From: Mobula birostris
Taxonomy: Eukaryota
Assembly: GCF_030028105.1 (NCBI RefSeq)
Contig: NC_092385.1
Location: 56,965,433-57,029,432 of the forward strand
Direction: 5' to 3'
DNA: 64,000 nt
In this document: in pieces, positions 1-64,000 of the stretch
How positions within the stretch are numbered: position 1 is the stretch's first letter
Layout: every line of letters begins with the position of its first letter
Notes under the pieces: generated by a model
Databases searched by the model: none
Seen by the model: only the letters and a program-made list of their open reading frames with translations
What the model was told of the DNA's origin: nothing
Program-made: the position numbers and the translations under genes

Positions 1-3000
1 GGGAGAGTGACAGGGTGATGGAGAGGAGAGTGACAGGGTGATGGAAAGTGACAAGGTGATGTAGAGTGAAAGGGTGATGGAGGTAGAGTGACAGGGTGAT
101 GGAGGGAGGGTGATGAAGAGGAGAGTGACAGTGTGATGAGGGGAGAGTGACAGGGTGATGGAGGGGAGAGTGACAGGGTGATGGAGTGGAGAGTGACAGG
201 GTGATGGAGAGTGACAGGGTTATGGAGGGAGAGTGACAGGTTGATGGAGAGTGACACGGTGATGGAGGGAAAGTGACACAGTGATGGAGAGTGACAGGGT
301 GATGGAGGGAGAGTGACAGGGTGATGGAGAGTGACAGGGTCATTGAGAGGCGAGTGACAGAGTGATGGAGAGTGACAGCATGATGGAGAGTGACAGGGTG
401 ATGGAGGGAGAGTGACAGGGTGATGCAGAGTGACAGGGTAATGGAGGGGAGAGTGAAAGGGTGATGAAGAGGAGAGTGACAGGGTGATGGAGGGGAGAGT
501 GACAGGGTGATGGAGGGAGAGTGACAGGGTGATGGAGAGTTACAGGGCGATGGAGAGGAGAGTGACAAGGTGATGGAGAGAGAGTGAGAGGATGATGGAG
601 GAGAGAGTGACAGGGTGATCGAGGGAGAGTGACAGGGTGATGGAGAGGAGAGGGACAGGGTAATGGAGAGTGACAGGATGATGGAGAGGAGAGTGACAGG
701 GTGATGGAGGGAAGAGTGACAGGGTGATGGAGAGTGACAGGATAATGATGGGGAGAGTGACAGGGTGATGGAGGGAAGAGTGACAGGGTGATGGACAGTG
801 ACAGGGTGATACAGAGTGACAGGATAATGATGGGGAGAATGACAAGGTGATGGAGAGTTACTGGGTGATGGAGCGGAGAGTTACAGTGTGATGGAGGGAG
901 AGTGACAGGTTGATGGAGGGGAGAGTGACAGGGTGATGGACAGTGACAGTGTGATGGAGAGGAGAGTGACAGCGTGATGGAGAGTGACAGGGTGATGGAG
1001 GGAGAGTGACTGGGTGATGGAGAGTTACATGGGGATGGAGAGCAGAGTGACAGGGTGATGGAGAGTGACAGGGTGATGGAGGGAGAGTGACAGGGTGATG
1101 GAGAGTGACCGGGTGAATGAGAGGAGAGTGACACGGTGATGGAGGGAGAGTGACAGGGTGAAGGACGGAGAGTGACAGGGTGATGGGAGAATGACAGGGT
1201 GATGGAGGGGAGAGTGACAGGGTGATGGAGGGAGAGTGACAGGGTGATGGAGGGGAGAGTGACAGGGTGATGGACGGGGGAGTGACAGGGTGATGGAGAG
1301 GAGAGTGACAGCGTGATGGAGAGTGACAGGGTGATGGAGGGAGAGTGACTGGGTGATGGAGAGTGACAGGGTAATGGAGGCGAGAGTGACAGGGTGATGA
1401 AGAGCAGCGTGACAGGGGCCTGGAGGGGAGAGTGACATGGTGATGGAGAGTTACAGGGTGATGGAGAGGAGAGTGACAGGCTGTTGGAGAGTGACAGGGT
1501 GATGGAGGGAGAGTGACAGGGTGATGGAGAGTGACTGGGTAATGGAGGGAGAGTGACAGGGTGATGGAGAGTGACAGGGTGATGGAGCGGAGAGTGACAA
1601 GCTGATGGAGAGTACAGGGTGATGAAGGGGAGAGTGACAGGGTGATGGAGATTGACAGGGCGATGGAGGGAGAGTGACAGGGTGATGGAGAGTGACAGGG
1701 AAATGGAGGGGAGAGTGACAGGGTTATGAAGAGGAGAGTGACAGGGTGATGGAGGGGAGAGTGTCAGGGTGATGGAGGGGAGAGTGACAGGGTGATGGAG
1801 GGAGAGTGACAGGGTGATGGAGAGTGACCGGGAGAATGAGAGGAGAGTGACAGAGTGATGGAGGGGAGAGTGACAGGGTGAAGGACGGAGAGTGACAGGG
1901 TGATGGAGAATGACAGGGTGATGGAGGGGAGAGTGACAGGGTGATGGAGGGAGAGTGACGGAGTGATGGAGGGGAGAGTGACAGGGTGAAGGACGGAGAG
2001 TGACAGGGTGATGGAGAATGACAGGGTGATGGAGGGGAGAGTGACAGGGTGATGGAGGGAGAGTGCAGTGTGATGGAGAGTGACAGGGTGATGCAGAATA
2101 GAGAGACAGGGTGATGGAGGGGAGAGTGACGGTGTGAAGGAGAGTGACAGGGTGATGGAGAGTGACAGGGTGAAGGAGACAGACTGACAGGGTGATGGAG
2201 GGGAGAGTGACAGGGTGATGGAGAGTGACAGGGTGATGGAGGGGAGAGTGACAGGGTGATGGAGGGCAGAGTGACAGGGTGATGGAGAGTAACGGGGTGA
2301 TGGAGTGTGACAGCGTAATGGAGGGGAGAGTGAAAGGGTGATGAAGAGGAGAGTGACAGGGTGATGAAGGGGAGAGTGACAGGGTGATGGAGAGTGACAG
2401 GGTGATGGAGGGAGAGTGACAGGGTGATGGAGAGTGACAGGGAAATGGAGGGGAGAGTGACAGGGTTATGAAGAGGAGAGTGACAGGGTGATGGAGGGGA
2501 GAGTGTCAGGGTGATGGAGGGGAGAGTAACAGGGTGATGGAGGGAGAGTGACAGGGTGATGGAGAGTGACCGGGAGAATGAGAGGAGAGTGACAGAGTGA
2601 TGGAGGGGAGAGTGACAGGGTGAAGGACGGAGAGTGACAGGGTGATGGAGAATGACAGGGTGATGGAGGGGAGAGTGACAGGGTGATGGAGGGAGAGTGA
2701 CGGAGTGATGGAGGGGAGAGTGACAGGGTGAAGGACGGAGAGTGACAGGGTGATGGAGAATGACAGGGTGATGGAGGGGAGAGTGACAGGGTGATGGAGG
2801 GAGAGTGCAGTGTGATGGAGAGTGACAGGGTGATGCAGAGTAGAGAGACAGGGTGATGGAGGGGAGAGTGACGGTGTGAAGGAGAGTGACAGGGTGATGG
2901 AGAGTGACAGGGTGAAGGAGACAGACTGACAGGGTGATGGAGGGGAGAGTGACAGGGTGATGGAGAGTGACAGGGTGATGGAGGGGAGAGTGACAGGGTG

Positions 3001-6000
3001 ATGGAGGGAGAGTGACAGGGTGATGGAGAGTGACCGGGAGAATGAGAGGAGAGTGACAGAGTGATGGAGGGGAGAGTGACAGGGTGAAGGACGGAGAGTG
3101 ACAGGGTGATGGAGAATGACAGGGTGATGGAGGGGAGAGTGACAGGGTGATTGAGGGAGAGTGACGGAGTGATGGAGGGGAGAGTGACAGGGTGAAGGAC
3201 GGAGAGTGACAGGGTGATGGAGAATGACAGGGTGATGGATGGGAGAGTGACAGGGTGATGGAGGGAGAGTGCAGTGTGATGGAGAGTGACAGGGTGATGC
3301 AGAGTAGAGAGACAGGGTGATGGAGGGGAGAGTGACGGTGTGAAGGAGAGTGACAGGGTGATGGAGAGTGACAGGGTGAAGGAGACAGACTGACAGGGTG
3401 ATGGAGGGGAGAGTGACAGGGTGATGGAGAGTGACAGGGTGATGGAGGGAGAGTGACAGGGTGATGGAGGGCAGAGTGACAGGGTCATGGAGAGTAACGG
3501 GGTGATGGAGTGTGACAGCGTAATGGTGGGGAGAGTGACAGGGTGAATGAGACACAGTGACAGGTTGATGGACGAAGAGTGAAAGGCTGATGGAGGGAGA
3601 GTGACAGGGTGATGGAGAGGAGAGTGTCAGGGTGATGGAAAGTGACAAGGTGATGTAGAGTGAAAGGGTGATGGAGAGAGAGTGACAGGGTGATGGAGGG
3701 AGGGTGATGAAGAGGAGAGTGACAGTGTGATGAGGGGAGAGTGACAGGGTGATGGAGGGGAGAGTGACAGGGTGATGGAGTGGAGAGTGACAGGGTGATG
3801 GAGAGTGACAGGGTTATGGAGGGAGAGTGACAGGTTGATGGAGAGTGACAGGGTGATGGAGGGAAAGTGACACAGTGATGGAGAGTGACAGGGTGATGGA
3901 GGGAGAGTGACAGGGTGATGGAGGGAGAGTGACAGGGTGATGGAGGGAGAGTGACCGGGTAATGGAGGGGAGAGTGACAGGGTGATGGAGGGAAGAGTGA
4001 CAGGGTGATCGAGAGTTGCAGGGTGATGGAGAGATAGTGACAGGGTGATGGAGAGTGACAGGGTGTTGGAGGGAGAGTGACAGGGTGATAAAGAGTGACA
4101 GGGTGATGGAGGTAGAGTGACAGGGTGATGGAGAGTGACCGGGTCAAGGAGAGGAGAGTGACAGGCCGATGGAGAGGAGAGTGACAGGGTGATGTAGAGT
4201 GAAAGGGTGATGGAGGGAGAGTGACAGGGTGATGCAGAGTGACAGGGTCATTGAGAGGCGAGTGACACAGTGATGGAGAGTGACAGCATGATGGAGAGTG
4301 ACAGGGTGATGGAGGGAGAGTGACAGGGTGATGGAGAGTGACAGCGTAATTGGGGGGGAGAGTGAAAGGGTGATGAAGAGGAGAGTGACAGGGTGATGGA
4401 GGGGAGAGTGACAGGGTGATGAGGGAGAGTGACAGGTGCATGGAGAGTTATAGTGCGATGGAGAGGAGAGTGACAAGGTGATGGAGAGAGAGTGAGAGTG
4501 TGATGGAGGAGAGAGTGACAGGGTGATGGAGAGTGACAGGGTGATGGAGGGAGAGTGACAGGGTGATGGAGAGTGACAGGGTGATCGAGGGAGAGTGACA
4601 GGGTGATGGAGAGTTACAGGGTGAAGGAGAGGAGAGGGACAGGGTAATGGAGAGTTACAGGGTGATGGAGAGGAGAGTGACAGGCTGTTGGAGAGTGACA
4701 GGGTATTGGAGGAAGAATGACAGGGTGATGGAGACCTACAGTGTGATGCAGAGGAGAGTGACAGGATGATGGAGAGTGACAGGGTGATGGAGGGAGAGTG
4801 CAGTGTGATGGAGAGTGACAGGGTGATGCAGAGGAGAGAGACAGGGATGATGGAGGGAGAGTGACAGGGTGATGGAGGGGAGAGTGACAGGGTGATGGAC
4901 GGGGGAGTGACCGGGTGATGGAGGTAGAGTGACAGGGTGATGGAGAGTGACCGGGTCAAGGAGAGGAGAGTGACAGGCCGATGGAGAGGAGAGCGACAGG
5001 GTGATGTAGAGTGAAAGGGTGATGGAGGGAGAGTGACAGGGTGATGGAGAGTGACAGGGTCATTGAGAGGCGAGTGACAGAGTGATGGAGAGTGACAGCA
5101 TGATGGAGAGTGACAGGGTGATGGAGGGAGAGTGACAGGGTGATGCAGAGTGAGAGGGTAATGGATGGGAGAGTGAAAGGGTGATGAAGAGGAGAGTGAC
5201 AGGGTGATGGAGGGGAGAGTGACAGGGTGATGGAGGGAGAGTGACAGGGTGATGGAGAGTTACAGGGCGATGGAGAGGAGAGTGACAAGGTGATGGAGAG
5301 AGAGTGAGAGGGTGATGGAGGAGAGAGTGACAGGGTGATGGAGGGATTGTGACAGTGTGATGGAGAGTGACAGGGTGATCGAGGGAGAGTGACAGGGTGA
5401 TGGAGAGGAGAGGGACAGAGTAATGGAGAGTGACAGGATGATGGAGAGGAGAGTGACAGGGTGATGGAGGGAAGAGTGACAGGGAGATGGAGAGTGACAG
5501 GATAATGATGGGGAGAGTGACAGGGTGATGGAGGGAAGAGTGACAGGGTGATGGACAGTGACAGGGTGATGCAGAGTGACAGGATAATGATGGGGAGAAT
5601 GACAAGGTGATGGAGAGTTACTGGGTGATGGAGCGGAGAGTTACAGTGTGATGGAGGGAGACTGACAGGTTGATGGAGGGGAGAGTGACAGGGTGATGGA
5701 GAGTGACAGTGTGATGGAGAGGAGAGTGACAGCGTGATGGAGAGTGACAGGGTGATGGAGGGAGAGTGACTGGGTGATGGAGAGTGACAGGGTAATGGAG
5801 GGGAGAGTGACAGGGTGATGAAGAGCAGCGTGACAGGGGCCTGGAGGGGAGAGTGACAGGGTGATGGAGAGTTACAGGGTGATGGAGAGGAGAGTGACAG
5901 GCTGTTGGAGAGTGACAGGGTGATGGAGGGAGAGTGACAGTGTGATGGAGAGTGACTGGGTAATGGAGGGAGAGTGACAGGGTGATGGAGAGTGACAGGG

Positions 6001-9000
6001 TGATGGAGCGGAGAGTGACAGAGTGATGGAGGGGAGAGTGACAGGGTGAAGGACGGAGAGTGACAGGGTGATGGAGAATGACAGGGTGATGGAGGGGAGA
6101 GTGACAGGGTGATGGAGGGAGAGTGACGGAGTGATGGAGGGGAGAGTGACAGGGTGAAGGACGGAGAGTGACAGGGTGATGGAGAATGACAGGGTGATGG
6201 AGGGGAGAGTGACAGGGTGATGGAGGGAGAGTGCAGTGTGATGGAGAGTGACAGGGTGATGCAGAGTAGGGAGACAGGGTGATGGAGGGGAGAGTGACGG
6301 TGTGAAGGAGAGTGACAGGGTGATGGAGAGTGACAGGGTGAAGGAGACAGACTGACAGGGTGATGGAGGGGAGAGTGACAGGGTGATGGAGAGTGACAGG
6401 GTGATGGAAAGTGACAAGGTGATGTAGAGTGAAAGGGTGATGGAGGGAGAGTGACAGGGTGATGGAGGGAGGGTGATGAAGAGGAGAGTGACAGTGTGAT
6501 GAGGGGAGAGTGACAGGGTGATGGAGGGGAGAGTGACAGGGTGATGGAGGGAGAGTGACAGGTTGATGGAGAGTGACAGGGTGATGGATGGAAAGTGACA
6601 CAGTGATGGAGAGTGAAAGGGTGATGGAGGGAGAGTGACAGGGTGATGGAGGGAGAGTGACAGGGTGATTGAGTGAGAGTGACCGGGTAATGGAGGGGAG
6701 AGTGACAGGGTGATGGAGGGAAGAGTGACAGGGTGATCGAGAGTTGCAGGGTGATGGAGAGATAGTGACAGGGTGATGGAGAGTGACAGGGTGATGGAGG
6801 GAGAGTGACAGGGTGATAAAGAGTGACAGGGTGATGGAGGTAGAGTGACAGGGTGATGGAGAGTGACCGGTCAAGGAGAGGAGAGTGACAGGCCGATGGA
6901 GAGGAGAGTGACAGGGTGATGTAGAGTGAAAGGGTGATGGAGGGAGAGTGACAGGGTGATGGAGAGTGACAGGGTCATTGAGAGGCGAGTGACACAGTGA
7001 TGGAGAGTGACAGCATGATGGAGAGTGACAGGGTGATGGAGGGAGAGTGACAGGGTGATGGAGAGTGACAGCGTAATGGAGGGGAGAGTGAAAGGGTGAT
7101 GAAGAGGAGAGTGACAGGGTGATGAAGGGGAGAGTGACAGGGTGATGGAGAGTGACAGGGTGATGGTGGGAGAGTGACAGGGTGATGGAGAGTGACAGGG
7201 AAATGGAGGGGAGAGTGTCAGGGTTATGAAGAGGAGAGTGACAGGGTGATGGAGGGGAGAGTGGCAGGGTGATGGAGGGGAGAGTGGCAGGGTGATGGAG
7301 GGAGAGTGACAGGGTGATGGAGAGTGACCGGGAGAATGAGAGGAGAGTGACAGAGTGATGGAGGGGAGAGTGACAGGGTGAAGGACGGAGAGTGACAGGG
7401 TGATGGAGAATGACAGGGTGATGGAGGGGAGAGTGACAGGGTGATGGAGGGAGAGTGCAGTGTGATGGAGAGTGACAGGGTGATGCAGAGTAGAGAGACA
7501 GGGTGATGGAGGGGAGAGTGACGGTGTGAAGGAGAGTGACAGGGTGATGGAGAGTGACAGGGTGAAGGAGACAGACTGACAGGGTGATGGAGGGGAGAGT
7601 GACAGGGTGATGGAGAGTGACAGGGTGATGGAGGGGAGAGTGACAGGGTGATGGAGGGCAGAGTGACAGGGTCATGGAGAGTAACGGGGTGATGGAGTGT
7701 GACAGCGTAATGGTGGGGAGAGTGACAGGGTGAATGAGACACAGTGACAGGTTGATGGACGAAGAGTGAAAGGCTGATGGAGGGGAGAGTGACAGGGTGA
7801 TGGAGAGGAGAGTGTCAGGGTGATGGAAAGTGACAAGGTGATGTAGAGTGAAAGGGTGATGGAGGGGAGAGTGACAGGGTGATGGAGAGGAGAGTGTCAG
7901 GGTGATGGAAAGTGACAAGGTGATGTAGAGTGAAAGGGTGATGGAGAGAGAGTGACAGGGTGATGGAGGGAGGGTGATGAAGAGGAGAGTGACAGTGTGA
8001 TGAGGGGAGAGTGACAGGGTGATGGAGGGGAGAGTGACAGGGTGATGGAGGGAGAGTGACAGGTTGATGGAGAGTGACAGGGTGATGGAGGGAAAGTGAC
8101 ACAGTGATGGAGAGTGACAGGGTGATGGAGGGAGAGTGACAGGGTGATGGAGGGAGAGTGACAGGGTGATTGAGTGAGAGTGACCGGGTAATGGAGGGGA
8201 GAGTGACAGGGTGATGGAGGGAAGAGTGACAGGGTGATCGAGAGTTGCAGGGTGATGGAGAGATAGTGACAGGGTGATGGAGAGTGACAGGGTGATGGAG
8301 GGAGAGTGACAGGGTGATAAAGAGTGACAGGGTGATGGAGGTAGAGTGACAGGGTGATGGAGAGTGACAGGGTCATTGAGAGGCGAGTGACACAGTGATG
8401 GAGAGTGACAGCATGATGGAGAGTGACAGCGTAATGGAGGGGAGAGTGAAAGGGTGATGAAGAGGAGAGTGACAGGGTGATGAAGGGGAGAGTGACAGGG
8501 TGATGGAGAGTGACAGGGTGATGGTGGGAGAGTGACAGGGTGATGGAGAGTGACAGGGAAATGGAGGGGAGAGTGACAGGGTTATGAAGAGGAGAGTGAC
8601 AGGGTGATGGTGGGAGAGTGACAGGGTGATGGAGAGTGACAGGGAAATGGAGGGGAGAGTGACAGGGTTATGAAGAGGAGAGTGACAGGGTGATGGAGGG
8701 GAGAGTGGCAGGGTGATGGAGGGGAGAGTGACAGGGTGATGGAGTGGAGAGTGACAGGGTGATGGAGAGTGACAGGGTTATGGAGGGAGAGTGACAGGTT
8801 GATGGAGAGTGACAGGGTGATGGAGGGAAAGTGACACAGTGATGGAGAGTGACAGGGTGATGGAGGGAGTGTGACAGGGTGATGGAGGGAGAGTGACAGG
8901 GTGATTGAGGGAGAGTGACCGGGTAATGGAGGGGAGAGTGACAGGGTGATGGAGGGAAGAGTGACAGGGTGATCGAGAGTTGCAGGGTGATGGAGAGATA

Positions 9001-12000
9001 GTGACAGGGTGATGGAGAGTGACAGGGTGTTGGAGGGAGAGTGACAGGGTGATAAAGAGTGACAGGGTGATGGAGGTAGAGTGACAGTGTGATGGAGAGT
9101 GACCGGGTCAAGGAGAGGAGAGTGACAGGCCGATGGAGAGGAGAGTGACAGGGTGATGTAGAGTGAAAGGGTGATGGAGGGAGAGTGACAGGGTGATGGA
9201 GAGTGACAGGGTCATTGAGAGGCGAGTGACACAGTGATGGAGAGTGACAGCATGATGGAGAGTGACAGGGTGATGGAGGGAGAGTGACAGGGTGATGGAG
9301 AGTGACAGCGTAATGGGGGGGAGAGTGAAAGGGTGATGAAGAGGAGAGTGACAGGGTGATGGAGGGGAGAGTGACAGGGTGATGAGGGAGAGTGACAGGG
9401 TGATGGAGAGTTACAGGGCGATGGAGAGGAGAGTGACAAGGTGATGGAGAGAGAGTGAGAGGGTGATGCAGGAGTGAGTGACAGGGTGATGGAGAGTGAC
9501 AGGGTGATGGAGGGAGAGTGACAGGGTGATGGAGAGTGGCAGGGTGATGGAGGGAGAGTGACAGGGTGATGGAGAGTTACAGGGTGATGGAGAGGAGAGG
9601 GACAGGGTAATGGAGAGTTACAGGGTGATGGAGAGGAGAGTGACAGGCTGTTGGAGAGTGATAGGGTATTGGAGGAAGAATGACAGGGTGATGGAGACTT
9701 ACAGTGTGATGCAGAGGAGAGTGACAGGATGATGGAGAGTGACAGGGTGATGGAGGGAGAGTGCAGTGTGATGGAGAGTGACAGGGTGATGCAGAGGAGA
9801 GAGACAGGGTGATGGAGGGAGAGTGACAGGGTGATGGAGAGTAACGGGGTGATGGAGTGTGACAGGGTGAAGGAGACAGACTGACAGGGTGATGGAGGGA
9901 GAGTGACAGGGTGATGGAGGGAGAGTGACTGGATGATGGAGAATGACAGGGTGATGGAGGGAGAGTGACAGGGTAATGGAGGGGAAAGTGACAGGGTGAT
10001 GAAGACGAGAGTGACAGGGTGATGGAGGAGAGAGTGACAGGGTCATGGAGAGTTACAGGGTCATGGAGAGTGACAGGGTGATGGAGGGAGAGTGACAGGG
10101 TGATGGAGAGTTACAGGATAATGGAGAGGAGAGTGACAGGGTGATGGAGGGAGAGTGACAAGGTGATGGAGAGTGACAGGGTGATGGTGCGTAGAGTGAC
10201 CGGGTGATGGAGGGATAGTGACAGGGTGATGGAGGGAGAGTGACAGTGTGATGGAGGGGTGAGTGACAGGGTGATGGAGGGAGAGTGACAGGGTGATGGA
10301 GAGGAGAGTGACAGGGTGATGGAGAGTGTCAGGGTGATGGAGGGGAAAGTGACAGGGTGATGGAGAGTGACAGGGTGATGGAGAGTTACAGGGTGAAGGA
10401 GACAGAGTGATAGGGCGATGGACGTGAGAGTGACAGGGTGATGTTGAGTGACAGTGTGATGGAGGGGAGAGTGACAGGCTGATGGAGAGTGACAGAGTGA
10501 TGGAGGGGAGAGTGACACGGTGATGGAGGGGAGAGTGAGAGGGTGATGGAGAGGAAAGTGACAGGGTGATGGAGAGTGACAGGGTGAAGCAGAGTGACAG
10601 GTTGATGGAGATTTACAGGGTGATGGAGGGATAGTGACAGGGTGATGGAGGGGAGAGTGACAGGGTGATGGAGAGTGACAGGGTGATAGATGGATAGTGA
10701 CAGGGTGATGGAGGGAGAGTGACAGGGGGATGGAGAGGAGAGTGACAGGGTGATGGAGGGAGGGTGACAGGGTGATGAAGAATGACAGGGTGATGGAGAG
10801 AAGAGAGACAGGGTGATGGAGGGGAGTGTGACGGTGCGATGGAGAGTGACAGGGTGATGAAGAGTGACAGTGTGAAGGACACAGAGTGATAGTGTGATGG
10901 AGGGGAGAGTGACAGGGTGATGGAGAGTGACAGGGTGATGGAGGGGAGAGTGACAGGGTGATGGAGGGAGAGTGACAGCGTGATGGAGGGAGAGTGACAG
11001 GGTGATGGAGAGTGTCAGGGTGATGGAGGGAGAGTGACAGGGTCATGGAGAGTGACAGGGTGATGGAGAGTGTCAGGGTGATGGAGGGAGAGTGACAGGG
11101 TGATGGAGAGTGTCAGGGTGATGGAGGGAGAGTGACAGGGTCATGGAGAGTGACAGGGTGACGGAGCGAGAGTGACAGGGTAATGGAGGGTAAAAGTGAC
11201 AGGGTGATGAAGAGGAGAGTGACAGGTTGATGGACGGGAGAGTGACAGGGTCATGGAGAGTTACAGGGTCATGGAGAGTGACAGGGTGATGGAGGGAGAG
11301 TGACAGGGTAATGGAGAGTTACAGGGTGATGGAGAGGAGAGTGACAGGGTGATGGAGGGAGAGTGACAGGGTGATGGAAAGTGACAGGGTGATGGAGCGT
11401 AGAGTAACCGGGTGATGGAAGGATAGTGACAGGGTGATGGAGGAGAGAGTGACAGGGTGATGGAGGGGTGAGTGACAGGGTGATGGAGAATGACAGCGTG
11501 ATAGATGGAGAGTGACAGGGTGATGGAGGGCGATTCACAGGGTGATGTAGAGGAGAGTGACAGGGTGATGGAGGGAGAGTGACAGGGTGATGGAGAGGAG
11601 AGTGACAGGGTGATGTAGAGTGAAAGGGTGATGAAGGGAGAGTGACAGTGTGATGGAGAGTGACAGGGTGATGGAGAGTTACAGGGTGAAGGAGACAGAG
11701 TGATAGGGTGATGGACGTGAGAGTGACAGGGTGATGGTGAGTGACAGGGTGATTGAGGGGAGAGTGACAGGGTGATGGAGAGTGACAGGGTCATGGAGGG
11801 GAGAGTGACAGGGTGATGGAGAGGAAAGTGACAGGGTGATGGAGAGTGACAGAGTGATGGAGAGTGACAGGGTGAAGCAGAGTGACAGGTTGATGGTGAT
11901 TTACAGGGTGATGGAGGGATAGTGACAGGGTGATAGAGGGGAGAGTGGCAGAGTGATGGAGAGTGACTGGGTGATAGATGGATAGTGACAGGGTGATGGA

Positions 12001-13117
12001 GCGAGAGTGACAGGGTGATGGTGAGGAGAGTGACAGGGTGATGGAGAGAGAGTGACAGTGATGGAGAGAAGAGAGACAGGGTGATGGAGGGGAGAGTGAC
12101 GCGGTGATGGAGAGTGACAGTGTGATGGAGGGGAGAGTGACAGGGTGATGGAGAGGAAAGTGACAGGGTGATGGATAGTGACAGGGTGATGCAGAGTGAC
12201 AGGGTGATGGAGGGGAGAGTGACAGGTTGATGGAGATTTACAGGGTGATGGAGAAGTGAGTGACAGGGTGATGGAGGGAGAGTGAGAGGGTGATGGAGGG
12301 AAGAGTGACAGAGTGATGGAGAGTGACAGGGTGATGGAGAGGAGAGTGACAAGGTGATGGAGAGTGACAGGGTGATGGAGGGAGAGTCACAGGGTGATGG
12401 AGAGCTACAGGGTGATGGAGAGGAGAGTGACAGGGGGATTGGGAGTGACGGGGTGATGGAGGGAGAGTGACAGTGTGATGGAGGGAGAGTGACAGGGTGA
12501 TGGAGAGTGGCAGGGTGATAGAGAGTGACAGGGTGATGGAGGGAGTGTGACACAGTGATGGAAATGAGAGTGACAGGGTGATGGAGAGGAGAGTGTCAGG
12601 GTGATGGATAGGAGAGTGACGGGGTGTTAGAGAGAAGAGTGACAGGGTGATGGAGATGATAGTGACAGCGTGATGGAGAGTGACAGGGTGATGGAGAGTG
12701 ACTGGGTGAAGGAGGATTAGTGACAGGCTGATGGAGAGTGTCAGGGTGATGGAGATGAGAGTGACAAGGTGCTGGAGGAGAGAGTGACAGGGTGATGGAG
12801 AGTGACAGGGTGATGGAGGGGAGAGTGACAGCGTGATGGAGGGAGATTGACAGGTTGATGTAGATGAGAGTGACAGGGTGATGGAGAGTGACAGTGTGAT
12901 GGAGAGAAGAGAGCCGGTGATGGAGGGGAGAGTGACGGGGTGATGGAGAGTGACAGGGTGATGGACGTGAGAGTGACAGGGTGATGGTGAGTGACAGGGT
13001 GATGGAGGGGAGAGTGACAGGTTGATGGAGATTTACAGGGTGATGGAGAAGAGAGTGACAGGGTGATGGAGGGAGACTGACAGGGTGATGGAGAGTTACA
13101 GGGTGATGGAGAGGAGA
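1..13117. repeat. Purine-rich satellite array, core AGAGTGACAGGGTGAT plus linker GG / GGAGGG / GGAGGGG (18, 22, 23-nt units), open at the left window edge
   Basis: Continuous tandem repetition from base 1 to ~13117, roughly 600 units; the 18-mer has 14/18 purines and one C. Confidence 0.98.
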
Positions 13118-13190
13118 CTTTATCAACTTTATCAAATTTATTATCACTGACAGATAGAATGGCATGAAATTTGTTGTTTTCTGACACTGT
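13118..13190 (-). mobile_element. 3' tail remnant of a Rex1-type LINE abutting the satellite
   Basis: Minus strand AACAACAAATTTCATG...TCAGTGATAATAAA resembles the tails at 15400-15456 and 22410-22457, followed by a (TTGATAAAG)2 tail. Confidence 0.6.
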
Positions 13191-14491
13191 ATGTTTGAGC
13201 TATGCTTAGCCACACAGTCATGGTTATACAGAGAGTAGAGCAGTGGGCTAAGCACACACCCCTGATGTGCGTCAGTGTTGATTGTCGGCGAGGAGGATAT
13301 GTTATCACCAATCCACACAGATTGTGGTCTTCTGGTTAGGAAGTCGAGGATCCAATTGCAGAGGGAGGTACAGAGGCCCAAGTTCTCCAACTTCTCAGTC
13401 AGGATTGTGGGAATGATGGTATTAAATGCTGAGCTATAGTCGCTGAACAGCATCCTGATGTAGGTGTTTGTGTTGTCCAGGTGGTCTAAAGCCGTGTGGA
13501 AAGCCATTGAGATTGTGTCTGCCATTAACCTATTGTGGCGATAGACAAATTGCAGTGAGTCCAGGTCCTTGCTGAGGCAGGAGTTCAGTCTAGTCATGAC
13601 CAACCTCTCAAAGCATTTCATCACTGTAGATGTGAGTGCTACCGGGCGATAGTCATTAAGGCAGCCCACGTTATTCTTCCTAGGCACTGGTATAACTGTT
13701 GCCTTTTTGAAGCAAGTGGGAACTTCTGCCTGTAGCAGTAAGAGGTTGAAAATGTCCTTGAATACTCCCGCAAATTGGTTGGCACAGGTTTTCAGAGCCT
13801 TACCAGGTATTCCATCGGGACCTTCCCCTCTTCAAGGACAGCCTAACATCGGCCTCTGAGATGGAGATCTCAGGGTCATCAGGTGCAGCAGGGATCTTCA
13901 CAGCTGTAGTTGTGTTCTCCCTTTCAAAAAGGGCACAGAAGGCGTTGAGTTCATCTGGTAGTGAAGCATCGCTGCCATTCATGCTATTGGGTTTCGCTTT
14001 GTAGGAGGTAATGTCTTGCAGACCCTGCCAGAGTTGCCGTGCATCCGATGTTGCCTCCAACTTCATTCAAAATTGTCTCTTAGCCCTTGAAATAGCTCTC
14101 TGCAAATTATACCTGGTTTTCTGGTACAGGCCTGGGTTGCCAGACTTGAATGCCACAGATCTAGCCTTCAGCAGACGACGTACCTCCTGGTTCATCCACG
14201 GCTTTTGGTTTGGGAATGTACAGCAAGTCTTTGTAGGCACACACTCATCCACACAGGTTTTAATGAAGTCGGTAACAACTGCAGCATACTCATCCCTGAT
14301 GAATCCCTGAATACAGTCCAGTCCACCGATTCAAAGCAGTCCTGTAGGCACTCCTGTGCTTCCCTTGTCCATACCTTCTTTTTCCTCACTGCTGGTGCTG
14401 CAGTCTTCAGTCTCTGCCTATACTCAGGGAGTAGAAGTACAGCTAGGCGATCAGACTTCCCAAAGTGAGGGCATGGAATAGCATGGTAGGC
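13191..14491 (-). mobile_element. Rex1/Babar-type LINE, endonuclease end to RT N-half (inverted segment), frameshifted
   Basis: Translations [74 protein letters not shown]. Confidence 0.92.
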
Positions 14492-15456
14492 TCTCTATAT
14501 ACACATGATTGTGTGGCTAAGCATAGCTCAAATGCCATCTATAAATTTGCTGTTGATACAACCATTGTTGGTAGAATCTCAGATGGAGATGAGAAGGTGT
14601 ACGGGAGTGAGATATGCCAACTAGTGGAATGGTACCACAGCAACAACCTGGCACTCAATGTCAGTAAGACAAAAGAGCTGATTGCGGACTTCAGGAAGGG
14701 TAAGACAAAGGAGCACATACCAGTCCTCATAAAGAGATCAGAAGTGGAGAGAATGAGCAATTTCAAGTTCCTTTCCTGGGTATCAAGATCTCTGAGGATC
14801 TAACCTGGTCCCAACATATCGATGTAGTTATAAAGGCTGCAAGGCAGTGACTATACTTCATCAGGAGTTTGAAGAGATTTGGCATGTCAACAAATACACT
14901 CAAAAACTTCTATAGATGTACCGTGGAGAGCATTCTGACAGACTGCATCACTGTCTGGTATGGGTGGCTACTGCACGGGACTGAAAGAAACTGCAGACGA
15001 TTGTAAATCTAGTCAGCTTCATTTTGGATACTAGCCTCCAAAGTACTCAGGTCATCTTTAGGGAGTGGTGTCTCAGAAAGGCAGTGTTCGTTATTAAGGA
15101 CCTCCAGCACCCAGGACATGCCCTTTTCTCACTGTTACCATCAGGTAGGCGGTACAGAAGCCTGAAGGCACACACTCAGCGATTCAGGAACAGCTTCTTC
15201 CCCTCTGCCATCCAATTACTAAACGGACACTACCTCACTTTTTTTTCCAATATACAGTATTTCTGTTTTTGCATGATTTAAAAAAATCTATTCAATATAC
15301 ATATACTTTAATTGATTTACTTTTTTATTTTTTTAACGTTTTATTTATTATTATTATTATTTTCTCTTCTAGACTATGTATTGCATTGAATTGCTGCTGC
15401 TAAGTTAACAAATTTCACGTCACATGCCGGTGATAATAAACCTGATTCTGATTCTG
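14492..15456 (+). mobile_element. Rex1/Babar-type LINE, RT C-half plus 3' UTR and (GATTCT)n tail
   Basis: [52 protein letters not shown]...RNSFFPSAI; ends AATAAACCTGATTCTGATTCTG. Confidence 0.92.
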
Positions 15457-15996
15457 TTATGGTATTGGGTTTGGTGACCGTGAAATTCTAAGCTCAGATG
15501 AAAACCTTAAACCTTATCCAACATGGGTAGCTATGGTTACCTTCTCTAAAAGGAGGATATACTGTGACTACAAAGATTATTTCCATGTTTATTTTCCGTG
15601 GTGAGTTTAGCTGCCAATACCCACTATTTGAGCAGTGGATCCTCCCTCCCTACCAAGAAGAAGCTACTTCCAGCTAACAATGTAGTTTAAAACACAGTTC
15701 ATTTATTTTCAGTGAAACACATTTAAGTCCAATCAACACTCTTAAAACATATTTAAAACTCACAGAGGATTTCTATCATATAAAATATTTCCAAGTTACA
15801 AACCATTTGTAAAATCCAAAGGATTTCCAAAACACAGGGACAATTCATATAATTCAATGATGCAGCCAAATGAATCGTCCATCACAGAAATCGAATCCAA
15901 AGGAATGGATTCCTGTCACCCTGTCTTCCTATCATTCTTCTTAATGTTCTTTAACCATTTCTAATAAGCCCAAATTTCTCCCTACATACGTCTATG

Positions 15997-16165
15997 AAAG
16001 TTCTCAGTCATCCAGGTCATTGTATGTCAAGCAGTAGTAAATCAAGACAATTGGACTTGCTATGTTGTCTAGAATATGTTTCGGCACTCGTCCCAACATA
16101 GGAGGGCTAACACCTCAGGTCAAGGCTGTATAACTACATCTAAAGGAAAAGGGACAGTCCTTTGA
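15997..16165. mobile_element. Small remnant of a second Penelope family (inverted terminal piece plus GIY-YIG fragment)
   Basis: 16094-16165 translates with one frameshift to QHRRANTSGQ..AV*LHLKEKGQSF, resembling the region after the GIY-YIG motif. The upstream part resembles a reversed Penelope terminus, recalled from family knowledge. Confidence 0.5.
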
Positions 16166-16769
16166 TATTTTCTCAGATACCTTTTTTAAACAAACCGTCT
16201 AAAAGCTTCTTGAAAAAAACATTTCCCAGCTACCGACAATTAATGCTGTGAAGTTGACGAGCTGAATAAACAACCCTTCAAGCGTATTAACACATCAGCC
16301 ATTTGATATGCTAAGTAATATTATCCATCTGTTTTGCAAACTTCCTTGAATAATTTGGCCTGTTTTGAAACAAGCCCAATTAAATAACCCATTGTCTTAC
16401 ACTGTAGCTCTTGAGAAGTCAGTCCAGGTGCTGTGACCCAACATCCTACTTTCTATAGACAGTGTGTCAGTCTGCAAAGCTGTCCTTTCAACTTCAAACT
16501 GATTATTGCTGGCCATTTACATAAAAAACTGAAGACTGGTTCCCATTTATGACTATCAGCTAAACAAAGAATATTAGTTGGAAGTTTGTTATTCAAAAAC
16601 AACCCTTTAATCTCCAGAAGTGCCAGCTGTTGTGTTTAGAAAACTGAGCTTGGCAAGAAAGACAAAAACGCAAACAACAGGAATTCTGCAGATGCTGGAA
16701 ATTCAAGCAACACACATCAAAGTTGCTGGTGAACGCAGCAGGCCAGGCAGCATCTCTAGGAAGAGGTAC

Positions 16770-16805
16770 AGTCGACGTTTCAGGCCGAGACTCTTCGTCA
16801 GGACT
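16770..16805 (-). ncRNA. Minimal type I hammerhead ribozyme motif in the left pLTR
   Basis: Minus strand AGTC-CTGACGA-AGAGTCTCGGCCT-GAAAC-GTC-GACT: intact CUGANGA, GAAA and GUC boxes; stem I AGUC/GACU; stem II weakened. Confidence 0.75.
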
Positions 16806-17123
16806 AACTGAAGGAAGAGTGAGTAACGGATTTGAAAGTGGGAGGGGGAGATCCAAAATGATAGGAGAAGACAGGAGGGGGAAGGGATGGAGCCAAGAGC
16901 TGGACAGGTGATAGGCAAAAGGGATATGAGAGGATCATGGGACAGGAGGTCTGGGGAGAAAGACAAGGGGGGGGGACCCAGAAGGTGGGCAAGGGGTATA
17001 GTCAGAGGGACAAAGGGGGAAAAAGAAGAGTGAGAGAAAGAATGTGTGTATAAAAATAAATAGTGGATGGCGTACGAGGGGGAGGTGGGGTATTAGAGGA
17101 AGTGAGAGAGGTCGATGTTCATG

Positions 17124-18896
17124 TTGTAGTCTGGCATACTGACCACTACCTTGCCGAGGCACAGCGACAACTTGCGGATACCTCCTCTTATTTACCCCTC
17201 GATTGTGACGCCACTAAGGAGCACCAGGCCATTGTCTCCCACACCATCACCGACTTTATCCGCTCAGGGGATCTCCCATCCACTGCTACCAACCTTATAG
17301 TTCCCACACCCCGCACTTCCCGTTTCTACCTCCTATCCAAGATCCACAAACCTGCCTGTCCTGGCAGACCTATTGTCTCAGCTTGCTCCTGCCCCACCGA
17401 ACTCGTTTCTGCATACCTCGACACGGTTTTATCCCCCCCTGTTCAATCTCTTCCTACCTATGTTCGTGACACTTCTCACGCTCTTAAACTTTTCGATGAT
17501 TTTAAGTTCCCTAGCCCCCACCGCTTTATTTTCACCATGGATGTCCAGTCCCTATATACTTCCATCCCCCATCAGGAAAGTCTCAAAGCTCTCCGCTTCT
17601 TTTTGGATTCCAGACCCAATCAGTTCCCTTCTACCACCGCTCTGCTCCGTCTAGCGGAATTAGTACTTACTCCTAATAATTTTTCCTTTGGCTCCTCCCA
17701 CTTCCTCCAAACTAAAGATGTAGCTATGGGCACCCGTATGGGTCCTAGCTATGCCTGCCTTTTTGTTGGCTTTGTGGAACAATCTATGTTCTGTGCCTAT
17801 TCTGGTATCTGTCCCCCCACTTTTCCTTCGCTACATCAACGACTGCATTGGCACTGCTTCCTGCACGCATGCTGAGCTCATTGACTTTATTAACTTTGCC
17901 TCCAACTTTCACCCTGCCCTCAAGTTTACCTGGTTCATTTCCGACACTTCCCTCTCCTTTCTAGATCTTTCTGTCTCTGTCTCTGGAGACAGCTTATCCA
18001 CTGTTGTCTACTATAAGCCTACTGACTCTCACAGCTATCTGGACTATTCCTCTTCGCACCCTGTCTCTTGCAAAAATGCCATCCCCTTCTCGCAATTCCT
18101 CTGTCTCCGCCGCATCTGCTCTCAGGATGAGGCTTTTCATTCTAGGACGAGGGAGATGTCCTCCTTTTTTAAAGAAAGGGGCTTCCCTTCCTCCACTATC
18201 AACTCTGCTCTTAAACGCATCTCCCCCATTTCACGTACATCTGCTCTGACTCCATCCTCCCGCCACCCCACTAGGAATAGGGTTCCCCTTGCCCTCACCT
18301 ACCACCCCACCAGCCTCCGGGTCCGACATATTATTCTCCGTAACTTCTGCCACCTCCAACAGGATCCCACTAAGCACATCTTTCCCTCCCCCCCCCCCCC
18401 AGCTTTCTGCAGGGATCGCTCCCTATGCGACTTCCTTGTCCATTCATCCCCCCGGTTCCTCCCCACTGATCTCCCTCCTGGCACTTATCCGTGTAAGCGG
18501 AACAAGTGCTACACATGCCCTTACACTTCCTCCCTTACCACCATTCAGGGCCCCAGACAGTCCTTCCAGGTGAGGCGACACTTCACCTGTGAGTCGGCTG
18601 GGGTGATATACTGCGTCCAGTGCTCCCGATGTGGCCTTCTATATATTGGTGAGACCTGACGCAGACTGGGAGACCGTTTCGCTGAACACCTACGCTCTGT
18701 CCGCCAGAGAAAGCAGGATCTCCCAGTGGCCACACATTTTAATTCCACATCCCATTCCCATTCTGACATGTCTATCCACGGCCTCCTCTACTGTAAAGAT
18801 GAAGCCACACTCAGGTTGGAGGAACAACACCTTATATTCCGTCTGGGTAGCCTCCAATCTGATGGCATGAACATTGACTTCACTAACTTCCGCTAA
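17124..18896 (+). pseudogene. Penelope reverse transcriptase plus GIY-YIG endonuclease ORF, disrupted
   Basis: FYLLSKIHK..PGRPIVS, TMDVQSLYTSIP, AMGTRMGPSYA, LRYINDC, VYYKPTD, VIYCVQCSRCGLLYIGET; frameshift near 17820 and stop at 18657. Confidence 0.93.
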
Positions 18897-19178
18897 TGCC
18901 CCACCTCCCCCTTGTACCCCATCCATTATTTATTTTTATACACACATTCTTTTTCTCACTCTCCTTTTTCTCCCTCTGTCCCTCTGAATATACCCCTTGC
19001 CCATCCTTTGGTTCCCCCCCCCCGTCTTTCTCCCCAGACCTCCTGTCCCATGATCCTCTCCTGCCAATCACCTGTCCAGCTCTTGGCTCCATCCCTCCCC
19101 CTCCTGTCTTCTCCTATCATTTTGGATCTCCCCCTCCCCCCACCACTTTCAAATCTCTTACTCACTCTTCCTTCAGTT

Positions 19179-19214
19179 AGTCCTAACGAAGGGTCTCGGC
19201 CCGAAACGTCAACT
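19179..19214 (+). ncRNA. Minimal type I hammerhead motif in the right pLTR, core mutated
   Basis: AGTC-CTAACGA-AGGGTCTCGGCCC-GAAAC-GTC-AACT; CUGA changed to CUAA. Confidence 0.7.
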
Positions 19215-19329
19215 GTACCTCTTCCTAGAAATGCTGCCTGGCCTGCTGCGTTCACCAGCAACTTTGATGTGTGTTGCTTGGCAAGAAAGATGATGGATGC
19301 CCCCTCACCCAGAAAGTGAATGTCCATCA

Positions 19330-19890
19330 CAAATAAAAAATACAAAAATAACCAAAACAAAACTAAATAATGTAAAAGAGGAATGGTGAGGTAGTGTTCA
19401 TGGACTGTTCAGAAATCTGATTGAAGAGGGGAAGAATTGTTCCTGGGATGTTGACTGAGGGTCTTCAGGCTCCTGTACCGCTCCTCTGATGCAGTAATAA
19501 GAGGATGTCCCGGATGCTGAGGGTCCTTAATGAAGGATGCTGCCTCCTTTGGGCACAACCTTTTGAAGGTGTGCAGGGTGGGGAGGATTGTGCCCGTGAC
19601 GGGTCTGCCTGAGTCTACAACCCTCTGCAGCCTCTTTTGATCCTGCACATTGGACCCTCCACACCAGCCAGTGATGTGATCAGTCAGAATGTTCTCCACC
19701 CTACTTCTGTAGAAATCTGTAAACATTGTAGAAAATCATACGAGAAAGAAAACAACATGAACAAAGAAAAGCCCACTGTAGTGCGGAGTCTTCAAAGCTT
19801 TGCTGTACCAAGGTAGTAATCAGGTTGTTTCAAGAACTGAATAGTTGAAAGGAATTAGTTGTTCTTGAACCTGGTTGTGTGGGACTTCAA
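19330..19890 (-). mobile_element. Rex1-type LINE 3' fragments
   Basis: FYRSRVENILTDHITGWCG..KRLQRVV..IKDPQHPGH..RYRSLK. Confidence 0.8.
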
Positions 19891-19904
19891 ACAAATTTCT
19901 ACAG

Positions 19905-20101
19905 GTATACTGGAAACGGGCGTATCGAGGGTCGGTGTCACGGCAGGAGACCCATGTGTCGTCGGGGGAGTCGGAATATCTACGGCCGTGTGCCCAGATC
20001 TTTGGGCACAGAGCTCAAAAAAAAGCGACGTAACAGACTTTTAACATCGTAAACCAATGAGATGTTTGTTATGCCTCCCCACTCACTGTGAAAATGGAGA
20101 C

Positions 20102-20141
<40 letters not shown>

Positions 20142-20483
20142 AGGAAGAGAGAAAGCCTGTGGTATGTCAAGTGCCGGGTGAACAATGTAGTCTTTGGGGT
20201 AACTGTTAGTCTGTGTCTTTGCTGTTGCCTTGCTCACGCTTGAGTGCTCGGTGGCGGGTGCCAGAGCTTTTTTTTCCCAGTGGGGGGAGCGAGGATCATT
20301 GCTTGCCGCCACTTACACACAGGAGAGAGGAAAGCTGGGGGTAATTTGGGGTTCTAACATTTAACTGTCATTCATTCTTTGTGGCACTCAACTGTTTTCA
20401 TGGATGGCTTCGAAGAAAAGGCATATCAGAATGTATATTGTATACATTTTTCTGACATTAAATGTACCTTTGAAACTTTTGAA
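19905..20483 (+). mobile_element. Unclassified non-coding interspersed repeat with an ACCTTTGA-type tail
   Basis: Its 3' part TTTGGGGTTCTAACATTTAACTGTCATTCATTC...GACATTAAATGTACCTTTGAA recurs at ~36840, ~42080 and ~47190. Confidence 0.7.
20104..20137 (+). repeat. (CT)n microsatellite
   Basis: About 17 uninterrupted CT units. Confidence 0.95.
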
Positions 20484-20553
20484 ATGTCTGGTGTGGAGGG
20501 GCCATTGTACAGAGTCAGAAAAAAACTGCAGAGGGTTGTAACCCAGCAATCTC

Positions 20554-22078
20554 TGCTGTGTGTTTAGTTTTTCAATAATATTGTAATATATTGTTTGATT
20601 AACCATTCCTGTACATTTAATATGTAAAAGTAAGTAAATGGCATACGTTATCACTCTACAATCTTATACATCTGCGCCTCACTTAAGGTAAAAAAATTAA
20701 ACTAAGACCTATTCTCCTGGATTGCCATCTTTTTCTTGTAATTAGATTTATATTTTGGAGTTACAGAAATGTAACAGTGGTGACGAGATATTTTTTAAAC
20801 GAACCTGAGACAACTACTTACTTACTGAAATAGAGTGAGATGTTCCAGCATGTGTCTCTTCAGAAAGGAGAGAGAGAACATAATTGGGTTTTTTTAAAAA
20901 AGCCAGAAAATGAACAAATTCATGGGTTCATAAATAATGTGTGCCGGGTGAAAATATCGTAAATTTTTAAAAAAGCAAAAATGGCTAGCTACATTGGATA
21001 GATGGACACGTTCAATTGCACAAGAGACAAATTGATTTTGTATACTGAACAGATTGAGCAGTATTTTGAAGCAAATGACATAGCCAATGAGAATCAAATA
21101 CCAGTTTTGCTAAGTGCATTGGGTTTAAAGGCATACAGCTTGGTTAGAAGTTTGACTGCTCCAACCAAACCATCAGAAATTGGCTTTGCTGATATCAGGA
21201 AAGTGATGCAGGACTATTTGAAACAAAAGCCATTGTTGATTATAGGGCTCTTTAGGCTCCAGAAGCAAAATCAAAAGGAAGGGAAGTCCATTTTAACATA
21301 CATGACTGAATTGAAAAGACTGTCTGAGCATTGTCAGTTCAATGATGATCTTAATGATGATCTAGGAGACCATTCAATTTGTGAAATCTCACAAGAAATT
21401 ATTCAAAAATGTCTCCTAACTGAAGCACAACTTACATTTAAAAAGCAGTTAAACTTACTGTATCAATGGAGACCGCAGACAGAGACACAATTGAGTTGCA
21501 GTCAGGAATGAAAGTGGGCGTGAACAAAATTGCAATGACTAAACAGAAACATGCCTGGCCAAACAAATTGTGAAACTGTTGTAGCAGGGGCTCACCTTCA
21601 CCAGGCTAATGCAGGTTGAAAGGTGACGCTTGCAGAAAATGCAACAAAGTGGGGCACACACAAAGAGCACGTTGGCCAGACAAAAATAAGTGGACTGCAC
21701 AGGGAAGAGAAACAGATAAAAAGTTAAGTTGTAGTTTCAAAAAGGGCACTAACCTGCATGCTGTTGATGAAAAATCTGATCATGATGACAGTGACACAGG
21801 ACTGAGTAGCCTTGAGATTTAAAATGTAAAAACTGACAAGAAACGAGCAATTTGGCTTACACCAGAAATGAATGGCAAATTAATTAAAATGGAATGAGGC
21901 ACCGGCTTGGCTGTTTCAGTCATTCCACAAAATGAGTTTGAACAGCATTTCAAAGATCCTGAACTGAAGCCTACAGTTATCCAAATAAAAACTTGCACTG
22001 GAGAAAGGATAACTCCTGTGGGAATGGCCTTTGTATCAGTGCAATTAGATTTATGTTCTGGAGTTACAGAACATAACA
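20554..22078 (+). mobile_element. Gypsy (Mag-like) LTR retrotransposon, internally deleted: 5' LTR, PBS, gag, protease, stub of 3' LTR
   Basis: TG..CA LTR 20554-20776; PBS TGGTGACGAG 20778-20787 (near-complement of the tRNA-Ser(GCU) 3' end); gag YTEQIEQYFEAN, CRKCNKVGH; LTR end repeated at ~22043-22078; flanks ATCTC/ATTTC. Confidence 0.88.
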
Positions 22079-22457
22079 ATTTCCATCATGGGCACTGGTC
22101 CCATCACTATCGAGGACATCTGCAAAAGGTGGCGCCTCAAAAATGTGGCATCCACCATTAAAGACCCCCACGTCCGAGGACATGCCCTCTTCTCATTGTT
22201 GCCATCAGAGTGAAGCTACAGGAGCCTGGAGACACAATACTCAACATTTTAAGGACAGCTTTTTCCCCTCTGCCATCAGATTTCAACGGACAATAAACCC
22301 ATGAACATCCTCTCACTATTTTTACTCTTTTCGCAATACTTACTCATTTTTTTAGTATTTCTTATTGTCACATAGTAATTTTACATTATCTACACTGTAC
22401 TGCTGCTGTAAAACAACCAATATCACAATATATCTCAGTGATAAAACCGGTTCTGAT
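22079..22457 (+). mobile_element. Rex1-type 3' fragment (its 5' part is at 20484-20553, split by the Gypsy element)
   Basis: KKLQRVV on the left continues as SIMGT..TIEDI..IKDP on the right; tail GTGATAAAACCGGTTCTGATT. Confidence 0.8.
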
Positions 22458-23289
22458 TGCCACGCTGGCCCGGCCTCCTTGTGATTGTGTCTCTGTGCTC
22501 GATCCACGACAAGTCACCTGATCATATTAACACCAAGGAATTTAAAGCTGCCGACTCCCTTCACGAATGTAGACTGCCGCAGATGCTGGGAGATGGGAGT
22601 TGGAGGGGAAAAAAACGGGCTGTAAATGGAGGCAGCCCTTTCACTACGGCCAAAGACTCCTGCTTGTGAAGTTTCAGGGTTGGAATTTGAACCTGCAGCG
22701 TTTTGACAGAGGTCTGAATTATGGCTGTCACCTGGAGGCCAAGGGAGGAGACAGAGAAATCAATGCTTCTGATACCTCGGGACAAAAGCAATAACTTGTC
22801 TTATGATGTTTTTGTTAATCTGAAAAAAATGACACAATCTCAGGCCAAGATGTCCCAGACCAGCTAGAATTTCTGTGTAGGATTTAAGGCATTTGTCTGG
22901 GAAGCTAATTGATGAATCAGGTGTGAGCAGCTGTGTTTACCAAGTGACATCATTCTGATCCAGTTACAATAACTGGGGAAGATAGGAGTTGATGTAATAT
23001 GTCCTTGAATTGGGAGTCAGTGCTGCTGGAATGCTAATAATGTTTATAATGCCTTTCATTGTTGTGTAAATAGGAGGCTTGTGTTCAGTTCAGAGTGTCC
23101 CGTTGTGTTAATTGTTGTCTCCTTTCAATCTCCCCCTCATTCAATGCATTCACACTGACTTCAGTCCAACTAACCACCTGCTTTTTCTCTCCTTTACCAA
23201 ACTAGTCTGGAGTCACTGAAAGACCTCTCACCTCCATGTCAGGTCAGGACAGGCACCACCCAAACAATAACATGACAGCTCGAGCCAGT

Positions 23290-23695
23290 GTACAGTTAAA
23301 AAGTACGGAAGTAGGCTTTTCAACCCAACTTGTCCTCGCCAAACAAGTTGCCTACCTGAGCTAGTCTCAGTTGCCCGTGCTTAGCCCATAACCCTTTAAA
23401 CCTTTTCTTTCCGTGTTCCCGTCTGCATTTATTTTAAATGTGCCCCCACCATCACTTTCACTGGCACCTTGATCCACTGACCCACCACCCTCTCTGAAAA
23501 ACTTGCTCCTCACATCCACTTGAAACTTCTTCCCTCTCACTTTAAACCTGAGCCCACTAGAACGGTACAGGCCCTTCAGCCCACGATATTGTGCTGAATG
23601 CCTAATCACTCTAACTCTTTCCTCCTGCATAACCCTCCAACTCTCTATCATCCACATGCCTATCTAAGAGTTTCTTAAATATCTCTGCCTCTACC
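23290..23695 (-). mobile_element. CR1-type LINE 3' fragments
   Basis: LRFKVRGKKFQVDVRSKFF and a GGGCTGAAGGGCCTGT 3' UTR motif. Confidence 0.7.
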
Positions 23696-23739
23696 TAACG
23701 GCAACTCCTTCACTTGCATCTTCGGAAACAGCTTTTTTC

Positions 23740-23931
23740 TATCTTTGATATCTCTTTTTTTCATGGTTAGTTACTATGAGATTGGGAGGCTAAACTATAT
23801 TTGTTACTTGAAATCTGTGCCTGTACATGTTAACCACTATTAATGTAATCCCGATCTCTTTGTGTTGTTCCTATTATTGTTATGTTTATCAATTTTGAAA
23901 CTTAATAAAAAGATTGAAGAAGAAAGAAAGA
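23740..23931 (+). mobile_element. L1-like 3' UTR stub with AATAAA and GAAA-rich tail
   Basis: T-rich stretch ending AATAAAAAGATTGAAGAAGAAAGAAAGA. Confidence 0.45.
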
Positions 23932-24669
23932 TAATCTCTTTTTTTCCCCTTTCTTTTGAAGACCCTGACCTGGAGTTACATGGTTCTTTATGAAAATGGG
24001 ACCTGCTCTCAGGACCTCACGATCGGCTGCTTTTCGATATGCCAAGGACATGGCCTGGAAGACTAGTGCGTCTTCAGGGTCCCAGATTTTCATGGCTCTG
24101 GAGACGGGCTGATTCAAGGCTGGGTATAATTTGTTTATTAGTTGTGATTGCTGCTTATGTGATGCCAAGCACCTGTGAAGTTACTGCAAGTAGGTTCTTC
24201 ATCACACCTGTACATACAGTAAATCCAACCTTCACTTTGCATCTCCCTTTGCCAGTCACACCTCCTCACCTGGATGCATCTATCACATGCCGACCCTTGC
24301 CTCACCCCTTTCCCCTTACTCCTTTATGCAACCTAACGATGTGCCGGGGGCAACCCGCAAGTGTTGGCAGACATTCCAGTTCCAACATAGCATGTCCACC
24401 ATGCTCAGAGAACACCATGAGTAACTACAACAAAACAATGGTAAAGCAAGTGTCTTCCCCACCCTCCCACCCTGGAGAAAGAAGAAAACCAGACTATCCA
24501 TCTATTATTGATAGAAGTACTGAATTCAGACACAAAGTCACTCTCTACCCTGTAACCTTGCAAGATCCCCCTGACACCCCTCCCTTATCCAGTCTCAGAA
24601 ACATAACTCTATGGATCTCCTCAAGTTCGGCTTTAAGACATACATACATGGGGTATAAATACCATGAAG

Positions 24670-25155
24670 ATCAGCTTTTTGCAGCAGCAGCTCAGAACAT
24701 TACAAAACAGGAACATAATGTAAACTTAAATTAGCATAAATAGTGCATAAATTATACATAAGAAAAAATAAAATAGACATTACTAAAGTAAGATTGAGAG
24801 AGGGAAAAGAATTTATAGTCTGGTTAGTGCTGAAGCTTTTCTGTCAATTCAAGAACCTGATGGCAATGGGGAAAAAGCTGCTGTTGAACCTTGAGTTCTA
24901 GATACTTGCCAGTCTGTATCTTCTGCCTAATCGCAGCGTCAAGAAAAGGACATGGCCTGGCTGACGGGGGTCTCTGGTGATGGATGTCATTACCTGAGAT
25001 ATGACCTCTTGTAAATGTCCTCAGTGATGGGGAGAGGTGAACTTGTAGTGGAACTACCTGAGTCCATACTTTATAGGTTCTTGCCTTCCTCTGCATTAGC
25101 ATTTCCAGACCAAGTCATGATGCAAACTGTCAGAAGGCTTTTCTCTGTATAAGTG
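24670..25155 (-). mobile_element. Old Rex1-type 3' fragment
   Basis: Degenerate match to the reverse complement of 14930-15420. Confidence 0.65.
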
Positions 25156-25157
25156 TA

Positions 25158-26318
25158 AGAACATAAGAACATAAGAAATAGGAGTAGGAGTAGGCCATCT
25201 GGCCTGTCAAGGCTGCTCCGCCATTCAATAAGATCGTGGCTGATCTGACCATGGACTCATCTCCAACTTCCTGCCTTTTCCCCATAACCCTTAATTCCCC
25301 TACTATGCAAAAAATCTATCCAACCTTGTCTTAATTATATTTACTGAGGCAGCTTCCACTGCTTCGTAGGGCAGAGAATTCCACAGATTCACCACTCTTT
25401 GGGAAAGCAGTTCTTCTTCATCTCTGTCCTAAATTTACTCCCCCGACTCTTGAGGCTACATCCCCTAGTTCTAGTCTCACCTATCAGTGGAAACAACTTT
25501 CCTGCCTCTATCTTATCTATCTCTTTCATAATTTTATATGCTTCTATATGATCTCCTCTCATTCTTCTGAATTCCAGCGAGTACAGTCCCAGGCCACTCA
25601 ATCTCTCCTCATAGTCTAACCCTCTCATCTCTGGAATCAATCTGGAGAACTGCCTCTGCACCATCTCCAAAGCCAGTATATCTTTCCTCAAGTAAGAAGA
25701 ACAGAACTGCACGCAGTTCTCCAGGTGTGGCCTCACCAGTACCCTGTACAGTTGCAGCATAACCTCCCTGCTCTTAAATTCAATCCCTCTAGCAATGTAG
25801 GCCAACATTCCATTTGCCTTCTTTATAGCCTGCACCTGCAAACCAACCTTTTGTGATTCATGCACAAGCACTCTCAAGTCCCTCTGCACAGCAGCATGCT
25901 GCAATCTTTTAACTATTTAAATAATAATACGTTCTTTCATTTTCCCTTCCAAAGTGGATGGCCTCGCATTTACAGCATTGTACTCCATCTGCCAGCCCCT
26001 TGCCCACTCACTTAACCTATCTATATCTCTCTGCAGACTCTCTGTATCTTTTGCACAATTTGCCATTCCACTCAATTTAGTATCATCTGCAAACTTAGAT
26101 ACACTACACTCGGTCCTCTCTTCCAGATCGTTAGTGTATATCATGACAGTTGCAAGCGCAGCACTGACCCCTGTGGCACACCGCTCACTGCTGATTGCCA
26201 ACCAGAGTATCCCAACTCTCCACTTTCTATTAGTTAACCAATCCTCTATCCATGCTAATACATCACCTCGACTCTATGAATCCTTCATCTTATGGAGAAG
26301 TCTTTTATGTGGCACCTT
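25158..26318 (-). mobile_element. CR1 (HER1-like) LINE, RT C-half plus 3' UTR, (CTTATGTT)n tail
   Basis: SKFADDTKL, LQRDIDRLSEWA..WQMEYN, LYRVLVRPHLENCVQF, YEERL..LGLYSLEFRRMRGD. Confidence 0.93.
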
Positions 26319-26320
26319 AC

Positions 26321-27270
26321 TTGTTATAGTATCTAATATTATTAGTTTTATTTTTTTCTCAACTCAAGCTGGTAAAACTTGAGATAAGGGCACACTCATT
26401 TCTCAACGGCCAGGATCTTTTGGACTATTCTTGTGGTGTTTAGTATTGTGGCTTTCTGAAGATTTACATAGATATTGCTGTGTAAGTCTAATTGTTTAAT
26501 GCTATTGTGTAGTGCCTTTAGGATGATACCAGTTGTAGATATTACTATTGGGACAATGTATATACCCTGTTCATGTTCCATAGTCTTTCAATTTCCTCTT
26601 TTAACTCAGCATATTTCTGATGTTTTTCTTTTATTGATTTCTGTATGTTATGTGTGTTTGGAATGGCTATCTCTATTAACTAAGTTGTTCTTGCTTGATT
26701 ATCAGGAGTACATTCAGTCAGAGACTCATTCCACCGAGATGCAACACAGAGCGTCATAGGAAGTCATTCCTGCCTGTGGCCATCAAACTTTACAACTCTT
26801 CCCTTGGAGGGTCAGACACCTGAGCCAATAGGCTGGTCCTGGACTTATTTCCTGGCATAAATTACATATTACTATTTAACTATTTATGGTTTTATTACTA
26901 TTTAATTATTTAAGGTGTAACTGTAACGTAAACCAAATTCCCCCGGGATCAATAAAGTATGACTATGACTATGACTATCCTGTAATATTATACCCAGACA
27001 GTTATTATGGATTGCCCTGACTGTAATAATGGATCAGTCGTAATATGATTTGTGGAACTCTGACTCTAAAACTGCATCAGTCTTATACTATATTTATAGT
27101 AAGGTATGGTGTCTTTTATGAGTTTGTATTTTAAAGCAAGATTTTGGTGAATGATCTTTGCCTCTTGATTGTGCTTGTGTAAGAAATCAGATTGAGTTAA
27201 ACTGCTGCAGGATCCTACAATGTGCTAGATTGTTTGTAGATTCTCTTGGCATTTTCTGCATTTATAGTCT
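26321..27270 (-). mobile_element. R4/Dong-like non-LTR element 3' end (CCHC knuckle plus restriction-like endonuclease), interrupted
   Basis: Minus strand KCRKCQE..TI*HIVGSC..HNQ, IHNN..IILQD, IEIAIPNTHN..EKHQKYAEL, VPIVISTTGI..LQKATILNTTRIV; TAA-rich 3' flank. Confidence 0.8.
26704..26978 (+). mobile_element. Rex1-clade 3' end with (TATGAC)n tail inserted in the R4-like element
   Basis: STFSQRLIPPRCNTERHRKSFLPVAIKLYN; AATAAAGTATGACTATGACTATGACTAT; TATC on both sides. Confidence 0.82.
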
Positions 27271-27378
27271 TGAAGAAATTAATCTTGAATCTTGAATGCC
27301 TGCGGGAAAATGAATCTCAAGGTGACATTGAAGTCAGAGTTCAAGCTTGGATCAAGGTGCAGTGCAGAAGAGCAGAAA

Positions 27379-27620
27379 TAACGTAACATGCCCGCAACTC
27401 ACTAACCCTAACGTAACATCCTGCAACCCGCTAACCCTAACGTAACATGCCCACAACCCACTAACCCTAACGTAACATGCCCGCAACTCACTAACCCTAA
27501 CGTAACATCCCGCAACCCGCTAACCCTAACGTAACATACCCACAACCCACTAACCCTAACGTAACATGCCCATAACTCGCTAACCCTAATGTAGCCTGCC
27601 CACAATCGCTAACCCTAACC
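27379..27620. repeat. 29-30-bp minisatellite, 8 units
   Basis: Unit TAACGTAACATGCCCGCAACTCACTAACCC. Confidence 0.95.
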
Positions 27621-27765
27621 ATACAGCTTTGGAATGTGGGAGGAAACCGGATCACCCAGAGGAAACACACGTGGTCACAGAGAGAACGTACAAACTCCTT
27701 GCAGAATGGAACCCCAACTTTACAACCAGTACTGTAAGGTGTCACTCTAACCGCGATGCTACATG
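27587..27765 (-). mobile_element. HE1/V-SINE-like SINE fragment
   Basis: TTTGGAATGTGGGAGGAAACCGGATCACCCAGAGGAAAC core, as at 60510-60550. Confidence 0.8.
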
Positions 27766-27914
27766 AAGGCTGAAACATTCACCGCTATCTTCAGGCAGAA
27801 GTGCTGAGTGGACGATCCATATCCACTCCCTCCTGGGTCTCCCACCATCTCAGAAGCCATCTGCAGTCAGCTCCACACATGATAACAAGACTGAACAGAA
27901 AACACAGCATACAG

Positions 27915-28370
27915 TAAAGCTTGCAGGATCTGACAACATCCAAGCTGTTGCACTGAAGACTTGCAAAGCTCTTTTACTTACAGTGTACTGCAACAAAAAT
28001 AGTTATCCAAACAAGCGGAAGATTGTTCAGGTTTGTCCTGGTTACAAAGGAAGGACAAGTCCAGTGCAGCTAATTACTGGCCCGTCATTCCAGGCTTAGC
28101 TATTGTCAGCATACTGGTAGCTTCATTGACAGTGTGGTCACGTGGCACCTGCTCACCAGTTACCTACTCTGGAAGTAAGTGGCCTCAGTAAAACCCAAGC
28201 TTGACACCTTATTGATGTCCAGCTTGATCCAAACATGGACCAGAGGTGAAGCAAGATTGACTGCCCTGGAAAACTGTATTTGACCAAGTGTTATGACAGC
28301 CTGGTAAAATTTAAGTCAATTGGGCATCAAGAGAAAACTGTCGTTTTATCTTATGTTAAGGAAGGTGGTT
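27915..28370 (+). mobile_element. Highly decayed LINE RT fragment
   Basis: AGSDNIQAVALKTC..KIVQVCP..DKSSAANYWPV motifs with many lesions. Confidence 0.55.
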
Positions 28371-29255
28371 GTTCTACTGTCCTCACTGTGCATGTCAGCT
28401 AAACAACTTCTCAAAATCACCCAAGGCAGAAGCTATCTTTTTGGGTTTTTAATGAGACTGGTATTGTGAGACAGCAGACAGGTAAATAAATTAGATATTA
28501 AGTTCAATACAGAATCATCACATGCCTGAATATGCTAATACTGTCAAATATTCTCGCCGTGGGTGTTAGCCAAGGAAGTATACAGACAGATGATCAAGTA
28601 GTTTTAATAGTACACATATGTAACACTGCATAGCTATACAGTGTAAATGAGTGTAAACATGCCGCACAAAGATAAACTTAAACATGTTTTCTTCAAAACA
28701 TGTCTACTAAATACTACCAAAGGCTTAAAACTCAGAGATACTACTGTTTCAAGAGCAAATAAAGAATGGATGGAGATGGATGTCTTCCCTCTGCATTCTT
28801 CAAATGAGAAAAAGCAGCCTTTTCTTCTTCTTGCAAAGTTTAGTGGTGGTTTGTGGACGAACATAAGGTGCATTACCATCACCTACTGAAGGGGAGTGTG
28901 GAACAAAGAGACAGGAATTATATCCACTTTAATTCCACTCCTCCCCTAAAATCTCAAATAATATCAAAAAGTCTAATGCTTTTCACAACATCAAATATGC
29001 ACCTCTAAACATAGTGATAGCAGAGATATCCTAAAAACTTTCCATGTTAAACTGAGTCTGTCCCGAGGATCTCAATTTAGCAGTTAGATGTTTCCTTTGC
29101 ACCTCGTAAGATCTACATTCACGTGCTGCACCCTTTCCTGACAAGTGCACTGCCTACAAATGCCCTTATCATACATATTACTTCTCAACAAGAAGATATC
29201 CAACTGAGTATGTCCAACACGTAAACATTTAAGTATAATTTCTTCCAGATGGGAT

Positions 29256-30440
29256 GTGAGTCCAGTAGCACTCATATCTGTGGTAATGAAATGCTCTGAG
29301 AGGATAGAATCAACTCCTGCCTCAGCAAGGTCCTGGACCTATTGCAGTTGGGTTTCACCACTATGGGTCTATGGCAGACACAACCTCGTTGGCTCTCCAT
29401 GCGGCTTTGGATCACCTGGACAATACCAATACTTACCTGAGGATGCTGTTTCTTGACTCAGTGTTTAACATCATCATTCCTACAGTCCTGATCGAAAAGC
29501 TACAGAATCTGGGTCTCTGTGTCACGGTCCCGACTGTTAATTCCCCATTTTCTCCTAATTCCCTTTGATTGTGTCACGGTCCTGATCGTTAATTCCTCAT
29601 TTTCTCCTAATTCCCTTTGATGGCGACACAGCTGGTTCTCATCAAGACCTGCAGCATAAAAGCACCGGCTTTGCATCCACTCGGGGCCAGATCGTTGAGT
29701 TAGCCAGTGTGGTAATTAACGTTCCCGGCTGCTTAGGATTGCGTGTTCTAAATTTTACTTCAATACCGAGGATTACCTGTGTAACTCCATTCCTTCATGT
29801 CAAGAAAAGTATTCTCTACCGCTTGCCTTTTTACGCACCATGTCAAGATAAGTATTGCCTGCCGCCTGCTTTTCTGTTCATCCTCCTGTTGCCGTTCAGG
29901 TCCAGCCACGCTCCGTGTCAAGATAAGTTTTCCCTGCTCTGCCTCATTCCGCCGCCCGCCTACACTCTCTGTTGGCTCAGTGGGTAAACGTCACGTTCTC
30001 ACCGCAGTGACCCAGGTTCAATCCCCGGACAAGCCTCGCTGGCTCCCTGACCTTCCCTGCAGCCATTAATAAAGACTCTTTAGATTACTCTACCTCCGTG
30101 TCAGTGCCCTGCGTTTGGGTTCACACCCGTTCGTTGCAACACTCTGCAGCTGGATTCTCCACTACCTAACCAGAAGACCACAATCTGTGCAGAGTGGTAA
30201 TCAACACTGGCGCACCTCAGGGATGTGTGCTTAGCCTGTGGCTCGAATCTCTCTACAGCCATGACCGTGTGGATAGGCATAGCTCAAATGCCTTCTGTAA
30301 ATTTTCTGATGACACAACCATTGTTGGCAGAATGTCAGATGGTGATAAGAGGCCATACAGAAGCAAGGTATACCAGCTATCTGAGTAGTGTCGCTGGAGC
30401 AACCTTGCACTCGATGTCAGTAAGACCAAACGGCTGCTGA
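29256..30440 (+). mobile_element. Internal Rex1-type RT fragment inserted in the Nimb element
   Basis: [48 protein letters not shown]; no 3' tail. Confidence 0.85.
29520..30141 (+). mobile_element. Solo LTR
   Basis: TGTCAC...GCAACA termini; CTCTG on both flanks (29515-29519, 30142-30146); CATAAAAG ~29656; AATAAA ~30068. Confidence 0.85.
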
Positions 30441-30871
30441 ATCATATATAAGTGCCATCCTTTCTTTTTATTCTCCCAGCTTTGTTGTCACAGTGATCAA
30501 ATAGACTTTATGATTATGGTTTTCACTTCTCCTTTATGCAAAGGCACTGTCACATTTGCATCCTTACTCGGCAAGGATGTCCACCACCTCGTTTCCTTCA
30601 ACCCCACTATGGCTGGGACCCATATGAAATGGATACCCAAGCCTAGACCCTGCAGTCTCAACGGACGTTGTCTAACCTCAAGAAGAATGTCAGAGCACAG
30701 AAGTATGTAATCAGGATGTACTTCTTCAACCCATTCTGAGGATAAAGTGATAGCAACCATCTGAGATAGGAATACTGACACTTTGTTTGATAATCTTTTC
30801 TTAAGAGTCACCTGAAACTTTGGAACATAAACAGCGAAACCTGATTGACCTGTCACTGGGTCTTTTGAACC

Positions 30872-33800
30872 TGTGAGCAAAACTTTGGCAGGGATGGTAG
30901 GGACCAAAGTGCTGCACTATCCGAGACAAGAATCGAGACGTGGTTTTGAGACAGAAGACAAGGACCGGGTTCTTGACTAGATGCTAGATGAGATTAGATG
31001 AGAATCAAAACCAGTCAGAAATCCTAAACGCAATTGAAGAATGGACCAAAGTTGAGCTGATGGTTGAGTCCCCGAGCCTGAATTCAGGTGCTCTTTAAAT
31101 ATTCATATCTTGGTGCCAAACCATGGCTGGTAATTAGCGGAGTGGGTCAGAATCTTTAAATGGACCATATCAGCGATCCACACTCTGGAGAATTGGAGCT
31201 TCTAGATGCCGGAGGCTAATGCAGTCAGGTGCACACTGTAACTGGACCCTGTCCCCTATGGCCAACTCCTGATGCCCTGGCTGCGCAGGGTGATGCTGAC
31301 AGTCACTATGGATTAGTACTAGGTCCAGGATGTCCCTCTCCGGAACCCAGCACTGTTCCTCGAGTCCAAGCCCTACCTGTTTAATGAGGAACTGTCAAAT
31401 ACTCTGAACAGGTCATACATCCAGAAGTTTCTTCATGGTGAAGACCTGTTGCCCATCAACAAATCTGGGTGGCAGCAGGGCTGTTGGTGGTGAGGTTGGA
31501 GGACTGGTTTCAACCTGGATGCATGGAAGGTGCCATTAATCTTAAAGGTCTTGGAGAGCTGCAAAGTGTAGGCTACGAGGCTCACTTCCTGAAGGACCTT
31601 GAAGGGCCCAATGAACTTGGGCGCTAGTTCCTTGACTCCACCCAGAGAGGTAAATCTTGAGTAGCCAACCTGACACCTTGCCCAGGCTGCAAAGCTGGTC
31701 CCTGCCTTCTCTTACCAACTTCAGTTCCGAGGCCAGCAAAGTCTCCCTCACCCTAGTCCATTTCTCCTTGCAGCGCCTGACGAGATCTTTGGCAGCAGGA
31801 ACCTCAACCTCAGCCACTTCCTCAGGGAAGAGTGGTGGACGATACCCAAAATGGCATTCAGACGTAAGCATCCCATTCACAGAATGCTGTAATGTGTTGT
31901 GAGTGACCTCTTCCCACATCAAATGATCGCACCACCCGTCTGGTCTTTCTGAGGCCAGGCATCTCATGGTTCGTTCTATATCCGGGTTCGCCCACTCCGT
32001 CTGACCATTGGACTGCAGGTGAAACCCAGAGGAAAGGCTTACTGTTGCCCTGATCAGTGGACAGGAAGCTTTCCAAAAATGCCATGCGAACTGTGGACTA
32101 CGATCTGACACAACGTCCACCAGAAATCAATGGATCCTGAAGACCTGATGAAGGATAATCTCAGCCATCTCTAGTGTGTCCAATGCTATGAATTTACAGG
32201 CTTTCGAGAAGCAATCCACAGTCACCGTGAAAGCGGAAGACCGGTGACAAGGTCCTTGGAGATGAGCACCCATAGTCTGTCCAGAACAAGTAAAGGGTGA
32301 AGAAGCCCCTGAGGTTGAATGGGGTTCCCGGTTCTGGGCACACACCTCACACATTTCCACATATTGTTGGACTTCTTTCGCCATTCCAGGCCCACCAGTA
32401 GCTCCTCTTAATGAGCTCAAAGGTTCTGGCAACCCCTGGAGTGAGCAGATGCATGTCCCCATTGAAGAACCTTAGACCTGACTGAACTTGGAATGACCAG
32501 ATGACCTGGAGGACCATTCTTGGGAACCTCCTCTAGCGCTTGGGCCTTGCGAACAAGTACATCAATTCCCCAACAAATGGATGCTATCACCTTAGCTTGG
32601 AGCAAAATGGTGGCAGGCTTCTCCTCTTTTTTGTGTGCATCAAACCGATGAGTCAAGGCATCTGGTGTTTGACCTAGATCAGAACAAAATTGAACAGATT
32701 AAAGAAAAGAAACCACCTGGCCTGCTGGAATTCAGTCTTTTGGCCTCTTGAATACAAGCCAGGTTTTTGTGGTCTGTCCACACAGTAAAAGGGTTCTTGG
32801 CAGCCTCAAGCCAATGATGCCATTTCTCCAGTGGCAACCTGACCACGAGTAGCTCCCTGCTTCTGATACCATAATTCATCTCTACCAGGAATAGACGCCT
32901 GGAGAAGAACACACACGGGTGCAGCTCATTGTCCAGGAGTGCCCGTTGAGACAATACTGCACCTACTCCGACGTCTGAGGTGTCCACCTCCACAACGAAG
33001 GGAAGGTCCTGGTTAGGTGAGACCAAAATGGGAGCTGTTGGGAACCACTATTTGAGATCTGCAAAAGCAGCCTCCGCTTTGGTAGTCCAGATAAAAGGGC
33101 CCGTGGATTTCTTAGTTAGTACTGTAAACAGAGCCACCAATCTTTGTTGAAACAGAGTCCAAATCTTCATCCGTATCCACGATGATCGCAATGAGTGCTA
33201 TGAATATTCTTTGTCCTCCTGGGACTAGGATCCTATGATTTCATTTACGAGCCTATCCCTTAGACAGGACTTGGTGACTGGTTCCTTTAGGCTGGGCTGC
33301 AAGGGCACCAGAATTCTTGGGCACCCCCTTGTCGAACTTCTTGGCTTGTTCCTGAACTTGGGACCCTCCCTCTCCATTTTCAAGACATCTTCAAGCAGAC
33401 AGGGTCAGAACTGACACGGTCCTGTTGACTGGAGCTGGCCTATCCCCTCACGGAGGCATGACTGGGTCTCCTGAAGGCTTTGAGTTACTCCAAGCAAAAG
33501 CCTGCCTCCCAGTCAGCCGCTGGTCTTGGGAGAGTCTGGGGGTCGGAACACCAAACTAGAAATGCTACTTCCTGCAGGGACTTGACCATGCGATGATTCT
33601 CCTTTCCTCCCAGTTCACAGAAGGGTTATTCTTGGTTAGCCAAGGATGCCCGAGGATCAGGGGAATGTCAGGATAATCTATGAAGTGAAAACTAAAGTCC
33701 TCTGCATGATCCCCCATCCTCATTTGTAAAACTGATGTCTGCTGCAAGATCTGCCTGGACCCAAGCAGATGTCCATCCAGGGCAGTTGTGGCTGTGTGCT

Positions 33801-34887
33801 GGCTCATCTCCTGCAGAGGTATGTTGAGCCAACAGGCTGTCCCCAAGTCCAGGAAGTTATCAGTTGCTCCCGAGTCCACAAAGGTACTCAACTTTTGCCA
33901 GTTCTTTCTCTCTAAGGTCTTTGCCTCCAGCAATGCACCAGAATCTGTAGGGTTGGGAGTAGTGGCTGCTACTGTTGCATTCCTCCCAGTCAGAGCCTCT
34001 AAGTCCTCTACCAGCTCTCCCAACTCACCCTGGTGGTACAGTGTGGCCAAGGCCTCCCCATTCCAGCCACACTCCTCAGTCAACATCCAAAACTCAATTA
34101 CATGTCGGTGACTGACCCACTACCGTGACATGGCTTCATCAGATGGTCCAAGGATCTGTTAGATCTGGTGGTATAACGGAACACCCCTTCCATGGTGTCC
34201 ATGGATTCTCCTGAATCTGAGCAAATCTCTGACCTCCACCCCCAATGCGTGGTGGCCAAGGCCAGAGCTCTCCCAGTTGGGAGACAGATTGTAAAGGCCA
34301 CCTTTCTGCACTGTGTAGGAAACCGGAATGGCTGGAGTTCAAACACCAAAGAACACAGTATGAAGAACCCGGGTCACTGCTGAACATCCCCTGGTTTGGA
34401 AGATGGACTGATTCAGACGTGTGACCGATGGCCTCACCCCAGCAATTCTGGCTTCCTCCCAGCAACAGTAAGTCCATGGCGACCTGGAGGTTGTGCATCT
34501 CCAGGCTCTGTCTTGAAATCTTCTCTCTGTGGCTGGCCACAGCTGACAAGAGACTCCAATACCCCGTTGCGTCCATGTTTGGTACTGTGACGAGAGACCT
34601 AGACAAGGACAGTAAGGACCCAAGTGCTGGAGTATCTGAGACTAGAATCGAGACAGAGTTTTGAGACTGAGACAAGAGCAGGGTTCTTGATTAGATGCAA
34701 GACAAGAACCTGACGAGACTAGACGAGAATCCAAATGAGACAGAAATCCTAAACGCAATTGCAGACTGAACAAATTTGAGCTGACGACTGAGCCCCAAAC
34801 CTGAGTTTAGCTGCTCTTTAAACATCCAAATTGTGGCACCAAAATGTGGCCACCGATTAGCGGAGCAGAGCAGAATTTTTAAAGGGA
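30872..34887 (-). mobile_element. Chromovirus-type (sushi/Tf2-like) Gypsy element, decayed, RT core missing
   Basis: Related LTRs 30872-~31242 and 34586-~34887; gag ECGWNGEAL; protease FVDSGATDNF; RNase [25 protein letters not shown]; integrase VSDRSPQF..HLQSNGQTE; chromodomain QFLIKQVGLGLEEQCWVPERDILD at ~31310-31395. Confidence 0.92.
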
Positions 34888-37800
34888 CTGCACCAACTTT
34901 ACCTCAGGGCTTTAAGACCACTGCTGAGGCTGACCCATAAGCAACACATCCATGATCAAAGACAGATCTGATTAAAGTAATACACGTTTGTTTAAATGGC
35001 CTCCCACTCACACCCCAATCACACACAGCTAAGTATCTGAGCACATCAAGGGCTTTTATTACACTTCTCTAGATTTTTATTCACATGCAGCCTTTCGTGT
35101 TAGCCTCGTGTCCATCCACATACCTAGAAATGTTACCACTTACCAATCGACTTGTGGGGTGTAATGTTCCTTTTAGAAAAACAAATAACTTGAGGCTTTG
35201 CAAACAGAAAATGTAAACCCTCCCAGTCATCTACTTCATTAATAGCTATCCATATTTTCTTAACTATGTAATTTAAATTCCTGCCTCCCTTCCACACTGT
35301 ACCATCATCAGCATATAACGGCTTGGAAATGTCTAATCCAACAGTTAAGAAAATATCATTAATCCCTATTAATGGGGGTGGGCTACACGCACTCCCCTGT
35401 GATGTACCGTTCTCTATCTCATACTGCTTAGACAATGTTGTTTCCACCCTAACTTGTATCTTCCTGTCACATAAAAATATTGAATCCATTTGAATATTCT
35501 ACCACCTATTCCCATCTTTTCAAGTTTAAGCAATAACCCTTGTGTCCATAACATATCATAAGCTTTTCCTACATCAAAGAAAACTGACATCACTGATTCT
35601 TCATAAACTTGGGCCTTAGGAATATCAGATTTCAAAGTTAACATCGAGCACGGCCATTCTGTCTTTACGATCTTCCGATTGGTGTACAGCTAATTTTCCA
35701 CTACTTTCCACAAAATAAGAAAGCCTTACTATAGCCATTCATTACATTATCTTACATTCAGGTGAAGTTAGTGAAATGGATCTATAACTGGAAGGATCTG
35801 ATTGACCCTTTACCAGGTTTCAATATAGTGCTAACTACCGCTAATTTCCAGAAAGAAGGAAGTCACCCTTCAACTCATGTTGTATTAAAAAATTCCAAAA
35901 CCGACTTGTTTCAAATCTGATAACTGTATAAGCATACTATAACAAATACCATCTTTCCCAGGTGATGTCAGACCAACACCATTAATAGCTCTTTTAAGTT
36001 CAGACAATGTAAATTTAACATCCAAGCAGGAACTGGAACGTTCACTTCCTCAGCAATCTGAGGACTGTTTGCCACTACTGTTCTCTATAAGACCTCTCTA
36101 CTTAAATTGGCTGAACTATGCACACCGACAAATGTTTTAGTGAATATTTCTGCTTTTTCAGAGTCAAAAATTGTAGCCATCCCCCCATAGAAAATAGGTT
36201 TTGAAACTCCCCACCCCCTTTTCTGTGTCCTTCTTCCCTTTCCGGGATCTCTTTCTTAATACTATCACATTACATTCTCAAATACAGTTTCTTTGCCTTT
36301 CTTACTTTGGTTTGAGCTCTTTTGTATTCATCCATCCACCAGGGAACAGCTTTCCTTTCATTATTTCCCAACAATTTGGGAATTGCTTCCTTAGCTGTTG
36401 AGTTGAGCTCAGAGCACAAGGTATTATTGCATAACACGATATTCTCCAAAAACAAATGATCAGGAAATCTACTTTCACATAGATCATCAAATACATCCCA
36501 ATTTGCCTTTTTAAAATTCTATCTGGAGATATGAAAACCTTTCTGCTGATACACAGTGTTTCCCATTGTACATATAATGGAGAATGGTCACTCCCCACAG
36601 TTGTATCATTATACACTTCCCAGTTACACACACTGGCTACACCCTCAGATACTAGCATGAGGTCTATAGCAAAAATAATGTTATTAAATAGGTTTCTCTT
36701 TGTGCTCCTTCTATAATTTCCAAAACTCGATGTGCTATCCCATTTTTACAAAGGTAGCTATTCCTCCATTGCCCATGTGCTTGGTGGGGGGGGGGTGCTG
36801 ATGCTTTTTTTGTTGGTGAGGGAGGGAGGAACTGGGGGTACTTTGGGGTTCTAATATTTAACTGTCATTCATTCTTTGAGGCACTCCTCTGTTTTCGTGG
36901 ATGTTTGCGAAGAAAAAGAGTTTCAGGATGTATATTGCATACATCTCTCTGACGTTAAATGTACCTATTAAAACCTAATGTTCTGATCACATCTTTTATC
37001 AGCATAACCTTGTATCTTAAAACTTCGACAAGATTTCAACCAGGTTTCTTATACACATAGAAACATTGGGGTTATTCGGTGAATCTTTTAATGAATTTGT
37101 TACATTAGCTAACAAACTTGTAGCATTCCATTGTGAGAATAATAACCCTCCTTCGAAGTCTGTATATTATTTACTCCTTCTCGTAAAATGTCATTAATAA
37201 CTTCTAGAGTTAAGTCTCTTATTTCTAAATTTTTTTTCTGCAGCCTTTAATATAATTTTTGTTTTTTCTATCCTACTTTTAGTTTGTGCTGTACAATTTA
37301 CCACATCTGCCATGAAGACAATAAATTTTAGTCTGTCAACAATCAGTGAATCCTTTGTTATAAAATCATGCACCTTACGCACTGAATCTAACCTACCTGC
37401 TTTCTGGATATTAACAGGTCCCACTGATACTGTCGTCTGAACTTTCTGAACAGCCTCTGCACATGATTTGCCTATTTCCATCCAAATTCACTGCACTTCC
37501 TTCCACAGCTTTCTTATATACAGGACACCCTGCATAAGCAGAACTATGTTCCTCTCCACAATTGCTACGTTTTAGCCTATTGCCTTCACAATTGCAATAA
37601 TCCAACACATCTATCACACCGTTTTTTTAACCACTAAATACCACTGCTACATGACCAAACCTGTGGCACTGAAAACATCTTGGGGGGAGGGGGCGCACAT
37701 AGACTTGAATCGTATAACTCAGATAACCTAAGTTAACCCCATCTGGCAACTTTTTGCCGTCGAATTTAAACAACACCGATAAGCTATCTGTTTTTACTCC

Positions 37801-38130
37801 ACCACAAAACTCTTTTAAATGTTTAGCGTCCACAGCTCTTCCTCTGACTAAATTATTTTTAACTTGGTCCACGGATACTTCTAGTGGCACTCCTGTAATT
37901 ACTCCCCAAAGCCACTATCATTTAATATAATTTCTTGGTGTTATTTTCCTTCTTTCCAAAACTTTAAACCCCTAAGCTTGCTCACATTGTTTACTTTCTT
38001 TACAAAACACTATGAGTGCCTCATCTCTTAAAGGTTTTGCACCCACAATATCTCCTAATGCTTCTTCCAAATCCTTGGTGAATCTCATTGGATTGATATC
38101 AGAAACAGGTCCACTTTCAAAGCTCAGCAA
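32890..38130. repeat. 5,241-bp tandem duplication, copy 1
   Basis: Every ORF recurs at offset +5241 (e.g. 33565 and 38806). Confidence 0.97.
36725..36977 (+). mobile_element. 3' end of the unclassified repeat inserted in the Nimb endonuclease region (duplicate at 41966-42218)
   Basis: Matches 20270-20480. Confidence 0.75.
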
Positions 38131-41100
38131 AATAGACGCCTGGAGAAGAACACACACGGGTGCAGCTCATTGTCCAGGAGTGCCCGTTGAGACAATACTG
38201 CACCTACTCCGACGTCTGAGGTGTCCACCTCCACAACGAAGGGAAGGTCCTGGTTAGGTGAGACCAAAATGGGAGCTGTTGGGAACCACTATTTGAGATC
38301 TGCAAAAGCAGCCTCCGCTTTGGTAGTCCAGATAAAAGGGCCCGTGGATTTCTTAGTTAGTACTGTAAACAGAGCCACCGATCTTTGTTGAAACAGAGTC
38401 CAAATCTTCATCCGTATCCACGATGATCGCAATGAGTGCTATGAATATTCTTTGTCCTCCTGGGACTAGGATCCTATGATTTCATTTACGAGCCTATCCC
38501 TTAGACAGGACTTGGTGACTGGTTCCTTTAGGCTGGGCTGCAAGGGCACCAGAATTCTTGGGCACCCCCTTGTCGAACTTCTTGGCTTGTTCCTGAACTT
38601 GGGACCCTCCCTCTCCATTTTCAAGACATCTTCAAGCAGACAGGGTCAGAACTGACACGGTCCTGTTGACTGGAGCTGGCCTATCCCCTCACGGAGGCAT
38701 GACTGGGTCTCCTGAAGGCTTTGAGTTACTCCAAGCAAAAGCCTGCCTCCCAGTCAGCCGCTGGTCTTGGGAGAGTCTGGGGGTCGGAACACCAAACTAG
38801 AAATGCTACTTCCTGCAGGGACTTGACCATGCGATGATTCTCCTTTCCTCCCAGTTCACAGAAGGGTTATTCTTGGTTAGCCAAGGATGCCCGAGGATCA
38901 GGGGAATGTCAGGATAATCTATGAAGTGAAAACTAAAGTCCTCTGCATGATCCCCCATCCTCATTTGTAAAACTGATGTCTGCTGCAAGATCTGCCTGGA
39001 CCCAAGCAGATGTCCATCCAGGGCAGTTGTGGCTGTGTGCTGGCTCATCTCCTGCAGAGGTATGTTGAGCCAACAGGCTGTCCCCAAGTCCAGGAAGTTA
39101 TCAGTTGCTCCCGAGTCCACAAAGGTACTCAACTTTTGCCAGTTCTTTCTCTCTAAGGTCTTTGCCTCCAGCAATGCACCAGAATCTGTAGGGTTGGGAG
39201 TAGTGGCTGCTACTGTTGCATTCCTCCCAGTCAGAGCCTCTAAGTCCTCTACCAGCTCTCCCAACTCACCCTGGTGGTACAGTGTGGCCAAGGCCTCCCC
39301 ATTCCAGCCACACTCCTCAGTCAACATCCAAAACTCAATTACATGTCGGTGACTGACCCACTACCGTGACATGGCTTCATCAGATGGTCCAAGGATCTGT
39401 TAGATCTGGTGGTATAACGGAACACCCCTTCCATGGTGTCCATGGATTCTCCTGAATCTGAGCAAATCTCTGACCTCCACCCCCAATGCGTGGTGGCCAA
39501 GGCCAGAGCTCTCCCAGTTGGGAGACAGATTGTAAAGGCCACCTTTCTGCACTGTGTAGGAAACCGGAATGGCTGGAGTTCAAACACCAAAGAACACAGT
39601 ATGAAGAACCCGGGTCACTGCTGAACATCCCCTGGTTTGGAAGATGGACTGATTCAGACGTGTGACCGATGGCCTCACCCCAGCAATTCTGGCTTCCTCC
39701 CAGCAACAGTAAGTCCATGGCGACCTGGAGGTTGTGCATCTCCAGGCTCTGTCTTGAAATCTTCTCTCTGTGGCTGGCCACAGCTGACAAGAGACTCCAA
39801 TACCCCGTTGCGTCCATGTTTGGTACTGTGACGAGAGACCTAGACAAGGACAGTAAGGACCCAAGTGCTGGAGTATCTGAGACTAGAATCGAGACAGAGT
39901 TTTGAGACTGAGACAAGAGCAGGGTTCTTGATTAGATGCAAGACAAGAACCTGACGAGACTAGACGAGAATCCAAATGAGACAGAAATCCTAAACGCAAT
40001 TGCAGACTGAACAAATTTGAGCTGACGACTGAGCCCCAAACCTGAGTTTAGCTGCTCTTTAAACATCCAAATTGTGGCACCAAAATGTGGCCACCGATTA
40101 GCGGAGCAGAGCAGAATTTTTAAAGGGACTGCACCAACTTTACCTCAGGGCTTTAAGACCACTGCTGAGGCTGACCCATAAGCAACACATCCATGATCAA
40201 AGACAGATCTGATTAAAGTAATACACGTTTGTTTAAATGGCCTCCCACTCACACCCCAATCACACACAGCTAAGTATCTGAGCACATCAAGGGCTTTTAT
40301 TACACTTCTCTAGATTTTTATTCACATGCAGCCTTTCGTGTTAGCCTCGTGTCCATCCACATACCTAGAAATGTTACCACTTACCAATCGACTTGTGGGG
40401 TGTAATGTTCCTTTTAGAAAAACAAATAACTTGAGGCTTTGCAAACAGAAAATGTAAACCCTCCCAGTCATCTACTTCATTAATAGCTATCCATATTTTC
40501 TTAACTATGTAATTTAAATTCCTGCCTCCCTTCCACACTGTACCATCATCAGCATATAACGGCTTGGAAATGTCTAATCCAACAGTTAAGAAAATATCAT
40601 TAATCCCTATTAATGGGGGTGGGCTACACGCACTCCCCTGTGATGTACCGTTCTCTATCTCATACTGCTTAGACAATGTTGTTTCCACCCTAACTTGTAT
40701 CTTCCTGTCACATAAAAATATTGAATCCATTTGAATATTCTACCACCTATTCCCATCTTTTCAAGTTTAAGCAATAACCCTTGTGTCCATAACATATCAT
40801 AAGCTTTTCCTACATCAAAGAAAACTGACATCACTGATTCTTCATAAACTTGGGCCTTAGGAATATCAGATTTCAAAGTTAACATCGAGCACGGCCATTC
40901 TGTCTTTACGATCTTCCGATTGGTGTACAGCTAATTTTCCACTACTTTCCACAAAATAAGAAAGCCTTACTATAGCCATTCATTACATTATCTTACATTC
41001 AGGTGAAGTTAGTGAAATGGATCTATAACTGGAAGGATCTGATTGACCCTTTACCAGGTTTCAATATAGTGCTAACTACCGCTAATTTCCAGAAAGAAGG

Positions 41101-43371
41101 AAGTCACCCTTCAACTCATGTTGTATTAAAAAATTCCAAAACCGACTTGTTTCAAATCTGATAACTGTATAAGCATACTATAACAAATACCATCTTTCCC
41201 AGGTGATGTCAGACCAACACCATTAATAGCTCTTTTAAGTTCAGACAATGTAAATTTAACATCCAAGCAGGAACTGGAACGTTCACTTCCTCAGCAATCT
41301 GAGGACTGTTTGCCACTACTGTTCTCTATAAGACCTCTCTACTTAAATTGGCTGAACTATGCACACCGACAAATGTTTTAGTGAATATTTCTGCTTTTTC
41401 AGAGTCAAAAATTGTAGCCATCCCCCCATAGAAAATAGGTTTTGAAACTCCCCACCCCCTTTTCTGTGTCCTTCTTCCCTTTCCGGGATCTCTTTCTTAA
41501 TACTATCACATTACATTCTCAAATACAGTTTCTTTGCCTTTCTTACTTTGGTTTGAGCTCTTTTGTATTCATCCATCCACCAGGGAACAGCTTTCCTTTC
41601 ATTATTTCCCAACAATTTGGGAATTGCTTCCTTAGCTGTTGAGTTGAGCTCAGAGCACAAGGTATTATTGCATAACACGATATTCTCCAAAAACAAATGA
41701 TCAGGAAATCTACTTTCACATAGATCATCAAATACATCCCAATTTGCCTTTTTAAAATTCTATCTGGAGATATGAAAACCTTTCTGCTGATACACAGTGT
41801 TTCCCATTGTACATATAATGGAGAATGGTCACTCCCCACAGTTGTATCATTATACACTTCCCAGTTACACACACTGGCTACACCCTCAGATACTAGCATG
41901 AGGTCTATAGCAAAAATAATGTTATTAAATAGGTTTCTCTTTGTGCTCCTTCTATAATTTCCAAAACTCGATGTGCTATCCCATTTTTACAAAGGTAGCT
42001 ATTCCTCCATTGCCCATGTGCTTGGTGGGGGGGGGGTGCTGATGCTTTTTTTGTTGGTGAGGGAGGGAGGAACTGGGGGTACTTTGGGGTTCTAATATTT
42101 AACTGTCATTCATTCTTTGAGGCACTCCTCTGTTTTCGTGGATGTTTGCGAAGAAAAAGAGTTTCAGGATGTATATTGCATACATCTCTCTGACGTTAAA
42201 TGTACCTATTAAAACCTAATGTTCTGATCACATCTTTTATCAGCATAACCTTGTATCTTAAAACTTCGACAAGATTTCAACCAGGTTTCTTATACACATA
42301 GAAACATTGGGGTTATTCGGTGAATCTTTTAATGAATTTGTTACATTAGCTAACAAACTTGTAGCATTCCATTGTGAGAATAATAACCCTCCTTCGAAGT
42401 CTGTATATTATTTACTCCTTCTCGTAAAATGTCATTAATAACTTCTAGAGTTAAGTCTCTTATTTCTAAATTTTTTTTCTGCAGCCTTTAATATAATTTT
42501 TGTTTTTTCTATCCTACTTTTAGTTTGTGCTGTACAATTTACCACATCTGCCATGAAGACAATAAATTTTAGTCTGTCAACAATCAGTGAATCCTTTGTT
42601 ATAAAATCATGCACCTTACGCACTGAATCTAACCTACCTGCTTTCTGGATATTAACAGGTCCCACTGATACTGTCGTCTGAACTTTCTGAACAGCCTCTG
42701 CACATGATTTGCCTATTTCCATCCAAATTCACTGCACTTCCTTCCACAGCTTTCTTATATACAGGACACCCTGCATAAGCAGAACTATGTTCCTCTCCAC
42801 AATTGCTACGTTTTAGCCTATTGCCTTCACAATTGCAATAATCCAACACATCTATCACACCGTTTTTTTAACCACTAAATACCACTGCTACATGACCAAA
42901 CCTGTGGCACTGAAAACATCTTGGGGGGAGGGGGTGCACATAGACTTGAATCGTATAACTCAGATAACCTAAGTTAACCCCATCTGGCAACTTTTTGCCG
43001 TCGAATTTAAACAACACCGATAAGCTATCTGTTTTTACTCCACCACAAAACTCTTTTAAATGTTTAGCGTCCACAGCTCTTCCCCTGACTAAATTATTTT
43101 TAACTTGGTCCACGGATACTTCTAGTGGCACTCCTGTAATTACTCCCCAAAGCCACTATCATTTAATATAATTTCTTGGTGTTATTTTCCTTCTTTCCAA
43201 AACTTTAAACCCCTAAGCTTGCTCACATTGTTTACTTTCTTTACAAAACACTATGAGTGCCTCATCTCTTAAAGGTTTTGCACCCACAATATCTCCCAAT
43301 GCTTCTTCCAAATCCTTGGTGAATCTCATTGGATTGATATCAGAAACAGGTCCACTTTCAAAGCTCAGCAA
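38131..43371. repeat. 5,241-bp tandem duplication, copy 2
   Basis: Starts AATAGACGCC as at 32890 and ends AGCTCAGCAA as at 38130; four substitutions seen. Confidence 0.97.
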
Positions 43372-43669
43372 AACCTTGAACTCTTCCTTCCTTCTTTTAT
43401 TTAACTCCTGCCTACTCCTTCCATCACTGCATGGTAACCCACTACAATCTTCAATTTGCTACTTATTGTTTAATTTCCCAGATATCTGCCATTCACCTTC
43501 CTCCATACAACACCTGCCACCCAATGCCACCTCCCATTCGCTACCTCCGACTCCTTCATCACTTCCTGCCATCTCTACCCTTCCCCGCCACCGGAGAGCG
43601 ACTCCTAACAACAGCCTCTGTTGCTTTACTCCGACCCAAGCCAAGAGCAGCCTGCGCTGAGGAAGTGGT

Positions 43670-44092
43670 ACAACACAGCACGGATACAATCCCATTCAGC
43701 CCAACCTGTCCATGCTGGCCGTGGTGTCACACAGCTCGGCCCAATTTCCAGCATTCAGCACATATCCCTCGAAGCCATACCTCTTCATAGATTATCCTCA
43801 CATGCATACTCCTGACCCTTGGGCACCCTTGGGTGACCAAGCATGACCCTTCTGTGATCTGGGAGGAAAACAATAAATGATTCTATTGTACCTACCTCAA
43901 GTGCAGCTCATTCCATACTCCCTACGTGAAGAAGTTGCCCTTTGGGGTCCCTCATAAATCTTTCCCCCCGCATCCTAAGCCTAGTTTTTGATTCCTCTAT
44001 CCTGAGGAAAAGACTGTTATCATCCATGTTATCTATGCCCCTCATAATTATTAAACATATGTCACTGATAATAAGCCTGATTCTGATTCTGA
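43670..44092. mobile_element. CR1 3' fragments (minus) followed by a Rex1-type (GATTCT)n tail (plus)
   Basis: IMRGIDNMDDNSLFLRIEESKTR; GATAATAAGCCTGATTCTGATTCTGA. Confidence 0.65.
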
Positions 44093-44486
44093 ACTGCATT
44101 CCGAGGATGTCCCTTTCCCCAGTGTTGTGAAAGACAGGCCTGGCCTCACCACAAAGTGTTCCATCCTGTTGGATTCTGCCACACTACCTGCTCTTCTTGA
44201 AAAAATGTCCTTCAGAAAAAAATGTCTTTGACCACAGTCCACCTGCATGGAACGTCCTGCAGGCCCTGTGAGAGAAGGTCACAATGGATCCTGTGCAATA
44301 GTTCCCTGAGAACACGGTCAAAGTAGGAGGGCTGCCATCTGCAATGGGGTGTTGGTTCAAGTTGAATTTATTGTCAGATACGTATGCAGGGACACGATAA
44401 CTAACTTTCCTGCAGCAGCAAAGTACATTACAAACATAACAAGCTTAAGTTAACATAAACTTAAGTGAACATATATTATACATAAC

Positions 44487-44808
44487 TTTCCCATGGTGGG
44501 AGAGTCTAGGACAGCCTCAGGATAGAGGGGCGCCCTTTCAAAACAGAGACACGGAGAAATTTCTTTAACCATAGGGTGGTGAATTTGTGGAGTTTGTTAC
44601 CACAGGCAGCTGTGGAGGCCAGGTCATTGGGTATATTTAAGGCAGAGATTGACAGGTTCTTGACTGGACACGGCATCAAAGGTTATGGGGAGAAGGCCGG
44701 GAACTGGGGTTGAGGAGAGATAGATAAAAAGGATCAGATATGATTGAATGGTGGATCAGACTCGATGGGCCAGATGGCTTAATTCTGCTCCTATGTCTTA
44801 TGGTCTTA
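44487..44808 (+). mobile_element. CR1 3' end inserted in a minus-strand Rex1-type tail
   Basis: LRIEGRPFKTETRRNFFNHRVVNLW; CTCCTATGTCTTATGGTCTTAT tail; ATAAC on both sides. Confidence 0.85.
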
Positions 44809-45789
44809 TAACAAATTAAACGTCACAACATTATTGCAAGTTGACAGGGAGAAGAAACACAGATGGTGTTAAGGTTCTTCACCTCAGTGCAAGTGGGGCA
44901 GAACCTGTTAAACTGTGGGAGGGGTCTATTCACACAGAAGGATCGGAGCTCTAGTCATTTTTGGGAAGAATGGGTTGTACCTACAGGGACAAGGTGTTTG
45001 GGTCGTGATTTGGTGCAAAAACTGTTTTCATGGTGACACCTAAAGACCATGAAATGGCTGTTACTTTACCTGAGAATAAGTCATTCTCAATTACATCAAG
45101 CCAGAAAGAGCAATGTTACATGGTTAGATAGCTGGACAAGTGGTAGCCATGATCACAGTACAGAGACTGTACAAGGACTGGCAACTGCCACGTCAAGCCA
45201 AACTTTCAACTTATCAGCTTCTCCCTCTCTCCTCACTTCTGCTGCTTCTTCATCACCATCTCCTCAATTCTCCATCATCTTCATCCTCTAACATAGTCTC
45301 CATCAGTTTTTCTCTGACTTCAGCCTTTCCTTATTCCCCGTTCCCTTGGGGCCATATGCCAACGTGTTGGGTTGACTGTGGATTTTGTGACAAACCCCAG
45401 CTCTCCAGCATCCAGGCCTGCTTGTGCACCCAAATCCAGGTGAACTGAGCTCCACATCTCGTCACATTGGAGCCCATGGCATGACAGCTGAATTGGTCTC
45501 TGCGTATGACGCTAACACACGAGCAGGTGGCCATTGTCATCTGCCAAAACATCACAACACCAGAACTTCCAATCCATCACTGAGACCTCCCGTTCTTTGT
45601 CAGGTTCTCTGTTTGCAGCCAGGGTCTTGCACCATCCCTCAGAGCTCTCTCGAAATTGCTCCAGATCGTGGATAAAAACTATCATCCAACTCTTTCTGGG
45701 AGGTGCATCTGCCAGGAAGGTTTGGAAATAGGTGCCAATGATCTTTTTGGGATTCATCCAAACAGCTGTGTAACACCCCCTGCCTGGAT

Positions 45790-46185
45790 TAAAAAGCAAG
45801 TCTTATGAAGATAGGTTGAGTGAGCAAGGGTTTTGCTCTTTGGAGAAAAGGAGGATGAGAGGTCACTTGATAGAAGTGTACAGGATGATAAGAGGAATAG
45901 ATCAAGTGAATAGCCAGAAATGGCTGAAATGAGGGGGCATAATTTTAAGGGGACTGGAGGAAAATATAGGGTGGATGTCTGAAGTAAGTGGTGGGTGTGT
46001 GGAGTGGTGGTAGGGACGGATACACTAAAGGCATTTAAGAAACTCTTAGGTTGGCACATAGATTATAGAAAAATGGAGGGCTACGTAGGAGGGAAGAATT
46101 AGACTCATCTTAGAATAGGTTAAAAGGCTGGCACAACATTGTGGGCTGAAGGGCCTGTACTGTTCTGTAGAGTTTTATGTTCTAA
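45790..46185 (+). mobile_element. CR1 3' fragment
   Basis: LEKRRMRGHLIEVYRMIRGID; GGGCTGAAGGGCCTGTACTG..ATGTTCT tail. Confidence 0.8.
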
Positions 46186-46734
46186 AACAGGACTCAATGG
46201 CCCGCTCCCAGAGATAGAGTCTGAGTTACAATCCATATCAACTGCTGGAGGGTTAGCTGCTCTGTGAAAGATGCTATCTAGTCTGCCCTTTATGTGCTGG
46301 TATTTCAGCGCAAGGCATCATCAGTGACCAAGCTTTACAGATAGCCACACTCCAAGGTCCGGAATCTCACAGGGAAAGCTTTGAAGCATGGTTTAGCCAC
46401 CGGAAAGACTCTTTGGGAAAAGGCTGAAGTTCTAGGCCTTCTCACTTTTGGGCATTGAGGGACTGCAATCCATGTTAAAAAAAACCTTAGTCTGTTTGCT
46501 TAAGGGATCCATGTAAAGGAAATTGATGTCATGCTAATCTAATCTAAAAGGAATGAGAGGTCTTGTACTGAGAACACTGATGTATGAATACTATTATATA
46601 CTGCAAACTGTAATGAAAACAGTAATATCTTTGAAATTAAAAACGGCAGTCACATCTTACTCTCTGCTCTTTGACATCTAGAGGATTTGTGATGGTTGGA
46701 ACTTCTCGTTGCTCATTTGTCTTCCTTTCAAACA

Positions 46735-46912
46735 GTTAGTGGAGCCACTGCTTCACAGCTCCAGTGACCCAGGTTCGATCCTGAGCTCAGGCGCTGTGTC
46801 AGTGTGGAGCTTGTGACCTTGGGGGTTTCCTGTGGGTTTTCCGGTTTCCTCTGGGTGCTCTGTTTTCCTCTGGGTGCTCCGGTTTCCTCTGGGTGCTCCG
46901 GTTTCCTCCCAC
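46735..46912 (+). mobile_element. tRNA-derived SINE 5' half with internal 19-bp tandem expansion
   Basis: B box GGTTCGATCCT; GGTTTCCTCTGGGTGCTCC repeated about four times; the remainder appears at ~47427-47560 and 49033-49092. Confidence 0.75.
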
Positions 46913-46916
46913 CTTT

Positions 46917-47173
46917 GGGCTGGCACGGTGGCGTAGCAGTTGATGTGAAACTATTCCAGCCCCAGCAACCTGGGTCCGAATCCGCTTCTGTCTGTAGGAG
47001 TTGGTGCTTTCTCCCTGTGACCATGTGGGGTCCCTCCAGGTCCTCTGCTTTTCCGCCCACATTCCAAACGATGTGCAGGTTAGCAGCTTAACTAGCCACA
47101 CGGGTGTGATTGAGTGACGTGGATTTGTTGGGCCAGAAGGACCTGTTACCCTGCTGTATCTCTAAATAAATAA
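46917..47173 (+). mobile_element. Full-length tRNA-derived SINE (HE1-like)
   Basis: A box TGGCGTAGCAG, B-box-like GGTCCGAATCC, V-type core, CR1-like tail GGGCCAGAAGGACCTG..CTGTATCTCTAAATAAATAAA. Confidence 0.8.
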
Positions 47174-47560
47174 ATGTTTACATACAGTACTTTGGGGTTC
47201 TCACGTTTAACTGTCGCTCATTCTTGGGGCACTTCTCTGCTTTTGTGGATGTTTTGTGAAGAAAAAGCATTTCAGGATGCATATTGTATACATTTCTCTG
47301 ACATTAAATTGAACCTTTGTACCTTTGATAGATAGATAGATAGATACTCTCTTGATCCCAATGGAAATTACAGTGTCACAGTTAGCGTACGAGTGCACAG
47401 ATATACACATATTAGAAGAGGAGTACACACAAAGACAGCTGGGTCAGTGGGTTAATTGCGTGCTGTAATAAGGTCAGAGTACAGTATAGTGAGTAATCAG
47501 CCTAGATCGGCAGAATCTGGGGGTAGCTGTTGGGAATAACATAAGATTAGTGTAGATGGG

Positions 47561-49033
47561 ATAGGTAAAGACTGAAAAAATACTGAAGTCTTGGCATTAT
47601 CTTCATTTTTATACAGTTTACCCTGCCCATCAGTGTGATGGGAAGGTTTATCCACCTACATAGGTCCTCCTTGACATTCCGCAGCAAGGGGAGATAATTA
47701 AGTTTATAAAGATCATCCAAATAAAACTTAATCTTAAATTAATCTTAAACTTAATCCCCAAATATTTCATGTTGAATTTAACCCATCTAAACTGAGTGCC
47801 ATATTGATATTGGGCATAGTCTCCTTTACCTAAAGGTAAAATTTCACTTTTATTCCAATTTATTTTATATCCCGAGACTATACCGTAATTGTCCAGCAAG
47901 GCCGTAAGTCTTACCAAAGAGCCAGCCGGGTCAGCCAAATATACTAAAATGTCATCAGCAAATAAATTAATTTTATATTCTTCCTGGGCCACCTTAAACC
48001 CCTTTACGTCGGGATCCCGTCTAACAGCCTCAGCCAATGGCTCTATTGCCAAAATAAACAGAGCTGGAGATAGTGGCAACCTTGTCTACTAGATCTATGT
48101 AGAGAGAAAACTGGTGAAATCTGCCTGTTCATAATTATTTTGACCTTAGACTGATGGTAAAGTGCTCTTATCCAATTTATGAATATTTGGCCTAGACCAA
48201 ATTTTTCCATTGTTTTAAATAAAAAATTCCATTCCAGTCTATCACAGGCCTTTTCAGCATCTGAAGCCACTGCTTCGGGTCCACCTTCGTCCTAGCTAAA
48301 TGTAATATAGTCAATAGTTTGCCAATATTATCAGATAATTGCCTGTTTTTAATAAATCCTGTTTGATCGGATTTAATCAATTTTGGCAGATATCGAGCTA
48401 GTCTATTAGCCAATGCCTTTGCCAAAATTTTATAGTCTGCATTTAAAAGTGAGATAGGCCTATAAGATGCTTGTTTTAGCGGATCCTTATCCTTCTTAAG
48501 AATTAATGTAATAATTGCTGTCGAAAAGGATTCCGGTGGAGTATGGGTCTCCTCAGCCTGAGTCACAACCCTCATAAAAAGGGGCATTAATTGATCCTTA
48601 AATTCGCTATAAAATTCAGGGGGAAAACCATCATCTCCTGGCGATTTATTAGCTTGTAATAAGCCTAGGGCTCTTTTGATTTCATCCCTAGAAAAAGGAG
48701 CATTCAATTCTTCCTGATCTTGTTGACTCAATTTGGGAAGTTGTAAATTAGACAAGAAATCATCAATTTTCAGTGAGTCACCCACTGATTCTGATTTATA
48801 TAGTTCCGAATAGAACTGCTTAAAAGTATCATTTATTTCTTTAGGCTTATATGAAATCTTACCTTCCCCTGTTTGAATCACATTCATTGTTCTGGAGGTT
48901 TCTTCCACCCTCAATTGCCAAGATAGTACTTTATGGGTTCTCTCTCCTAATTCATAATATTGTTGTTTTGATTTTAGTATCATTTTTCTATTCTATAGGT
49001 TTGTTTTGTGTTATACTCTAATTTTTTATTTAA
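47561..49033 (-). mobile_element. L1-clade ORF2 internal fragment
   Basis: KSPGDDGFPPEFY, SYRPISLLNADYKILAK, DAEKACDRLEW, RQGC/PLSPALF, LFADDILVYL, SGYKINWNKS. Confidence 0.93.
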
Positions 49034-49234
49034 AATGGTGGTAGATGGTTGGTTCAGTGGCTGAAGGGCCTGTTCTGTGCTGTATCTGTCTAACCCTTTC
49101 CAACCACTGTTACTGGTTTTTAGCTATGATACTGCTCTGACTTTACCTGAAGCTAAAAGTTTACTGTGCATAAACCACTACCCATTCCGTGACCTGATTA
49201 ATCTTTATTTTTCAGTATTCCCTTTCCAAGGGTA

Positions 49235-50317
49235 GTGACACTACCCCGGTGTTGTTTACCAGCTTCAATCCCTCGGCCTTGCTCCCGACTGACACCCATG
49301 AACAAAACAGACCACAGAAAGTCATGGATACGGCCCAGGCCAACACACCGTAAGCCCTCTCCACCACTGCGTGCACGTACAAGGAGCACTGCCACAGAAA
49401 AGCAGCATCCATCATCAAGGACCCCCACCATCCAAGAAAAGCTCCCTTCTCACTACTAACATCGAGCTTTATTTTCTACACCACCAGGTTCAGAAACAGT
49501 TATTACCCTTCAATCATCAGGCTCCTGAGCTAGTGTGGGTAATTTCACTCACCTCAACTCTGAACTGATAGCAGAACCTATGGACTCACTTTCAGGGACT
49601 CTACAACTCATGTTCTTGGTGTTATTTATTTATTTATTATTATTTTTGCACATTTTGTCTTGTTTTGCACATTTGTTGCTTGCCAGTCTTTATTTATGTA
49701 TAGCTGTTCATAATTTCCATTGTATTTCTTTATTTTCCTGTAGGTGGCTGCAAGAAAATGAATCTCAAGCTAGTAAAGGGTGACATATAAATTGTTCTGA
49801 CCTCTAGAGGTGCTGTGCATTTTGTACGCAGTTCATTTGTGTGAACATCACTTCCTGTACGTAAGCTGTATGGGTTAATTTGGATTTCGACTTGAAGCAA
49901 ATGCGGTAGAAAGGCATCCATCTCCATACATTCTTTATTTGCCCTTGAAACAGCAACATCTGTAAGTTATTGGTAAACATTTTGTCTATCATTATTAAGC
50001 AATCATTCACTCTGGTCTACATGACATAGTTATGGAATGTTGCATGTGTGTCTAACCTTGTTTAAAATAGATCGTGACAATAACCGATAGCATTCATATA
50101 TTCAAGCACGTGACAATTTTGTATTTAGTCTAATAGGTGTTTTGCTTAACTTTCTGCAGTTTCACAAGTTTTTCTCATTAAAAGCCCTGAAGAAGACTTC
50201 CGGCTCAGGTGATCTCTGAGAAGGTGTTTAACTCTCTGCCTAACTCTGTACTAATGAACTGCAAGGGCAGTAGGTATGTACCGTACTTTCATAATAAATT
50301 TACTTTGATACTTTGAC
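49235..50317 (+). mobile_element. Rex1-type 3' fragment whose tail is split by a ~480-bp unclassified insert (49791-~50272)
   Basis: KAASIIKDP motif; tail AATCTCAAG..GGTGACATAT resumes as GTACTTTCATAATAAATTTACTTTGATACTTTGA. Confidence 0.65.
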
Positions 50318-51469
50318 CATTGTTTCACCGCCATTTCTCTGACTTGGATCCCAGAGTCCTGGATTATTTTTGATCAGCCCAGCCTGCCCTCAGCACTAAC
50401 TATACCCGAACTCCCTCAGCTGCTGTATGATCTTTCCAGCTTCAGTTACTGAGATCATCTTTCTGCCTTTTGCTGACTGGTTCAACTTTCTATCACCCCG
50501 GTTCCCTCCTCTGGACTCTGGTTTGCTTCTCAACTACTTGTGGATGCTATAGTAATCTGCAGATTCTCTTGCTCTGACCCCAGCCTCTTGCGTGCCAACT
50601 TGTAAATCTGCAGACCCACGTAAGCGCATCTGACTGTAAGCCTTCACATGTTGAGCAGCTGTCCCTACCATCCTCAGAAAAGATCAGGTCCACTGACTGC
50701 ATTCAATCCAACCCAAGCCTGGCCTGGTAACTGGTTTTTATTTAAGCCATGCTCACTCTAACCCACCGATGGCAATTAATGTCACATGTACTGAGATCGA
50801 GTAAAAAAGCTTTAACTTGTATGGCGTCCACATTCTGATTCTGATCTATTTATCACAAGTACGTCGAAACATACAGTGGGATGTGTTATTTGCATTAACA
50901 ACCAACAGAACCAGGCTGCCCATCTCTGGGACTTTACGTGGGGTCTCTGTGCAAGCTAGCCTTTTGCGGTCTCAAGCACTGGTTTCAGCAGTCTGTTCCC
51001 GGCAGGTGTGTGGGGAACTGAAGTTGGGATGGGCCATGCCCTCTGAAACGGTGCCTTGGATGTAGCAATCACTGAGTGCGATGCAGACCCAGCTGTTGGG
51101 GTGTAATGCCGTGGTAATTGGCCAATTACTAACGTCAGTGGCTAGTGAATGATGGCTGTAGCTATCCTTGAAGATGTGGCCTCAAAACTGCAACAGTAAT
51201 CAATGGTCTGATTAAGTAAAGAAGAGGATTGATCCCCTCATTTATGGCCAGCCCGAGCTGTTCCTCGGGCCGTGTCTAATGACTGTTTAGGGATAAGATA
51301 TAATGCGGAATCCAGCCAGCAAGTCATCCATTGACAGAGTCATTTATAGGCCTGTCGGTTAAGGCAGAGAGATAGAACAAAGAGCTAGCTTTAATAGTAT
51401 AGTCTTGGTAGTCTTTGCTCTGTGAACAAACACAATGAGCTGGGGGAGGTCTCAAAGTCCATACAGAGG

Positions 51470-52055
51470 TGCATCCAGAATTATTTACTTCGTACTTCGG
51501 TCCAAAGTAGTGCATAATTCTGAGTAGTTGGGAGACCAGATGTAAAGGGGCAGTACACAGTTAATGGCAGGTCTCTTAACAGTGTTAATGTACAGAGGGA
51601 TCCAAGTGCATAGCATCCTGGAAGTGGCTGCACAAGCTGATAGGGTGGTAAAGAAGGCACTTGCTTCAGCACTGAGTTTCGGAGTCACAAACTTATGTTG
51701 CAGCTTTATAAAATTGTAGTTAGGCCACGTTTGGCATATCGCATTCATTTCTGGTCACCCATTGTGGAGGTTTTGGAGAGGGTGCATAAGGCGTTTCCCA
51801 GGATACGGCCTGGGTTACAGGATGGGTGCGATAAGGAGAGGTTGGACACACAAGGGTGTTTTCACCAGAGCAGCACAGGCCGAGGAGAGAACTAATGGAA
51901 GTTTATAAAATCATGAGATGCATAGAGTAGACATCTGGTAGCTTTTGCTCAGGATCGAAATGTCTAATACTACAGGGTGTGCATTTAAGGCAAGAGGAGG
52001 GAAGTTCAAAGCAAATTTTCTAGGCAATGTTATTAGACAGATAGATGGGTGCCTG
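51470..52055 (+). mobile_element. Old CR1 fragment
   Basis: MLQLYKIVVRPRLAYRIHFWSP..LERVHK. Confidence 0.8.
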
Positions 52056-52192
52056 ATAAACTGTCTTCATTGAGTCTCAACACCTCTCTCTGTAACTGGA
52101 CCTTGGATTTTTTGACACAAAGGCCACAATTGCTCCATGTTGGCATCAACATCCATAGCTCGTCACACTGAACACCGTGTCTGCGTCCTCAC

Positions 52193-55100
52193 TGTTGTGT
52201 CTGTTCACAACTATATTTCAATTAACTAAAAGCACGTATGTGAGAGATGGCTTTAACTGGTGTATTCACATTGCAAAGAGAGAGAGAGAACAATGTGCAT
52301 GCGTAGACAACAGCGCATACGCAGACAACAGATCAACACATAGTGCTAAGGGGGGGCTCATTGCTCTAAAAGAAATAGATCCATACATTAGGCTTCCTCC
52401 CGCTTTAGATTAATAAACATAAAACTGTATATTAGATTAGATTAGATTATTAGATTATGAGGACACGCAGTCCTCTTTTATTGTCATTTAGTAATGCATG
52501 CATTAAGAAATGATACAATGTTTTTCCAGAATGATATCACAGAAACACATGACAAACCGACTTAAAAACTGACAAAAACCACATAATTATAACATATAGT
52601 TACAATAGTGCAAAGCAATACTGTAATCTGATAAGAACAGACCATGGGCACGGTAAAGTGTCAAAGTCTCTCGAAAGTCCCATCATCTCACGCAGACGGT
52701 GCACCTCCAGCGCCGCAAACTTGCCGGTGCAGCATACTGGAAGCACCCGACCACAGTCCAACTTCGAGTCCGTCCGAAAACTCCGAGCCTCCAACCAGCT
52801 CTCCGACACCAAGCACTGAGCACCATCTCTGCAGAGCGCTTCGACCCCGGCCCCAGCAACAGGCAATAGGCAAGGCCAAGGATTTGGGGCCTTCCCCTCC
52901 GGAGATTCTGGATCGCACAGTAGCAATGGCAGTGAAGCAGGCATTTCAGAAGTTTCTCCAGGTACTCCTCCATGCTTCTCACGGCTGTCTCCATCAAATC
53001 CAGATTGTGCACGGCCCACTAGTTACACATACGATATTCATTCGGAATGGCCGCGTGCGCTGCGTCGTGCCGCCACCTTCTCCTCCCTCCAAAATATGTA
53101 CAAAACATTCAATTTCCCTTTCATAAACCCATATTCTAAATAAACATGCTTTCACCATACCAGTCCATAACTAACTTCACAGTTCTAAAGATTCAGTTTT
53201 TTGGGCAGTGCTCTGTTTCTTTCAGGATAGCACCTCTGTATCTGTGGGGTGGCATCAGGTTTGGCAGGTGTCTTGTCAACAATAACGTTCTCATTGTACC
53301 TCTGGACCTGTGGGGTGGCATTGGGTTTGGTAGGTGTCTTGCTCAGACAGTGTTCTCAGTTTCTGGTGTTATGTTACTTTCAGCGACATGATCATCACTG
53401 AGAGTTAAGTCCGGTGGCTGTAATGTGTTCATCTTGTTGGATGCAGTCGACTCAGGTGTGCTCTTCAGTTGAGCATCCAGATGACGTCTCCATGTCTGAT
53501 CTCCAACATCCACTGTGTACATCAGTGGTCCAGTTCTTGCAACTATTCTACCGGGTGTCCACTTGTCTTCTCAGTAATCATGCACTAGGACTTCCTGTCC
53601 AATCTCACAGCTCTTTGCTCCTTCACTTGATAACTGGTTGAACTGGTTATTCTGCACTTCCCTCTGGTGGTCTGGTTTCAGGAGGTCTATGTGAGGTCTC
53701 AGATTCCTGTTCATGAACAGTGTTGCAGATGTTTGATTTGTCATCGCATGAACAGAGTTCTGACACACAAAAAGGAAATTATCCACCTTGGGCTGCAGCA
53801 AAATGTCCTCCTTATTCATCACTTTAATGGACTTTTTGAATGTTTGGATAAACCTTTCAGCTAGCCCATTTGTTTCTGGGTGGTGAGGAGCTGACTTGAA
53901 ATGTCTGCTGCCATTTTTCTTCATGAACAGTCAGAATTCTTCTGATGTGTATTGTGGCCTGGTGTCACTCCCAATTTCTTCTGCTAGCAGTTTCTGGTGA
54001 AGAGATTCTTCAGAGCAGAGACAGACTTTGCTGAGGTGGTTGACTTCATTGGTATAACCTTCCGCCTCTTCAAATAAGCATCCACAGCAATCAGAAACAT
54101 GGAGTCCATGAATGGCCCAGCAAAGTCAATATGTACTCCTTGCCATGGTGACAACAGCCATTCCCACAGATGTAATGGTGTCTGGGGTGGTGCATCTTGA
54201 ATGTTTTGGCATCCCAAACAGTTTTTGGTCAAGTTTTCAATCTGTTTATTTATTTCTGGCCACCAGGCGTAACTCCAGGTGAGACTCTACATCTTGACTG
54301 TACCCAGGTGTCCTTCATGCAGATTTTCTAACACTCTGGTGCACAGTTTAGAGGATCCACTACACCAGATCCACACACAGCGTACTTTGACATACTGATA
54401 GTTGGTCTCATCTCACTAAGAATTCTGGAGACATAGGGTTACCATGAGCTGGCCATCCTTGCATGGTGATTTCATAGACTTTTGATAATGTCAGGATATT
54501 CTTTGTTTCCCTTTATATTTTGGAATTTGTTACTGGCTACTGGTCCACCAAAGCAGTGTGAACACTTCTTCTGGGTCACAGAATGAAGACTTTTCTTCTT
54601 CAGTTGTCAACAGTAGAAGATGTGTCAAGCCATCAGCATTGTTGTGTTGTTGGTACTCTTAAAGAACGGCTCCAAGGAAATAGTGCTCAGCATTGTAACT
54701 GAGATCGCTAGTACAACTATCCCTTCCTGGGATTGAAAGTGCACACAAGGCGCTGGAGATCTGTCACTAGTGTAAGTTATGTCCATAGAGGTAGTGTGGA
54801 ACTTCTTTATTCCCCATACTAGACTAAAGGCCTCTTGGTCGATCTGTGCATAGCTACATTCAGTACTCATCAGTGATCTTGAAGCAAACGCAGTCAGGCG
54901 TTCAGCATCACCTTTCAGGACGTGTGACAGAACAGTTGCAATGCCATAAGGGCATGCATCGCATGCCAGTCTGATGGACAGGGATGGGTCACAATGGGTG
55001 AGCAGTTCATCTGACGTTATTAGACTCTTTGTTTCCTTGAATACTTTTTCCACATCTTTCTGACCATTCCCACTTCGCTCCTGCTTGTAAAGCACTGAAT

Positions 55101-56040
55101 GCACTTTATGCAATCTTAGTGTCGCTGTTTCGTTGAGTTCAATTCTAGCCTTCATACACCTTATTAGCATTCTCAAGCAGCAGTGCCCTGGTAGCTCTGG
55201 TTAGTGTCACCGTTTAAGTTGCCATTGGCTGTTGATATCACACTGAGAGCTTTGATTCAGTGCCAGTCTGGTTGAATTTTTCTCAATCATTCACGTCCGA
55301 AAACTGCTGGCCCTCCACTTTTCAACTAACTGTTTTGTTTGACCTTCATATGTCACGTTTACTTTCAGTTTGGCTTTGGGAGATACTTTTTTGCCTGTGT
55401 AGGTCTTTAGCATCACCGAGATCTTCTCTAATGGTATCTTAGAAAACAGTCTGTTGTAGTCAGCCTCTGGAATTCCGGACAAAGCCGGCCCTGTATCCAG
55501 CTCCATTTTCAGTTTTACACCGGACATATCTATTGTGATCCAGATGATTTTGTGATCTGCTTCAGTTATACTATGCAGTTCTAGGCATGACAGTTCACCT
55601 TTGTCAGACTCTGTATTGTCCGATTCTGTTTTACATTCAGTAACTTTATGCATTTGTTTAGTTTTGTGTTTGGGACTTTTCAGTCGACTATGTTTTTTGT
55701 CTGCTTTTCATACTCTCCCTATGTGACCTTGTCTGCAGACTTTTTCAGTGAATCAACAGTCATTTGCATCATGGGAAGATTTGCCACATTGCTGACATAT
55801 TTGGCTACCTACACCACTCAGGGACATTTTGTGCATTTAACATTTTAACCTCTTTCTCTGTAGTTCTGCTGCATCCTTTGCTGTCGTCTCTAACAATATT
55901 GCAAGGGTCAATGCCCATTCTAAGGTTAGGTCTCTTTCTGACAGTAGCCTCACTCGAGTGCTTTCACTTTGCATGCCACGTACAAGCCTGTCCCTTAATG
56001 CATCAGAAAGTCCATCTCTAAAGTCACTTGCATCATACAC
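52193..56040 (-). mobile_element. Gypsy (Mag-like) element: partial gag, protease, RNase H, integrase, 3' LTR; RT core deleted
   Basis: LSDALRDRLV, MELDTGPALS, LACDACPYGIATVLSH..AFASRSL, PWQGVHIDFAGPF, HPETNGLAERFIQTFK; PPT-like AAAGCGGGAGGAA and LTR ~52193-52392. Confidence 0.9.
52431..53090 (-). mobile_element. ~660-bp non-autonomous retroposon with (TCTAA)n tail
   Basis: CpG-rich 5' end GAAGGTGGCGGCACGACGCAGCG, AATAAA, (TCTAA)n tail, approximate flanking repeat AAAACTGTA/AAAATATGTA. Confidence 0.7.
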
Positions 56041-56600
56041 CCCCAGGGTACCCTCTTCAGTTGCCTGATGAGGTTATCGTAGCCTTTGGTCAAGGGCAGA
56101 TGTCGTCAGTTGGTGCCCAACCTTCATAGAATGTTCCAACCCTTAACCACTACACTGCCTAGTTAGCGGGTCAGCAGTAGTCACCAAGTCCCGACTTACA
56201 GCTCAACTCTTCTCGCCTGCTCTATATCCAGCGAGAGAATCTTCCTACTTCCTCCCCCATCCTGTGAGCTGCTTGGTTCTTGCTCTTTTCATCAAGGCTC
56301 AGCATAGACAGCAACCTTTATGCTGACCTTGCCGTGAACCCTTACAGCTGATTTCCATGGGAAATAGTCACGTCTGCCATCCTTTGTCCTGCACTCCTGG
56401 ACTAAGGACTTATACCTCAGGACCTTCCTCTCGTGAGCCCCCTCGCATCCTTCCTCCCTTGGTACTGTGAGCTCCACCAGGGTGATTTTCTTGTCTTTGG
56501 TGGATCTCCGTACGATGTCTAAATCCAATCTGCTTCAAAATGCCAAACCATGGGCGATGGAGGTCGATGTGGGAGGAAGCTACAGTTCCCGGAGGTGCTG
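56041..56600 (-). mobile_element. HERO-like (RLE-type) non-LTR element 3' end with a short inverted 5' piece
   Basis: Minus DIVRRSTKDKKITLVELTVPREEGCEGAHERKVLRYKSLVQECR; plus 56521-56600 LLQNAKPWAMEVDVG(fs)RKLQFPEV. Confidence 0.8.
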
Positions 56601-56930
56601 AGACTCTTCATCAGGAGAGGAATGGCGGGATTAAGAAACCAGAATAAGAAGGTGGGACAGAAAGGAGTACAAGCTGGCCGGTGATAGATAAAGGCAGGTG
56701 AGGGAGGAGGGATGAAGTCAGAAGATAGGAGGTCATAAACACAAGAAAGTCTGCAGATGCTGGAAATCCAAAGCAACACACACAAAGAGCTGTATGAACC
56801 CAGCAGGTCAGGCAGCATCCGTAGAAATGAGTCGATGATTCGGGCGGAAACCCTTCCACAGGACTGAGAAGGAAGGGGGAAGAGAAGGTAATAGTTGGAG
56901 AAGGTAGAGCTGAAGAAGGAGGAATCTGTT
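56598..56930 (-). mobile_element. Two tandem, decayed Penelope pLTR fragments
   Basis: CTGCAGATGCTGGAAATC..CAGCAGGTCAGGCAGCATC; degenerate hammerheads CTGTGGA..GAATCATC and CTGATGAAGAGTCTC on the minus strand. Confidence 0.75.
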
Positions 56931-57499
56931 AGTGTGTTGATGTTATACTGTTCCTGTGTTGTACCGTGGAATTAGAGGGAGTGGGTAGCATTGTGTGTGG
57001 GAAGGGGTATTAACACGGTGCGTGTGAGGAAGAAGGGTGGCAGAGGAGGTGAGGGAAGAGATGACTTGAAGGGAGAAAAGGAATAGATGACATTGAGTAA
57101 GACACTCACACTTGGTAGAACTCTAATATTTGAGTAGAAAGACTGTTGGTTTAAACTGCCCTTCAAAGACTTGAACACATGACCCAAGAAGATGTTTCAG
57201 TTCAGAGAGAGTATTGCATAATCAGAAGACCGCTTCTGTAAGTGTTAAACTGTTCCTCTAATGTGGTGGCACTTCACCGGGCAGGAGGTACTAGAATAGT
57301 AAGAAAACCACTTTATTTGTCTGCTTGCACTGCACTTTCTGTAAAACTGCAACACTATATTCTGCAGCTTTTCCCCATTTGTACCACTCAATATATTTAT
57401 GTATGGGGTGACCTGCATGAATGACACACAAACACTTTTCGCTGTGCCTTGGTACTTGTGATAATAATTAACTCATTACCACAATAACACCGAAACAGA

Positions 57500-58115
57500 T
57501 CATCGAACGTTACAGCCACAGTACAGGCCTTTCGGCCCACAATGTTGTGCTGACCTTTTAACCTACTTTAAGATTAATCTAACCCTTCCCTCCTACATAG
57601 CCCTCCATTTTTTCTATCATCCATGTACCTATCTAGGACTTTGTTAAATGCCCCTAATGTTTCTGACTCTACCACCACACCTGTCTGGGCGTTCCTCCCC
57701 CACCACTCACTGTGTGGAAAAAACTTACCTCTGACATCCCTCTTGTTCTTTCTTCCGATCACCTTAAAATTACGGCCCCTTGTACTTGCCATTTCCGCCC
57801 TGGGAAAATGCTTCTGGCTGTCCGCTTCGTCTATGCTTCTTATCATCTTGTACGCCTCTATCAAGCCTCCTCTCATCCTCCTTCGCCCCAAAGGGAAACG
57901 CCCAGCTCACCCAACCTATCCTCATAAGGCATGCTCTGTAAGATTCAAGCAGCATCATGGTAAACCTCCTCTGCACCCTCTCCAAAGTGTCCACATCCTC
58001 CCTGTAAAGAAGTGACCACAACTGAACACAACACTCCAAGTGAGGTCTAACCAGGGTTTTACAGAACTACATTACCTCATGGCTTTTGAACTCAATCCTC
58101 CAGCTAATGATGCTC
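57500..58115 (-). mobile_element. CR1 3' fragment
   Basis: ECCVQLWSLLYREDVDTLERVQRRFT, RRRMRGGLIEAYKMIR. Confidence 0.88.
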
Positions 58116-58637
58116 AATGTATTTTCCTCAAATCGCAGCCATGATTACCCTTCAATGAGATTTCACTGCCCGTAGATGGAAATACTCTCATACTGATCTG
58201 GCACAATACTTCTTGATGACTGCACTCCATTGACTGGTGTCATTAACCCAGCACAATCTCATTTTAACCCACTCATTTGAAAGAGAAAATCTAGATTGTA
58301 GAATTGTGAAACCTCAGCATCACTTTCCTGTTTGTTTACTTTGTTTTCCAGCCTCTCCAGCACAGATCCGCTCATCGAATGATTTTATCCCACACTCTTT
58401 GTTGTTCCATTACTGGATTCAGACACACCATACCTAACTACTAACACACGTGCTTAATGCTGGCTATGCATTCGGCCAATTTGCACCAAGTTTAGAGCTC
58501 AGTGACAAAAATTCAGTAACTGAGTGGTTCCAACACAGATACAGTAACATCTGAAATGCTTGTGGTCCAGTTAGTGTACGTTAGACAGTAAAGGCTAGAG
58601 CAACGTTGGCACTTTCACATCACTGTGAACGGTACTA

Positions 58638-58794
58638 TTAATCCTTGGACTCAGCGTCCTGTCCGAACGGAATTGTTGAATAAAAGGAGGACTTTGTGGC
58701 TGATGTCACAGCTGGGCTTGAAGCTGAACAAATTGATTTTGGAGAGGTCTCAGTGAAGCTTAAGGCACAGGCTGCCAGTATTAGCATTAGGCAC
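58638..58794 (-). CDS. Candidate terminal coding exon of the same gene
   Basis: Pyrimidine tract TTCCCCTCTCATCCCTGCCCATAAAG; phase-2 frame CLMLILAACALSFTETSPKSICSASSPAVTSATKSSFYSTIPFGQDAESKD followed by TAA TAG. Confidence 0.3.
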
Positions 58795-59052
58795 CTTTAT
58801 GGGCAGGGATGAGAGGGGAAAGGAATTTGTGTGCCAAAACACTTTAACCAGAGAATGCCTAAAGTAGGGAAGGAGCTCCCTCAACATTGTAACTACACTG
58901 AATGTTTCAGAACTCCTGCAGTGGCCACTCAGAAGTCAGCCACACAAACTGAAGGTGTCTGGGATAGCTCAGCAATGCCAGTCAGGAAGGTAAGCTGAGA
59001 GGATACAACCTTGTGCCTAACTGTCCTGACAAAGTGTCCTCCATCTGAAATG

Positions 59053-59240
59053 CAACACACATCAACGTTGCTGGTGAACGCAGCAGGCCAGGCAGGGTAC
59101 AGTCCTGACAAAGGGTCTCGGCCCAAAACATCGACTGTACCTCTTCCTAGAGATGCTGCCTGGCCTGCTGCGTTCACCAGCAACGTTGATGTGTGTTGCT
59201 TGAATTTCCAGCATCTGCAGATTTCCTCGTGTTTGCGTCT
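59053..59240 (+). mobile_element. Penelope-derived non-coding hairpin element with central hammerhead motif and 10-bp TSD
   Basis: Perfect 44-bp inverted repeat 59052-59095 / 59156-59199; ATCTGAAATG at 59043-59052 and 59241-59250; sequence matches the pLTR at 16670-16805. Confidence 0.9.
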
Positions 59241-59379
59241 ATCTGAAATGTTTTTTTTCACTAAGATGCTGCCTGACCTGCTGAGTACTTCCTGTTTCTG
59301 GCCCTTACTGAGAACAGCAGTCCATGCTATGACTGAAAACATAACATGGGTTCTCATCTCTGCTGGTGGTGGGCTTAGA

Positions 59380-60060
59380 TTGTTGTTTTGCAGCAACAGT
59401 ACAATGTAATTTGTAAAATGACTATACATTACAATGATAAATAAGAAAGAGAGCAAGAAGAATAAGGCTGAGTTCATGGGTTCATTGTCTAGTCAGAGAT
59501 CTGATTGCAGAGGGGGAGAAACATTCCTAAAACTGTGTTGCGTATGTGGCTCCAGGCTCCTGTACCTCCCTGAAGGTCGAGTCAAGGAGAGATACAGCAC
59601 AGACACCTGTACTTTGACAATAAATGACGAGAACATGCGATAAAGAGACCTTAAAGTGAGATCATTGGTTGTAGAAACATTTCGATGATGGAGCAAGTGA
59701 ACGTAGTTATTCTATTCAAGAGTCTGATGGTCGAGGGGTAGTTGTCTGGTGGTTGAACGTGGCGATGTGAATCCTGAGGCTCTTATAGCTTTTACCTGAT
59801 GGCAGCAGTGAGAAGAGAGCATGACCCGGGTGGTGGGGATTCCTAGACAGCTTCCATCTCCACATAAGTTTCTTGAATGAACCTCTTACAAACAACAAAG
59901 GTGAACTCCTGATCTCCCAGCCTACCTTGCATTTTATTTGTCTACCTACGCTGCACTCTCTTTGTAACTGAAACACAATCTTCTGCATTGCACCACCTTG
60001 ATATACTTACAGTATGTATGGAATGGTCTTGATGCATGTGACACTGATTAACAATTACCA
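59380..60060. mobile_element. Cluster of Rex1-type 3' fragments in both orientations
   Basis: PSGRYRSL..SFRN, HHPGHALFSLLPSGKSYKSLR. Confidence 0.65.
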
Positions 60061-60361
60061 ATGAGAAGGCGAACATGAGCAGTGAGCTCCTTGGGACATG
60101 GTTAGCCATTGAAAGGACATTTTAGAGGCAAGTGCAGGAACACCTCTGATGTTATTCCAGGTTCACTGTCCTGGGAGCTTGTTGATATCTATGCAGTTCC
60201 AGTGGCGAGTACTAACCTGAAGCCCCATGAATCGCTGAAGCCTAGTCAGTCTGTTACAAGAGCTGGACTTTGCTTTCTTCCTAAGAAGGCAGCATGGTTA
60301 TCAGCGAGAGCCTCCTGGTTGGCCGTTTGTCACCTGTCCTCCTCCCATCCTCCTTGCTGCC

Positions 60362-60655
60362 AGCTTTATCTGTCACAAGTGCACCAAAACACACAGTGAA
60401 ATGCGTCATTTCTACCAAAGTAAATCAACTCGGGCAGCCCACAAGTGTCACCTTGCTTCCAGCACAATCATAGCATGCCTACAACTTACAAACCCTAACC
60501 ATACATCTTTGGACTGTGGGAGGAAACCAGAGCACCTGGAGGAAACCAACGCGGTCACAGGGAGAAGGTCTAAACTCCTTGCAGACAGCAATGGGAACTG
60601 AGCCCTGATCTTACAGTAGGTTCCGCAATGTGATGCTCCAGCCACTTTGCTACCG
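60362..60655 (-). mobile_element. HE1/V-SINE-like SINE
   Basis: TTTGGACTGTGGGAGGAAACCAGAGCACCTGGAGGAAACC..GGTCACAGGGAGAAG..AAACTCCTT. Confidence 0.8.
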
Positions 60656-60739
60656 GGCTTCCCATCGGCTTTTCATTATCTTATATATTATTTCTACATC
60701 GCAGTCTCAGTGATCCTGTGAATTCTGACCAGCTACCAG

Positions 60740-61225
60740 ATTGTTCATGGCTTGGTATAGCAACTGCTTTGTCACAAATTCTCCTAAGAATTTGCAGAGG
60801 GTTGTGGATGCAGGCAAGTCCATCATGAAAACCAGCTTCCGCTTCCTGGACGCTCTTGGAACTTCCTGCTGCCTTGGAAAAGCAACCAACACAATCGAGA
60901 CCTTCTCCCGCCCTGGACAGTCCCTCTTCTCTCCCCTGTCATTGTGCATAAGACTGAGGACATGCATCACCAGGCTGAAGGGCAGCTTCTATCCCACTGT
61001 TCTAAGATCATTAAACAGATCTTTCATACAATAAAAATGAACTTTTGATCTCACAGTCTGCCTGTGGTCCTTGCACCTTATTGCTTGCCTGCACTGCAGC
61101 TTCTCTGCTACCTCAACACTCTATTCTGTAATTACTTTCTCTGGTAGTAGTTACCTTTTGAAAGATTTATATGGATGCTTTGCAAAGCTAATGTCTTTTC
61201 AGTACCTCAGTCCATGTGACTGTCA
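60740..61225 (+). mobile_element. Old Rex1-type 3' fragment
   Basis: AWYSNC..KNLQRVVDAGKSIM..PGQSLFSPL..TRLKGSFYP. Confidence 0.75.
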
Positions 61226-61471
61226 CACACCCATCCCCTCGCTTACCCCCACTACCTGACTGCTGCCACAGACACTGTCTCCAGTGGAGATAGGACAAAA
61301 TTAAGAAGCGGACTCCAACTGGGGTGCTAGCGGCTTCCTTTGGAAGCTACAAAAGGAGTGTGAGAACCCTGGACATTCAAAAACCCAAGAGTGAGAAAAC
61401 CGAAGAGAAATGTTTTACTAAGGCTGTTCCCGTGAGAAACAAGAATGTGATAATAAAGTGGGGCTTTGTGC

Positions 61472-61626
61472 CTGTGCTCTGGCGAGAGAACAGATTCCGT
61501 CCAGCTGTTGAACTGATAACTATCCCCATTCATCGGGGCTGGCTCTGGGAGGGGAGGGGGTGGTGGTTCGGGGCTGATTCCGCTGTCAGACAGAGCCACT
61601 GCCACCACGTTTGCCTTCTGCTTGAT
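61472..61626 (-). CDS. Candidate coding exon of an unidentified host gene (Pro-rich)
   Basis: Acceptor CTTTGACCTTTCAG; open frame IKQKANVVAVALSDSGISPEPPPPPLPEPAPMNGDSYQFNSWTESVLSPEH; non-repeat and CpG-retaining; the best-fitting donor is a weak GC type. Confidence 0.4.
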
Positions 61627-61629
61627 CTG

Positions 61630-62150
61630 AAAGGTCAAAGTCAAAGTAAATTTATTATCAAAGTCACTGTATGATACCTTGAGATTCGTTGTCCTGCAGG
61701 CATTTATGGGACAGTAAAGACACAGCAGAAGCTGTGCAAACTGTTCATAAACACAGCCACTGACAAACAAACAGTGACTGAACAACGAGTTGTGGCGTTC
61801 TGGAAAGTGAGACTGCAGGTTGTGGAATCGGTTCAAAGTTCAAAGTGAATTTTACTATCAAAATACATACTGTGTATGTCACCATTTACAAGCCTGAGAT
61901 TCAATTTCTTGTGGGCACGCTCGGCAAACTTCAACTTCAGTGTTGGGGTGAGTGAAATTATCCCCGCTGGTTCAGGAGCCTGATGGCTGGCTGGTGATAA
62001 CTGTTCCCAATCCTGGTAGAGTGGGATCTATGGCTCCAGTACCGTCTACCAGATGGTAGCAGCAAGTAGCGAGCACGTCTCAGATAATGGATGGTCTTCC
62101 TCCCAGCGGCCAACGCGACTTGTGCAGTTTCTGACGGGAGACTGGTTGAA
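61630..62150 (-). mobile_element. Two stacked Rex1-type 3' tails
   Basis: Plus strand TCAAAGTCAAAGTAAATTTATTATCAAAG and TTCAAAGTTCAAAGTGAATTTTACTATCAAA are reverse complements of the (ACTTTG)n tail. Confidence 0.7.
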
Positions 62151-62171
62151 CTGAAATTTCACCCACAGATT

Positions 62172-63690
62172 CTGACCATAAGATCTGGGAGCAGAATCAG
62201 GCCATTCGGGCCGTCGAGTCTGATCTTCCATTCGATCCTGGCTGAGGCTCACTCTCCTGCCTTCTTCCTAGAACCTTTGATGTCCTGACTAATCACGAAC
62301 CTATCAACCTCTGCTTTAAATATACCCAAACACTTGGCTTCCACAGCTGTCTGTGCCAATGAATTCCACAGATTCTCCATCCCCTAGTTAAAGAAATTCT
62401 CCTTATCTCTGTTCCAAAGGACGCCCTTGTATCCTGAGGCTGTTCCCTCTGGTCTGAGACTCCTCCGCTATTGGAAACATCCTCTGCATATTCATTCTAT
62501 CTAAGCCCTTCAATCATTGATAGGTTTAGGTAAGATCTCACACCATATTTCTAAACTCCCGCGAGTACAGACCCAGAGCCCTTCATATGTTAACCCTTTC
62601 ATTCCTGGCTTCCTCTGGACCCTCTCCAATGCCAGCACATCTTTTAGTAGATAAGAGACCCAAATCTGCTCACAGTATTGTCACATGTGGTCTGACCAGT
62701 ACCTTACAAAGCCTCACATCACATCCTGCACCCTCTCTAGCGTAATCACATCCCTCCTGCAGGACATTGTACACATGTACCAGTCCAAGCTTCAACAAGA
62801 ACACACAAAAATAGGAGCAGCTGTAGGCCCCTCTCACCAAGCAGTATGATCATGGTGGATAAACGATCGCCTCAGCCTTCTGCTGAGCCAAATCCCCATG
62901 GCCCTCAACTGCCTGATCTTTCCAAAATGTATCTAGCTCCACTGAAATCTATCTAATGATCCACCTTAAAATGCATTTAACAATTCAGCCTCCAGCGTCA
63001 GGGACAGAGAATTGCAGAGATTCACCATCCTCTGCAAAAAGAAAGTTCTATTAACCTCCACTTTAAAAGACCAGCGCTCTTCCCTTGTGACCATGTCTCC
63101 TTTTCTTCCAGACTCTCTCACTGGTGGGAACTTCTCAACATCGACCCTGACAAATCCCCTTCAGGATCTTGTAGGCCTCATTCTTCTAAAGAATACAGAC
63201 CAGAAGACCTAGGGGCAGAATTAGGCCATTCAGCCCATCAAGTCTGCTCTGCCATTCCATCATGGCTGATTTATCATCTCTCTCAACCCCATTGTCCTGC
63301 CTTCTCCCTGTAACATCTGACACCCTTACTAATCAAGAACCTATCAACCTCCACTTTAAATATACCCAATGACTTGATTTCTACAGCCATTGGAGGGTTC
63401 AAATTACAAAGAGACTGAATGGGTTGGGGCTGTTTTCCTGAGAATGAAGGAGACTGACTGGTGACTTTACAAATGTTTATTAAACCACAAGGAGCGTAGT
63501 AAGGTGAATGGTTTCAGTCTTTTCCCAAGCGGATAAGTCTAAAATGAGGGGGCACAGGCTTAAGGTGAAGGAGAAAGATTTAAAGTAGATAAGAAGGACA
63601 AGTTTTCCCACGGAGTTTGGTGGATGTATGGAATGAGCTGCTGGGTGAGTTGGTAGAGGTGGGTATTATTACCACATTTAAAAGACATTT
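62172..63690. mobile_element. Cluster of CR1 3' fragments (minus 62172-63390, plus 63400-63690)
   Basis: AGGCCATTCGGGCC/AGGCCATTCAGCCC 3' UTR starts, GAATTCCACAGATTC, and a plus-strand GLFS..RRLTGD..GHRLKV remnant. Confidence 0.75.
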
Positions 63691-64000
63691 CAAGATTCAA
63701 GGTTGTTTAACGTGATTTCTAGTACACAAGTGTAAAGCAGAATGAAATAATTGTTACTCTGGACCCGATGAGGTGCATAAAAGAAACACAGTGCTAACTT
63801 ATGTTCATTGATTGTACGCCCATAATGTGACACTAGGCACAGGAGTGTCTGTACATTAGCTGACTCTGACTGGATATGATTAGGTTGTAGTTTACCCATA
63901 AACCTGTCCTCTCTGTAGGTTGGAAAGGAGAGGTTCAGAGCAGGGGTTATGCTAAGGACCCCTACCATGGACCCTAGGTTTGGAACCTGTGGTTCAGAGG

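Follow-up and report, generated by a model that had tools for sequence, protein, structure and literature searches.

Insertions of endonuclease-bearing Penelope-like elements are known to contain an inverted, 5'-truncated copy placed head to head, a tail of 30-40 bp at one end and a duplication, and the parent ORF encodes a reverse transcriptase (RT) with a C-terminal GIY-YIG domain (PMC3846280, PMC8557442, PMC2377424; the sources cited in this text were available in part, and statements about them apply to the available text). Both PMC8557442 and PMC11167929 describe the way in which insertions with this inversion and tail arise as unresolved. Penelope end repeats carry minimal type I hammerheads with the core, a short stem II that contains one additional base, a palindromic remnant of stem III and a short stem I, for which opposite-strand pairs 100-700 bp apart and low activity in vitro were reported (PMC4209133). 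The PAc protein of the Anolis Penelope cuts and extends both strands in vitro and starts reverse transcription at two internal positions that delimit the tail; a dimer was predicted, ribozyme cleavage was dispensable in vitro, and no RNA-seq ends were found at the cut site (PMC11167929). In L1 twin priming, the other end of the target serves as primer for a second cDNA, which leaves a microhomology junction and a clean duplication, and an extra G marks capped full-length ends (PMC11702581). Non-LTR retrozymes are non-coding, Penelope-derived and provided with a type I hammerhead, and they form head-to-tail tandems whose units run from cut to cut (bioRxiv 10.64898/2026.07.22.740005).

The window, by which we mean the whole stretch of 64,000 nt of Mobula birostris DNA that was analysed, contains a feature that is real and of an already known kind, namely end repeats in inverted arrangement that have a tail on one side and a target duplication (as in PMC3846280, PMC8557442 and PMC2377424). 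A 188-bp insert (59053-59240) is bracketed by ATCTGAAATG target duplications (Table 1). Its inverted repeat (59052-59095/59156-59199) is perfect over 44 bp, the hairpin folds as DNA with z = -14.6 (0 of 200 shuffles were equally good), and an inner stem of 9 bp (59096-59104/59133-59141) closes the hammerhead core at 59105-59132. All of these elements, as reported in a preliminary description of the locus, were re-found. With +1 defined as the first base after the predicted cut (GUC), the 5' strand of stem I occupies -31 to -28, and the junction of the hairpin reads -31, then five extra bases, then +24. Compared with the published Penelope-like insertions, this hairpin is the shortest form and has no ORF. 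It shares the non-coding, Penelope-derived, hammerhead-bearing character of the retrozymes but is arranged head to head with a single core and starts at -31; head-to-tail units with complete hammerheads were not found in it.

Table 1. Coordinates of the hairpin insert, its surroundings and a larger insertion of the same family in the window.
Feature	Position	Strand	Remarks
Left target-site duplication	59043..59052	+	10 bp; 13 bp (59040-59052) if one mismatch is allowed
Right target-site duplication	59241..59250	+	second ATCTGAAATG copy
Short inverted arm	59052..59095	-	element +67 to +24; tail-less; base 59052 common to arm and duplication
Five junction bases	59096..59100	-	complement of +5..+9
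Stem I, 5' strand	59101..59104	+	-31..-28; long-arm start; at the 5'-end hot spot of the family
Minimal hammerhead core and stem II	59105..59132	+	G>A at 59110, 59125 and 59130; predicted cut after 59132; motif as in PMC4209133 (available text)
Long forward arm	59101..59238	+	-31 to about +103/+106; includes tail of ~36 nt (59200-59235)
Older decayed hammerhead-bearing end repeat, left part	59020..59052	+	host of the hairpin insertion
Older decayed end repeat, right part	59251..59295	+	same old repeat as 59020..59052
Larger head-to-head insertion of the hairpin's family	16671..19280	.	long arm (16671-17123) inverted; forward arm running from RT region to +70; 14-bp duplication

Stems I and II of the window copy fold, and three core bases are mutated, a difference from the hammerheads described for Penelope in the available text of PMC4209133. 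The three lesions had been read as CpG G>A changes, and they are present as such in comparison with the copy at 19.2 kb. The sequences at 16.8 and 19.2 kb, which had been taken for separate copies, do belong to the family but together make up a single 2.6-kb insertion, as its two arms, with one 14-bp duplication. The mutated bases correspond to G8, G12 and G16.2 in standard hammerhead numbering; therefore, judged by its sequence, this ribozyme copy is very likely inactive. An Rfam scan of the window returned no hammerhead match at E<=1, which is uninformative for minimal motifs, and RNA folds of the stems alone in the window copy were no better than shuffles. The hairpin is an ordinary dead stub of a Penelope-type element, one among many in the genome. 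Aligned to the end repeat of the family, its empty site scores 83, as against 71 for the best of 1000 shuffles, and the insertion point lies in the stem II/core region of that older repeat. Elsewhere in the window, 56737-56866 holds a minus-strand older copy (78% identity) of a related hammerhead-bearing end repeat, and within positions 1-13000 the first ~12 kb are extremely skewed in both GC (about 0.78) and AT, which probably reflects a simple or satellite repeat.

The genome assembly contains 62,752 exact matches to a 26-mer of the end repeat, and in longer copies the last part of an ORF that encodes a GIY-YIG domain lies upstream of the same end repeat. At one locus (L223; loci are given as L numbers) an open frame of 1043 aa lies between two copies of the window-type end repeat; it matches GIY-YIG (E=9e-5, above the cutoff) and RVT_1 (E=6.5e-4, below the cutoff) and has a Cys-rich linker ahead of the endonuclease, of the kind associated with Neptune/Nematis in the available text of PMC8557442. 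Partial tandems form pseudo-LTRs at L223, L224 and L230. On the evidence of this frame, the parent is an endonuclease-bearing Penelope-like element with RT and C-terminal GIY-YIG, and members of the family show the inverted 5'-truncated copy with a one-sided tail of 30-40 bp. The family reference has the conserved core, stems I and II and the palindromic 15.2-16.2 pair of minimal type I hammerheads, which bears out the preliminary assignment to a Penelope end repeat.

Hairpins of this family were then sampled regardless of their junctions, from the first 100 of the 62,752 motif matches listed (the first 5.1 Mb of contig C1) together with the window, two stretches beside it and off-centre copies of other loci. 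Arms with less than 86% identity, ending before +45 or lying near locus edges were excluded. The sample yielded 161 arms, forming 44 hairpins and 73 unpaired arms, several of the latter being hairpins whose partner is too short or too distant. The 3' ends in the family are bimodal, near +67 and +103. In all 44 hairpins one arm ends near +103 (at least +90) and the other near +67, while the unpaired arms split into 39 long and 34 short (P-value = 6e-14 for the contrast). Among loci selected by their junctions, which partly overlap this sample, 112 of 114 combine a long and a short arm, as do the ORF-bearing inversions at L223, L227, L232, L235 and L240 and the 2.6-kb insertion in the window. 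The tail is called "optional" or "often on one end" in the available literature; here, counts are given for the pairing of one long with one short end and for the stop at -31. Of the 44 hairpins, 43 lie between target duplications of 10-16 bp.

We consider it probable that each hairpin arises in a single event: the two target strands, once nicked, would prime cDNA synthesis on uncut RNA, at two fixed sites, and the resulting cDNA ends would then be joined. The Anolis PAc protein in vitro likewise has two start sites and extends both strands, although the available text of PMC11167929 draws no link to inverted insertions. L1 differs in that the overlap between its arms is slight and the annealing site of the second primer varies (PMC11702581, available text), whereas here the starts are fixed and the overlap is usually wide. 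The long arm stops at +40 or beyond in 6 of 44 hairpins and the short arm in none (P-value = 0.026), as expected if the long cDNA comes up against the second primer, sitting on the RNA that it is copying. Non-reference bases are common to both arms at a rate of 1.63%, about four times the 0.39±0.12% of shuffled pairs; a succession of single active sources, or later conversion, could also account for such sharing. The short+short combination in 2 of the 114 junction-selected hairpins counts against twin priming. In the preliminary description the variant found in both arms of the window insert was regarded as private. It is indeed common to both arms, yet G occurs in 5 of 334 arms over all fetched loci and is thus rare rather than private: two of these are the arms of the window insert, and the other three (L004, L009, L021) carry it on one arm only.

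The junctions themselves are of two kinds. Seventeen are direct joins, 14 of them with microhomology (expected 42%), and the remaining 27 of 44 have inserted bases, several copied from nearby, a count that is inflated by mutations near arm ends. For the window hairpin a 14-nt deletion had been proposed, which is one of two readings: the bases at 59096-59100 may be a remnant of the short arm after such a deletion, or, equally well, a templated fill-in after annealing at stem I. Parallels to the latter occur at L144, with a similar piece, and at L149, with a one-mismatch version, in both cases between arms that reach -31/-34. At L136/L137 (C1, 4.035 Mb), head-to-head arms about 500 bp apart, apparently within one duplication, flank non-element sequence that is possibly captured host RNA.

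In a second explanation, a single cDNA that has been copied past an uncut ribozyme would bend back at the mirror of stem I and serve as its own primer, so that the short arm copies the first cDNA. It is close to the self-priming on an antisense template proposed in the available text of PMC3846280. The geometry of the window hairpin, with a long arm to -31, a short arm downstream and identical arms, would fit, and a brief episode of this sort may explain the five junction bases there and the pieces at L144 and L149. Among the sampled hairpins, the arm that reaches further 5' is the long one in 22 of 44 and the short one in 19 of 44. The latter arrangement is impossible from a single self-folding cDNA, which also leaves the near-constant end of the second arm near +67 without explanation, and we regard this route as unlikely.

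Two pairs of hairpins have identical junctions with different target duplications: L092:4650-5514 and L097:4220-5071, 156 kb apart and with long and short arms swapped, and L093:4948-5853 and L193:3062-3964, about 390 kb apart. Independent formation does not predict them, and they count against it. They would suit a self-propagating, non-autonomous hairpin family, or an origin by repair or conversion after insertion, but junctions differ widely among hairpins instead of being fixed as in MITE-like families, every hairpin is enclosed, with both of its arms, by a separate duplication, and the L092/L097 junction occurs just twice genome-wide. We therefore hold either of these origins to be very improbable. 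The two genome-wide matches also rule out a dispersed master behind the L092/L097 junction, and the variants shared by the two loci gave no order as to which came first. Local conversion between palindromes is our guess for both pairs. At L087:6313-6630 and L080, the same inversion junction lies inside the ORF in both copies.

The positions where arms start bear on the role of the ribozyme. In the 44 hairpins sampled without regard to junctions, 29 of 88 arms start in -38..-25, at the 5' edge of the ribozyme (0.056 per base at risk), compared with 14 in -24..-2 (0.010), 3 in -1..+4 (0.0074) and 12 in +5..+29 (0.0063). The peak at -38..-25 is 7.6-fold (P-value = 2e-5), and -1..+4 does not differ from its flanks (P-value = 1.0). 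Unpaired arms show the same peak (13 vs 1). The forward arm of the window hairpin holds an intact cut site, and therefore its RNA template was uncut.

According to the preliminary description, the cut made by the ribozyme sets the inversion point: cDNA would run off the cut 5' end at +1 and re-prime through stem I. Several observations would agree with this account of the window insert. Its junction lies on stem I, and the -31/+1 junction recurs, in both polarities, in 13 of the first 100 matches listed of the 744 to the +1 pattern. These genome-wide patterns demanded two mismatches immediately upstream of an anchor and gave 744 (+1), 512 (-3), 460 (+4), 460 (+7), 716 (-35) and 9,029 (-31) matches, the last being mixed with older families (10 of 30 loci belong to the hairpin's family, hence roughly 3,000). 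Junction classes were assigned by eye in the first 100 matches listed per pattern, with anchor recovery corrected and point mutants removed; a script applied to 30 loci each of the +1, +4 and -3 patterns agreed broadly. The normalised breaks in these by-eye classes number about 855 at +1, 640 at -3, 345 at +4 and 468 at +7, and because of this excess at +1 a contribution from some cut templates is possible. By eye, hairpin arms at +1 outnumber those at -3 about 1.6-fold and those at +4/+7 by a factor of 2-4, a mild excess, much of which falls at junctions with 3-4 nt of microhomology.

The remaining evidence speaks against the cut as the cause. A cut template requires a second cDNA from uncut RNA anyway. 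Only 3 of 88 arms end at -1..+4, and none of the 44 sampled hairpins has a clean -31/+1 junction. Since stem I matches itself in inverted orientation over 4 nt, any junction placed on it gives arms at +1 and -31 whichever end is causal, and a control junction, -25/-3, with the same 4-nt microhomology and both arms reading through the cut, makes up about 22% of the 512 matches at -3; genome-wide, the two junctions number about 145 each (by-eye classes, recovery-corrected). Single copies have no peak at +1, where about 122 start, as against 197 at -3, 133 at +4 and 115 at +7. A separate search for junctions (431 matches) gave the stem-I junction about 10-12 times in the first 100 matches listed, with several classes similar in size; BLAST with the hairpin as query enriches this junction by construction and was left out of the frequency estimate. 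If about half of the 62,752 motif matches are hairpin arms, the stem-I class would be of the order of 1% of hairpins. The expectation that mapping over many copies would reveal a peak at GUC/stem I is upheld in that the spread is not uniform, and fails as to the position of the peak; unlike in retrozymes, where the ends are set by the cut, 5' ends here peak at -38..-25 rather than +1. The complementarity of stem I is used in a recurring class of junctions, as had been proposed, but the data do not support a setting of the inversion by the cut end. For the window insert we consider an origin from a cut 5' end improbable. The fold-back point is likely set by the start of the RNA and the joining of two separately started cDNAs rather than by self-cutting.

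What sets the start at -31 can be approached through tandem joins that restart at -31/-35. Among 19 independent cases in which such a join has a single non-templated base, this base is G in 14 (P-value = 4e-4; counted by eye in the first 100 of 154 matches listed), an excess that is weak in the 9,029-match -31 set. The -31 site also fits the vertebrate initiator consensus. An extra G at L1 ends reflects the cap (PMC11702581, available text), and the G at these joins suggests that capped RNA starts at -31/-35, position 59101 being the likely RNA start in the window. The bases before -34/-33 also resemble a branch point, a pyrimidine tract and AG (window 19150-19178 and family copies), and a block by splicing factors could yield the same pile-up; the intron of the Drosophila Penelope ends at helix I (PMC4209133, available text). 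No recurring upstream sequence that could be a spliced first exon before -33 was found in the first 100 of 716 matches listed.

The same tandems give some indication of cleavage. In the first 100 listed, the first piece ends at 0 in ~21, at +3 in ~13 and at +6/+7 in ~26, and about 21 of these 100 end at 0 without microhomology. The latter would favour a cut 5' end as template, and the frequent ends at +3 and +6/+7 stand against it, so that cleavage in vivo is suggested and no more. Together with the excess of arms at +1, these pieces leave room for a minority of cut templates. Short sense pieces at L094:4849-5073 and L206:4863-5121 end at the predicted cut and then restart at -31/-30; they are possibly captured 5' cleavage products. 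Small arrays of cut-ending pieces also exist, for example on C4 near 178.77 Mb.

Under priming by both target strands at two fixed sites, the window hairpin may be reconstructed as follows. The long cDNA would extend along uncut RNA as far as -31, the 5' end of that RNA and likely a capped start that coincides with the first base of stem I. The final four bases of this cDNA, being complementary to a copy of +1..+4, would anneal there and gain five templated bases, and the extended cDNA would be joined to the short cDNA, itself stopped at +24. Elsewhere in the family, cDNA ends would be joined by microhomology or templated fill-in. CpG decay would later have destroyed the hammerhead core. Stem I would owe its use to its match with the end of a full-length cDNA, the ribozyme being one of several short complementary patches and its cutting dispensable. 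In the literature covered, mostly open-access papers, we found no twin-priming account of Penelope and no mapping of junctions against the hammerhead, and priority is not established.

A setting of the inversion by the cut would, if true, be the first genomic function for Penelope hammerheads; the data leave it a minor pathway at most. More tentatively, although we would not call it improbable, Penelope may encode a two-headed integrase-polymerase that uses the +103 and +67 sites, one for each target strand, on capped RNA starting at the first base of the ribozyme, while cutting would remove a 32-nt capped leader that is occasionally captured as a cut-ending piece. A two-headed protein, if true, would explain the long-unexplained inverted repeats and one-sided tail, and the cut-ending leader pieces would be a fossil of cleavage in vivo. 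The many sisters of this hairpin make the questions of Penelope insertion and of the role of its hammerhead testable, the leads from the family being one arm per start site, an RNA start at the first base of the ribozyme and mostly uncut templates.
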